Below the pieces are notes generated by a model. That model was not told the DNA's origin, did no database searches, and saw only the letters and a program-made list of their open reading frames with translations. Positions 1 through 41,997 of a DNA stretch of 41,997 bases are shown here, one piece after another; position 1 is the stretch's first letter; each line of letters starts with the position of its first letter. Source of the stretch: an uncultured Candidatus Saccharibacteria bacterium (GTDB taxonomy: Bacteria > Patescibacteriota > Doudnabacteria > UBA920 > O2-02-FULL-48-8); assembly GCA_964605735.1 (NCBI GenBank), contig CAZSDS010000002.1:4093-46089 (forward strand). The letters run 5' to 3'. The translations under genes and the position numbers were made by a program.

Positions 1-1493
1 CCGAACTGGACAGTGCCGCTGTTATGGTTAAAGGTTCCGCCGGCGGTGTGGGTCCAGTTGGTGACCACATATAAGGTGTTTGAAGTTGAGGTGAATGTTC
101 CAGAAGAAAAAGTGAAGCTGTTTATCGCGAGGTTGCCTGAAGCGCTCAAGGTGCCGCTGGGTTTGGATACGTTGAGGTGTGCGGTAATACCACCAGTATT
201 TCCTGTGATTACCTGATCCCCTGAGTCAGGAAAAGATATGGTTCCAGAGCCGCTGTCTGCAGTTGAGGCCACTGTCATGTCACCCTTAACCCTCACGGTG
301 CCCAAGTTTATCTGCCCGTTGCCATGAGTGAAATGATTTTCAACAATCAAAGTGTCACCTACAGCAATGAGGAGATTTCCGTTGTAAGTGTTCACTGCCA
401 AATTATGGAAGGTTTCTGAGGTGCTCACATCCCAGGTTCCATTACCGAAGAAAGTTGGTCCAATATCCAGGAAGCCGAACTGGACAGTACCGCTGTTATG
501 GTTAAACGTTCCACCAGCTGTGTGGGTCCAGTTTGAACCCACGTAAAAAGTTCCAGATGTGGAGGTAAACGCGCCTGAGGACAGAGTGAAATTCGTCACC
601 CCAAGATCCCCGGAAGCGCTTAAAGTGCCTCCTGCTTTGGCAACGTTTAAGTTTGATGTGTAACCTCCGGCTGTCCCTGCAATGGCTTGGTCACCGGCTT
701 CCAGAAAAGATATGGTTGCGGAACCTCCGTCTGCCAAGGAAGTCACTGTCATGTCACCCTGAACTTTTATTGTTCCCGTATTCACCTGGCCGTTGCCGTG
801 GGTAAAATCATTCTCGACAATAAACGTATCGCCGGTAGCCATGTTAAGATTGCCGCCGTACGCATTGACTATGAAGTTGTGAAATGTTTCAGTGGAATTT
901 ACGTCCCAGGTTCCATTGCTAATAACCACGCTTGGGACAATATCCAGAAAACCGAACTGCACAGTGCCGCTGTTATGGTTAAAGGTTCCTCCCGCAGTGT
1001 GGACCCAATTGCTCACAACCGCTAACGTGCCGGTTGTTGAGGTGAAGGTACCGCCTGAAAGGGTAAATGGAGCCTGGATAGTTATGTCATCAGCGCCGCC
1101 TGTGAAGGTGCCGTCAGCCTGGGTATATCCTGTGGTGCCTATGGTCAAAGACCTGGATTGGGTAATCGTTCCTGTGTAGCCGGAGCTTACGGAAATCCCC
1201 AAAACCTGTCCGCCGAATCCGGCATCGATTGTTGCGTCCTTTGTGGAGGTGCCGTTAAACAGCGCAACATCAGAAGGGCCTGGGCATGCATTTGTGCTCC
1301 AGTTATCGCAATCGCTCCAATTATTAGTCGCCCCTCCCCCGTCCCAGGTCAAAGTAGCGGCTCTGGCGGAATGGTTTTGGTACCAAACAAAAAGACTGAC
1401 CATGACCACAATCAGTCCGATCAATTTGGGGAAAAACCTAGGATTTTTGGTAGGCTTTTTTCTTTTGTTTCTTAGGTATCTGTAAGTTCGCAA
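1..1493 (-). CDS. Large secreted/surface repeat protein, 5' part only (runs off the left edge); ~158-aa Gly/Thr/Ser-rich beta-strand repeats
   Basis: Manual minus-strand translation from TTG at 1493 is open to the window edge: (M)RTYRYLRNKRKKPTKNPRFFPKLIGLIVVMVSLFVWYQNHSARA|ATLTWDGGGATNNWSDCDNWSTNACPG... It has a basic N-terminus, a hydrophobic helix and an AxA site. The motif WxHTAGGTFNHNSGTVQFG recurs at 474/477-bp spacing (DNA anchors at 1, 475, 952). Not in the ORF track; the plus-strand ORFs here are shadows. Confidence 0.88.
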   Translation of the reverse strand, partial: MRTYRYLRNKRKKPTKNPRFFPKLIGLIVVMVSLFVWYQNHSARAATLTWDGGGATNNWSDCDNWSTNACPGPSDVALFNGTSTKDATIDAGFGGQVLGISVSSGYTGTITQSRSLTIGTTGYTQADGTFTGGADDITIQAPFTLSGGTFTSTTGTLAVVSNWVHTAGGTFNHNSGTVQFGFLDIVPSVVISNGTWDVNSTETFHNFIVNAYGGNLNMATGDTFIVENDFTHGNGQVNTGTIKVQGDMTVTSLADGGSATISFLEAGDQAIAGTAGGYTSNLNVAKAGGTLSASGDLGVTNFTLSSGAFTSTSGTFYVGSNWTHTAGGTFNHNSGTVQFGFLDIGPTFFGNGTWDVSTSETFHNLAVNTYNGNLLIAVGDTLIVENHFTHGNGQINLGTVRVKGDMTVASTADSGSGTISFPDSGDQVITGNTGGITAHLNVSKPSGTLSASGNLAINSFTFSSGTFTSTSNTLYVVTNWTHTAGGTFNHNSGTVQF

Positions 1494-1593
1494 AACTAAT
1501 TTTAAGCCCTTACTTACACAATATATTCTACCATAATGTCAAATTTTTGTTATCCACCTAGCGGGAGCAATAAAAGCACCCGCGCCTCAAACC

Positions 1594-1630
1594 AAAAAAA
1601 GAAAAATCCCCACCTTGCGGTGAGGAGTTT
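1594..1630 (-). terminator. Intrinsic terminator after tRNA-Pro
   Basis: Minus strand CTCCTCACC-GCAA-GGTGGGGA followed by TTTTTCTTTTTTT. Confidence 0.65.
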
Positions 1631-1633
1631 TCC

Positions 1634-1710
1634 TGGTCGGGGACCAGGGACTTGAACCCTGAACCTCTCGCTCCCAAAGCGAGCGCTCTAGCCAATTGAG
1701 CCAGTCCCCG
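1634..1710 (-). tRNA. tRNA-Pro (anticodon TGG)
   Basis: CGGGGACTGGCTCAATTGGCTAGAGCG-CTCGC-TT-TGG-GA-GCGAG...GGTTCAAGTCCCTGGTCCCCGACCA; full cloverleaf with encoded CCA. Confidence 0.97.
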
Positions 1711-1730
1711 AATATTTCAAATGCCTACCA

Positions 1731-1759
1731 ATTATAGCCTAAACGCGGGAATATTTCAA
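1731..1759 (-). promoter_or_regulatory. Sigma70-type promoter for tRNA-Pro
   Basis: TTGAAA-17 nt-TATAAT, 21 nt upstream of the tRNA. Confidence 0.7.
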
Positions 1760-1797
1760 GGGCGGGCAGTTTGAGGCTGGATATCCACAAAGACTGG

Positions 1798-1826
1798 TTG
1801 ACCCTGGCATTTCATAAGGCTAAGAT
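1798..1826 (+). promoter_or_regulatory. Sigma70-type promoter for the 1836 gene (near-leaderless)
   Basis: TTGACC-17 nt-TAAGAT ending 9 nt before the ATG at 1836. Confidence 0.5.
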
Positions 1827-1835
1827 TATAACCTT

Positions 1836-2108
1836 ATGAAGAAACTTACTCTCGACGACATTGCAATAATGATAAACAAAGGGTTTCAAAATACTCAGGA
1901 CTTTATTATTAAAGAACTTGGTTGCCGGATTGATAAAGTAGAAACCAAATTAAACAATGTCGAAACTGGCCTGAAAAGCAAAATAGATAAGCTGGACGAC
2001 AAAATAATTTCGCTCGAACAGAAAGTGAACAGAGCCCTCTACATCAATAATGTTAATTTAGACAGTCGGGTTACTGTATTAGAAAAGAAAATATTGCGCA
2101 GAAAATAA
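1836..2108 (+). CDS. Small coiled-coil hypothetical protein
   Basis: 90 aa, AT-rich, heptad pattern (IDKVETKLNNVETGLKSKIDKLDDKIISLEQKV); its stop abuts the ligA stop. Confidence 0.75.
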   Translation: MKKLTLDDIAIMINKGFQNTQDFIIKELGCRIDKVETKLNNVETGLKSKIDKLDDKIISLEQKVNRALYINNVNLDSRVTVLEKKILRRK

Positions 2109-4115
<2,007 letters not shown>

Positions 4116-4211
4116 TTAATCGGGGTAAAATTTAGTTAACAAAATCACTTAAGAGAGCTTTCTGATCCTTGTGTATTACAAGCAGATTGGAAAGAAAAAT
4201 AAAATCGAGAG

Positions 4212-4847
4212 ATGCAATACATCAAACCACATTTGTCACCCGAGCTACGTGCCCAAATCACCCCGCAATCCAAGCGGGACAGAAAGATGACCACGGCTGG
4301 GGTATTTTTATTGCTAGGCAGTGCGATTCTGGCATACAATGTCTGGCCATCAGGCGACGACCAAACTGCTCTTATTAATTCTAAACTAGAATCAATTGGG
4401 GCACAAACGCCTTCTGTGGGCTTTGGCAATCTCGAAAAACAGGTCCTGGGCGATTCAACCACTGCTGAAGAACCTACAGCCGCACAAACTTCCCAACAGA
4501 CGGCCCCTGCCCAGACCACTCAAGCAGACGACCAGTTCACCTCCTACACAGTCAAAAGCGGAGACACCCTCTTTAACATCAGCCAGTCGTACAACATCAA
4601 ATGGGACCTGATCGCCCAGTTCAACAGCCTCTCAGAACCTTACATGCTGCATGCCGGACAGGTCTTGAAAATTCCGCAAGCCACCACTTCCCAGGTTCCT
4701 GACAAAATTTATACGATAGTTAAGGGCGACACCCTTGCCAGCATCGCAAAAAAATATAACATCACGGTAGACGACATTATTGCTGTTAACCCAAATCTGC
4801 AGAAATCGGATTTGATCTCAATCGGACAGGTTATAAGGCTCCCATAA
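4212..4847 (+). CDS. Membrane-anchored protein with two LysM domains
   Basis: TM helix, Q/T/A-rich linker, YTVKSGDTLFNISQSY and YTIVKGDTLASIAKKY LysM repeats. Confidence 0.93.
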   Translation: MQYIKPHLSPELRAQITPQSKRDRKMTTAGVFLLLGSAILAYNVWPSGDDQTALINSKLESIGAQTPSVGFGNLEKQVLGDSTTAEEPTAAQTSQQTAPAQTTQADDQFTSYTVKSGDTLFNISQSYNIKWDLIAQFNSLSEPYMLHAGQVLKIPQATTSQVPDKIYTIVKGDTLASIAKKYNITVDDIIAVNPNLQKSDLISIGQVIRLP

Positions 4848-4890
4848 ATTTTTACGACCGGATCATAAAGATCAGTCCAAAATCAAAACC

Positions 4891-4928
4891 AAAAAGAACC
4901 GCTGCAAAAATGCAGCGGTTTTCATTTT
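4891..4928. terminator. Bidirectional intrinsic terminator between the LysM gene and the pilin cluster
   Basis: AACCGCTGCA-AAAA-TGCAGCGGTT with A-rich and T-rich flanks between convergent genes. Confidence 0.75.
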
Positions 4929-4996
4929 GAAGAATTATTTAAGACGTTGCGCGATTTACAGATCTGATGAACGGCTTAGAACTTAGAACCTTGAGC

Positions 4997-5809
4997 TTAG
5001 AGCGGCAAAGTAATGTTCAGGCGGCGGGTGTACATTTCTGAGTTGGCATCGCAGTTTGCCACGTTCTGCCCGAATGACACGCAACCCTCCGCATCCAATG
5101 TTCTGTAATCCGGCAACCCGGCATACAAACCGGTTGTACTGATTTCCACCGTAGCTGAGCCGCTGGTTGCAGTCAGAGTGATTCTTAAGCGTTCGTCGTT
5201 TGAGTTCAAAATATTTCTGGCAATTGGATATGTGCCGGTCTGTCCCCTGGTCAGGGTGCCGTTGGCGTAATTAACCCCATCCACAGTGTCAATGTCAACG
5301 TTAACCGAGAAGCTTCCCGTCAAATACTTCACGATCAGCGAAGTGTACAGCTGGTTGCCGCTGCCACCCCCGTCCGCAGGGCACACAGCATCATCTTCCA
5401 TGCAAGTATTGCCCTGCACGTTGGTGAAATCGTAAAGATAAACCACAAGCGGTTCAGCGGATGTGAACTGGAATACCGTAGGTCCGGTGGCCAGACACGA
5501 GCGGATGCGGGTAGAGCTGTTTGTTGTAGTGCTCCCATCAAGCTGGGTGTAAGGAGCCGTGCCGCAGGATGCGCTGAAATTACTGCGCTTGACCCGGTAT
5601 ATCCCCTGCTCGCCTGCAGTTTCAGCAGCCACAATAGCCGGCTCAGTCAGCGCTGTTGCGCGGTTTGTCCTGACTTCCTGTATGACAAAGAATGCCACTG
5701 TGGTGGTTATTACAGTTATGGCAGAAATGATCATGACGGCAAGAAGGATTGCCACTCCATCCTGACTGTTCTGCTTTGGTGCAAATTTTAATTTCTCGGT
5801 AAATTTCAT
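4997..5809 (-). CDS. PilX-like minor pilin
   Basis: QDG|VAILLAVMII class III-like signal lacking Glu5, followed by AAETAGEQG typical of the PilX N-terminus; last gene of a minor-pilin triplet. Confidence 0.8.
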   Translation of the reverse strand: MKFTEKLKFAPKQNSQDGVAILLAVMIISAITVITTTVAFFVIQEVRTNRATALTEPAIVAAETAGEQGIYRVKRSNFSASCGTAPYTQLDGSTTTNSSTRIRSCLATGPTVFQFTSAEPLVVYLYDFTNVQGNTCMEDDAVCPADGGGSGNQLYTSLIVKYLTGSFSVNVDIDTVDGVNYANGTLTRGQTGTYPIARNILNSNDERLRITLTATSGSATVEISTTGLYAGLPDYRTLDAEGCVSFGQNVANCDANSEMYTRRLNITLPL

Positions 5810-5818
5810 TGGTACGGG

Positions 5819-6382
5819 TTAAAATCTTGCAGGATATTGCCTGACGCCAAAGGTGCTTTGCAAGTTTATTTTGGAAGTCATCATGTATTTTTGGTTTGCT
5901 GAGGCAAGTTCCAGAGTTACCATAACATGGGGCTGGACATGAATATCATTGGCCAAATCAAACGGATCTCCATGGCCGGCATCAGGAGACAGGCGGAACA
6001 TACCATTCATAACCAACACATCATCCGAATTCAACCTGGTGCTGCCAACCCCCGTCTTGGTTAAAATAATGTCGTAGGTGCCCAAGCCAGTAAAGCGCAA
6101 AGATATTTCTTCATCCAGCTGGTTAATCAGGCTTAGGGTGGCCGTATCGTTGGTTCTGCTGTAATCAATTCTTCCGTTTCTGATTTCCTTTGCCAAATAA
6201 TCCATGATAAAGCGGCCGTTTTGGAGGACTTCTCTTTCTGCGCGGCTCTTTGCGTCCAATTGCATGGTTGCCATATAAACTCCAAGCGAGGAGGAGACAA
6301 CAAAAGCAAAAACACCAGCCGCCACAACGGCTTCGATTATCGTAAATCCTTTTTCTGATTTTTTCAGCAACTTGCGAAACAT
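5819..6382 (-). CDS. Minor pilin (PilW-like)
   Basis: KG|FTIIEAVV prepilin motif. The start is more likely the ATG at 6382 (TAATG overlap with the upstream stop) than 6400. Confidence 0.85.
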   Translation of the reverse strand: MFRKLLKKSEKGFTIIEAVVAAGVFAFVVSSSLGVYMATMQLDAKSRAEREVLQNGRFIMDYLAKEIRNGRIDYSRTNDTATLSLINQLDEEISLRFTGLGTYDIILTKTGVGSTRLNSDDVLVMNGMFRLSPDAGHGDPFDLANDIHVQPHVMVTLELASANQKYMMTSKINLQSTFGVRQYPARF

Positions 6383-7131
6383 TATCTGTAATCCTTCCAA
6401 TTTGTAAGGCGTTCAACCACCGTTACTTTGCAAGGAGTATTAAAGGTAGTCGGCACTACATTGCTTGGGAAATCAACGCAACCCTTTCCTTTCCAGATAA
6501 CAACGGAAGTTACAATCTTTTCAGGGCTGTGACCATTGCTTGCACTGGGGTTATTGTGGTCATTTGTGAAAGGCGCTGAGGTATTGCCGGTGGTAATAGA
6601 CACTCTCCTGGCAAATTGGGCTTGGGCTGCAGAGCATGTTGAGTGCCTGTATGAACCATCACCCATCAAACACAGAAGATAGGTCTCCTGACCGTTCCTT
6701 GTGTCCAGAGTTAAATATGGATTGCGGCCATTCCCAGTCATTACCAAGCGATAATCATTGTTATTGTTGCTTGATTGCAGGTCATACGGATCACCGAAAG
6801 CTTCCGGATAGCAAGGCAGAAAGACGCCGCCGCCAAAATTACAACTAGGGTCAAGATCATCCACGCCTGCGTTGATAGTGCCCCCAGTCGGAGTTGGGTC
6901 TTCAGCAGCCAGCCAGTTTGTATCCCTTAGGATCCTCACACCCTCAATCCCTTCTCTGGCCAGGTTTGTGGCAATGAGCTGGTTGCGGTTATTTACGTTT
7001 CTTGAGTTGGAATAGATGGCCAAACCCAAGCCTGCCACCAATGCCATTGTCAGCATAAACAGGGCAATAATGACCTCAATCATGGTCTGGCCAGACTGGG
7101 AATGTTGCGGTTGTCGTAAATTAAAACGCAT
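6382..7131 (-). CDS. Minor pilin (PilV-like)
   Basis: SG|QTMIEVIIAL prepilin motif; ATNLAREGIE helix. Confidence 0.85.
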   Translation of the reverse strand: MRFNLRQPQHSQSGQTMIEVIIALFMLTMALVAGLGLAIYSNSRNVNNRNQLIATNLAREGIEGVRILRDTNWLAAEDPTPTGGTINAGVDDLDPSCNFGGGVFLPCYPEAFGDPYDLQSSNNNNDYRLVMTGNGRNPYLTLDTRNGQETYLLCLMGDGSYRHSTCSAAQAQFARRVSITTGNTSAPFTNDHNNPSASNGHSPEKIVTSVVIWKGKGCVDFPSNVVPTTFNTPCKVTVVERLTNWKDYR

Positions 7132-7209
7132 TGGAAATTGGTTGTCTTTTTATTTCGAACTGGAAAGTATATGCAAACCAAGCAGGTTCGTCAACCTGCT
7201 TTGGGTTTG

Positions 7210-10089
7210 CTATGGAGTCACCTCTCTGATGTCAGGAATACCTGGCTGAGGTGAGTTGATGAGGTAACGAGGGCTGAACAACTGGACCGGAGATGCGGCA
7301 CCGCCTCCCACTGGGTAGTTGTACCTGAGGGTGGCCTGGTTCCAGACGTCAGTCCTGACGTTCGGCACTGTAACCTGAACCTGGGCGTCAAAGTAGATAA
7401 CCCAGTTATTGCAATAAGGCACCGGCGTGGTTACACATGAAGGGTCGGTGGCGGATGTACAGCCGGTGTTGTTGTTGGTTGTACATTTTACGCCGGAGAT
7501 GTTGATGGTCAGATCAGGAGCTGTATATGAGGTTGTTGCTGTCTCCCCTGCTTCGTTAAAGTTGCCGTCTGCATCTTTGTCGATTCTGACATTCCATCCA
7601 CCTGCTGGCATGACCAGCTGGATATCGCGTCCGTCATCTCTAAGGTTAGGGTGCAGAGTGTCTGTTATGCCTGTAACCTGTGCTATATCGGTCCCGTTGT
7701 TCTGGATGATGATTCGGAAAGTCAGAATATCACCGTCTTGTCCTGAGACCGCAGGGTTGTAAGCGGCATTGTTGACCCTGTAAATGCTCTTTGACGAAGA
7801 GCTTAAGGATGGATAGCAGGTTTGCGGCGTGTAACTGCTGGATGAATATGCGTAACTGGAGTAAACGTTTGTTCCGCCGTAAGTAATGTAAGCGCGGACT
7901 GAAACCCAGGCTGGAACGGCCGGCGGACTGCTCCACGTGTAAGAACCTCTTGTACCTGAACCTGCCACGCTCCCCACTGTAGTTATGACGGTAGGGTTTG
8001 GATCATTAGGCGCTGTGCTATAGCTGAGCTCATACCCTGTTTCATTTGTGCTGTTGTCGCGCCAGCTGAATTTAAGCTGACCGCAAGGCGAAGGATCCAG
8101 CTGAACCATGTCTGGCGCTGGCGGAGCCGGCTGGTTATATTCGCCAATCAGCGTGGTGGAAACGCCGTTGTTAAGTGTAAACGGAAGCGTGTCGCCGTTA
8201 GTCAGTGCTCCAGGCACTGTCAAAACTCCGTCTTTTCTGACTCCGGCAATCAAATAGCTGGCTGAAGGCAAAACTTTGAAAGAATAATTTCCGACTGTCA
8301 GAGGGAATGTGTCAACGGCCGTGCCTGAACCGCTCCTAATGACTGTGCCTGACTGGTCCAGAACCTGCCAGGAACCACTAGGGATGCTGGCGCTGGCGCT
8401 GACTGTGCCTGACTGCGGGGTATAGTTGATGTTAAATGAGATTGACTGCCCGGCTGAATTTATGGATTGCGACGCGGATGGAGAAACAGTGGCGTTGTAT
8501 CCTGGAATGTTGTAGTTGGTCAAGTTATATGACCCGACGTTGCCCTGGTATGTTATAGGGCCTGCGGTTGGCGTTGCCTGCTGGTTGTCCAAGAAAGTGC
8601 CGGATCCGTCACTGCCAGTGATTCGCCATGTGCCTGGGACGCCTGTTGTTGTTACTGTGACAGTTCCAAGAGTCACGGCAACGTTGATGTTTGCAGTCAG
8701 CAACTGACCAAAGAAATGGTCAGGCCCTGTGCCTGCCGGACAGGATGGGTTAATTGCAGTGTCGTATGGGGCCACTGATCTCAGGTGAAGCATTTGCATG
8801 CCAATCTGGTAATTTCCTACTGCTGTAGGGGCAACCGCATTTACTGTCAGAGTGTTGGATTCACCAGGGTTATTGGCGCCAGTGTTTTGCATTGGCAGGT
8901 TATTGAAATAACCGCCGTTGGTCCAGTAACTGCCTGCCGTGCCATTGTCAGAAAGACGCCACCATGTGCCGTGGGCATATTTAACGTCGCCGTTGTTAGT
9001 CAACAGAACGGTAAAACTGTATGGCTGGCCAGGCGCTACGGTAGCTGGAGGTGGAGTGACAAATGACAAAGCCGCATTTTCATTGCATGAACCAGGTGGG
9101 GGTGTTGGCCCCGGCGGTGTAGGGCCTGGTGGTGTGGGACCAGGAGGCGTTGGCCCCGGGGGTGTAGGGCCTGGAGGGGTTGGCCCCGGTGGCGGAGGCG
9201 GTGTTGGACTGCCGCCGGCTGAGTAGCTTAAATCAAAAACTATATTTCCGTCACCATTGCAGGTTTGCGGGTTGATTGGATGGCCGTTGATGCTGTAGTC
9301 TGTGCCGCCGACGTTAATGGAATTTGGGTAGCTGAGAGTGTATTGGCCTGTGGGAGTGTTGTTGGCCGTGAAATTTGCGGAATTTTGCGCAGCGGAATAA
9401 CCCCGTGGGCCGGAAAGGGACCAAGGTATTGGTATATTTGAATTAATGGATACTGATCTGCATGGATTGGTGATGGTGAAAAGCAATTGGCCTTCCCAGT
9501 AACCGTTGTAAGGATCACCAACAGGGAAAGTTACGCGGTAATCACCCACTGGCCAGCCTGTAATGTCAAACTGGTACTCCATCCAGTACAAAAGTCTTTC
9601 GAACTGGTGATTTGGGTCATAGTCGTCGCAGGCAACGTCGCTAGCGACGGCCTGGTTGCGAATAAAGTAATCCCCTGACCCGGACGAGCCAAGCTGTAAA
9701 TTCACGCTGTATACACTAGACCCTACCCCAGGACCAAAACTGTGACCTGTTCTGACCTCCATTCCTATATTCGTCCCGAAATAAAGATTTTCATAGCCAT
9801 ATATTCTTGAACCATCACCTTCACCTGAACTAGCACAATCAGTTCGAATATAAGGAGCTTCGACCTGTCCATAAAAATGCATGTAGTTAACAGTCCCCTG
9901 CTCAAAAGTCATGGGGTAAAATTGGCTGTATGGGATGTGGTCAAACTGCCAAGTCATGTTCCAGTCTGCAACTATAATCTCCTCTCCAATACCAGGACCA
10001 GCTATTTGGGCATCAGCACTGCCCGGAGACAACAAAAAGAAGGCACACAGACCAGCAAATATGGCGCTTGAATATAGTTTAATTTTCAT
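7210..10089 (-). CDS. 959-aa secreted multidomain adhesin-like protein (Pro-rich linker, NBR1-Ig-like, FN3-like, DUF11-like C-terminal domain)
   Basis: Sec signal ending SADA; (GPTPP)x6; VAPGQPYSFTVLLTNNG Ig-like; LKFSWRDNSTNETGY FN3-like; SKS...GDILTFRIIIQNNG...ITDTL DUF11-like. Confidence 0.85.
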   Translation of the reverse strand: MKIKLYSSAIFAGLCAFFLLSPGSADAQIAGPGIGEEIIVADWNMTWQFDHIPYSQFYPMTFEQGTVNYMHFYGQVEAPYIRTDCASSGEGDGSRIYGYENLYFGTNIGMEVRTGHSFGPGVGSSVYSVNLQLGSSGSGDYFIRNQAVASDVACDDYDPNHQFERLLYWMEYQFDITGWPVGDYRVTFPVGDPYNGYWEGQLLFTITNPCRSVSINSNIPIPWSLSGPRGYSAAQNSANFTANNTPTGQYTLSYPNSINVGGTDYSINGHPINPQTCNGDGNIVFDLSYSAGGSPTPPPPPGPTPPGPTPPGPTPPGPTPPGPTPPGPTPPPGSCNENAALSFVTPPPATVAPGQPYSFTVLLTNNGDVKYAHGTWWRLSDNGTAGSYWTNGGYFNNLPMQNTGANNPGESNTLTVNAVAPTAVGNYQIGMQMLHLRSVAPYDTAINPSCPAGTGPDHFFGQLLTANINVAVTLGTVTVTTTGVPGTWRITGSDGSGTFLDNQQATPTAGPITYQGNVGSYNLTNYNIPGYNATVSPSASQSINSAGQSISFNINYTPQSGTVSASASIPSGSWQVLDQSGTVIRSGSGTAVDTFPLTVGNYSFKVLPSASYLIAGVRKDGVLTVPGALTNGDTLPFTLNNGVSTTLIGEYNQPAPPAPDMVQLDPSPCGQLKFSWRDNSTNETGYELSYSTAPNDPNPTVITTVGSVAGSGTRGSYTWSSPPAVPAWVSVRAYITYGGTNVYSSYAYSSSSYTPQTCYPSLSSSSKSIYRVNNAAYNPAVSGQDGDILTFRIIIQNNGTDIAQVTGITDTLHPNLRDDGRDIQLVMPAGGWNVRIDKDADGNFNEAGETATTSYTAPDLTINISGVKCTTNNNTGCTSATDPSCVTTPVPYCNNWVIYFDAQVQVTVPNVRTDVWNQATLRYNYPVGGGAASPVQLFSPRYLINSPQPGIPDIREVTP
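9094..9210 (-). repeat. Coding tandem repeat, 15-bp unit encoding (GPTPP)x6
   Basis: Six GPTPP units with differing synonymous codons inside the 959-aa CDS. Confidence 0.9.
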
Positions 10090-10142
10090 TTTGGTTTCAT
10101 TTTTCTTACGTTTTTACTAGTGCTATTATAGCATATAAATAC

Positions 10143-10178
10143 AAAAAAGAAAAGCTCCAGGATGAGTTATCCTGGAGC
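10143..10178 (-). terminator. Intrinsic terminator after the 10187 gene
   Basis: GCTCCAGGA-TAACTCA-TCCTGGAGC then TTTTCTTTTTT. Confidence 0.8.
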
Positions 10179-10186
10179 AGTGCGCC

Positions 10187-10675
10187 TTACTGGACAATAC
10201 GGCCGTCCTCTGTGACCTTGAACTCCACAGCCTCGTAGTCGGTCCCTGGGTACTGACCAGAGTCCTTGATGACTTTGGTGAGAAGAACATCACCAAGGAA
10301 AATATCCTTTGAGGCTTGGCAGCATGCCGTATCGAGGAAGTACATGCGATACCGAATACCTGGTTCGAACTGCAACATCCGAATGTTGACGATGTACTGA
10401 GTGTCGTCGATCACGGACATCGCATTCCCCATGAACTCGGCGAACGTTCTCCACCTGTCTCCGCTCTGCTGAATAATGACCAGAGACATGCCAGGTGAAT
10501 TCAGCATTTGAGGCTTGGTAACAGGTCCAACTCGAACGTACCTGACCTGGTCGAAAGAAGCCGTAACCCTTGGTGCAGGTGAGGTGATAGATGAACCACC
10601 ACCCTTACAAGCGCTGGAGAGAGCCAGCGCCAATACGATCACGATTGCCGCGAGTACACGACGCAAATGACGCAT
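10187..10675 (-). CDS. Putative lipoprotein, paralog 1
   Basis: Signal ending LALALSSAC (lipobox-like), S/P-rich tether, GGAGGGG RBS, own promoter and terminator. Confidence 0.8.
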   Translation of the reverse strand: MRHLRRVLAAIVIVLALALSSACKGGGSSITSPAPRVTASFDQVRYVRVGPVTKPQMLNSPGMSLVIIQQSGDRWRTFAEFMGNAMSVIDDTQYIVNIRMLQFEPGIRYRMYFLDTACCQASKDIFLGDVLLTKVIKDSGQYPGTDYEAVEFKVTEDGRIVQ

Positions 10676-10753
10676 GATTCCCCTCCTGATTGTATTGGAA
10701 TATCGGCGGTTTGTTTGTCTCCGCCAGAATGCTGTCTATCACTAGAATATCAC

Positions 10754-10783
10754 ATTATACGCATAATGACACAGAAAAGTCAA
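10754..10783 (-). promoter_or_regulatory. Sigma70-type promoter for lipoprotein paralog 1
   Basis: TTGACT-18 nt-TATAAT. Confidence 0.6.
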
Positions 10784-10865
10784 GGGGGTACTTTAACCAG
10801 AGACAATAGTCATTTTTTGTATCTTCTACTAAGAAGACACGAAAAATGGAAAGACTAACCAAAAT

Positions 10866-10893
10866 AAAAAGGCCTAAGATTGTTCTTAGACCT
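10866..10893 (-). terminator. Intrinsic terminator after the 10911 gene
   Basis: AGGTCTAAG-AACAAT-CTTAGGCCT then TTT-ATTTT. Confidence 0.6.
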
Positions 10894-10910
10894 GAAAGCG
10901 CATTCAACAG

Positions 10911-11399
10911 CTACTGCACCCGCCCATCAGACGTAACGGTGAACAGACCCATAATGCTTGTACCCACCAGGGTGCTTACATCCACAGTCCGGACAATAAC
11001 CTGCCCGTTGAGTACAAAAACGCGGTGGGCGTTTATTCCAATAGCAGGATCTTGAAAATACACTGCGTAATCCCCTTGAGTAAACTCTAAGCTTTGGAGT
11101 GCGCACGAATACTTGCTGAAATCCTCAGCAACAGTCATATGCACTCTCCAGCAATCATAAAAACCCCGCCAATCAGAGGCGGAACTTCCCCTTTTGACGA
11201 TCATCAGGCGATTGCCTTGGGCATTCAAGTTCTGCGGATACTTCACCGCCTCATCACGAAGGTAGTCTATCGTGCTGAAGCGGAAGACCGCAGGAGCAGG
11301 AGCCGGATCCGAAGGTCCAGTTGGCGAGCTCTTGCTGCAGCTGACGCTGGGGAGAGCCAGCGCCAATACGATCACGATTGACGCAAATAATCGAAACAT
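10911..11399 (-). CDS. Putative lipoprotein, paralog 2
   Basis: LALPSVSC|SKSSPTGPS; shares F..VTSDGRVQ C-terminus and YAVYFQD motif with its neighbours. Confidence 0.8.
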   Translation of the reverse strand: MFRLFASIVIVLALALPSVSCSKSSPTGPSDPAPAPAVFRFSTIDYLRDEAVKYPQNLNAQGNRLMIVKRGSSASDWRGFYDCWRVHMTVAEDFSKYSCALQSLEFTQGDYAVYFQDPAIGINAHRVFVLNGQVIVRTVDVSTLVGTSIMGLFTVTSDGRVQ

Positions 11400-11420
11400 C
11401 TTAAGCTCCTTAATTAGCCG

Positions 11421-11936
11421 TTACTGCAAATGGCCATCCGAAGTTACGTTGAAATGAGCGAAGTTGTAGGTTACAAACTGGGTTGGCCACTGAGAGAATC
11501 GGTTGAGCACGAGACCATCTATCGATAAAAACTTAGTTGCTCTTACACCTAGCGCCATGTCCAAGAAATAGACCGCATACTCCCCTGGAGTAAATTGAAC
11601 GTGGTCGATTTTGCAGGAGTATCGGCTGAAGTTGTTCTCGATAATCATCTGAACACGCTCACACTCCAGAACACCCTGCCACGGCCAGTCGTTTATTATT
11701 GGACCATTGGTTATCCTCCGGGCAATGACCAGGTGATTGCCCATTGCGTTCAGGTGTTGTGGATTCAGAATCTCAACAGACGGATCCCTTTCGTAAGTTA
11801 TCGTATTGAACCGGAAAACCGGTGCAGGGCCTGAATCTGACGGAGCAGTGGGCGAACCCTTACTGCAACCAGCACTGGAAAGAGCCAGCGCCAAACCCAT
11901 GGCACACACAGCTAAAAGGCGGCACGCAAATGACAT
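11421..11936 (-). CDS. Putative lipoprotein, paralog 3
   Basis: LALSSAGC|SKGSPTAPS; VFRFNTITY, YAVYFLD, FNVTSDGHLQ motifs shared with paralog 2. Confidence 0.8.
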   Translation of the reverse strand: MSFACRLLAVCAMGLALALSSAGCSKGSPTAPSDSGPAPVFRFNTITYERDPSVEILNPQHLNAMGNHLVIARRITNGPIINDWPWQGVLECERVQMIIENNFSRYSCKIDHVQFTPGEYAVYFLDMALGVRATKFLSIDGLVLNRFSQWPTQFVTYNFAHFNVTSDGHLQ

Positions 11937-11992
11937 AGTTCCCTCCAGATTGAAGTTGTTAAGCCTAAGAGCCTGTACAATTAGGGCGAAGT

Positions 11993-12022
11993 ATTATACT
12001 CACAAACCCGCAAAAAAGTCAA
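11993..12022 (-). promoter_or_regulatory. Sigma70-type promoter for lipoprotein paralogs 3 and 2
   Basis: TTGACT-18 nt-TATAAT, same hexamers and spacing as the paralog 1 promoter. Confidence 0.6.
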
Positions 12023-12064
12023 GGTATAAACCTCGACTTTCTTTGTGTAAAATTTGGCGAAAAA

Positions 12065-12475
12065 CTAGTTTGTTGGAACGATCAACACCTCTTCAGCAGT
12101 AAATTCAGCCGATGTATTTGGGTTTTGCTTGGTTGTCACCGTGACCTGGGTCCCAGCCTTCACCTCATCCCTAAAAGCCTCAACTTTCTCTCTGGAACTA
12201 TTGTATTTGTAATACTTGGTGGCCTCAGTGGTTTTAACAGTCCTGTTTTCCATGCTGATGGAAAAATTGCCCTGTCCGGTTGATTTTGAAACAGCGGCCT
12301 CCATCTTCAAGCCATTGGCGCTGATCTCAAGAACTTTGCCCTGCGTGCCATACGTCTGGGCATTCACGTTCTGGAACGGATCAGAAACCTTATAATTCCT
12401 TTCCCAAATCAGGTATCCGCACAGTACCAGGAGCGCAACAACCAAAACTGATAAAAATTTTGTTTTTTTGTCCAT
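12065..12475 (-). CDS. Membrane-anchored DUF5666-like protein
   Basis: N-terminal TM; GKVLEI...TVKTTEATKY...VKAGTQVTV OB-like pattern; paralog of the next gene. Confidence 0.75.
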   Translation of the reverse strand: MDKKTKFLSVLVVALLVLCGYLIWERNYKVSDPFQNVNAQTYGTQGKVLEISANGLKMEAAVSKSTGQGNFSISMENRTVKTTEATKYYKYNSSREKVEAFRDEVKAGTQVTVTTKQNPNTSAEFTAEEVLIVPTN

Positions 12476-12486
12476 AGTTTTGTTTC

Positions 12487-12921
12487 TTATTGATTGATTT
12501 CAATTTGTGACGCTACAAAAGTTGTCGCATTCGTAGGATCTGAAGTTGTGCTGACATTGACCTCCATCCCCACTCTCAGCGCTGACGGCGTTACCACACT
12601 CCTGACTTTGGCGCCCGCGGTGTTGGTATTCCATCTCATGATTTTGACGTTTTCAAAAATAGTCACACCTTTTATTTCATTGACCAAAGTTGGCAACTGT
12701 CCCTCTTCCAGCACCCGATAAACCGGCACTTCAATCTCAATCCTACCGTCTTCCACCTTGGTTATCTCGCCGGTAACCGAATACGTCTGCGGAGGAGTGG
12801 TATTTTCCTGATTATTCTCTTCTGGGTCCTGCTTTGGCTGGTACATATTGAAAACCACAGCGCCAGCTGCAATCAAAATTATCAAAACTGTAATAATCGC
12901 AATGTTCTTTGAGGTTTTCAT
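12487..12921 (-). CDS. Membrane-anchored DUF5666-like protein
   Basis: N-terminal TM; VTGEITKV...LRVGMEVNV...FVASQIEI. Confidence 0.75.
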   Translation of the reverse strand: MKTSKNIAIITVLIILIAAGAVVFNMYQPKQDPEENNQENTTPPQTYSVTGEITKVEDGRIEIEVPVYRVLEEGQLPTLVNEIKGVTIFENVKIMRWNTNTAGAKVRSVVTPSALRVGMEVNVSTTSDPTNATTFVASQIEINQ

Positions 12922-12975
12922 GGTTTTGTTTCAGGGAAATCCCAGTTTTTATATTGCATTAATTATAAAATAAAG

Positions 12976-13863
12976 TTATTTGGAACGCAAATTTGAGTCC
13001 CAGCAGGCAAACAGCGAAACCGGCAAAGGTTTGCCGCCTGACTTGGGCATTAAAACCAGTTCGCCTGTAGCCACTTCCCCACCCAGATGCCCAACTGCGT
13101 CATGCAAAAGGTTGCCCAAACTCAATGAAGAAGCTTCTATGGAATACATGGTCATGAAAACGAACAACGGCGCTTCTGAAAGAAGCTGTTTGCAATTGTC
13201 GAGCAGTTCATTGATGGAATCCTCAATTTTCCAGACCTCGCCTTTTGGCCCGCGGCCGAACGCCGGCGGATCCATGATTATGGCGTCGTATTTGTTCCCG
13301 CGCCTGACCTCCCTTTTTACGAATTTAAGCGCATCATCCAGGATCCAGCGGATAGGCTTGTCTTTTAACCCGGACAGCTCCGCGTTTTCATTTGCCCAGG
13401 TCAAAGCGACTTTAGACCCGTCAACGTGAGTCACCGAAGCTCCGGCAGATGCGGCCATGAGCGTGGACATGCCAGTATAAGCAAACAGGTTTAAAACTTT
13501 TATGGGACGATTGGCCTGGCTGATTTTTTCCGCAATCCAGCGCCACTGCCTGGACTGCTCAGGAAACACGCCGACATGCTTGGACATCCGAGTAAGCTTG
13601 AGTTTGGCCTGAACCCCCTCAAACTGCAAAATTTTGGCGCTTACTGACTTTCCTGAGAACTCCCACTCCCCTTTTTCTTCCTTTTCGTACCGCGCTTGGG
13701 CCTTTGCCCATTCACCCTCACCCAAAGCCGGCTTCCACCACGCACGCGGCTCGCTCCTGACAATAATCAAATCGCCGAACTTTTCCAGCCGGCGATAATT
13801 TCCTGAATCCAAGAGTTCATATTCTGACCAGTCGTCGGTCCAGATTTTTATGTCCAACTTCAT
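12976..13863 (-). CDS. Class I SAM-dependent methyltransferase (RlmI/RlmK-like core)
   Basis: VLNLFAYTG SAM motif, HVDGS, YDAIIMDPPAFGRG, GVFPEQ. The substrate cannot be assigned. Confidence 0.9.
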   Translation of the reverse strand: MKLDIKIWTDDWSEYELLDSGNYRRLEKFGDLIIVRSEPRAWWKPALGEGEWAKAQARYEKEEKGEWEFSGKSVSAKILQFEGVQAKLKLTRMSKHVGVFPEQSRQWRWIAEKISQANRPIKVLNLFAYTGMSTLMAASAGASVTHVDGSKVALTWANENAELSGLKDKPIRWILDDALKFVKREVRRGNKYDAIIMDPPAFGRGPKGEVWKIEDSINELLDNCKQLLSEAPLFVFMTMYSIEASSLSLGNLLHDAVGHLGGEVATGELVLMPKSGGKPLPVSLFACWDSNLRSK

Positions 13864-14477
13864 TCGATTTTCCCTGATATGCCATCAACAACAACTGGCG
13901 TATCCCGTCCGCCGTCCATGTACTCCAAATTCACAGTAAACAGATCAAACCCGGAGAAAGTTGATGGCAAAGGATTTGCCTGGGTAGAGACTGTCATTTG
14001 GGCGAAGGGAGGCGTGAACCGGATGGCCCCGGCGCTGTATGGAGTACTGGAACCTGCGGCTGTCAAAGCAAATGGTGCGCTTGGCTGGTACTGGACCTGC
14101 GTGGGTAATTCGTACTGCAGGAGGCGCATTACCTGGCCGCAGCGGTTTTCCGCCATAACCACGGCTGAGTTGTTGCCCGTGACAAATTCCACCCAGGAAG
14201 AGACCAATGAATAATCCGTGCATGTACCGCCTGCGCCGCGGACATAAACCGCACTGCGCGGAATTTGAGAGCCGCTTAAAGCCTGGTTCTGCGCGTACCT
14301 GACGGCGCTTATCACTGTATCGCGCGCCAGGCTGACTCGCTTGGACTGCTCACCGGTCCTGAAATTGACGATCAAAGCCAAAGACACCAAAGCCAGGACA
14401 AAGCAGACTATGGTCAGCTCTATCAAAGTAAACCCGAAGTTGTATTTTCCATTCTTCATGCGGTGATTACAAGCCAA
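13860..14477 (-). CDS. FimT/GspH-like minor pilin
   Basis: FG|FTLIELTIV prepilin motif; AVRYAQNQALSG. Confidence 0.85.
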   Translation of the reverse strand: MACNHRMKNGKYNFGFTLIELTIVCFVLALVSLALIVNFRTGEQSKRVSLARDTVISAVRYAQNQALSGSQIPRSAVYVRGAGGTCTDYSLVSSWVEFVTGNNSAVVMAENRCGQVMRLLQYELPTQVQYQPSAPFALTAAGSSTPYSAGAIRFTPPFAQMTVSTQANPLPSTFSGFDLFTVNLEYMDGGRDTPVVVDGISGKIE

Positions 14478-15246
14478 TTAAGTTCATATACCAGTCTATT
14501 ACCGGTTGGCCGTATAGCATAGTTATTATAGCAGTTATCGCCAAAAATGTGCCGAAAGGAAGCTTTGACCCCATCTGCTTTCTGCCCATGGCAATCAAAC
14601 CAACCCCGGCCAGCGCCCCAAGCATGTATGCGCTGAACAAAAGCAGAATTGCGCCAGGGAAACCTGCAGTCACACCCAGCATAAGCCCAAACTTCACATC
14701 CCCAAACCCAATCCACTTCCCTTTTGAAACAACATATTGCAGAAAAAAGAATCCGGAAATAATCAACGCCCCCAGTAAACCGGAAAGAATAGCAGAACAT
14801 TGCCATGCTCCGCAAGGGTCCACCAAATCCCTGGTTATGGCGTATGCAAATGCCACTGCCAGACCTGGGAAGACCACCTTATCCAATATCAAAAAATGCT
14901 TGAAGTCATAAACCGCGATAACTATAAAAAAGGCGGCCAATATGCATTCAAAAACCAGCTGATACCCGAAACCGCCGAATTTAATTGCAAGCAGGGCAAA
15001 AGCCAAAGCAGTCATCACCTCAACCAGCGGATATTGGGCGGAAATTTCAGCTTTGCAGTGCCTGCACTTGCCGCCCAAATACAGATAGCTGATTAAAGGA
15101 ACCAAATCAAGTGCTTCCAGCTGACGGCCACAATGAGGACAATGCGATCGTCCATTAAAAGACTCTCCGGTTTTCAGGCGGTTGATGACTACGTTTAAAA
15201 AACTCCCTGCTATAAGGCCTGAAATTATGGAAAGGAAAATCAGCAT
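14467..15246 (-). CDS. pilD: Prepilin peptidase/N-methyltransferase (A24)
   Basis: GSFLNVVI, CPHC...CRHC Zn domain, YDFKH and GFGDVK catalytic Asp motifs, PFGTFL. Confidence 0.96.
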   Translation of the reverse strand: MLIFLSIISGLIAGSFLNVVINRLKTGESFNGRSHCPHCGRQLEALDLVPLISYLYLGGKCRHCKAEISAQYPLVEVMTALAFALLAIKFGGFGYQLVFECILAAFFIVIAVYDFKHFLILDKVVFPGLAVAFAYAITRDLVDPCGAWQCSAILSGLLGALIISGFFFLQYVVSKGKWIGFGDVKFGLMLGVTAGFPGAILLLFSAYMLGALAGVGLIAMGRKQMGSKLPFGTFLAITAIITMLYGQPVIDWYMNLIGL

Positions 15247-15264
15247 AAAGTTAAAGCTCCTTAT

Positions 15265-15705
15265 CTAGAAAGGAGCAACAGTGTCAAAACCTTTTGTTGT
15301 TAAATAGTATGTTCCCGGAGGGCCCAAATCAGTGTTTCCTTCCGTGGTAAACGCTATGTAGTAATTTCTGTAGGCAGTGCCGCCGCAGACAGTGCTGACA
15401 GGGAGCTCTGTTTGGTAAATGTATGGGACTCCGGTTGCCGGATCATTTGGAACCATGAGGAATTGCGTGGTATTGCAGGCAATCAAACCGCCTGTCCAGA
15501 CAGTCTGGTCCGGATACCCGGATGCTGTGGTGTAATACAGGTCCAAGCCTGTTTTTATCTGCTTCATGTCGCTGAGTCTTTTGGCGTCACGGGCCTTAAG
15601 GCGGAAATTACCGAAGCCCACCGCAATTACGGATGTCAAAAGCCCGATAATGGCCACGACCACGAGCAATTCTATAAGTGTAAACCCTCTTTGTTTTTTA
15701 TTCAT
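15265..15705 (-). CDS. Type IV pilin
   Basis: RG|FTLIELLVVVAIIG; RDAKRLSDMKQI. Confidence 0.93.
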   Translation of the reverse strand: MNKKQRGFTLIELLVVVAIIGLLTSVIAVGFGNFRLKARDAKRLSDMKQIKTGLDLYYTTASGYPDQTVWTGGLIACNTTQFLMVPNDPATGVPYIYQTELPVSTVCGGTAYRNYYIAFTTEGNTDLGPPGTYYLTTKGFDTVAPF

Positions 15706-15710
15706 CGTTG

Positions 15711-16160
15711 TTATTGGTAATTAGTCGGGGTGGCAATTCTTACCCCAGCCTTGAGACTGCCATACCCCTCCCCAAGGCAGAATCTGATTTGATAATTTTC
15801 CCCGGAATTCAGCTGTTCATAGACATATGAATTGTTTGCCTCTGTGCAAGTCCCGTCAGCAGGCTCCGGCGCTGAAGGCCACGGAGAAACAAATCTGGCA
15901 AAAGAATTATCCACGCCTACGGCCACGCCATTGCTGGCCTGCGGAAAATAACCGAATTCTTCATAGTAATGCTTCAAGGCTTTTTGCAGTTGAACCACGT
16001 CAGAAACCCTTTGAGCGTCTCTCTGCGTTTTCTTGGCGGAAAAATAAGCTGAGACAACAACAACGGCCAGGATAAGGCCGATTATGATTAAGATCACGCT
16101 TTCAATCACACCGAAGCCTGATTCTGATTTGTGGTTTCTTGAAAACATTAGTATTCCCAA
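15711..16160 (-). CDS. Pilin paralog with atypical N-terminus
   Basis: SG|FGVIESVIL; RDAQRVSDV; C-terminal WP..P.P.DGTC...NN.YVY...FCLG shared with the 16219 pilin. Confidence 0.85.
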   Translation of the reverse strand: MGILMFSRNHKSESGFGVIESVILIIIGLILAVVVVSAYFSAKKTQRDAQRVSDVVQLQKALKHYYEEFGYFPQASNGVAVGVDNSFARFVSPWPSAPEPADGTCTEANNSYVYEQLNSGENYQIRFCLGEGYGSLKAGVRIATPTNYQ

Positions 16161-16218
16161 ACAGCCGAAAGTTCAGCTATTTAGGAATACTCCAGAAAAT
16201 TCCGGAGTATTGAATGAA

Positions 16219-16698
16219 CTAGTTGATACCTGCTGGAGATGCAGTTCTTGCACCTTGAGCGTATCCACCGGTAGCAGCACCCAGACAGAATCCCAGAGTG
16301 TAGGAAGCTGGATCTGAGGTGTCATCAGTGGTGCCGTCAGCAGCTTTACCGTTATAAACGTAAGCGTTGTTACCAGCGCCACAGGTTCCATCTGGAGGAG
16401 TTGGCGCAGTTGGCCAGATCGCCAGATAGTCCTGGAACTGGGTTGAAGTTGTACCAGTCGGACCAGGAGTCGTAGGGTCTGGAACGTTACCAGTAGCCTC
16501 GTTAGGGTAAGCACTGTTATCGTTGTAGAACAATTCCAAAGCGGTCATGATCTGACGAATATCGGAGAGTCTTCGGGCATCACGGGATTTTGCACGAGCT
16601 GAGTTAAGAGAGACCAAAACCACAGCGGACAAAATACCGATAATCGCGATAACCACCAACAATTCGATCAATGTAAACCCTTTTTGCATTTTTTTCAT
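16219..16698 (-). CDS. Type IV pilin, probable major pilin
   Basis: KG|FTLIELLVVIAIIGILSAVV; strong RBS GGGGGTGA; own promoter; directly downstream of pilC. Confidence 0.93.
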   Translation of the reverse strand: MKKMQKGFTLIELLVVIAIIGILSAVVLVSLNSARAKSRDARRLSDIRQIMTALELFYNDNSAYPNEATGNVPDPTTPGPTGTTSTQFQDYLAIWPTAPTPPDGTCGAGNNAYVYNGKAADGTTDDTSDPASYTLGFCLGAATGGYAQGARTASPAGIN

Positions 16699-16833
16699 AC
16701 ATTCACCCCCTTCCCGTACAGGAAAAAAAGTAAAGTTGATAAAACTAAAGGAAACAAGGCGCCTTGTCAGCCGTCTCCTTTTCTATATCAAACTTTTCCT
16801 TTGGTTAATTTTTGTGTCATTTTCCACTTTTCT

Positions 16834-16862
16834 GCACGTAATAATTATATATCGAAAGCCCC
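16834..16862 (-). promoter_or_regulatory. Candidate sigma70 promoter for the pilin operon
   Basis: TTGCGA-17 nt-TATAAT in the pilC-pilin intergenic region (end coordinates approximate). Confidence 0.45.
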
Positions 16863-16895
16863 TTGTTCGCAACTTTCCGTCAAGGGCATTCGACG

Positions 16896-18098
16896 CTAAA
16901 CTGCGCTGGCCAGGTTGTAGATTGGAAGCAAAATACCGGCAACCATGACGGCCACAGCCAACCCGAGCAACATCATGATGATTGGTTCAATCAATGTGGT
17001 CAAAACCTTCAGGATAGCTTCCACCTCTTTTTCATAATATCTGGCCAATTTATCAAGAATATCCTGCAATTTTCCGGTGCTCTCCCCTATCTGCATCATC
17101 TGAGGAATAATCGGCGGGAACTCCGGATGGTCTGCCAAAGCCTGGGAAATCCCTTTCCCGTTTTTGACTTCCGTGGAGGCGTTAAACAAAATGTCCCGGT
17201 AAACGGCGTTGCCAACTATGTCAGCCACCGAATCCATGGCCTTAACAATCGGAATTCCTCCGGCAATGAGTGTGGATAAGTTCCGGGCGAATCTGGCCAT
17301 GTAAATGTCTTTTGCGAGCCTGTTGAAAATAGGCAGCTTCAGTTTCAGCCAGTCAAAAAGATATCGGCCGGGCGGTGTTGCAATGTATAACTTTAAGCCT
17401 ATGGCCCCGCCTACCAGCAGGAAGGCAAGCGCCCACCAATAATTTTGCAGAATGTCTGTCACGAAAACCAGAATTTTCGTGGTGAACGGCAGATCAACGT
17501 TGGATTCTTCCAAAAGGCTGATCATTGGCGGCAGAACAAAGATAAACATCAGGAACCCGACAATAACCAAGGCAACTAAAATGAACGCCGGATACGTCAT
17601 AGCCCCTATGATCTTTGAACGCAGGTCATAATCCTTCTCAACCTGATCAGCAAGATAAGTCAGAGAATCATCCAAGCTTCCGGAAAGCTCGCCGGAGCGG
17701 ACCAGGTTAACATACATTTCGCTAAACAGTTTAGGGTAGCCTGTTATGGCCGTGGACAGCGCCTCACCAGCCTCAACTTTCTGCGCAATTTCCCCGACAA
17801 TCGTCCTTAGTTTTCTGGAATTGACCTGATCCTGCAAAATTTTCAAAGCCATGACAATTGGGACTTTGGCATTTATCAGAGTGGCGAGCTGACGGGAAAA
17901 CATGACCAGTTCCTTCGGCGAAATCCGGTCAAAGAAATTGATTTTTTCAAAAATTGACAGCTTGGTGACCGGAAACACCTTGATGATGATCAGGCCATGA
18001 GAATGCAAAATTTCCGTAGCTGAGGCAATATTGCCCGCTTCTACGGTTCCGGTCCTCATTGTCCCCTGGCTGTCTCGCGCTTGGTATGAAAATTCCAT
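16896..18098 (-). CDS. pilC: Type IV pilus platform protein (T2SSF family)
   Basis: FSRQLATLINA, GELSGSLD, YPAFIL, IGESTGKL, LIEPI; duplicated T2SSF domains. Confidence 0.96.
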   Translation of the reverse strand: MEFSYQARDSQGTMRTGTVEAGNIASATEILHSHGLIIIKVFPVTKLSIFEKINFFDRISPKELVMFSRQLATLINAKVPIVMALKILQDQVNSRKLRTIVGEIAQKVEAGEALSTAITGYPKLFSEMYVNLVRSGELSGSLDDSLTYLADQVEKDYDLRSKIIGAMTYPAFILVALVIVGFLMFIFVLPPMISLLEESNVDLPFTTKILVFVTDILQNYWWALAFLLVGGAIGLKLYIATPPGRYLFDWLKLKLPIFNRLAKDIYMARFARNLSTLIAGGIPIVKAMDSVADIVGNAVYRDILFNASTEVKNGKGISQALADHPEFPPIIPQMMQIGESTGKLQDILDKLARYYEKEVEAILKVLTTLIEPIIMMLLGLAVAVMVAGILLPIYNLASAV

Positions 18099-18112
18099 AT
18101 TATTTCACCTTG

Positions 18113-19189
18113 TTAAATCTTAAGCAGGCCGCGGAATAGGCTTTGGTCAGTGGTGTACGGCAAAGCATCCTCCATCTTAACCTGTCCCTGTGAGACGAGG
18201 TTTGCCAAATATCGGTCCATTGAGATCATGCCGTCAGATCCGCCGGTGTGGATAACGTTTGCCAGCTGGTGCGTCTTGCCTTCTCTGATGATATTGCTTA
18301 CAGCCACGTTGTTGGTCATGATTTCCAAAGCCGGCAGACGTCCGCCGCCAATTCTAGGCAGTAGTCTTTGCGAAACAACCCCAAGAAGAACGTTTGAAAG
18401 CTGGGCGCGGATCTGGCCTTGCTGGTATGCCGGGAACACGTCAATGATACGGTCAATTGTCTGCGGAGCGTCATTGGTGTGCAGTGTTGCCAAAACCAGG
18501 TGACCTGTTTCAGCCAGGGTCAGGGTGGTGGAAATGGATTCCAGATCGCGCATTTCACCGACCAGAATAACGTTTATGTCTTCGCGCAAAACCGATTTCA
18601 GGGCTCGGGCAAAGGAGGTTGTGTCCACGCCCACTTCTCTTTGGCTGATCAGAGATTTATCCTGGTTATATATGAATTCGATTGGGTCTTCAACGGTCAC
18701 TATGTTCACGGCGCGCGTATGGTTAACCAAATCAACCATGGACGCCAGAGTTGTGGACTTACCATGCCCCGTAGGGCCGACCACCAGGAACAAGCCTTGC
18801 GGACTGGAAGTAAACCGTGCGATCTGCTTTGGGAGGTTCAGCTCTTCTATGGTCTTTATTTTATTCGGTACGAGACGCAACGCCACGGCAGGCGTGCCTT
18901 TGCTCATGTAGGCATTGCCTCGGAATCGGACATTGTCCTTGTATGAAAAAGAGAAGTCCACTTCCAGCTCGTCACGGAATTGTTTTCTCCTGGTTTCGTT
19001 CCCCAGCAAAACGTCGGCCATTGTCCCTATTGCCGCGCCAGACAACACACCATACTCATCCAGCTCCACGAGCACGCTGTCAACGCGCAACGTTGGCGGC
19101 TTCCCGGCAACCAAGTGAAGGTCGGAAGCGTTCTTCTGAAGCACTTCCATCATCAATTTATTTACTTCTAGTTCGTTTGACTTGTACAT
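18113..19189 (-). CDS. pilT: Type IV pilus retraction ATPase
   Basis: GPTGHGKSTT, TVEDPIEF, LREDINVILVGEMRD, TGHLVLATLHT, AVSNIIREGK (AIRNLIRE-like). Confidence 0.96.
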   Translation of the reverse strand: MYKSNELEVNKLMMEVLQKNASDLHLVAGKPPTLRVDSVLVELDEYGVLSGAAIGTMADVLLGNETRRKQFRDELEVDFSFSYKDNVRFRGNAYMSKGTPAVALRLVPNKIKTIEELNLPKQIARFTSSPQGLFLVVGPTGHGKSTTLASMVDLVNHTRAVNIVTVEDPIEFIYNQDKSLISQREVGVDTTSFARALKSVLREDINVILVGEMRDLESISTTLTLAETGHLVLATLHTNDAPQTIDRIIDVFPAYQQGQIRAQLSNVLLGVVSQRLLPRIGGGRLPALEIMTNNVAVSNIIREGKTHQLANVIHTGGSDGMISMDRYLANLVSQGQVKMEDALPYTTDQSLFRGLLKI

Positions 19190-19200
19190 CGGCGTTGAGA

Positions 19201-19569
19201 TTAATAGTTAACCAAAAATTTATAGTGTGAGGCTATGTGGGGCAACAGCTGTTCCGGGCCATGTTCTTTCAGCTTGAGCCAGGCATTGGCTCCCAAACCC
19301 AGGGCGTCCTCCCGCATTTCTTCGTTGGTCAGGAAAAGGAAGGGAGCATCGCGCATGTCCGGGTGTTTTCTGACGTACTCGAGAAGCGCCAGGCCTGACA
19401 TGAACGGCAAACGGTATTCCGAGATGATCATTTTGGGCCTCGTTTCTTTTATTTTCCTTAACCCCATCAGGCCGTCATGAGCGGAGTCTATGCTGAAGTG
19501 CTCTGACAAATGCCGGTGGTAAATCCCGCACAGCTTGTGGTCCGGATGGATAAATAAAATGTTTGCCAT
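19201..19569 (-). CDS. Single-domain atypical receiver (CheY-like) protein
   Basis: CheY-like pattern (SAHDG, PKMIISEYRLP, SGLALL, PFLFLT, GAN) with non-canonical active-site residues. Confidence 0.85.
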   Translation of the reverse strand: MANILFIHPDHKLCGIYHRHLSEHFSIDSAHDGLMGLRKIKETRPKMIISEYRLPFMSGLALLEYVRKHPDMRDAPFLFLTNEEMREDALGLGANAWLKLKEHGPEQLLPHIASHYKFLVNY

Positions 19570-19570
19570 A

Positions 19571-21337
19571 TCAGTCCTTGGTTGCCCTAATTACTTCCTC
19601 CACTGTGGTGTAGCCGCGCAAAGCTTTCATTATGCCGTCCTGTTTCATCAAGATCATCCCCTCTTGCGTTACGGCATACTCCTCAATCTTTACGGCTGGT
19701 TTGCGCTCGTTAATCAAATCCTGAATGCCTTTGGATATGTTTGCGATTTCGTAAATGCCGATTCGTCCCTTATAACCGCTGTTCCCGCAGACAGCGCACC
19801 CCTGCCCTTTCCAGACAGTAATATTTTTCAAATCAATGTCTTTGATCTGGTCTTTTGGAATTTTTGCCATCTCTTCCAGAATCAAAGCCTTGATGGCATC
19901 GGTTGGCTTATCTTGAACCTTGCACTTGTCGCAGACTTTTCTGACAAGACGCTGGGCAGCTAGCAGGTTCAGAGACGCGGTCAGCAAAAACGGCTCAATT
20001 CCCATATCAACAAGTCTAGGAATGGCGCCGATGGCGCTGTTGGTGTGCAATGTTGAGAAAACCAAGTGCCCGGTCAAAGCAGAGTTCACGGCCAGTTCCG
20101 CGGTTTCACGGTCTCGGACTTCACCGACCATGATGATGTTAGGGTCCTGACGCAGAATAGAGCGCAGACCGGAGGCAAAGGTCAGGTTAATCTCCGGGCG
20201 AATTTGCGCCTGGTTAACGCCGTCCATGAAATATTCCACCGGATCTTCCAAAGTCACGATGTTTACACCCGGCTTGTTAAGCATGCTCAAAATGGAGTAC
20301 AAGGTGGTTGATTTACCTGAACCGGTAGGGCCGGTAACCAGGAACATGCCGTGCGGTTTTTTAATGGAGTCCATGACTATGTCCAACTGCTTGCCCATAA
20401 GCCCAAGCTCTTCGAGCTTTGGCGCGCCAGTGGATTTGTCCAGAATACGAAGCACGATCTTTTCGCCAATGACTGTGGGAAAAGTTGAAACACGGAAGTC
20501 TATTGGTTTCCCGTCCAGGTTAACGTGGAAACGGCCATCCTGCGGCAAACGCTGTTCGTCGATTTTCAGGTTGGACAAAATCTTGATGCGGGAGATGACG
20601 GCCGGGTGAATCGACTTAGGAAGAATCAATGAGCTGTGCAAAACGCCGTCAATGCGGTAACGGACCCGGAGATCCTCCTCAGAAGGCTCAATATGAATAT
20701 CTGAAGCGCGGCCTTCAATGGCGTGCCTGATAATGACATCCACGATTTTTGAAATCGGAGCCTCGTCAACGAATTTTTCCTCAATCTTTACGGCATTCTT
20801 TTCCGCTTTCCTTTGGACTTCCGCCTGCTCTTTCTCCACCACTTCCTTCAGAGCCTGGGAAACTTCCTTGTTGATGTTCTCGGAGTTGCGGAAAACCTGC
20901 TGGAAGCTGGAAACTGAGGTTATATAAAGCTCAAGGCGACTGTTTCTTTTCTGGGCCAAAAACTCCAGCGCGCCCAAAGCGGCCAGGTTTGTTGGGTCAG
21001 TCAAAGCGACTTTCAAAACATTGTTGGCCAGCTCAAACGGAACGAATTTATATGTGCTCAGCGTCTCTTTGGCGATCAGATCAAGGACTTCTTTGCTGAT
21101 TTTGCGGTTGCGCAAATCGACATACGGCAGATTAAAAAAAAGTCCCCTGGCTTGAGTCAGTTCTTCTTCGTTGATGTACTTCTCCCCCACGAGGTAATCA
21201 AAAAGATTGCGGTGCGTAGTTACGCTTTCCGCGCGGGCCTGGGTCAGGGCTTCCTTGGTTATGAAGCCTTTATCCAGCAGGAAGTTCTCAAAACTGAGAG
21301 TTTTTGATTGTGGTGAATTGGTAATTGTCTCAGCCAT
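19571..21337 (-). CDS. pilB: Type IV pilus extension ATPase
   Basis: ASDIHIEP, LPQDGR, GPTGSGKSTT, LRQDPNIIMVGEVRD, tetracysteine CDKC/CAVC, YKGRIGIYE. Confidence 0.97.
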   Translation of the reverse strand: MAETITNSPQSKTLSFENFLLDKGFITKEALTQARAESVTTHRNLFDYLVGEKYINEEELTQARGLFFNLPYVDLRNRKISKEVLDLIAKETLSTYKFVPFELANNVLKVALTDPTNLAALGALEFLAQKRNSRLELYITSVSSFQQVFRNSENINKEVSQALKEVVEKEQAEVQRKAEKNAVKIEEKFVDEAPISKIVDVIIRHAIEGRASDIHIEPSEEDLRVRYRIDGVLHSSLILPKSIHPAVISRIKILSNLKIDEQRLPQDGRFHVNLDGKPIDFRVSTFPTVIGEKIVLRILDKSTGAPKLEELGLMGKQLDIVMDSIKKPHGMFLVTGPTGSGKSTTLYSILSMLNKPGVNIVTLEDPVEYFMDGVNQAQIRPEINLTFASGLRSILRQDPNIIMVGEVRDRETAELAVNSALTGHLVFSTLHTNSAIGAIPRLVDMGIEPFLLTASLNLLAAQRLVRKVCDKCKVQDKPTDAIKALILEEMAKIPKDQIKDIDLKNITVWKGQGCAVCGNSGYKGRIGIYEIANISKGIQDLINERKPAVKIEEYAVTQEGMILMKQDGIMKALRGYTTVEEVIRATKD

Positions 21338-21352
21338 TATTCGCCTTAAGGA

Positions 21353-21715
21353 TTAGTAATTCTGGAATGGGTTTTCCCGTCCGATCTGTTCCGGGTTAAC
21401 TGTCAGCGGGGCGTAATCAACAAGATTTTGGAATGATGCGGAGTTGTACACGCTCAAATCGAGCTTGGTATCGTTTGGGAAGACGCGCGGTGCCGGGTAT
21501 TCGGTGGTCTCGCTCGGCGTTGGCAGGCCTTCCGTGCTTGCGCGCTGGTTAACCGGCGCATTATTATTGGCGGCGGTGTTGTCGATGTTGGTGTTGATTG
21601 GGCCGAGCCCTTCCGGCAAGCCGGTGGATTGGTCCTGGCTGCTCCAATAGAGGATTCCGGCTGATGCGGCAAAACAGATGATGATTACCGCGATGTAAAT
21701 TTTTCTTTTGTCCAT
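21353..21715 (-). CDS. Small membrane-anchored protein at the PilP position
   Basis: TM plus low-complexity linker ending GRENPF; follows pilO. Confidence 0.7.
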   Translation of the reverse strand: MDKRKIYIAVIIICFAASAGILYWSSQDQSTGLPEGLGPINTNIDNTAANNNAPVNQRASTEGLPTPSETTEYPAPRVFPNDTKLDLSVYNSASFQNLVDYAPLTVNPEQIGRENPFQNY

Positions 21716-21716
21716 A

Positions 21717-22277
21717 TTATTTTGCCTGGTAGTAGGTTCTTATAATTAATGTGAACAAGAGAGTACGACCGCTGTCTCCTGATTCCTGATCAATGCCTAC
21801 GTTTATCGAAACAATATCGCTGAGCCTCAGATTGCGCTGTACGCGCAAAAGGAATTCCTTGAACGCTTCATAAGTTCCTGATAATTCAATGTTCATGTTG
21901 ACTGACTGGATTGTTTGTGGTGGCGGCGGGTTTTGGGGATCAAATGCCGCGTCATTAAAATTGATGGTTCTCAGGAGCAACCCGCTTTCCGCAGAAATTC
22001 TGGAATACATATCAAGCAGGTTTGGGAGATCTGAATCGCCCAGCGGCAAAACCTTGTTGGCTTTCTCTGCTTCATCCTGGTTTTGGTTGTATAAGCTCAG
22101 GAACGCGTTCAAATCAGCTTCTGCTTTCTTCAGACGGTCATTTTCCGTCTTAGTCACGTCATAAGCTGACCTGGCTTCCCCTAAACTGTTCCATTGCCCA
22201 TAAACCCCAAAATATCCAATGAGCAACAACAGGATGATCAGAATAAGTACGGCTATGCTTTTTGATGATTTGTTCAT
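21717..22277 (-). CDS. pilO: PilO-like alignment protein
   Basis: TM, coiled coil, LP...LPNLL, SGTYEAFKEFL; operon position. Confidence 0.85.
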   Translation of the reverse strand: MNKSSKSIAVLILIILLLLIGYFGVYGQWNSLGEARSAYDVTKTENDRLKKAEADLNAFLSLYNQNQDEAEKANKVLPLGDSDLPNLLDMYSRISAESGLLLRTINFNDAAFDPQNPPPPQTIQSVNMNIELSGTYEAFKEFLLRVQRNLRLSDIVSINVGIDQESGDSGRTLLFTLIIRTYYQAK

Positions 22278-22278
22278 G

Positions 22279-22839
22279 TTATTGCCTCGTTAAGAAAATT
22301 GAAGGATTAGCAATGGCCTCAACTGAGAAAATCACCCCGGCTGACTCGCCTTCAGAAGGGGCAGTGGAAATGAGCCTGACGGATTCCAAATTAGGATTGG
22401 TTTCCAGGGACAACAGCATTCGGCCAAGATCGGAATAAGTCGGGGTTCGGCCCTCTATCTGCAGTCTTCCTGTGGTGTCGCTGGACAGGTTCAAGTAGCG
22501 GCTGGCCTGGAAAGTGGCGGCAGCCATGCTGTCCATGAGGCTGTTCCAGACCACATGGTTTTGCAGGAGCAAATTAATGTTCTTTGACTGCGCCTGGAAC
22601 CCTTTAGCCTGAGCAACATCCTCTTCTTTCTCAGCCAGACGGTTTTCAATGTCCGCGTTCTCGGCTTGCATGGCCAAATCTTCGTTTTGCGTGCTTTTGG
22701 TAAGCATAAAGAACATGGCGCCAGCAACCAATTCCGCAATAATCAACACACCTAAAATCACAATCACTGCCCGGTTGTTGTTTTCCCAGTGGTTGGTTGT
22801 GTCTTTGAGCTTGTTTTGTAAAAGGTTAATTTCTTGCAT
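22279..22839 (-). CDS. pilN: PilN-like alignment protein
   Basis: MQEINLL cytoplasmic motif, TM, coiled coil; follows pilM. Confidence 0.85.
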   Translation of the reverse strand: MQEINLLQNKLKDTTNHWENNNRAVIVILGVLIIAELVAGAMFFMLTKSTQNEDLAMQAENADIENRLAEKEEDVAQAKGFQAQSKNINLLLQNHVVWNSLMDSMAAATFQASRYLNLSSDTTGRLQIEGRTPTYSDLGRMLLSLETNPNLESVRLISTAPSEGESAGVIFSVEAIANPSIFLTRQ

Positions 22840-22887
22840 ATGTTTTTATTGAATGAATTTTTGCGTTTATGGTTGCATGTTCCTTTG

Positions 22888-23958
22888 TTACGGCTGTCTC
22901 ATGGCCAGCCCTGCGGCAACGGCCAGATTCAACCCTAAAGGTTCGATTACTGGTTTTAACTTTTCAGGATACAGGACCTGGGACCAGGGATTAGCCAGCA
23001 TGACTGGCTTACCCAAAGACCCAAAGTACTGAGTTAAGGAAGGAATTTTAGATCCAGCTCCGGACAAAAAGATTTTGTCGATGCTATCCCCCCGGCTTTC
23101 GTAAAGGCTGACCAGCTGGGCGGCTTCGTTCTTGATGATGTCCAGGACCGGCCTCATGATTTGTGGGAGCTGTTGGCTTCCGGCAGTCAGGCCAAAATCC
23201 TTTTTAAACTGCTCGGCTCTGATGAAGCTGACATTAAGGCTTTGTGCGATGCTGGTTGTGATCGTGTCTCCGCCCACTCCAAGATTTTTGGAAAGCTTCA
23301 GATATCCCCCGTCAACCAGGTTAATGCTGGTGTTTTTTGCGCCTATATCAACCAAAAGCAAAGTATCCAAATCGTTGCCCACCAATGACCTGATTAAGGC
23401 AAGCGCTTCAATTTCCAATGCCAACGGATCCAATCCGGCGGTATTAAAAACTTTAAGGTAATTATCAACGACAATGGTCGGAACTGCAGTTAACAGCACT
23501 TTGATGGTGTTGTCTTCGGTTTTGCCGTCTTTTCCGATTGTTCCAAGGTTTGTATCAAGATTAACCTTCTTTTTCTTTTCCTGGATGGTTATCCACGACA
23601 ATGCCACCTCTTCCAGCGGCAATGGAACGTACTTTTTTGCCTCAGATTCGACCGCGGATTTTATTTCATTGTCCGGAATTTTAGGCATTTCAATGACTGA
23701 GGTAAAAACCACGCTGTTTGGCAAGGAAGCGATGATTCTGTTGGTGGTTGCCTGAGACTGATCCAACAGTTTTTTCAGCACATCTGATGTGTGGTTGATG
23801 GCACTGCCGCTGTCTTTGTTCGAAAGCTGGTATGCCACGTTAACCAAACCATATGTTTCCAACACAAACTTATTGCTTTGCGGCCTAAGCTGGACAATTT
23901 TAATATTCGAAGTGCCGATATCGACACCTAAATGACTTTTTGATTTGCTAAATAACAT
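22888..23958 (-). CDS. pilM: Type IV pilus assembly protein PilM
   Basis: LGVDIGTSNIKIV, EAKKYVP, LVDIGAKNT, IFLSGAGSKIP, AGLAMR (actin-like fold). Confidence 0.95.
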   Translation of the reverse strand: MLFSKSKSHLGVDIGTSNIKIVQLRPQSNKFVLETYGLVNVAYQLSNKDSGSAINHTSDVLKKLLDQSQATTNRIIASLPNSVVFTSVIEMPKIPDNEIKSAVESEAKKYVPLPLEEVALSWITIQEKKKKVNLDTNLGTIGKDGKTEDNTIKVLLTAVPTIVVDNYLKVFNTAGLDPLALEIEALALIRSLVGNDLDTLLLVDIGAKNTSINLVDGGYLKLSKNLGVGGDTITTSIAQSLNVSFIRAEQFKKDFGLTAGSQQLPQIMRPVLDIIKNEAAQLVSLYESRGDSIDKIFLSGAGSKIPSLTQYFGSLGKPVMLANPWSQVLYPEKLKPVIEPLGLNLAVAAGLAMRQP

Positions 23959-24002
23959 TTTGTTTCAGGAATTTTGGGAGAAACTGTACTTTTTGCCCTT
24001 TA

Positions 24003-24032
24003 ATCATAATGGAAATTAATACTAAATGTCAA
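24003..24032 (-). promoter_or_regulatory. Sigma70-type promoter proximal to pilM
   Basis: TTGACA-18 nt-TATGAT about 45 nt upstream of the pilM ATG. Confidence 0.65.
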
Positions 24033-24053
24033 ACTTTACCACTGCTCTCTTTG

Positions 24054-24120
24054 TGTGGGTGGTCTGGCCATCTGGACGTTTGGCTAATCGCCGACGTCCA
24101 TCTGACCAGAACCACCCACA
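24054..24120 (-). ncRNA. Long GC-rich RNA hairpin of unknown class upstream of pilM
   Basis: Minus-strand fold: 9 bp, bulge, 8 bp (one G-U), tandem GA/GA, 7 bp, internal loop, 3 bp, GAUUA loop. Confidence 0.5.
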
Positions 24121-24224
24121 ACACTAGAGGATAAAAAAGTTTTTATTTAGGAGCCGGCTGGTTAAAGTTGGTTGGGTTGGGATTGCCATTTAGCTGGATC
24201 GGGCGCACAGAAAAATGACTTAGG

Positions 24225-24253
24225 AGTATACTCACCTGAACAGTCCAAGTCAA
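24225..24253 (-). promoter_or_regulatory. Sigma70-type distal promoter reading towards the hairpin and pilM
   Basis: TTGACT-17 nt-TATACT immediately after the terminator of the upstream gene. Confidence 0.65.
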
Positions 24254-24269
24254 GAGCTGTAAGATAACG

Positions 24270-24299
24270 CAAAAACCGCCCCGAAATGGGCGGTTTTTG
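24270..24299. terminator. Intrinsic terminator after the 24314 gene
   Basis: CAAAAACCGCCC-CGAAAT-GGGCGGTTTTTG, symmetric. Confidence 0.8.
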
Positions 24300-24313
24300 C
24301 TAATTTAGATGGT

Positions 24314-24877
24314 CTATTCTGCGTTTAGGGTGCCTTCAGTCTGCAAATCACCCCGTATGGCATCAGAATCCGCGTTCATGACTGCATCCAGGGCTTGCGT
24401 AATTGGCCCGCACGAGATTATTGCCATGTTTTCAGCGGCTGACTTGCGGACGTTAACAGTGAGCTGGCCTAACCCGTGGATAAAATGAAGGGCTGGCTGA
24501 AGAGTTGTCTCTGATTTGCCATCCACAACCGGGTTAAGATTATATTTCAGACTTCCAATTTGATCACAGCTTCCCAAATTAATGTGGGCTGGCTGCTCCA
24601 CTCCCTTAGGTCCCGGAGTAAGATCAATGACCACAACCGTGCTCCCATCCACCTCAGTCAAAGTCACTGAACCTGGCTGATTTGAGCTGTTGTGCGCCAT
24701 CATGGGCGCTTCTGCCGGAGCCATGGACTGCTGGTTCTGGTTTTGAGCCTGCTGTTGCTGGTTATTTTGTCCTGAGTTGTTGTTTCGGAGGGCAAAAAAC
24801 ACTACTGCCCCGATTATCAAAACAACCAATACTGCTAAATAAGTGGAAATGCCTGCCTGATTATCGTTTGTGTTCAT
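24314..24877 (-). CDS. Membrane-anchored CHRD/Cu-Zn-SOD-like small domain protein
   Basis: TM, Q/N-rich linker, QPAHINLGSC...YNLNPVVDGKSETT...VNVRKS...SCG. Confidence 0.75.
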   Translation of the reverse strand: MNTNDNQAGISTYLAVLVVLIIGAVVFFALRNNNSGQNNQQQQAQNQNQQSMAPAEAPMMAHNSSNQPGSVTLTEVDGSTVVVIDLTPGPKGVEQPAHINLGSCDQIGSLKYNLNPVVDGKSETTLQPALHFIHGLGQLTVNVRKSAAENMAIISCGPITQALDAVMNADSDAIRGDLQTEGTLNAE

Positions 24878-25011
24878 ATCTTGTAACGAATTATTTATGC
24901 ATATTCAGAATACCATGCAAAATCAAAATAAAAAAGGTGAAGCAGAAAAATGAAGGAACAAAAAAGACCCCACGCGAACCGCCAGTGGCGGAAATGTCCT
25001 GAAGTCTTTTC

Positions 25012-25087
25012 TGGTGGACCCTACCGGGCTCGAACCGGTCGCCTCCTGCTTGCAAAGCAGGCGCTCTACCAAATGAGCTAAGGGCCC
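25012..25087 (-). tRNA. tRNA-Ala (anticodon TGC)
   Basis: GGGCCCT...AGGGTCC-ACCA acceptor with the G3:U70 Ala identity pair; anticodon arm CCTGC-TT-TGC-AA-GCAGG. Confidence 0.97.
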
Positions 25088-25124
25088 CACGCTTATCTGC
25101 GCTGAACCTAGCAGATACTTTCAG

Positions 25125-25153
25125 ATTTTACTAAAAAATCGCCTTTTGGTCAA
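25125..25153 (-). promoter_or_regulatory. Sigma70-type promoter for tRNA-Ala
   Basis: TTGACC-17 nt-TAAAAT. Confidence 0.65.
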
Positions 25154-25167
25154 GACTGAGCATGCGC

Positions 25168-25425
25168 TTACTTAAGCGATTCTCCCCCGCCAAAAACCGG
25201 ACCAAGCCAGCTAAACAAAAAGCTTTCCGCATTGAACATATAAAGCATGGCGACTATCACTATAAACAGGCCTGCAATTTTATACAGCAAATACGTACCC
25301 CCAAATCCGCCTGACAGATGGTTTTCAGCCCAGCCAATTTTCCCAAAAATCTGCACGATCTGGAAGTTGTAGCGCATTATCAAAATGCCTGTTGCCACCC
25401 AAACCGCACCCCAAACAAATCTCAT
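25168..25425 (-). CDS. Small membrane protein
   Basis: 85 aa with two or three hydrophobic segments. Confidence 0.7.
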   Translation of the reverse strand: MRFVWGAVWVATGILIMRYNFQIVQIFGKIGWAENHLSGGFGGTYLLYKIAGLFIVIVAMLYMFNAESFLFSWLGPVFGGGESLK

Positions 25426-25510
25426 GTTTTTGTGTTTCTTGGCGCATTCCTCGATTTTGTTGATTGCGCCTGAGGGTTAATTACCTGATTATTATACCCT
25501 ACCGCCAGGG

Positions 25511-25539
25511 TTTACAAAAACCCGACAATTTGGTAAAGT
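25511..25539 (+). promoter_or_regulatory. Sigma70-type promoter for tRNA-Ile
   Basis: TTTACA-17 nt-TAAAGT, 27 nt before the tRNA. Confidence 0.5.
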
Positions 25540-25566
25540 ATTGAGGCATTTGTACCGCAATATTGC

Positions 25567-25643
25567 GGGCATGTAGCTCAGGTGGTTAGAGCGCGTCACT
25601 GATAATGACGAGGTCCCTGGTTCGAGTCCAGGCATGCCCACCA
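25567..25643 (+). tRNA. tRNA-Ile (anticodon GAT)
   Basis: GGGCATG...CATGCCC-ACCA acceptor; CGTCA-CT-GAT-AA-TGACG anticodon arm; GGTTCGAGTCC T-arm. Confidence 0.97.
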
Positions 25644-25678
25644 AAAAACCCTTACCTTACGGTAGGGATTTTTTGTAT

Positions 25679-28249
25679 TCAGGAAAGTTTTTTTAGAACT
25701 TTTTCAAGGTCTATACCCTTCCCCAAAACAGGTTTGAACAGGTCGCCTTTTTTGTCCAGCCGTTTGAAAATGTTTTTGATGGTAAAATCTTTTGGATCAA
25801 GCCGGCTGTTAACCTCTTTCCATTCCAAGGGCGTGGAAACTGTTGCGCCCGGCTTTGGGCGGGCACTGTATGGAGCGGCCAGGGTCTGGCCTTTACGGTT
25901 CTGTAAATAATCCAGATAAATTCTTTTTTGACGCTTCTTTGGGCTGCGTTCCAGGCTGGTGATGTCCGGTAGTTCGGCATTCACCAGGGTTGCAATTAAA
26001 TGCGCAAACTGTTTGGACTGCTCGTAGTCATACCTGGCGCCCAAAGGCACATACACATGCAAACCGGTTGCGCCGGAGGTTTTGCAGTAATTCGGCACTT
26101 CGTATTTATCCAAAATTTTGTGAACTGTTTGCGCCACCCTGACCACTTCCTGGAACTTAATGTCCTCAGGATCAAGGTCAATCACCATGTAATCCGGCTT
26201 CTCCAGGCTGGTGATCCTGGAATTCCAGGGGTTGATTTCAATGCACCCCAGGTTTGCCATATAAATCAAAGTGGCCTCATTCTGACAAACCAGGTAATTG
26301 ATAAATTCCTCATTCGATTCAGAGTATATTTTTTTGGTCTTGACCCACTTTGGGTGCTTTTGGGTAACGTCCTTATGGTAAAAACTTTCCCCATCTATGC
26401 CGTTGGGATGTCGGTTCATATTTTCCGGCCGGTCTTTCAGGTAGGGCAAAATGAAGGACGAAACCTCGCGGTAATAATTAATCAAGTCGCCTTTTGTATA
26501 TTTTTCCTTTGGCCAATAAATCTTGCTCTGGTTGGTGAGTTTCAATTCCTTGCCGCCGATTTTGACAATCTGCTCCTCGCTTGAGGCCAACTTGGTTTTT
26601 GAAAATGCCTTTGCCATTTTCTTTGGATTCTCCTGCACAGCCTCTCTGGCTTGCTTATCTTCCCGCAAACCCTGGAAAATCGGCTGGCGCATATGGCCAT
26701 CCGAAGTCCATTCAGAAAAACTGATTTCAGCCAAAAGTTTTGGCTTGACCCAGGTTACGGGTGCATTAGTTTTTGGTTTAACTTTGAACGGCGAGTCTTT
26801 GGTAATCAGCGGAACAAGCCTCTCATACACCGTTTTTAGATTTTTTTCGTTAAAGCCGCCGCCGGTATGGCCAATGTAAACAAGATCTTTACCTTTATAC
26901 ACCCCAAGGACAAGCGCTCCAAACTTTTTCCGGCTTCCCCTGGGCTCAGTAAAACCTGCAATCACCGCTTCCTGCCGCTGGTGAGTTTTTATTTTCAGCC
27001 AATCAGAACTGCGGCGACCTATCTTATACTCGCTCTGCGAATTTTTGGCGATAACCCCTTCCAAAGTCTGTTTTTTCGCCAGCGAAAAAAACTCTATCCC
27101 ATTTTCTTCCACATGGTCGCTGTATTTTACCGACTCACTCTCAGGCAGGATGTTTTTCAGAATATTTTTCCGCTGAACAAGCGGCAAAGAGGTTAAACCC
27201 CGGCCGTTATAGTAAAGCAAATCAAAAACATAATAGACCAAACGGCCTGTCCCGGTATTCTGATAATTCTGCAAAAGCTGAAAACTGGATTTCCCCTTCT
27301 CATCCAACACCACCACTTCCCCATCAAGCACCGCATCAAACTGAAATTTTTCAACCTCCTCCACAATGGGCGCGAAAAGTTCATTGAACGGCTGGGCATT
27401 GCGTGAGTACATCAAGGCCTTCTGCCGGGACAATTCAGTTATAGCCCTATACCCGTCCCATTTGACTTCGAATAACCAGTTAGGGTCATTGAAAGGTTCT
27501 TTGACCAAAGTGGCCAGCATGGGTTTGACGTTGCGGGGCATTCTTGAATTCTTGGCTTCAGACAACAATTCATCCAGGACCGGCTGATCCGCGCTTTTTG
27601 ATCTTGCTGATTGCTTTTTTGCCTGACCTTTGCCAGTTTTTTTGTTGGAGATCCACTGTTTGCTGGCTGTCTTGGCAATTTCGTCTAAAGTCCGGTCAGT
27701 TTTGGCGGATGTTTCCATCAGTGAAATATCAGTTTTCAGCGCATACTCATCCCGTTCTTTGATGAGAAGCCATGAGTTGTCGGCCTTTCCCCTGCTGTTC
27801 TTTATCTTCACCAGGACAAAACCTCCCTGCAGTTTCTTGCCTTTCAAAAAGAATTTCAATTCGCCTTTTTCCAAACCCTCTTTGATGAGCTTTCTGCTTT
27901 TCTTTGGTTCGGAGGTTTCAAGCGAGTGGTAAAAACCCTCATCCCAAACCATAACTGAACCAGCGCCGTAATTTCCTTCCGGTATAACACCTTCAAAGTC
28001 TTTGTACTCATACGGATGATCTTCCACCATCATTGCCAGGCGCTTGTCCGCGGTATTCATAGATGGACCTTTGGGAACTGCCCAACTTTTCAACACCCCA
28101 TCCAACTCCAATCGGAAGTCATAATGCAGTCGAGAAGCTTGGTGCTTCTGGACCACGAAACGCAAACGGCCGGAGGAGCTTTTTTTGGCCCCTGCCGGCT
28201 CTGGAGTTTTGTCGAATTTACGCTTTGTCTTGTATTTGGATAAGCTCAT
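25679..28249 (-). CDS. ligD: NHEJ DNA ligase D (3'-phosphoesterase, ATP-dependent ligase, primase-polymerase)
   Basis: FVVQKHQASRLHYDFRLE (PE domain), FEVKWDGYR (ligase), RHPNGIDG, DLDP and KTSGATGLHVYVP (polymerase). Confidence 0.97.
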   Translation of the reverse strand: MSLSKYKTKRKFDKTPEPAGAKKSSSGRLRFVVQKHQASRLHYDFRLELDGVLKSWAVPKGPSMNTADKRLAMMVEDHPYEYKDFEGVIPEGNYGAGSVMVWDEGFYHSLETSEPKKSRKLIKEGLEKGELKFFLKGKKLQGGFVLVKIKNSRGKADNSWLLIKERDEYALKTDISLMETSAKTDRTLDEIAKTASKQWISNKKTGKGQAKKQSARSKSADQPVLDELLSEAKNSRMPRNVKPMLATLVKEPFNDPNWLFEVKWDGYRAITELSRQKALMYSRNAQPFNELFAPIVEEVEKFQFDAVLDGEVVVLDEKGKSSFQLLQNYQNTGTGRLVYYVFDLLYYNGRGLTSLPLVQRKNILKNILPESESVKYSDHVEENGIEFFSLAKKQTLEGVIAKNSQSEYKIGRRSSDWLKIKTHQRQEAVIAGFTEPRGSRKKFGALVLGVYKGKDLVYIGHTGGGFNEKNLKTVYERLVPLITKDSPFKVKPKTNAPVTWVKPKLLAEISFSEWTSDGHMRQPIFQGLREDKQAREAVQENPKKMAKAFSKTKLASSEEQIVKIGGKELKLTNQSKIYWPKEKYTKGDLINYYREVSSFILPYLKDRPENMNRHPNGIDGESFYHKDVTQKHPKWVKTKKIYSESNEEFINYLVCQNEATLIYMANLGCIEINPWNSRITSLEKPDYMVIDLDPEDIKFQEVVRVAQTVHKILDKYEVPNYCKTSGATGLHVYVPLGARYDYEQSKQFAHLIATLVNAELPDITSLERSPKKRQKRIYLDYLQNRKGQTLAAPYSARPKPGATVSTPLEWKEVNSRLDPKDFTIKNIFKRLDKKGDLFKPVLGKGIDLEKVLKKLS

Positions 28250-28288
28250 AAGTTGTCCAACCTGGGTTATCTGGCAGCCGTTCGCAAT

Positions 28289-29071
28289 TTAGGCCCTGAC
28301 TTTCTGCTGTTTTTTCAGACTGGCTTTAAGCATAGCCACCAGATCAACGACTTCCGTTGCCTCCGGTTCTTTTTCCTTAGGCTTGAATTTCTTGCCTTTG
28401 GCTTTAGCTTCAATGACTTTTTTCAATTCATTCTTGTATGTGTCTTTGTATTCTTCAGGCTTGAACGGCTCGCTTAGGTGTTCAATCAATGACAAAGCCA
28501 TGTCGATTTCCTTGTTTTTAGCCTGTGCGGTGTCCGGCAGGTTCAACCCCTCTGGCTTGCGCAATTCATCCTTGAAACGCAGTTGATTAAGGAGGATAGC
28601 TTTGCCGTAAGGCTTAATCACAGCCAGGTGCTCCCGGTTGCGCAGGACGAAATTAGCCACGCCAACTTTCTTTGATTTTTTCAAAGCTTCACGCAAAAGC
28701 GCGTAAGCTTTTTCCGCACCCTTGTCCGGTTCCAGGAAATATGGTTTTTCGTAATAGATGGTGTCTATTTCATTTTCCTTGGCAAAATCCAAAATATCGA
28801 TGGTTTTGGTTTTGCGCGGGCTGGCTTTTTTAAAATCCTCATCCGTCAACACCACGTAGTCGCCTTCCTGGTACTCGTACCCCTTAACGATTTCGTCGTA
28901 AGGAATTTCCTTGCCGTCCGCACGGCACACCCGCGCGTAGCGGATCGGCGACAAATCTTTTTTATGAAGCATGTCAAAATCCAGTTTTTCTTCTGTTGCA
29001 GTGGCACTGTAAAGCCTGATTGGAATGTTTATTAAGCCGAAGCTTAAAGCTCCGGTCCATATAGCTCGCAT
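28289..29071 (-). CDS. ku: NHEJ DNA end-binding protein Ku
   Basis: MRAIWTGALSFGLINIPIRLY, EIVKGYEY, YYEKPYFLEP, short Lys-rich tail. Confidence 0.97.
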   Translation of the reverse strand: MRAIWTGALSFGLINIPIRLYSATATEEKLDFDMLHKKDLSPIRYARVCRADGKEIPYDEIVKGYEYQEGDYVVLTDEDFKKASPRKTKTIDILDFAKENEIDTIYYEKPYFLEPDKGAEKAYALLREALKKSKKVGVANFVLRNREHLAVIKPYGKAILLNQLRFKDELRKPEGLNLPDTAQAKNKEIDMALSLIEHLSEPFKPEEYKDTYKNELKKVIEAKAKGKKFKPKEKEPEATEVVDLVAMLKASLKKQQKVRA

Positions 29072-29145
29072 TAAGCGCCTTTCTTTAAGGTAGGGAAAGT
29101 CTAGATTAGGGCAAATAAACTGTTAATTGTGCAAACTCCAAAACG

Positions 29146-29184
29146 GCGTTTATGCCCGTCGTTATTACCCGCGTTTATGCCCGT
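29146..29184. repeat. 14-bp direct repeat upstream of ku
   Basis: GCGTTTATGCCCGT at 29146-29159 and 29171-29184. Confidence 0.7.
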
Positions 29185-29191
29185 AATAAGC

Positions 29192-29719
29192 CTACAGCTT
29201 TTCGCCAATCACGTAAAAATCCTCAAACCCAGTGGGAACCGGCAATGCCGTGTTTGGTTTGTTGTTCGCACTTTCCAGCCTGGCCCCAATCAGAAACATA
29301 TAGAAATCGCCGCTGCCAGCCGGGTACTCCACGTCTGTTGCATAGTAGTAGCTGTACTCTGGGGTATTGAGCGGATCCCGCGGAGTCACGCCGAGAAACT
29401 GGGGTTTGAGAAACTCCATAAATTGCCCGTCTGACGAAGTGTCTATCGGAACAGTGATAATGCTGTTATTGGCCGCGTCACATCCTCCGACATACCCCGA
29501 AGTTGCGCAGTCTGGCGGGAAAGATTCTGTGTTGGTGTAGTACAGGGAAAGGCTGCTGAACAACTCTTTAATATCGCTTGTGCGCTTTGCATCACGGGAC
29601 TGAAGCTGGGAGCGCTGATAAGACACAGTGGCAATAACCGCCAAAACGCCTATTATCCCGATGACAATAAGAATCTCGATCAAACTGAAGCCAGTTTGTT
29701 TTTTTGTCTTTGGTTTCAT
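29192..29719 (-). CDS. Orphan type IV pilin
   Basis: TG|FSLIEILIVIGIIG; RDAKRTSDI. Confidence 0.9.
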   Translation of the reverse strand: MKPKTKKQTGFSLIEILIVIGIIGVLAVIATVSYQRSQLQSRDAKRTSDIKELFSSLSLYYTNTESFPPDCATSGYVGGCDAANNSIITVPIDTSSDGQFMEFLKPQFLGVTPRDPLNTPEYSYYYATDVEYPAGSGDFYMFLIGARLESANNKPNTALPVPTGFEDFYVIGEKL

Positions 29720-29997
29720 TGATGTTATTTATTCCATTTCCTTGCAGCCGCAGACACAGGATCCATCATCCTGGTGCACGTGCTGGCAAGCTGGACAAAC
29801 TATGCCTTCATCCATTTTTTTTAGGTTTAAAGCTTGCGTTTATTATAGCTTATTCTTACTTAAAGCAAAAACACCAGCCTTCACCCTGACAAATTAGAAT
29901 ACATTGGAGCGGAATAAACAAGCACGGTAAACAAAATACTTAAACTAAATAAAAAAGTGAGCTGGTTTCAGACTCACTAAAATACTGCGTCCATTTC

Positions 29998-30804
29998 TCA
30001 GACCGAGAGGATGCGCTCAGATTTCTCCGCCTCGGCAAGAAGCTGTTCGTTTGTGAACTTGGGGCGGAAAATCCGGCGATACGGGGAGAACGTTTCGTCC
30101 CAGGGACAGACAAACCGGACATAGTCATATCGCTTTGACGGCTCAATCATGCCAGTCATCACCCTTGTGTAATGAATGATCTGGCAATTCCTGATCCGGT
30201 ACTCGCCGCTTTGGTCCTGACTCTGTGCCAGGAACATGGCTGGCGTAAGCCGTTCCAGTCGAATCCTGAACGCCCACATGACCATGCCATGGCATACGAT
30301 GATGACGCGCATGCCTTCACACTCACGGTGCAGGGTTTGCAATACGCGATCAACCCGGAGGCAAAGCTGGGCCACTGACTCGCCGTTCGGCGGTGTCCAA
30401 TAGAACGGGTCGCGCTGGTAAGCCCTGTATGATGCTTCGTACTTTGCCTGCTTTTCAGCTTCCGGCATGATGTCGAAGTCACCCATGTCGCGCTCACGCA
30501 GATAGAAATCCTGGTCCCAGACGGCGCGGGGCAATTTCAGGTGCGCTGCCGTTTCCATGGCCCGGGCAAAGCCAGAAACCATGTACCTGTCGAATGTGAA
30601 CTTGAAGTTGTTCCGAATCCACTTGCCGGCCTGTTTTGCTTGCTCAATACCTCTGTCAGTTAGCCGGAACTCCGAACTGTGGCGATCCCGGAACTGCTCC
30701 GTGAAAACACTGTCGTCCCCTTTTTCTGAAAGGCTCCGGGCAACGTTTCCCTCTGACTCGCCGTGCCGGACCAAAACCAAATCCAACGGCATTGCCATTT
30801 TCAT
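29998..30804 (-). CDS. Histidine phosphatase (phosphoglycerate mutase family)
   Basis: LVRHGESEGN, LTDRGIEQA, LRERDMG, GES, IVCHG; GGAGG RBS. Confidence 0.93.
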   Translation of the reverse strand: MKMAMPLDLVLVRHGESEGNVARSLSEKGDDSVFTEQFRDRHSSEFRLTDRGIEQAKQAGKWIRNNFKFTFDRYMVSGFARAMETAAHLKLPRAVWDQDFYLRERDMGDFDIMPEAEKQAKYEASYRAYQRDPFYWTPPNGESVAQLCLRVDRVLQTLHRECEGMRVIIVCHGMVMWAFRIRLERLTPAMFLAQSQDQSGEYRIRNCQIIHYTRVMTGMIEPSKRYDYVRFVCPWDETFSPYRRIFRPKFTNEQLLAEAEKSERILSV

Positions 30805-30883
30805 TATCCTCCTTGGGCGCGTACGATGAAGTTATCGTTAGCTTTTAAAGATAGCAAAGCTGTAGCTCAACGTCAACAATCAA

Positions 30884-30922
30884 CAAAAAAGAGCTTATAA
30901 GATGAAAATCTTACTAAGCTCT
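30884..30922 (-). terminator. Intrinsic terminator downstream of the distal rRNA-trailer copy
   Basis: AGAGCTTA-G-TAAGAT-TTTC-ATCTTA-TAAGCTCT then TTTTTT. Confidence 0.75.
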
Positions 30923-31080
30923 AGTTTGCAAATAAATTATTCCAGAGTGAGCGAACTGATCAGAAATTTATTTCTGATCCAATGTAAGCGAGCGACGGCA
31001 AATAATCCACTCGCCATTTACAAGCACTATATTGGGAATAAGTTTTGCTATGAACCATTCACTTTCGTTCAGGTTCACAG

Positions 31081-31169
31081 CTAATTAACCAATTGTCTAT
31101 CGCCATTGGATGTTTTCTGCTTCGCCTTCGAAAAGACTCGTAAGAAAGATTCTCCTTAGAAAGGAGGTG
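31081..31169 (-). repeat. Direct repeat copy B: 16S anti-SD tail plus trailer
   Basis: 89 bp, 86/89 identical to 33010-33098 by manual alignment; an extra 17-bp block at 31031-31047 equals 32981-32997. Confidence 0.95.
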
Positions 31170-31303
31170 TTTGACGAGGACTTGAGATCAACAAAAGTAT
31201 TAACAATATATATTTTTACAGTTGACCTTATACCTCAACCGCTGTGTGGGTCAAGCCAAAAGTTAAAACCACCTGAAGGTGGTTTTAATACTTAAAAATA
31301 TAT

Positions 31304-31822
31304 TTATTCAGTCCAGGTCAAACTCTCAAAAATCGCTCTAGAGTTATCATTGTTCTTTGCCACAGTTACCGACAATACCTTATCGCCGTTTTGAACGTAA
31401 TAAAAGTCTGTTACGACATCATCTCCCTTAATCACGGCCTTAGATGCAGTTCTGCCGTCCAACTCAGTAGTTGTTACTGTGATATCTTCAGGAGAAGTAG
31501 TAGTAAAAGTGCTCTCAATAGATGATTCAGTAATATCACTCATATTAGCTTCTGAAACACCAAAGATAAATTCAGTGGATCCAATCTCCCTTACTCCCAC
31601 AGCTACAGAATCTTGAGATACTTCAATATCCCCACCTGCTTCAGAAAAACCTCTGACTTCATACTCTTCAGGATACTCAAAAGTATACTGATGCCTAGCA
31701 TTGCTGTAACTATTTGAAAGTTCAACTAATACCTCAGAGCCCTTGTCATCATTTCTATTTACTGTATAAGAGTATGCCGCTACTCCAACAACTACAACCA
31801 AAAGAATAATAAATTTTCTCAT
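31304..31822 (-). CDS. Membrane-anchored hypothetical protein (PsbP-like pattern)
   Basis: TM, YSNARHQYTFEYPEEY, TELDGRTASK; visibly AT-rich. Confidence 0.8.
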   Translation of the reverse strand: MRKFIILLVVVVGVAAYSYTVNRNDDKGSEVLVELSNSYSNARHQYTFEYPEEYEVRGFSEAGGDIEVSQDSVAVGVREIGSTEFIFGVSEANMSDITESSIESTFTTTSPEDITVTTTELDGRTASKAVIKGDDVVTDFYYVQNGDKVLSVTVAKNNDNSRAIFESLTWTE

Positions 31823-31947
31823 GTAGTAATTATCGCTGGCCTTGGATTTGTTTAATGTAGGTTCATTGTAGGTGGAATCACGCTAATTGGCAAACATTGA
31901 CATTAGCCCAAATAAATGCTATCCTATCATATTCAGAAGGAGGCTGG

Positions 31948-32208
31948 ATGGCAGAAAAAACCGCGAGAGTAGACACTAACCAAAAGTCCGAATGCGAATG
32001 CGGAACGATGGTCTATGTGTCAGAATGCTTCTGCGCCGGATGCGGCACACCAAACCCGCACTTCAGCGCGCAGGCATTCAGGCAGGACTGGGGTTCAAAC
32101 GTGGCAACTATGCGGCGCAACAATTGCAGCAAGATGCACAGGGACGCGAAGCGCAACAAGGATACCAATTTCTGCATGCTGTGCGGAACCAACCTCAGGG
32201 CCAAATAG
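31948..32208 (+). CDS. Small Cys-rich, double zinc-ribbon-like protein
   Basis: AAGGAGG RBS before the ATG at 31948; CECG, CFCAGCG.PN, CMLCG motifs. Confidence 0.75.
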   Translation: MAEKTARVDTNQKSECECGTMVYVSECFCAGCGTPNPHFSAQAFRQDWGSNVATMRRNNCSKMHRDAKRNKDTNFCMLCGTNLRAK

Positions 32209-32376
32209 CCCTGACACTGACCGTGGGATACTCTATTAAGGCCCAGGTTCATTTTTTTCAAATGAAAAACCTCCTAGAAAGGATGTGTGTACCTATTCCC
32301 TAAATCTTAGCCTTGGATTGTTTAATGTAGATTTTACATGAGTAATTTAGTGCAATGTATTGCATCAGGAGGCACA

Positions 32377-32631
32377 ATGAGGGAGGTCAGCGCGCAACGG
32401 TACGACGAGATTGAGTACCGAGTTCGAGACTCTGAACTATTCAAAGGCGGGCTCAAGCTTCTCGAACCTGAGGAAATGAAAGCTCGCTTGGCGGCTCTAG
32501 GAGAGGAATTAGGAATTCCCCTGAATGAGTTGCATGCCTTTGTCGCACAAAAAATCTTCGAGTGGAGCAAGGCTATGCAATTCCGACGATTCACTGACCC
32601 ACTGGGCATTCGGCCACACACCGAGCACTGA
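32377..32631 (+). CDS. Small hypothetical protein
   Basis: AGGAGG RBS before the ATG at 32377 (track start 32338); helical amphipathic sequence. Confidence 0.65.
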   Translation: MREVSAQRYDEIEYRVRDSELFKGGLKLLEPEEMKARLAALGEELGIPLNELHAFVAQKIFEWSKAMQFRRFTDPLGIRPHTEH

Positions 32632-32932
32632 GTGGTGGCGTCGACGACCTGCAATTTAGGTCGTCTTTTTTTACGTCCCAAAAAAACTCATTTTGGAATC
32701 TCCGTCATCCAAAAGAAAAAGCCGTGAGTCTCATGTGGAACCCACGGCACAAACCGTATGTCTCTGAGGCAGCATCCAGAATGTACTGAATACTGTTCTT
32801 GACCTCCGGAAACTCTTCCAGGATCCCCGCAAAAAAACATGGAGGTGGAAAGATGTGCTTTCCTGTTTTAAAGTGGTATTTTGACCCGACACGACCATCT
32901 CCTGCCCCCTCTGGGGCTGTTTTTGGGTACAT

Positions 32933-32960
32933 AAAAAGCCTCGCTATCCAAAGCCAGGCT
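32933..32960 (-). terminator. Terminator-like hairpin after the 16S trailer (copy A)
   Basis: AGCCT-GGCT-TTGGAT-AGCG-AGGCT then TTTT. Confidence 0.55.
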
Positions 32961-33009
32961 GGTGCATTTGCACTCAATTTATTGGGAATAAGTTTTGTCC
33001 ATTAAAGGA

Positions 33010-33087
33010 CTAATTAACCAATTGTCTATCGCCATTGGATGTTTCTTACTTCGCCTTCGAAAAGACTCGTAAGAAAGATTCTCCTTA

Positions 33088-33098
<11 letters not shown>
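33010..33098 (-). repeat. Direct repeat copy A: 16S 3' tail plus trailer
   Basis: Contiguous with the 16S gene; matches 31081-31169. Confidence 0.95.
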
Positions 33099-34549
<1,451 letters not shown>

Positions 34550-34756
34550 AAACGAATCTTGCGATTCGTTTATAAATTCAATCTTGCGATTGAATCTGTA
34601 AGAGTTTGCACTGTAATCAGTACAAACTGGCGTCTGACTTCGCTCGAAAGCTACATCAGACTTTGCAACTATTTTTTGTTAAAAGGTCAGCTGCAAAACC
34701 TTTTGTCCGAATACCCTCGGGGGAGGGCATTAGAACAGGGAAAGTATATTATTAAC

Positions 34757-34794
34757 TTTCAAAGAAATTGTTCAATTAACTTATTCCCAATAAA
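34757..34794 (-). promoter_or_regulatory. rrn leader: 5' strand of the 16S processing stem and boxA-like motif
   Basis: TTTATTGGGAATAAGTT (34794-34778) is the exact complement of trailer 32994-32978; TTCTTTGAAA boxA-like at 34766-34757. Confidence 0.8.
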
Positions 34795-34876
34795 CTGCTT
34801 GCAAAGTTTATTGCGGATATTCACTTGTGAAAGGACGCCGCCTTAACCCTAAAGTTTTCTCCTAGCCGTTTTCTGC

Positions 34877-34993
34877 TCCCGTCTGAGACGGGTCCGCCTT
34901 CCGCGGAACACAAAAACACGATCTATTCGTGTTTTTCTTGATATCCCGACATTGGGATCCCCGTTTATGAGACGGGTCCGCCACCAGGCGGAA
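34877..34993. repeat. Two palindromic repeat units in the rrn leader
   Basis: TGAGACGGGTCCGCC at 34884 and 34968, each within CCCGT..AGACGGG and CCGCC..GCGGAA hairpins. Confidence 0.7.
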
Positions 34994-35082
34994 AAGAAAA
35001 TTGGAGAATCTATTAGTCTGCGCTTTTTCCTTTTTTATATATGAAGCTCGCGCCCCATATTTAGGTTGTAAACGGTAAACAC

Positions 35083-35111
35083 ATGATAATATTTTTCTGA
35101 AAACCTGTCAA
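35083..35111 (-). promoter_or_regulatory. Sigma70-type promoter, probable rrn promoter
   Basis: TTGACA-17 nt-TATCAT just downstream of the cohesin-cluster terminator. Confidence 0.7.
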
Positions 35112-35150
35112 GGGCATCCACTTCCCGATTTTTACCGTTTTATAACCATC

Positions 35151-35181
35151 AAAAAAACCGCTTGTCTAAAGCGGTTTTTTT
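35151..35181. terminator. Intrinsic terminator after the cohesin-dockerin cluster
   Basis: AAAAAAACCGCTT-GTCTA-AAGCGGTTTTTTT, symmetric. Confidence 0.85.
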
Positions 35182-35198
35182 GGAAACCTTGGGAAAAA

Positions 35199-36518
35199 TT
35201 AGTTTTCGCCAGCCACGAACCAGTTCTTATTGAGGATCGAGTAGTCAACCGTATTTACGATGCCGTCCTGGTTGATGTCGGCCAGCGCATCGGTACCGAA
35301 CCATTTGCTGTTCATGTTGGAAAAGTCCAGCGAGTTGACGATGTTATCCCCTGTCAGATCTCCTGCCAGCAGAACCGGATAAGTCAATGAAGTCGGCAAT
35401 GAGCTGAAGCTGTACGGGCCTAAAATTCGAGTCAGGTAGCCGAGCACAGTAACTTTCATGTAAACATTCTGAGGCGGAACCGTGACCGAAATGAAAGCTT
35501 GTCCGGAAGTATTGGTGGTAAAATTGCTTTGGGTCAGCACGCCTTTGTTTGAATTCAGTACTTCAATCTTTCCGCTGCCCACCTTGCTTGATCGCCCTTC
35601 AAAGCTCAAAGCAATGGTTGTTGATTTTGAAACTTGGTTGGATACGGTTGCGGTCACGGCTGATGAGGTTGTGGTCAGGCCAGAGTTGTCGCGGGCAACG
35701 GCTGTGAATGAGTGGGATCCGTTAGTGGCGCCGTTTGAATCCCAGCTGACTGAGTATGGACTAGACGTGTCTTCCGAACCGACGTTATTGCCATCCACCT
35801 TAAACTGTACCCCGGCAATGCCCTGGGCATCAGACGCGTTCGCGGTAAGGTTTATGGTGCCGCTAACCGTGCTGGAAGCTGTAGGGTTGGTGATGGATAC
35901 TGTTGGCGGGGTCGCATCTCCTGTGATGGAAAGTCCCTGGACAATGGAAAGTTTGTCCACGCCGCCGGCAGAAACGTTTGTGTCAGTAGTACTGCCTGGA
36001 GTGAAGTCAAAATTGACGCTGGAAGTGCCGCTTGCGGTTGCCCGGAAAGTAATGGTCGCAATTTTACCGGTACCCTGGAAAGTGGTGCCGCCAGAGGTTG
36101 CCTGTGAAAGCTGAATAGTACCAGTGGTGTTATTGACGGAATTTGTAATAGTTACAGGCAAAAGGCTGGTAGTGGCAATTTGCACGCCTGACTGTGAAGA
36201 ATTTGAGTCAACAACCTGAACAAGGCTAGGGTTAAACTTCAAAGAAAAAATATCCAGCCCGTCTATGCTCTCCCCGCCCGTATCAAGCATGACATCCACG
36301 GTGAAATTCTGATTGGTGGCTGTGGTAACTGTGGCCGGATTCAACTTAAGCGAAGTTGTGGAGGAGGCTCCCGACAAATTCCAGTCCACACCCAAGTCCA
36401 TGTCGCCCTTATACTTCTCTACCTGTTTGATAATCAGGTACGTCACAGAAACGCCAACAAGCAGCAATACCAGAATGTACCAGTTGGAGTTAATGCGATT
36501 TTTTGATGATTTTGGCAT
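35199..36518 (-). CDS. Membrane-anchored cohesin + Ig-like + beta-sandwich + dockerin protein
   Basis: TM; FTVDVMLDT...LKFNPSLVQVV...GKIATITFRA cohesin-like; DATPPTVSITNP...GVQFKVDG Ig-like; C-terminal duplicated DLTGDNIVNSLDF / DINQDGIVNTVDY. Confidence 0.88.
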   Translation of the reverse strand: MPKSSKNRINSNWYILVLLLVGVSVTYLIIKQVEKYKGDMDLGVDWNLSGASSTTSLKLNPATVTTATNQNFTVDVMLDTGGESIDGLDIFSLKFNPSLVQVVDSNSSQSGVQIATTSLLPVTITNSVNNTTGTIQLSQATSGGTTFQGTGKIATITFRATASGTSSVNFDFTPGSTTDTNVSAGGVDKLSIVQGLSITGDATPPTVSITNPTASSTVSGTINLTANASDAQGIAGVQFKVDGNNVGSEDTSSPYSVSWDSNGATNGSHSFTAVARDNSGLTTTSSAVTATVSNQVSKSTTIALSFEGRSSKVGSGKIEVLNSNKGVLTQSNFTTNTSGQAFISVTVPPQNVYMKVTVLGYLTRILGPYSFSSLPTSLTYPVLLAGDLTGDNIVNSLDFSNMNSKWFGTDALADINQDGIVNTVDYSILNKNWFVAGEN

Positions 36519-36536
36519 CTTAGTTTTGTTTTAGTT

Positions 36537-37154
36537 TTATTCAATTGAAATTGACGAACCTTGCACCACTGTCAGGATTTCTTTCCCGTCAGCGGAAACG
36601 TTTGTGTCTTTCGTGCTTCCTGCTTCAAAATCCATGGCCACTTCGGTTGAGCCGGTTGCAATGGCCTTAAAGACCACAGTTGCAAGCTTTCCCTCGCCGG
36701 AGTATTTTTGGCCGCCGGTTGTAACCTGGGAGAAGATTATGGTTCCATTGGTGTTGTCAGCCATATTGGCAATAGTATTGCCAAACAGTGACTCTGATAC
36801 TGCTTGAACACCTGCTGTCTGATTGTCCGCATCAACGACTTGGACAACAGAGGGATCAAACCTCAAGTAGAACAGATCCACTCCATCAATGCTCTGCCCA
36901 GCCGTGTTCAACATGACATCAACGCTAAACTCTTCCTCCTTGGAGACTGTCAGATTATCTGGTTCCAAAATAAGGGAAACAGATTCTCCTGCCTGCATGC
37001 CTGGATTAACCACCTGGTTTGTGCCCTGTGGATTCTTGTCCGGACCAAAGAGCCATGCAATAAGAACCGAAATCACCAAAATGACCACCAAAACCGCCAA
37101 ACTCTTATATTTCTGGCTGTTTTGGGAATTCGACGAACTGCTAAATTGTTCCAT
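36537..37154 (-). CDS. Membrane-anchored single-cohesin protein
   Basis: TM then FSVDVMLNT...LRFDPSVVQVV...GKLATVVFKA; clear paralog of the neighbour's cohesin. Confidence 0.88.
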   Translation of the reverse strand: MEQFSSSSNSQNSQKYKSLAVLVVILVISVLIAWLFGPDKNPQGTNQVVNPGMQAGESVSLILEPDNLTVSKEEEFSVDVMLNTAGQSIDGVDLFYLRFDPSVVQVVDADNQTAGVQAVSESLFGNTIANMADNTNGTIIFSQVTTGGQKYSGEGKLATVVFKAIATGSTEVAMDFEAGSTKDTNVSADGKEILTVVQGSSISIE

Positions 37155-37270
37155 ATTTTTATGTCTTTTTACGGTTGTCGCCCGTTTGATTAATTATGAT
37201 ACATAACAAATAAAAACACAAATTTTGGCTTTGTTAAGCACTTTCTCCGGGTTTGTGTCAGGTCATATGT

Positions 37271-39457
37271 CTAGTTCGTCTTAAGCCAATTTGAATTCAT
37301 GATCGACCAGTCCAGAGTGTTAACCAATCCGTCCTTATTAATGTCAGCTACCGGATCAGAGGTCAGCCATTTGGAATTCATCATGGACCAGTCCACGGTG
37401 TTAACTATTCCGTCATTGTTCAAGTCCCCCAACAGCGCTGACAAACCCGTGCCGGACAAACTTACAGTGTGAACTTTGCCGCTTGTTTCAGTCAAAGTCA
37501 GCTGGCCGGTGCGCAATCCGCCTGAGATTGGAGAAAAAGCCACATAAACGTCACAATGCGTACCAGGCTGGATTCCCTGTGTGCAGAAATTTTGGATTAT
37601 TTTGTAGTCACCTGAAATATTTGCACTGCCAATAGAGACGGATGTGCTTCCTGAATTCGTGACTGAAACCATTTGGCTGGAAGAGGTCAAACCAACATTA
37701 ACAGACCCGAAATTCAGAGAGGTTGGAGCAATGGACGTTGCAGCCCCACTTGGCGGAGGAGGTGGCGGCGGTGGCGGTTGCGGCGGCGGAACCACTAGTG
37801 GTGGCGTTGCGCCCCAAGTACCGGTCACGACGTTAGCGGTCATGCTCTGCAAGGTAACGAAATCAACGCCCGGATCTTTTCCGTCAGTACCAGCGTTTTT
37901 GTACGGACTGCTGGAAGCCAGTGAATAATCGCCCCCGGCATAATTGACAAAACCCACATTGGCAAAAGACGAAGGAAAGAAATTACCCGCTGGATACGCC
38001 CCGGAATACCTGCCAGTAGCTATGTTCTTCAAAAAAACATAACCGGGAAAATACTTGTTCAAGGCAGGAACACCCTCACTGCTGTCATCACCGTTAAAAC
38101 CATAATCAGCCGGCGAATATATGTTGTTAGTGAAAACGAAATTCTGGTGAGTTAACCCGTATGCCTGGTAAACGCTGTAAGAGTTGAATATGGTGTTGTG
38201 GTCAATCGTCAGATCCCTGACACCATTGGACTGAAAACCTCTCACCAGGTTAGTCATCAGGTTGTTTTGAATGATCACCCGGGTGGTCTGCTGGCTGACC
38301 GCCAAATCATCAGTTCCAAGAATGTTTATGCCAATATCAACGTTCCTGATGATGTTGTAGCGAAAAACCACGTCGCGAACCACACACCAGGTGCATGTTC
38401 CGTTCTGGTTGCGGGGAGTGAAAACTATAGTGGAACCAGACTGGCCTTGCCCGCCCCAGTTGTGTTCGAAGATATTTCCTTCCAGCAAAACGCGCTGGGC
38501 GTTTTTAAGCTCAAAACTGTTTTTGACGACACGCCATCTTTGGTCGTAAGTCGGATGGTTGAATTTCCAGGAAAGCGGCTTGTAAACATAATTGTTCCTG
38601 AATTCAACGTCAGAGGTGATAAGGTTTGGAATGGACGGATCAGCTCCGCCAAACATGACATTCTCCCCTGCCGCCTCCAGATAATTGTTGACTATTTTAA
38701 ACGGACCCGGACCATTCCACCCGCCGATCGCCTGGGAGTCGGCTCCGTTGTCAGTGCAGTTGGAAATGTATGAATCTATGATGGCTGTATGCGACGAATT
38801 CAGGGCGACACACCGCCTGAGATAGCTGGTGGAATCGCCGTGCGCGTAAACGCGGTCAAGCACCAGGTTGTTGGCAATAGTTGAAAGTGAGGTTGGATTA
38901 AAATCCCCCAGCGCAATAAGGTTGGTTTCCGTCACGGACGGACTGACCTTGGCAAACTCTATCCCAATAATGCGGTAATGATGGGCGCTTGGGGCAGTCA
39001 TCAGCGCAGTTTGGTTTCCGCCAGGAGAGACAATTTTAGCCATAAGACTGGCATGCTGCGGCCCGACTCTGTTCCCCGGAGCAGGAAGCTCAGAAGCGCG
39101 CGAAGACCTGATGACAATCCAGCCGCTGCCGGATTTACTCTTCAAAACCACAGGGCCTGTGTAAGTTGCCCCAGCCTGGAGCACTATCGTGTCTCCAAAA
39201 TTCGCCGAATCAATTGCGGCCTGCAGGTTGCCCCCGGCAGGCACGTTAATGGTTGCGCCTGTCTGGTTTGGCATAGTTGTATCAATACAACTTTGCAGAG
39301 GTGTTTGACACACTGCAGCTTTGGAGGTATTCAAGGTTATTTGAATTTCAGTAATAACCCAAAACGAATAGACTGCCACCAAAATGCTAAGCACAAAAAT
39401 AACCCACATCCAAAAAGGACTGTTCTGAACAAATTTGTTGTATTTTTTTTGAACCAT
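37271..39457 (-). CDS. Right-handed beta-helix (pectin lyase fold) protein with Pro linker, ASH-like Ig domain and C-terminal dockerin
   Basis: LQAAIDSANFGDTIVL, stacked IVNNY/FRNNY/LEGNIF repeats, PTSLNFGSVNVG Ig-like, DLNNDGIVNTVDW / DINKDGLVNTLDW. Confidence 0.9.
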   Translation of the reverse strand: MVQKKYNKFVQNSPFWMWVIFVLSILVAVYSFWVITEIQITLNTSKAAVCQTPLQSCIDTTMPNQTGATINVPAGGNLQAAIDSANFGDTIVLQAGATYTGPVVLKSKSGSGWIVIRSSRASELPAPGNRVGPQHASLMAKIVSPGGNQTALMTAPSAHHYRIIGIEFAKVSPSVTETNLIALGDFNPTSLSTIANNLVLDRVYAHGDSTSYLRRCVALNSSHTAIIDSYISNCTDNGADSQAIGGWNGPGPFKIVNNYLEAAGENVMFGGADPSIPNLITSDVEFRNNYVYKPLSWKFNHPTYDQRWRVVKNSFELKNAQRVLLEGNIFEHNWGGQGQSGSTIVFTPRNQNGTCTWCVVRDVVFRYNIIRNVDIGINILGTDDLAVSQQTTRVIIQNNLMTNLVRGFQSNGVRDLTIDHNTIFNSYSVYQAYGLTHQNFVFTNNIYSPADYGFNGDDSSEGVPALNKYFPGYVFLKNIATGRYSGAYPAGNFFPSSFANVGFVNYAGGDYSLASSSPYKNAGTDGKDPGVDFVTLQSMTANVVTGTWGATPPLVVPPPQPPPPPPPPPSGAATSIAPTSLNFGSVNVGLTSSSQMVSVTNSGSTSVSIGSANISGDYKIIQNFCTQGIQPGTHCDVYVAFSPISGGLRTGQLTLTETSGKVHTVSLSGTGLSALLGDLNNDGIVNTVDWSMMNSKWLTSDPVADINKDGLVNTLDWSIMNSNWLKTN

Positions 39458-39481
39458 AATTAGAAGCTGTTCCTGGGATTT

Positions 39482-40930
39482 TTAAGGCAAAGGCCGTTGC
39501 AACAGATTTAAGGTGCTCTGATATGAAATACCTTGCAGCATGACAACGTTTCTGGCGTAAGCCACAAGGTCTCCCCTGCCTGGTTTGATTGTATTTGTTG
39601 AAGTGTTGAATTCAACCCACAGATAGTCCCAGGTTGCCCCTGAGTACCTTTCAGTCACAAGCTCCCGGTCAAGAATCTGGACGGGACCGGTATTCACATC
39701 AGCCACCCACAAACTGAACTCAGTCCATGTCCCTGTATATGTAAGGAGCGCCCAGTACCTTGTCCATGTTTCAGGGGAGATGGCGAACTCTCCCACCATT
39801 GGACCCAGTGCCTGGTCTCCGTAATTTATGCCGTTAAAAGTGGTCCCCTTGATACTGCCAGGCCCCGGAGAACCATAATATCTTAAATCGACCATGGCAA
39901 TTTTATTGCTTGGGGCCAGGGAAAATCTGGATCTTGGCTCAGTCCAAATAGAACCGCCACTGGACAATTGCCATGCTTTGTAAGTAGGTATGCCGGAATT
40001 CTGGTATCTGAACTCATCACCCCACCAGGCATCCCAGGTAACCAAAACCGAATTTGAATGTGAAGGAATAGGAAGACGAAGTTGATTTCTCAAACTGTTC
40101 TTAGATGATTCGACCACAATCTTTGCCGCATCCTGGCGGCGAGGATCAGGATCATTTGGGTAAGTATATGTTACGTCCAATGGGCAGCTGTTGCAGTTTG
40201 CATATCCCCCATTTGCCCTGGTTTGCAGTTGCGCAGGATCACGCAGGGAATAAACAGCCAGTTTGTCGGGTCTTGCCGCCAGATTGTTGAAATAACTGTG
40301 AGTTGATCCCCCGCTTGGTGGAGGAGGTGGCGTGACATTACTGACTGTAACAGTTACGGCAGAAGAAGTTTTGGTGTTGCCTGCAGCATCTCTGGCAACA
40401 GCAGTAATTGTGTACGAGCCATTGGACAGGGAGCCTGTAAACCAGGAGATGGAATATGGGGATGTGGTGTCTTCTGTTCCCTGATTGGCTCCGTTTACTT
40501 TAAATTGCACTCCCACTACTCCTACGTTGTCAGAAGCAGAGGCAGAAATGTTTACTGAACCTGAGACCGTCGCGCCATTGGCCGGAGCTGTGATTGAGAC
40601 TGTTGGGGCGGTGGTGTCCGTTGGCGGCGGAGGTGGTGCTGTTTTAAGCCAGTTTGAGTTCATTATGGACCAGTCAACTGTATTTACTATTCCATCTGAG
40701 TTAAGGTCTGCTGAAGCATCTGAGGTCAGCCATTTTGAATTCATCAGTGACCAGTCTATTGAGTTGACTATGCCGTCGTTGTTTAAATCTCCTTGGAGAG
40801 CAGCACTGCTGGTGTTTAGGGAGAGTTTTGGTTTGAATTGGCCAGGGAGGTAATATGCACCTGCTACAGCTATTAATAGGAGAAGTGCCAGTGTTAAACC
40901 TGGTTTTTTGTGGAAGTATTCCATATACAT
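39482..40930 (-). CDS. N-terminal dockerin + Ig-like + uncharacterised Trp-rich beta domain
   Basis: TM/signal, DLNNDGIVNSIDW / DLNSDGIVNTVDW, DTTAPTVSITAP Ig-like, Pro linker, ~270-aa domain shared with the next gene. Confidence 0.88.
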   Translation of the reverse strand: MYMEYFHKKPGLTLALLLLIAVAGAYYLPGQFKPKLSLNTSSAALQGDLNNDGIVNSIDWSLMNSKWLTSDASADLNSDGIVNTVDWSIMNSNWLKTAPPPPPTDTTAPTVSITAPANGATVSGSVNISASASDNVGVVGVQFKVNGANQGTEDTTSPYSISWFTGSLSNGSYTITAVARDAAGNTKTSSAVTVTVSNVTPPPPPSGGSTHSYFNNLAARPDKLAVYSLRDPAQLQTRANGGYANCNSCPLDVTYTYPNDPDPRRQDAAKIVVESSKNSLRNQLRLPIPSHSNSVLVTWDAWWGDEFRYQNSGIPTYKAWQLSSGGSIWTEPRSRFSLAPSNKIAMVDLRYYGSPGPGSIKGTTFNGINYGDQALGPMVGEFAISPETWTRYWALLTYTGTWTEFSLWVADVNTGPVQILDRELVTERYSGATWDYLWVEFNTSTNTIKPGRGDLVAYARNVVMLQGISYQSTLNLLQRPLP

Positions 40931-41045
40931 AATTTTAGCACTTATTTAACTGAATCTGGCCTTAATAGAGCATATTTGGCACCAAAGACTCATACCCAGA
41001 GTTATGATCAGTCCAACGTTTCTTATCATTTCTTAACGCAATCTC

Positions 41046-41997
41046 TTATGGCAATGGTTTCTGCAACAAACTGGTTGCAGTTGTGTACGAAATTCCTTTT
41101 AAGGCAACCACATTTCTGACATAGGCAACCAATGGGAAGGTTGTGCCTGCCCTGTTGTTGGAAGAAGTGTTAAATTCGAGCCAGAAACTTTCCCAGCTGG
41201 CTTTTGTTGAAGCAGGACTTGGCCGAACTTTAAGTTTATCGAAAATAAGAACTGGATCAGTGACCGTGTCAGACGCCCACAAGGAATATTCATACCAAGT
41301 GCCATCCCCTGCGGCCGGGCTTTGCAGATATGCGTACCACCTGGTCCACCTTTCCGGCTGCACAAAGAATTTTCCGACTTGCGGGGCAAGCGTACTGTAA
41401 GCCGTCACATTTGGACCAACGCTGTACCCTCCCTCAGGGTACAATCGCCCGTCAATCAAAGCCACGCTTCCTGGTTTCTGGTTTGCGCCCATGCTGTATC
41501 TGTTTCGTATTTCCAGGTGGATGTCATTAAGCGGGCTTCCCAGTTGCCAGGTTTTTTGGTCAATAATGCCGCCATTTATATATTCGCTCCCGAACCAACC
41601 ATCCCATGTGACAAAAAGACTTTCCGGAGCATGGGTTGGGATCGGCACTCTGACTTGGTTCGGCAAGTTAGCGGCTCCTGCGGGAATGACCACCTTGGCC
41701 GCATCCTGTTTCCTTGGGTCTGGGTCATTCGGGTAAGTGTAGGTCACTGCCAGCGCGCATGAATTGCAGTTTGCATATCCCCCATTTGCTTTTGTCTGAA
41801 GCTGGGCAGTGTTCCGCAAACTGTATGAGGCAATAGCATCAGATCTTGCCGCCAGATTGTTGAAATAACTGTGAGTTGATCCCCCGTTTGGTGGAGGAGG
41901 TGGCTGCGGCGGCGGAACCACAGGAGGAGGCGTTGACTTCAACCAGTTTGAGTTCATGATGGACCAGTCCACAGTGTTGACGATTCCATCACTGTTA
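41046..41997 (-). CDS. Dockerin + uncharacterised Trp-rich beta domain; 5' end lies beyond the window
   Basis: The frame stays open past the track start at 41972 and reads NSDGIVNTVDWSIMNSNWLK, the second dockerin segment; the C-terminal domain is paralogous to that of 39482-40930. Confidence 0.88.
   Translation of the reverse strand, partial: NSDGIVNTVDWSIMNSNWLKSTPPPVVPPPQPPPPPNGGSTHSYFNNLAARSDAIASYSLRNTAQLQTKANGGYANCNSCALAVTYTYPNDPDPRKQDAAKVVIPAGAANLPNQVRVPIPTHAPESLFVTWDGWFGSEYINGGIIDQKTWQLGSPLNDIHLEIRNRYSMGANQKPGSVALIDGRLYPEGGYSVGPNVTAYSTLAPQVGKFFVQPERWTRWYAYLQSPAAGDGTWYEYSLWASDTVTDPVLIFDKLKVRPSPASTKASWESFWLEFNTSSNNRAGTTFPLVAYVRNVVALKGISYTTATSLLQKPLP

Follow-up and report, generated by a model that had tools for sequence, protein, structure and literature searches.

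A decayed, attachment-site-flanked block at the 3' end of a patescibacterial 16S rRNA gene and its probable origin from integrative elements

Site-specific integrative elements favor tRNA and tmRNA genes. The IMEXs (e.g., CTX phage) are integrative elements that exploit the host XerCD at dif, and rRNA genes are known to harbor elements of other kinds, such as the homing-endonuclease insertions and introns in CPR 16S genes and the R1/R2 retrotransposons in animal 28S genes. The tail of the 16S rRNA gene sits behind the strongest promoter of the cell, and the anti-Shine-Dalgarno sequence is among the most conserved in bacteria. Genomic islands and prophages enter the 3' part of tRNA or tmRNA genes via tyrosine integrases, as laid out in the Islander scheme (PMC4383910). 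The CIMEs (cis-mobilizable elements) of streptococci descend from ICEs or IMEs and are moved through accretion with a conjugative element; a CIME and other elements often form a stack at a single att site, and CIMEs are mobile only with help (PMC5704250). A 2026 paper on integrase targets does not mention rRNA at all, and no report of the 16S 3' end as an attachment site was found in the full-text literature searched, in keeping with a preliminary description of this locus, whose author knew of no account of such a target.

Here we describe a 1.9-kb block next to the 16S rRNA gene of a candidate-phyla (Doudnabacteria) bacterium, in a 42-kb window (the whole stretch of DNA analyzed, 41,997 nucleotides; Table 1). 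With a probability of roughly 0.8, we read this block as what decay has left of one integrative element or, more likely, of two stacked ones, from a widespread family that uses the 16S 3' end in Patescibacteria. As in tRNA and tmRNA islands, the target is a structural RNA gene that is regenerated by the element's copy of its 3' part, the displaced fragment marks the far end, elements stack in tandem, and the core overlaps a hairpin-coding palindrome (compare the anticodon-loop and T-loop sites); the integrase gene lies beside one junction, in full family members only. The locus differs from those islands in its target, namely the anti-Shine-Dalgarno region at the tail of the 16S rRNA plus the processing trailer; what is restored is mostly a trailer strand whose pairing partner is a leader 1.6 kb upstream, rather than mature RNA. 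It also differs in that the family integrase is Xer-like, with a start codon fused to the T-run of an rrn terminator, and the window's copy is without an integrase. For the insert, the most fitting description is that of a decayed derivative flanked by att sites and comparable to a CIME: the insert keeps attL and attR and has lost the integration genes. Unlike CIMEs, the 16S-tail elements involve no conjugation genes, and the block is a candidate for mobilization only.

The block is bounded by an 89-bp direct repeat whose two copies are identical at 86 of 89 positions and lie 1,929 bp apart, start to start. The repeat starts at the C of CACCTCCTTT, 10 nt inside the 16S gene as placed by Rfam (34550..33089, minus strand), and the bases to its left are unlike between the copies (GGAT versus CAAA). 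An 86/89 match beginning exactly in the 16S tail, at CACCTCC, was thus correctly recognized in the preliminary description. Similarity to the left of CACCTCC is absent, and the idea that copy A is a second, decayed 16S gene was rejected on that ground; the genome very likely has a single 16S gene. No 23S gene was found within the 42-kb window, and no tRNA at either junction of the block. Copy B contains the palindrome CTCCTT-TCT-AAGGAG. The three differences in copy A are clustered (31116, 31117, and 31119) and, according to folding, weaken the internal hairpin (-16.0 kcal/mol in A versus -21.9 kcal/mol in B).

Table 1. Features of the 16S-flanking block and its surroundings (positions in the 42-kb window)
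Feature	Position	Strand	Remarks
Host flank, histidine phosphatase gene	29998..30804	-	PF00300, E 2.4e-31
Native host trailer (trailer A): 33-nt side hairpin, leader-complementary strand A, host terminator	30886..31080	-	
Repeat copy A (attR): orphan anti-SD stub + trailer	31081..31169	-	
Right end of element	31170..31236	-	84.6% over 78 nt including core versus integrase-bearing L067
Cargo p172, 172 aa, hydrophobic N-terminus	31304..31822	-	terminator 31288-31263
Cargo zn86, 86 aa, weak double zinc-ribbon match	31948..32208	+	promoter-like TTGACA-17-TATCCT at 31897-31925
Decayed third att core (32271-32288, CACATCCTTTCTAGGAGG) + conserved element-end motif (32294-32333)	32271..32333	-	
Cargo p84, 84 aa	32377..32631	+	AGGAGG ribosome-binding site; own terminator 32643-32665
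75-codon ORF (MYPKT...), relic of the element's tyrosine integrase gene	32705..32932	-	frameshift at 32901
Terminator hairpin after trailer B, then U5	32937..32955	-	T-run runs into ATG at 32932
Element-borne distal trailer: 12-nt spacer (GTCC..GGAC hairpin) + leader-complementary strand B	32965..33009	-	
Repeat copy B (attL): last 10 nt of 16S + first 79 nt of trailer	33010..33098	-	
16S rRNA gene, complete	33089..34550	-	Rfam RF00177, 1409.8 bits, model positions 1-1533
rrn leader strand of long leader-trailer (processing) helix	34763..34805	-	inverted repeats + co-fold with both trailers

Beyond the repeat, both copies continue through a spacer of variable length into a 33-nt block (31015-31047 and 32965-32997; 85% identical) that is 89% complementary to the leader at 34778-34805. 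When co-folded with the leader, trailer A yields -58.9 kcal/mol, versus -29.6 ± 3.4 for shuffled trailers, and trailer B yields -47.6 kcal/mol, versus -22.3 ± 2.9; the distal end of the repeat (AATTGGTTAATT) also takes part in the computed helix. Inverted repeats and co-folding both confirm the earlier statement that each copy runs into a strand complementary to the rrn leader. The lengths given there for the side hairpin, 12 nt in A and 33 nt in B, must be reversed: the spacer of copy A is 33 nt (31048-31080, with a 9-bp hairpin), and that of copy B is 12 nt (32998-33009). That each copy has its own terminator holds true, with a hairpin and U5 after B and a hairpin at about 30925-30886 followed by U6 after A (-19.1 kcal/mol, z = -5.2). 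The motif of the terminator hairpin of trailer A is common to the closest integrase-free relatives, L068 and L074, on account of which trailer A is read as the native host trailer. The full-length model match of the 16S gene, together with the predicted helix between trailer B and the leader, indicates that the gene would have been regenerated with a working trailer.

Related loci were gathered by means of the 16S-end pattern, which gave 71 distinct 16S-anchored loci. At 13 of these, a gene for a Xer-like tyrosine integrase (PF00589) begins 195 to 303 nt after CACCTCC, in the direction of the 16S gene, and at 4 of those 13 (L018, L067, L073, and L091), an orphan core plus trailer closes the element 2.0 to 7.9 kb downstream. 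The repeats of these four start at the C of CACCTCC and are perfect over 24 to 114 nt, and leftward identity extends 0 to 2 nt beyond the repeat start, as it does in the window. A reverse check from the integrase recovered L123 and L127, in which a full 16S gene ends 205 to 212 nt upstream, and L126/L129, an array of orphan core-integrase units. The search suggested in the preliminary description, for orphan anti-Shine-Dalgarno copies with trailers and recombinases, was thus successful in the four closed elements and in L126/L129 (Doudnabacteria, Patescibacteria). The hairpin-TTTTT(A/G)TG layout of the window recurs in the integrase-bearing loci. The integrase family is large (1,408 clusters at an E value of ≤1e-30), and the family integrase falls below the cut-offs for XerA, XerC, and XerD and scores 89 bits where the cut-off for IntI is 265. 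Inspection of related elements revealed no conjugation genes.

The left end of the window's insert shows an element-type hairpin-TTTTTATG. The ATG at 32932 is 167 nt from 33098, in line with the roughly 165 to 300 nt that separate CACCTCC from the integrase ATG in the family, and its context, GAGGCTTTTTATGTA, is also that of L067 and L035. The 75-codon open reading frame that begins at this ATG is, by its sequence, a frameshifted and truncated integrase relic. It matches the N-termini of the family once the frame of a sister strain (X3) is applied, and the sequence in X3 is MYPKTAPEGAEMVGSGQNTTLKQESTTFQGESLSA, as is typical of N-termini in the integrase family; homology to the X3 copy stops at 32855. 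The relic is short, and its best match among 121 sequences has an E value of 0.001, which is statistically weak. A resemblance of GAGDGRVGS to the integrase motif RGAGEARVGS (E value of about 0.08) is probably due to chance and was set aside, as the sister-strain frame reads otherwise. Searches of all six frames with tblastn and the family HMM found no integrase body in the insert beyond the 5' stub, and neither PF00589 nor the family HMM detected an integrase gene anywhere in the 42-kb window. These results support the earlier suggestion of an element at the 16S 3' end that now lacks its integrase, with a 5' relic kept. Since neither the insert nor the window contains an integrase, membership in the family rests on the ends of the element and on context.

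At the right end of the element, the last 14 nt (AAGTCCTCGTCAAA) recur without change where the integrase-bearing element of L067 has its right end. In X3, 36 nt homologous to the region of the decayed third core are followed by a 6-nt gap and then a complete repeat. The decayed core suggests a boundary between two stacked units. Three small genes had been noted between the repeats, and all three (p172, zn86, and p84) were recovered, along with the 75-codon frame. The protein p172 is likely secreted or membrane anchored; a protein search returned only p172 itself, and there was no Pfam, PHROG, or NCBIfam match. The zinc-ribbon match of zn86 is subthreshold in profile searches of Pfam, PHROGs, and NCBIfam, and a collection of 5.8 billion proteins contained no homolog other than zn86 itself. 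For p84, which likewise has no Pfam, PHROG, or NCBIfam match, a single homolog (81% identical) was found on an unrelated 524-nt ENA contig without useful context. No homologs of the cargo were found in the related elements, no known RNA families were found in the insert, and no RNA-seq runs containing it were listed.

A full member of the family consists of a core beginning at CACCTCC, its own 16S trailer with the leader-pairing strand, a terminator hairpin whose T-run leads into the ATG of the Xer-like tyrosine integrase gene, and then cargo, and its right end abuts the displaced host CACCTCC and trailer. We infer the position of the crossover, the order of decay, and any present-day mobility. 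Crossover in the opening 24 nt or so of the core would leave the 16S gene intact and give it the element's trailer, while the host's own trailer would be left downstream as an orphan copy. With what is very likely a single 16S gene in the genome, such a replacement trailer would keep 16S maturation working. In the window, the integrase gene has been lost save for its frameshifted 5' stub and the middle att core has decayed, which leaves three orphan genes, each with promoter- or terminator-like signals, between near-identical 89-bp repeats. The block could still be lost through homologous recombination between the repeats or by an integrase acting in trans. The earlier proposal of an element that targets the 16S 3' end and restores the processing stem is thus supported by the empty sites described below, the integrase-bearing relatives, and the trailer-B helix.

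Other described systems resemble the locus in part. Like the IMEXs, it is a small element without its own recombinase and involves a recombinase family of the Xer type, but the site is not dif and full family members encode their own integrase. The locus recalls integrons in that several small orphan genes, unrelated to one another, are lined up at a single recombination site and the recombinase is of the Xer and IntI branch. An integron was nevertheless rejected: there is no IntI (the score is below the cut-off), no attI, and no attC or attC-like repeat, and the units have promoter- and terminator-like sites of their own. The rRNA-gene introns and R1/R2 likewise use an ultraconserved rRNA sequence as a safe, universal target, but they lie within mature rRNA, are removed from the RNA or inactivate the gene copy, and enter by homing or retrotransposition rather than by tyrosine-recombinase integration with replacement of the gene end. 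A homing-endonuclease intron was also rejected as a reading of the block.

Near-identical compost strains have an empty site. In X4, a contig passes from 31080 directly to 33010, skipping 1,929 bp, and insert depth is 0; the same is true of the site in X5 and X6. An empty site, for which the preliminary description advised looking, thus exists, but in these strains the 16S gene is joined directly to trailer A and not, as expected there, to trailer B. The element-borne distal trailer is missing from the empty-site strains, and the histidine phosphatase flank is contiguous with trailer A in all strains. The X3 compost population is partly occupied (depth of about 8 for the flanks and 4 to 5 for the insert), and its insert has a different interior between the same junctions; relative to the window, the trailer differs by 5.5% and the flanks by about 0.5%. 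Thus, the presence, absence, and content of the insert vary among strains with about 0.5% flank divergence. In the empty-site strains, the repeat is of the copy-B version, which is not predicted by a crossover near CACCTCC unless copy A mutated after insertion. Exact matches to repeat-internal sequence were absent from the genome contigs and metagenome contigs searched.

Among the alternatives to decay of an integrated element, the one that survives best is that the block represents an active cassette without an integrase, or a pair of them, which would be inserted and excised in trans by an integrase of the same family, produced from another locus of the cell or by an element entering it, with the 16S tail serving as a site of gene capture or accretion. 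The intact or nearly intact att repeats, the variation among close strains, the stacked units and arrays in relatives, and the decayed middle core in the window would all fit this idea. However, the integrase stub points to decay in place and not to a cassette that lacked an integrase from the outset, neither a circle nor another junction was observed, and loss by recombination between the 89-bp repeats alone explains the empty sites. We therefore regard active cassettes as possible but rather doubtful.

An assembly artifact would mean that the chromosome is empty and that the 1.9 kb is a separate circle, or is located elsewhere, and was threaded through the 89-bp repeat, possibly via a strain-variant bubble. 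In the Logan graphs of two source-like runs (X1 and X2), the repeat is a perfect 89-nt node of about double depth with two paths in and two out, so that an empty chromosome plus a 1,929-bp circle fits the short-read graph equally well. Such an artifact would also agree with insert-to-flank depth ratios of 0.86 in X1 and 1.24 in X2 and with the lack of the copy-A differences in all Logan contigs and indexed runs searched. This lack is uninformative because the index was built on Logan contigs, in which bubbles are popped, and the differences, if real, are linked in the contig as only the integrated form allows. The depth of the insert is close to that of the chromosome in both libraries (42.6 versus 45.3 and 53.3 for the flanks in X1; 43.4 versus 34.7 and 35.2 in X2), and the block contains no replication gene recognizable by Pfam, PHROG, or NCBIfam. 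Furthermore, several relatives have the same integrated layout with orphan copies on long contigs. A 1,900-bp Logan contig from a public run is identical to positions 33039..31140 of the window, which confirms both inner junctions. Overall, we consider an artifact improbable. A local tandem duplication of the 16S trailer followed by gene gain without a site-specific recombinase, which would account for two trailers homologous over their whole length and for the missing recombinase gene, is disfavored as very unlikely, given a boundary at the C of CACCTCC common to five independent integrase-bearing or decayed elements, a right end common to L067, an integrase start at the left end, and a sister strain with a different insert at the same junctions.

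With decay of integrated elements as the preferred reading, the window adds evidence at the population level, with empty, occupied, and differently occupied sites among near-identical strains, and provides an example of decay into an integrase-less, att-flanked block. It also carries a warning for the assembly and 16S-based binning of CPR genomes, as a repeat of at least 89 bp lies at the 16S end. In genomes with a single rRNA gene, insertion at the 16S tail must preserve 16S maturation, which would explain why the elements carry a coevolving copy of the trailer. A broader and much more tentative proposal is that the 16S tail may be a general accretion platform in Patescibacteria, at which Xer-like integrases would recombine at the near-universal CACCTCCTTTCT core and insert, stack, exchange, and remove whole elements as well as integrase-less units that have promoters of their own, like the two described here. 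As the host possesses a single rRNA gene, a working 16S trailer would be required of every unit. Should the core by itself suffice for recombination, these enzymes would recognize a site in almost every bacterium, and the integrases would be potentially useful as broad-host insertion tools.

The preliminary description placed two direct repeats starting in the 16S tail, and a repeat search of the window recovers them as copies A and B, 1929 bp apart and identical at 86/89 positions. In the 16S reading direction, the repeat opens at the C of CACCTCCTTT, 10 nt ahead of the 16S end; the sequences flanking it on the left are unrelated (GGAT versus CAAA). Past a variable spacer, which is 33 nt long in copy A and 12 nt in copy B (these sizes had been swapped), both copies run into a 33-nt block that is 85% identical between them and 89% complementary to the rrn leader. 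Co-folding of the leader yields a helix of ~40 bp with each trailer, in which the final 12 nt of the repeat also take part, at energies far below those of shuffled trailers (trailer B, −47.6 versus −22.3 ± 2.9 kcal/mol; trailer A, −58.9 versus −29.6 ± 3.4 kcal/mol). A hairpin and U-run close each trailer, so that the leader-complementary strand and terminator proposed for each copy are both present. Copy A carries three clustered differences that weaken an internal hairpin from −21.9 to −16.0 kcal/mol. This fits drift in an orphan copy, and such drift would explain why empty strains carry the copy-B version of the repeat.

Coordinates of features in the window
Feature	Position	Strand	Remark
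Complete 16S rRNA gene	34550..33089	minus	Rfam 1409.8 bits, model 1-1533
rrn leader segment	34778-34805		complementary to the 33-nt block
Repeat copy B	33010-33098		16S tail, trailer B
Repeat copy A	31081-31169		far repeat, trailer A
Candidate stacked unit	32289-33009
Decayed third core	32271-32288		CACATCCTTTCTAGGAGG
Candidate stacked unit	31170-32270
Repeated motif	31838-31863		upstream of a plus-strand cargo gene
Repeated motif	32310-32333		upstream of a plus-strand cargo gene
tRNA-Ala(UGC) and tRNA-Ile(GAU)	25012-25643	opposite strands	8 kb from 16S

The genes around the 16S gene include those for type IV pilins, cohesin-dockerin proteins, and Ku, and no 23S gene was found in the 42-kb window. 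This gene content fits a Doudnabacteria (CPR/Patescibacteria) genome. The tRNA-Ala and tRNA-Ile genes, the usual rrn spacer tRNAs, have no rRNA gene adjoining them, and the rRNA operon is fully dispersed in the window. Related 16S genes (in loci L004, L033, L073, L101, and L113, among others) span 2.7 to 3.7 kb from 5′ to 3′, which indicates large internal insertions, a known feature of CPR 16S genes.

One public run yields a Logan contig of 1900 bp that matches window positions 33039..31140 exactly; both inner junctions have therefore been assembled independently. In the contig graphs of two bioreactor runs (X1 and X2), which are probably the assembly source and contain 98% of the region's words, the repeat is a single 89-nt node of raised depth with two entries (16S and the insert end) and two exits (the trailer B and trailer A sides). 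An empty site plus a separate circle would give short-read graphs like those of the integrated form, and the three copy-A differences occur in no public contig, although Logan contigs pop bubbles. However, in both runs the insert is covered at nearly the depth of the chromosome (X1, 42.6 with flanks at 45.3 and 53.3; X2, 43.4 with flanks at 34.7 and 35.2), the block contains no replication gene, and the same layout is found on long contigs of relatives, all of which favors integration.

Compost runs from another study (X3 to X6) contain the same chromosome, with flanks ~0.5% different. The predicted empty site is present in three of them: a contig in X4, where insert depth is 0, joins 33010 straight to 31080, omitting 1929 bp, and X5 and X6 have the same arrangement, the 16S gene being joined to trailer A and not, as had been expected, to trailer B. 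In X3, where depth is ~8 in the flanks and 13 in the repeat, two contigs of depth 4 to 5 exit the repeat into an insert that matches the window's insert at its ends only. One end is trailer-B-like (equivalent to 32855-33038, with 10 differences and 1 gap), and the other carries a 36-nt motif (32294-32329) 6 nt from a complete repeat. Near-identical chromosomes thus carry this site empty, occupied, or with a different occupant. All four compost strains also have T and CCA insertions at 31001-31006, in the hairpin after trailer A, indicating that the native trailer region is polymorphic between populations.

Scans with the 16S-end pattern GCTGTCGATGGATCACCTCCTTTCTAAGGAG gave 121 loci, mostly from Doudnabacteria and other Patescibacteria. 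As the preliminary description had anticipated, other genomes hold orphan anti-SD and trailer copies with linked recombinases. Self-comparison places orphan CACCTCC-plus-trailer copies 2.0 to 7.9 kb downstream of 16S in L018, L067, L073, and L091; identity starts at the same C in all, is perfect for 24 to 114 nt, and gives way to a diverged homologous trailer in which some hairpins are altered on both strands. Right after the 16S-proximal trailer of each, in the same direction, lies an ORF of ~320 aa (truncated in L073) that encodes a tyrosine recombinase (PF00589, E 1e-36), Xer-like yet under the XerA, XerC, XerD, and IntI cut-offs. Of the 71 distinct loci whose downstream sequence extends for 1.3 kb or more, 13 have the integrase gene starting 195 to 303 nt past CACCTCC. 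A reverse check beginning from the integrase (a family of 1408 clusters at E ≤ 1e-30) found full 16S genes ending 205 to 212 nt upstream of it in L123 and L127, as well as a pair of orphan core-trailer-integrase units, separated by 13 kb, on an 868-kb contig (L126/L129); with no 16S within 21 kb of them, these units show stacking.

A second tyrosine recombinase, a 38 to 43% identical paralogue, sits 4.6 to 6 kb into the element in L067 (+5102..+6022 from CACCTCC), L032 (+6070), and L050 (+4625); such elements may encode two integrases, or they may be stacks in which the middle att site has become unrecognizable. Elements stacked at orphan 16S-tail cores (L129 5334-6775, L123 5433-5789) carry diversity-generating retroelement parts (bAvd and reverse transcriptase), BrnT/CopG toxin-antitoxin, ParB, a DNA methylase paired with a BsuBI/PstI-type restriction enzyme, and AbiEii, a cargo largely of defense and addiction genes. 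A LOOT RNA (RF03000, 80 bits) lies within a 16S-tail element at L127 6494-6611.

The window's insert is best read as a decayed member of this family. In integrase-bearing loci, the T-run of the trailer hairpin passes into the integrase start (..GAGGCTTTTTATGTA..), integrase-free loci have ..AGGCTTTTTAAATTGG.. at the trailer end, and trailer B has GCGAGGCTTTTTATGTACCC. The ORF at this ATG reads MYPKT...; its X3 version has one base fewer (32901) and reads MYPKTAPEGAEMVGSGQNTTLKQESTTFQGESLSA, and the ends of the X3 peptide match N-termini of family integrases (MYPKTSLE in P0048; ..TSFQGESLS in P0080, E 0.001). The window's copy is frameshifted at 32901, similarity to X3 ends at 32855, and searches of the window found no integrase body after the 5′ stub. 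From these matches, which are short, we read the ORF as an integrase relic, in keeping with the earlier proposal of an element now lacking its integrase. At the other junction, the last 14 nt ahead of copy A (AAGTCCTCGTCAAA) recur unchanged at the right end of the L067 element, with 84.6% identity over 78 nt across the junction. The terminator hairpin motif of trailer A is common to L068 and L074, the closest integrase-free relatives, and trailer A is the trailer joined to 16S in empty strains; on this comparison, its side is the native one. The decayed third core stands where X3 carries the complete repeat, and by our estimate only ~0.0015 14-mers with one mismatch are expected by chance in 4.7 kb; on this basis, the insert resembles a stack of two units.

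Between the repeats lie the three small genes noted earlier, ORFs of 172, 86, and 84 aa with their own signals, and the 75-codon ORF read above as an integrase relic follows immediately past trailer B. Domain, family, and homologue searches gave no family assignment for the three proteins. Two copies of the motif GCCTTGGATT(T)GTTTAATGTAG lie in the insert, with none elsewhere in the window, and in X3 the motif connects 32294-32329-like to 31864-31890-like sequence. It may be a common promoter/operator module or mark a boundary between cargo units that is prone to recombination.

With tRNA/tmRNA islands as the model (PMC4383910), the right end of the element, the core, and the element's own trailer would make up attP; on recombination with the 16S end, the gene would acquire the element's trailer, and the host trailer would be displaced. 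We infer that crossover falls within about the first 24 nt of the core, since identity there is common to all repeat pairs; the palindrome CTCCTT-TCT-AAGGAG lies inside. A replacement trailer would be needed because the helix partner is 1.6 kb upstream and such bacteria usually carry a single rRNA gene. Elements that keep att sites after losing their integration genes are known as CIMEs (PMC5704250), a definition that the window's block matches. A full-text literature search turned up no account of an integrase that targets the 16S 3′ end, in line with the preliminary description, and rRNA goes unmentioned in a 2026 paper that prospects for integrase targets. The recombination logic is the known one of tRNA-gene islands; what differs, and is new, is the target, the 16S 3′ end, and the requirement to bring a processing trailer.
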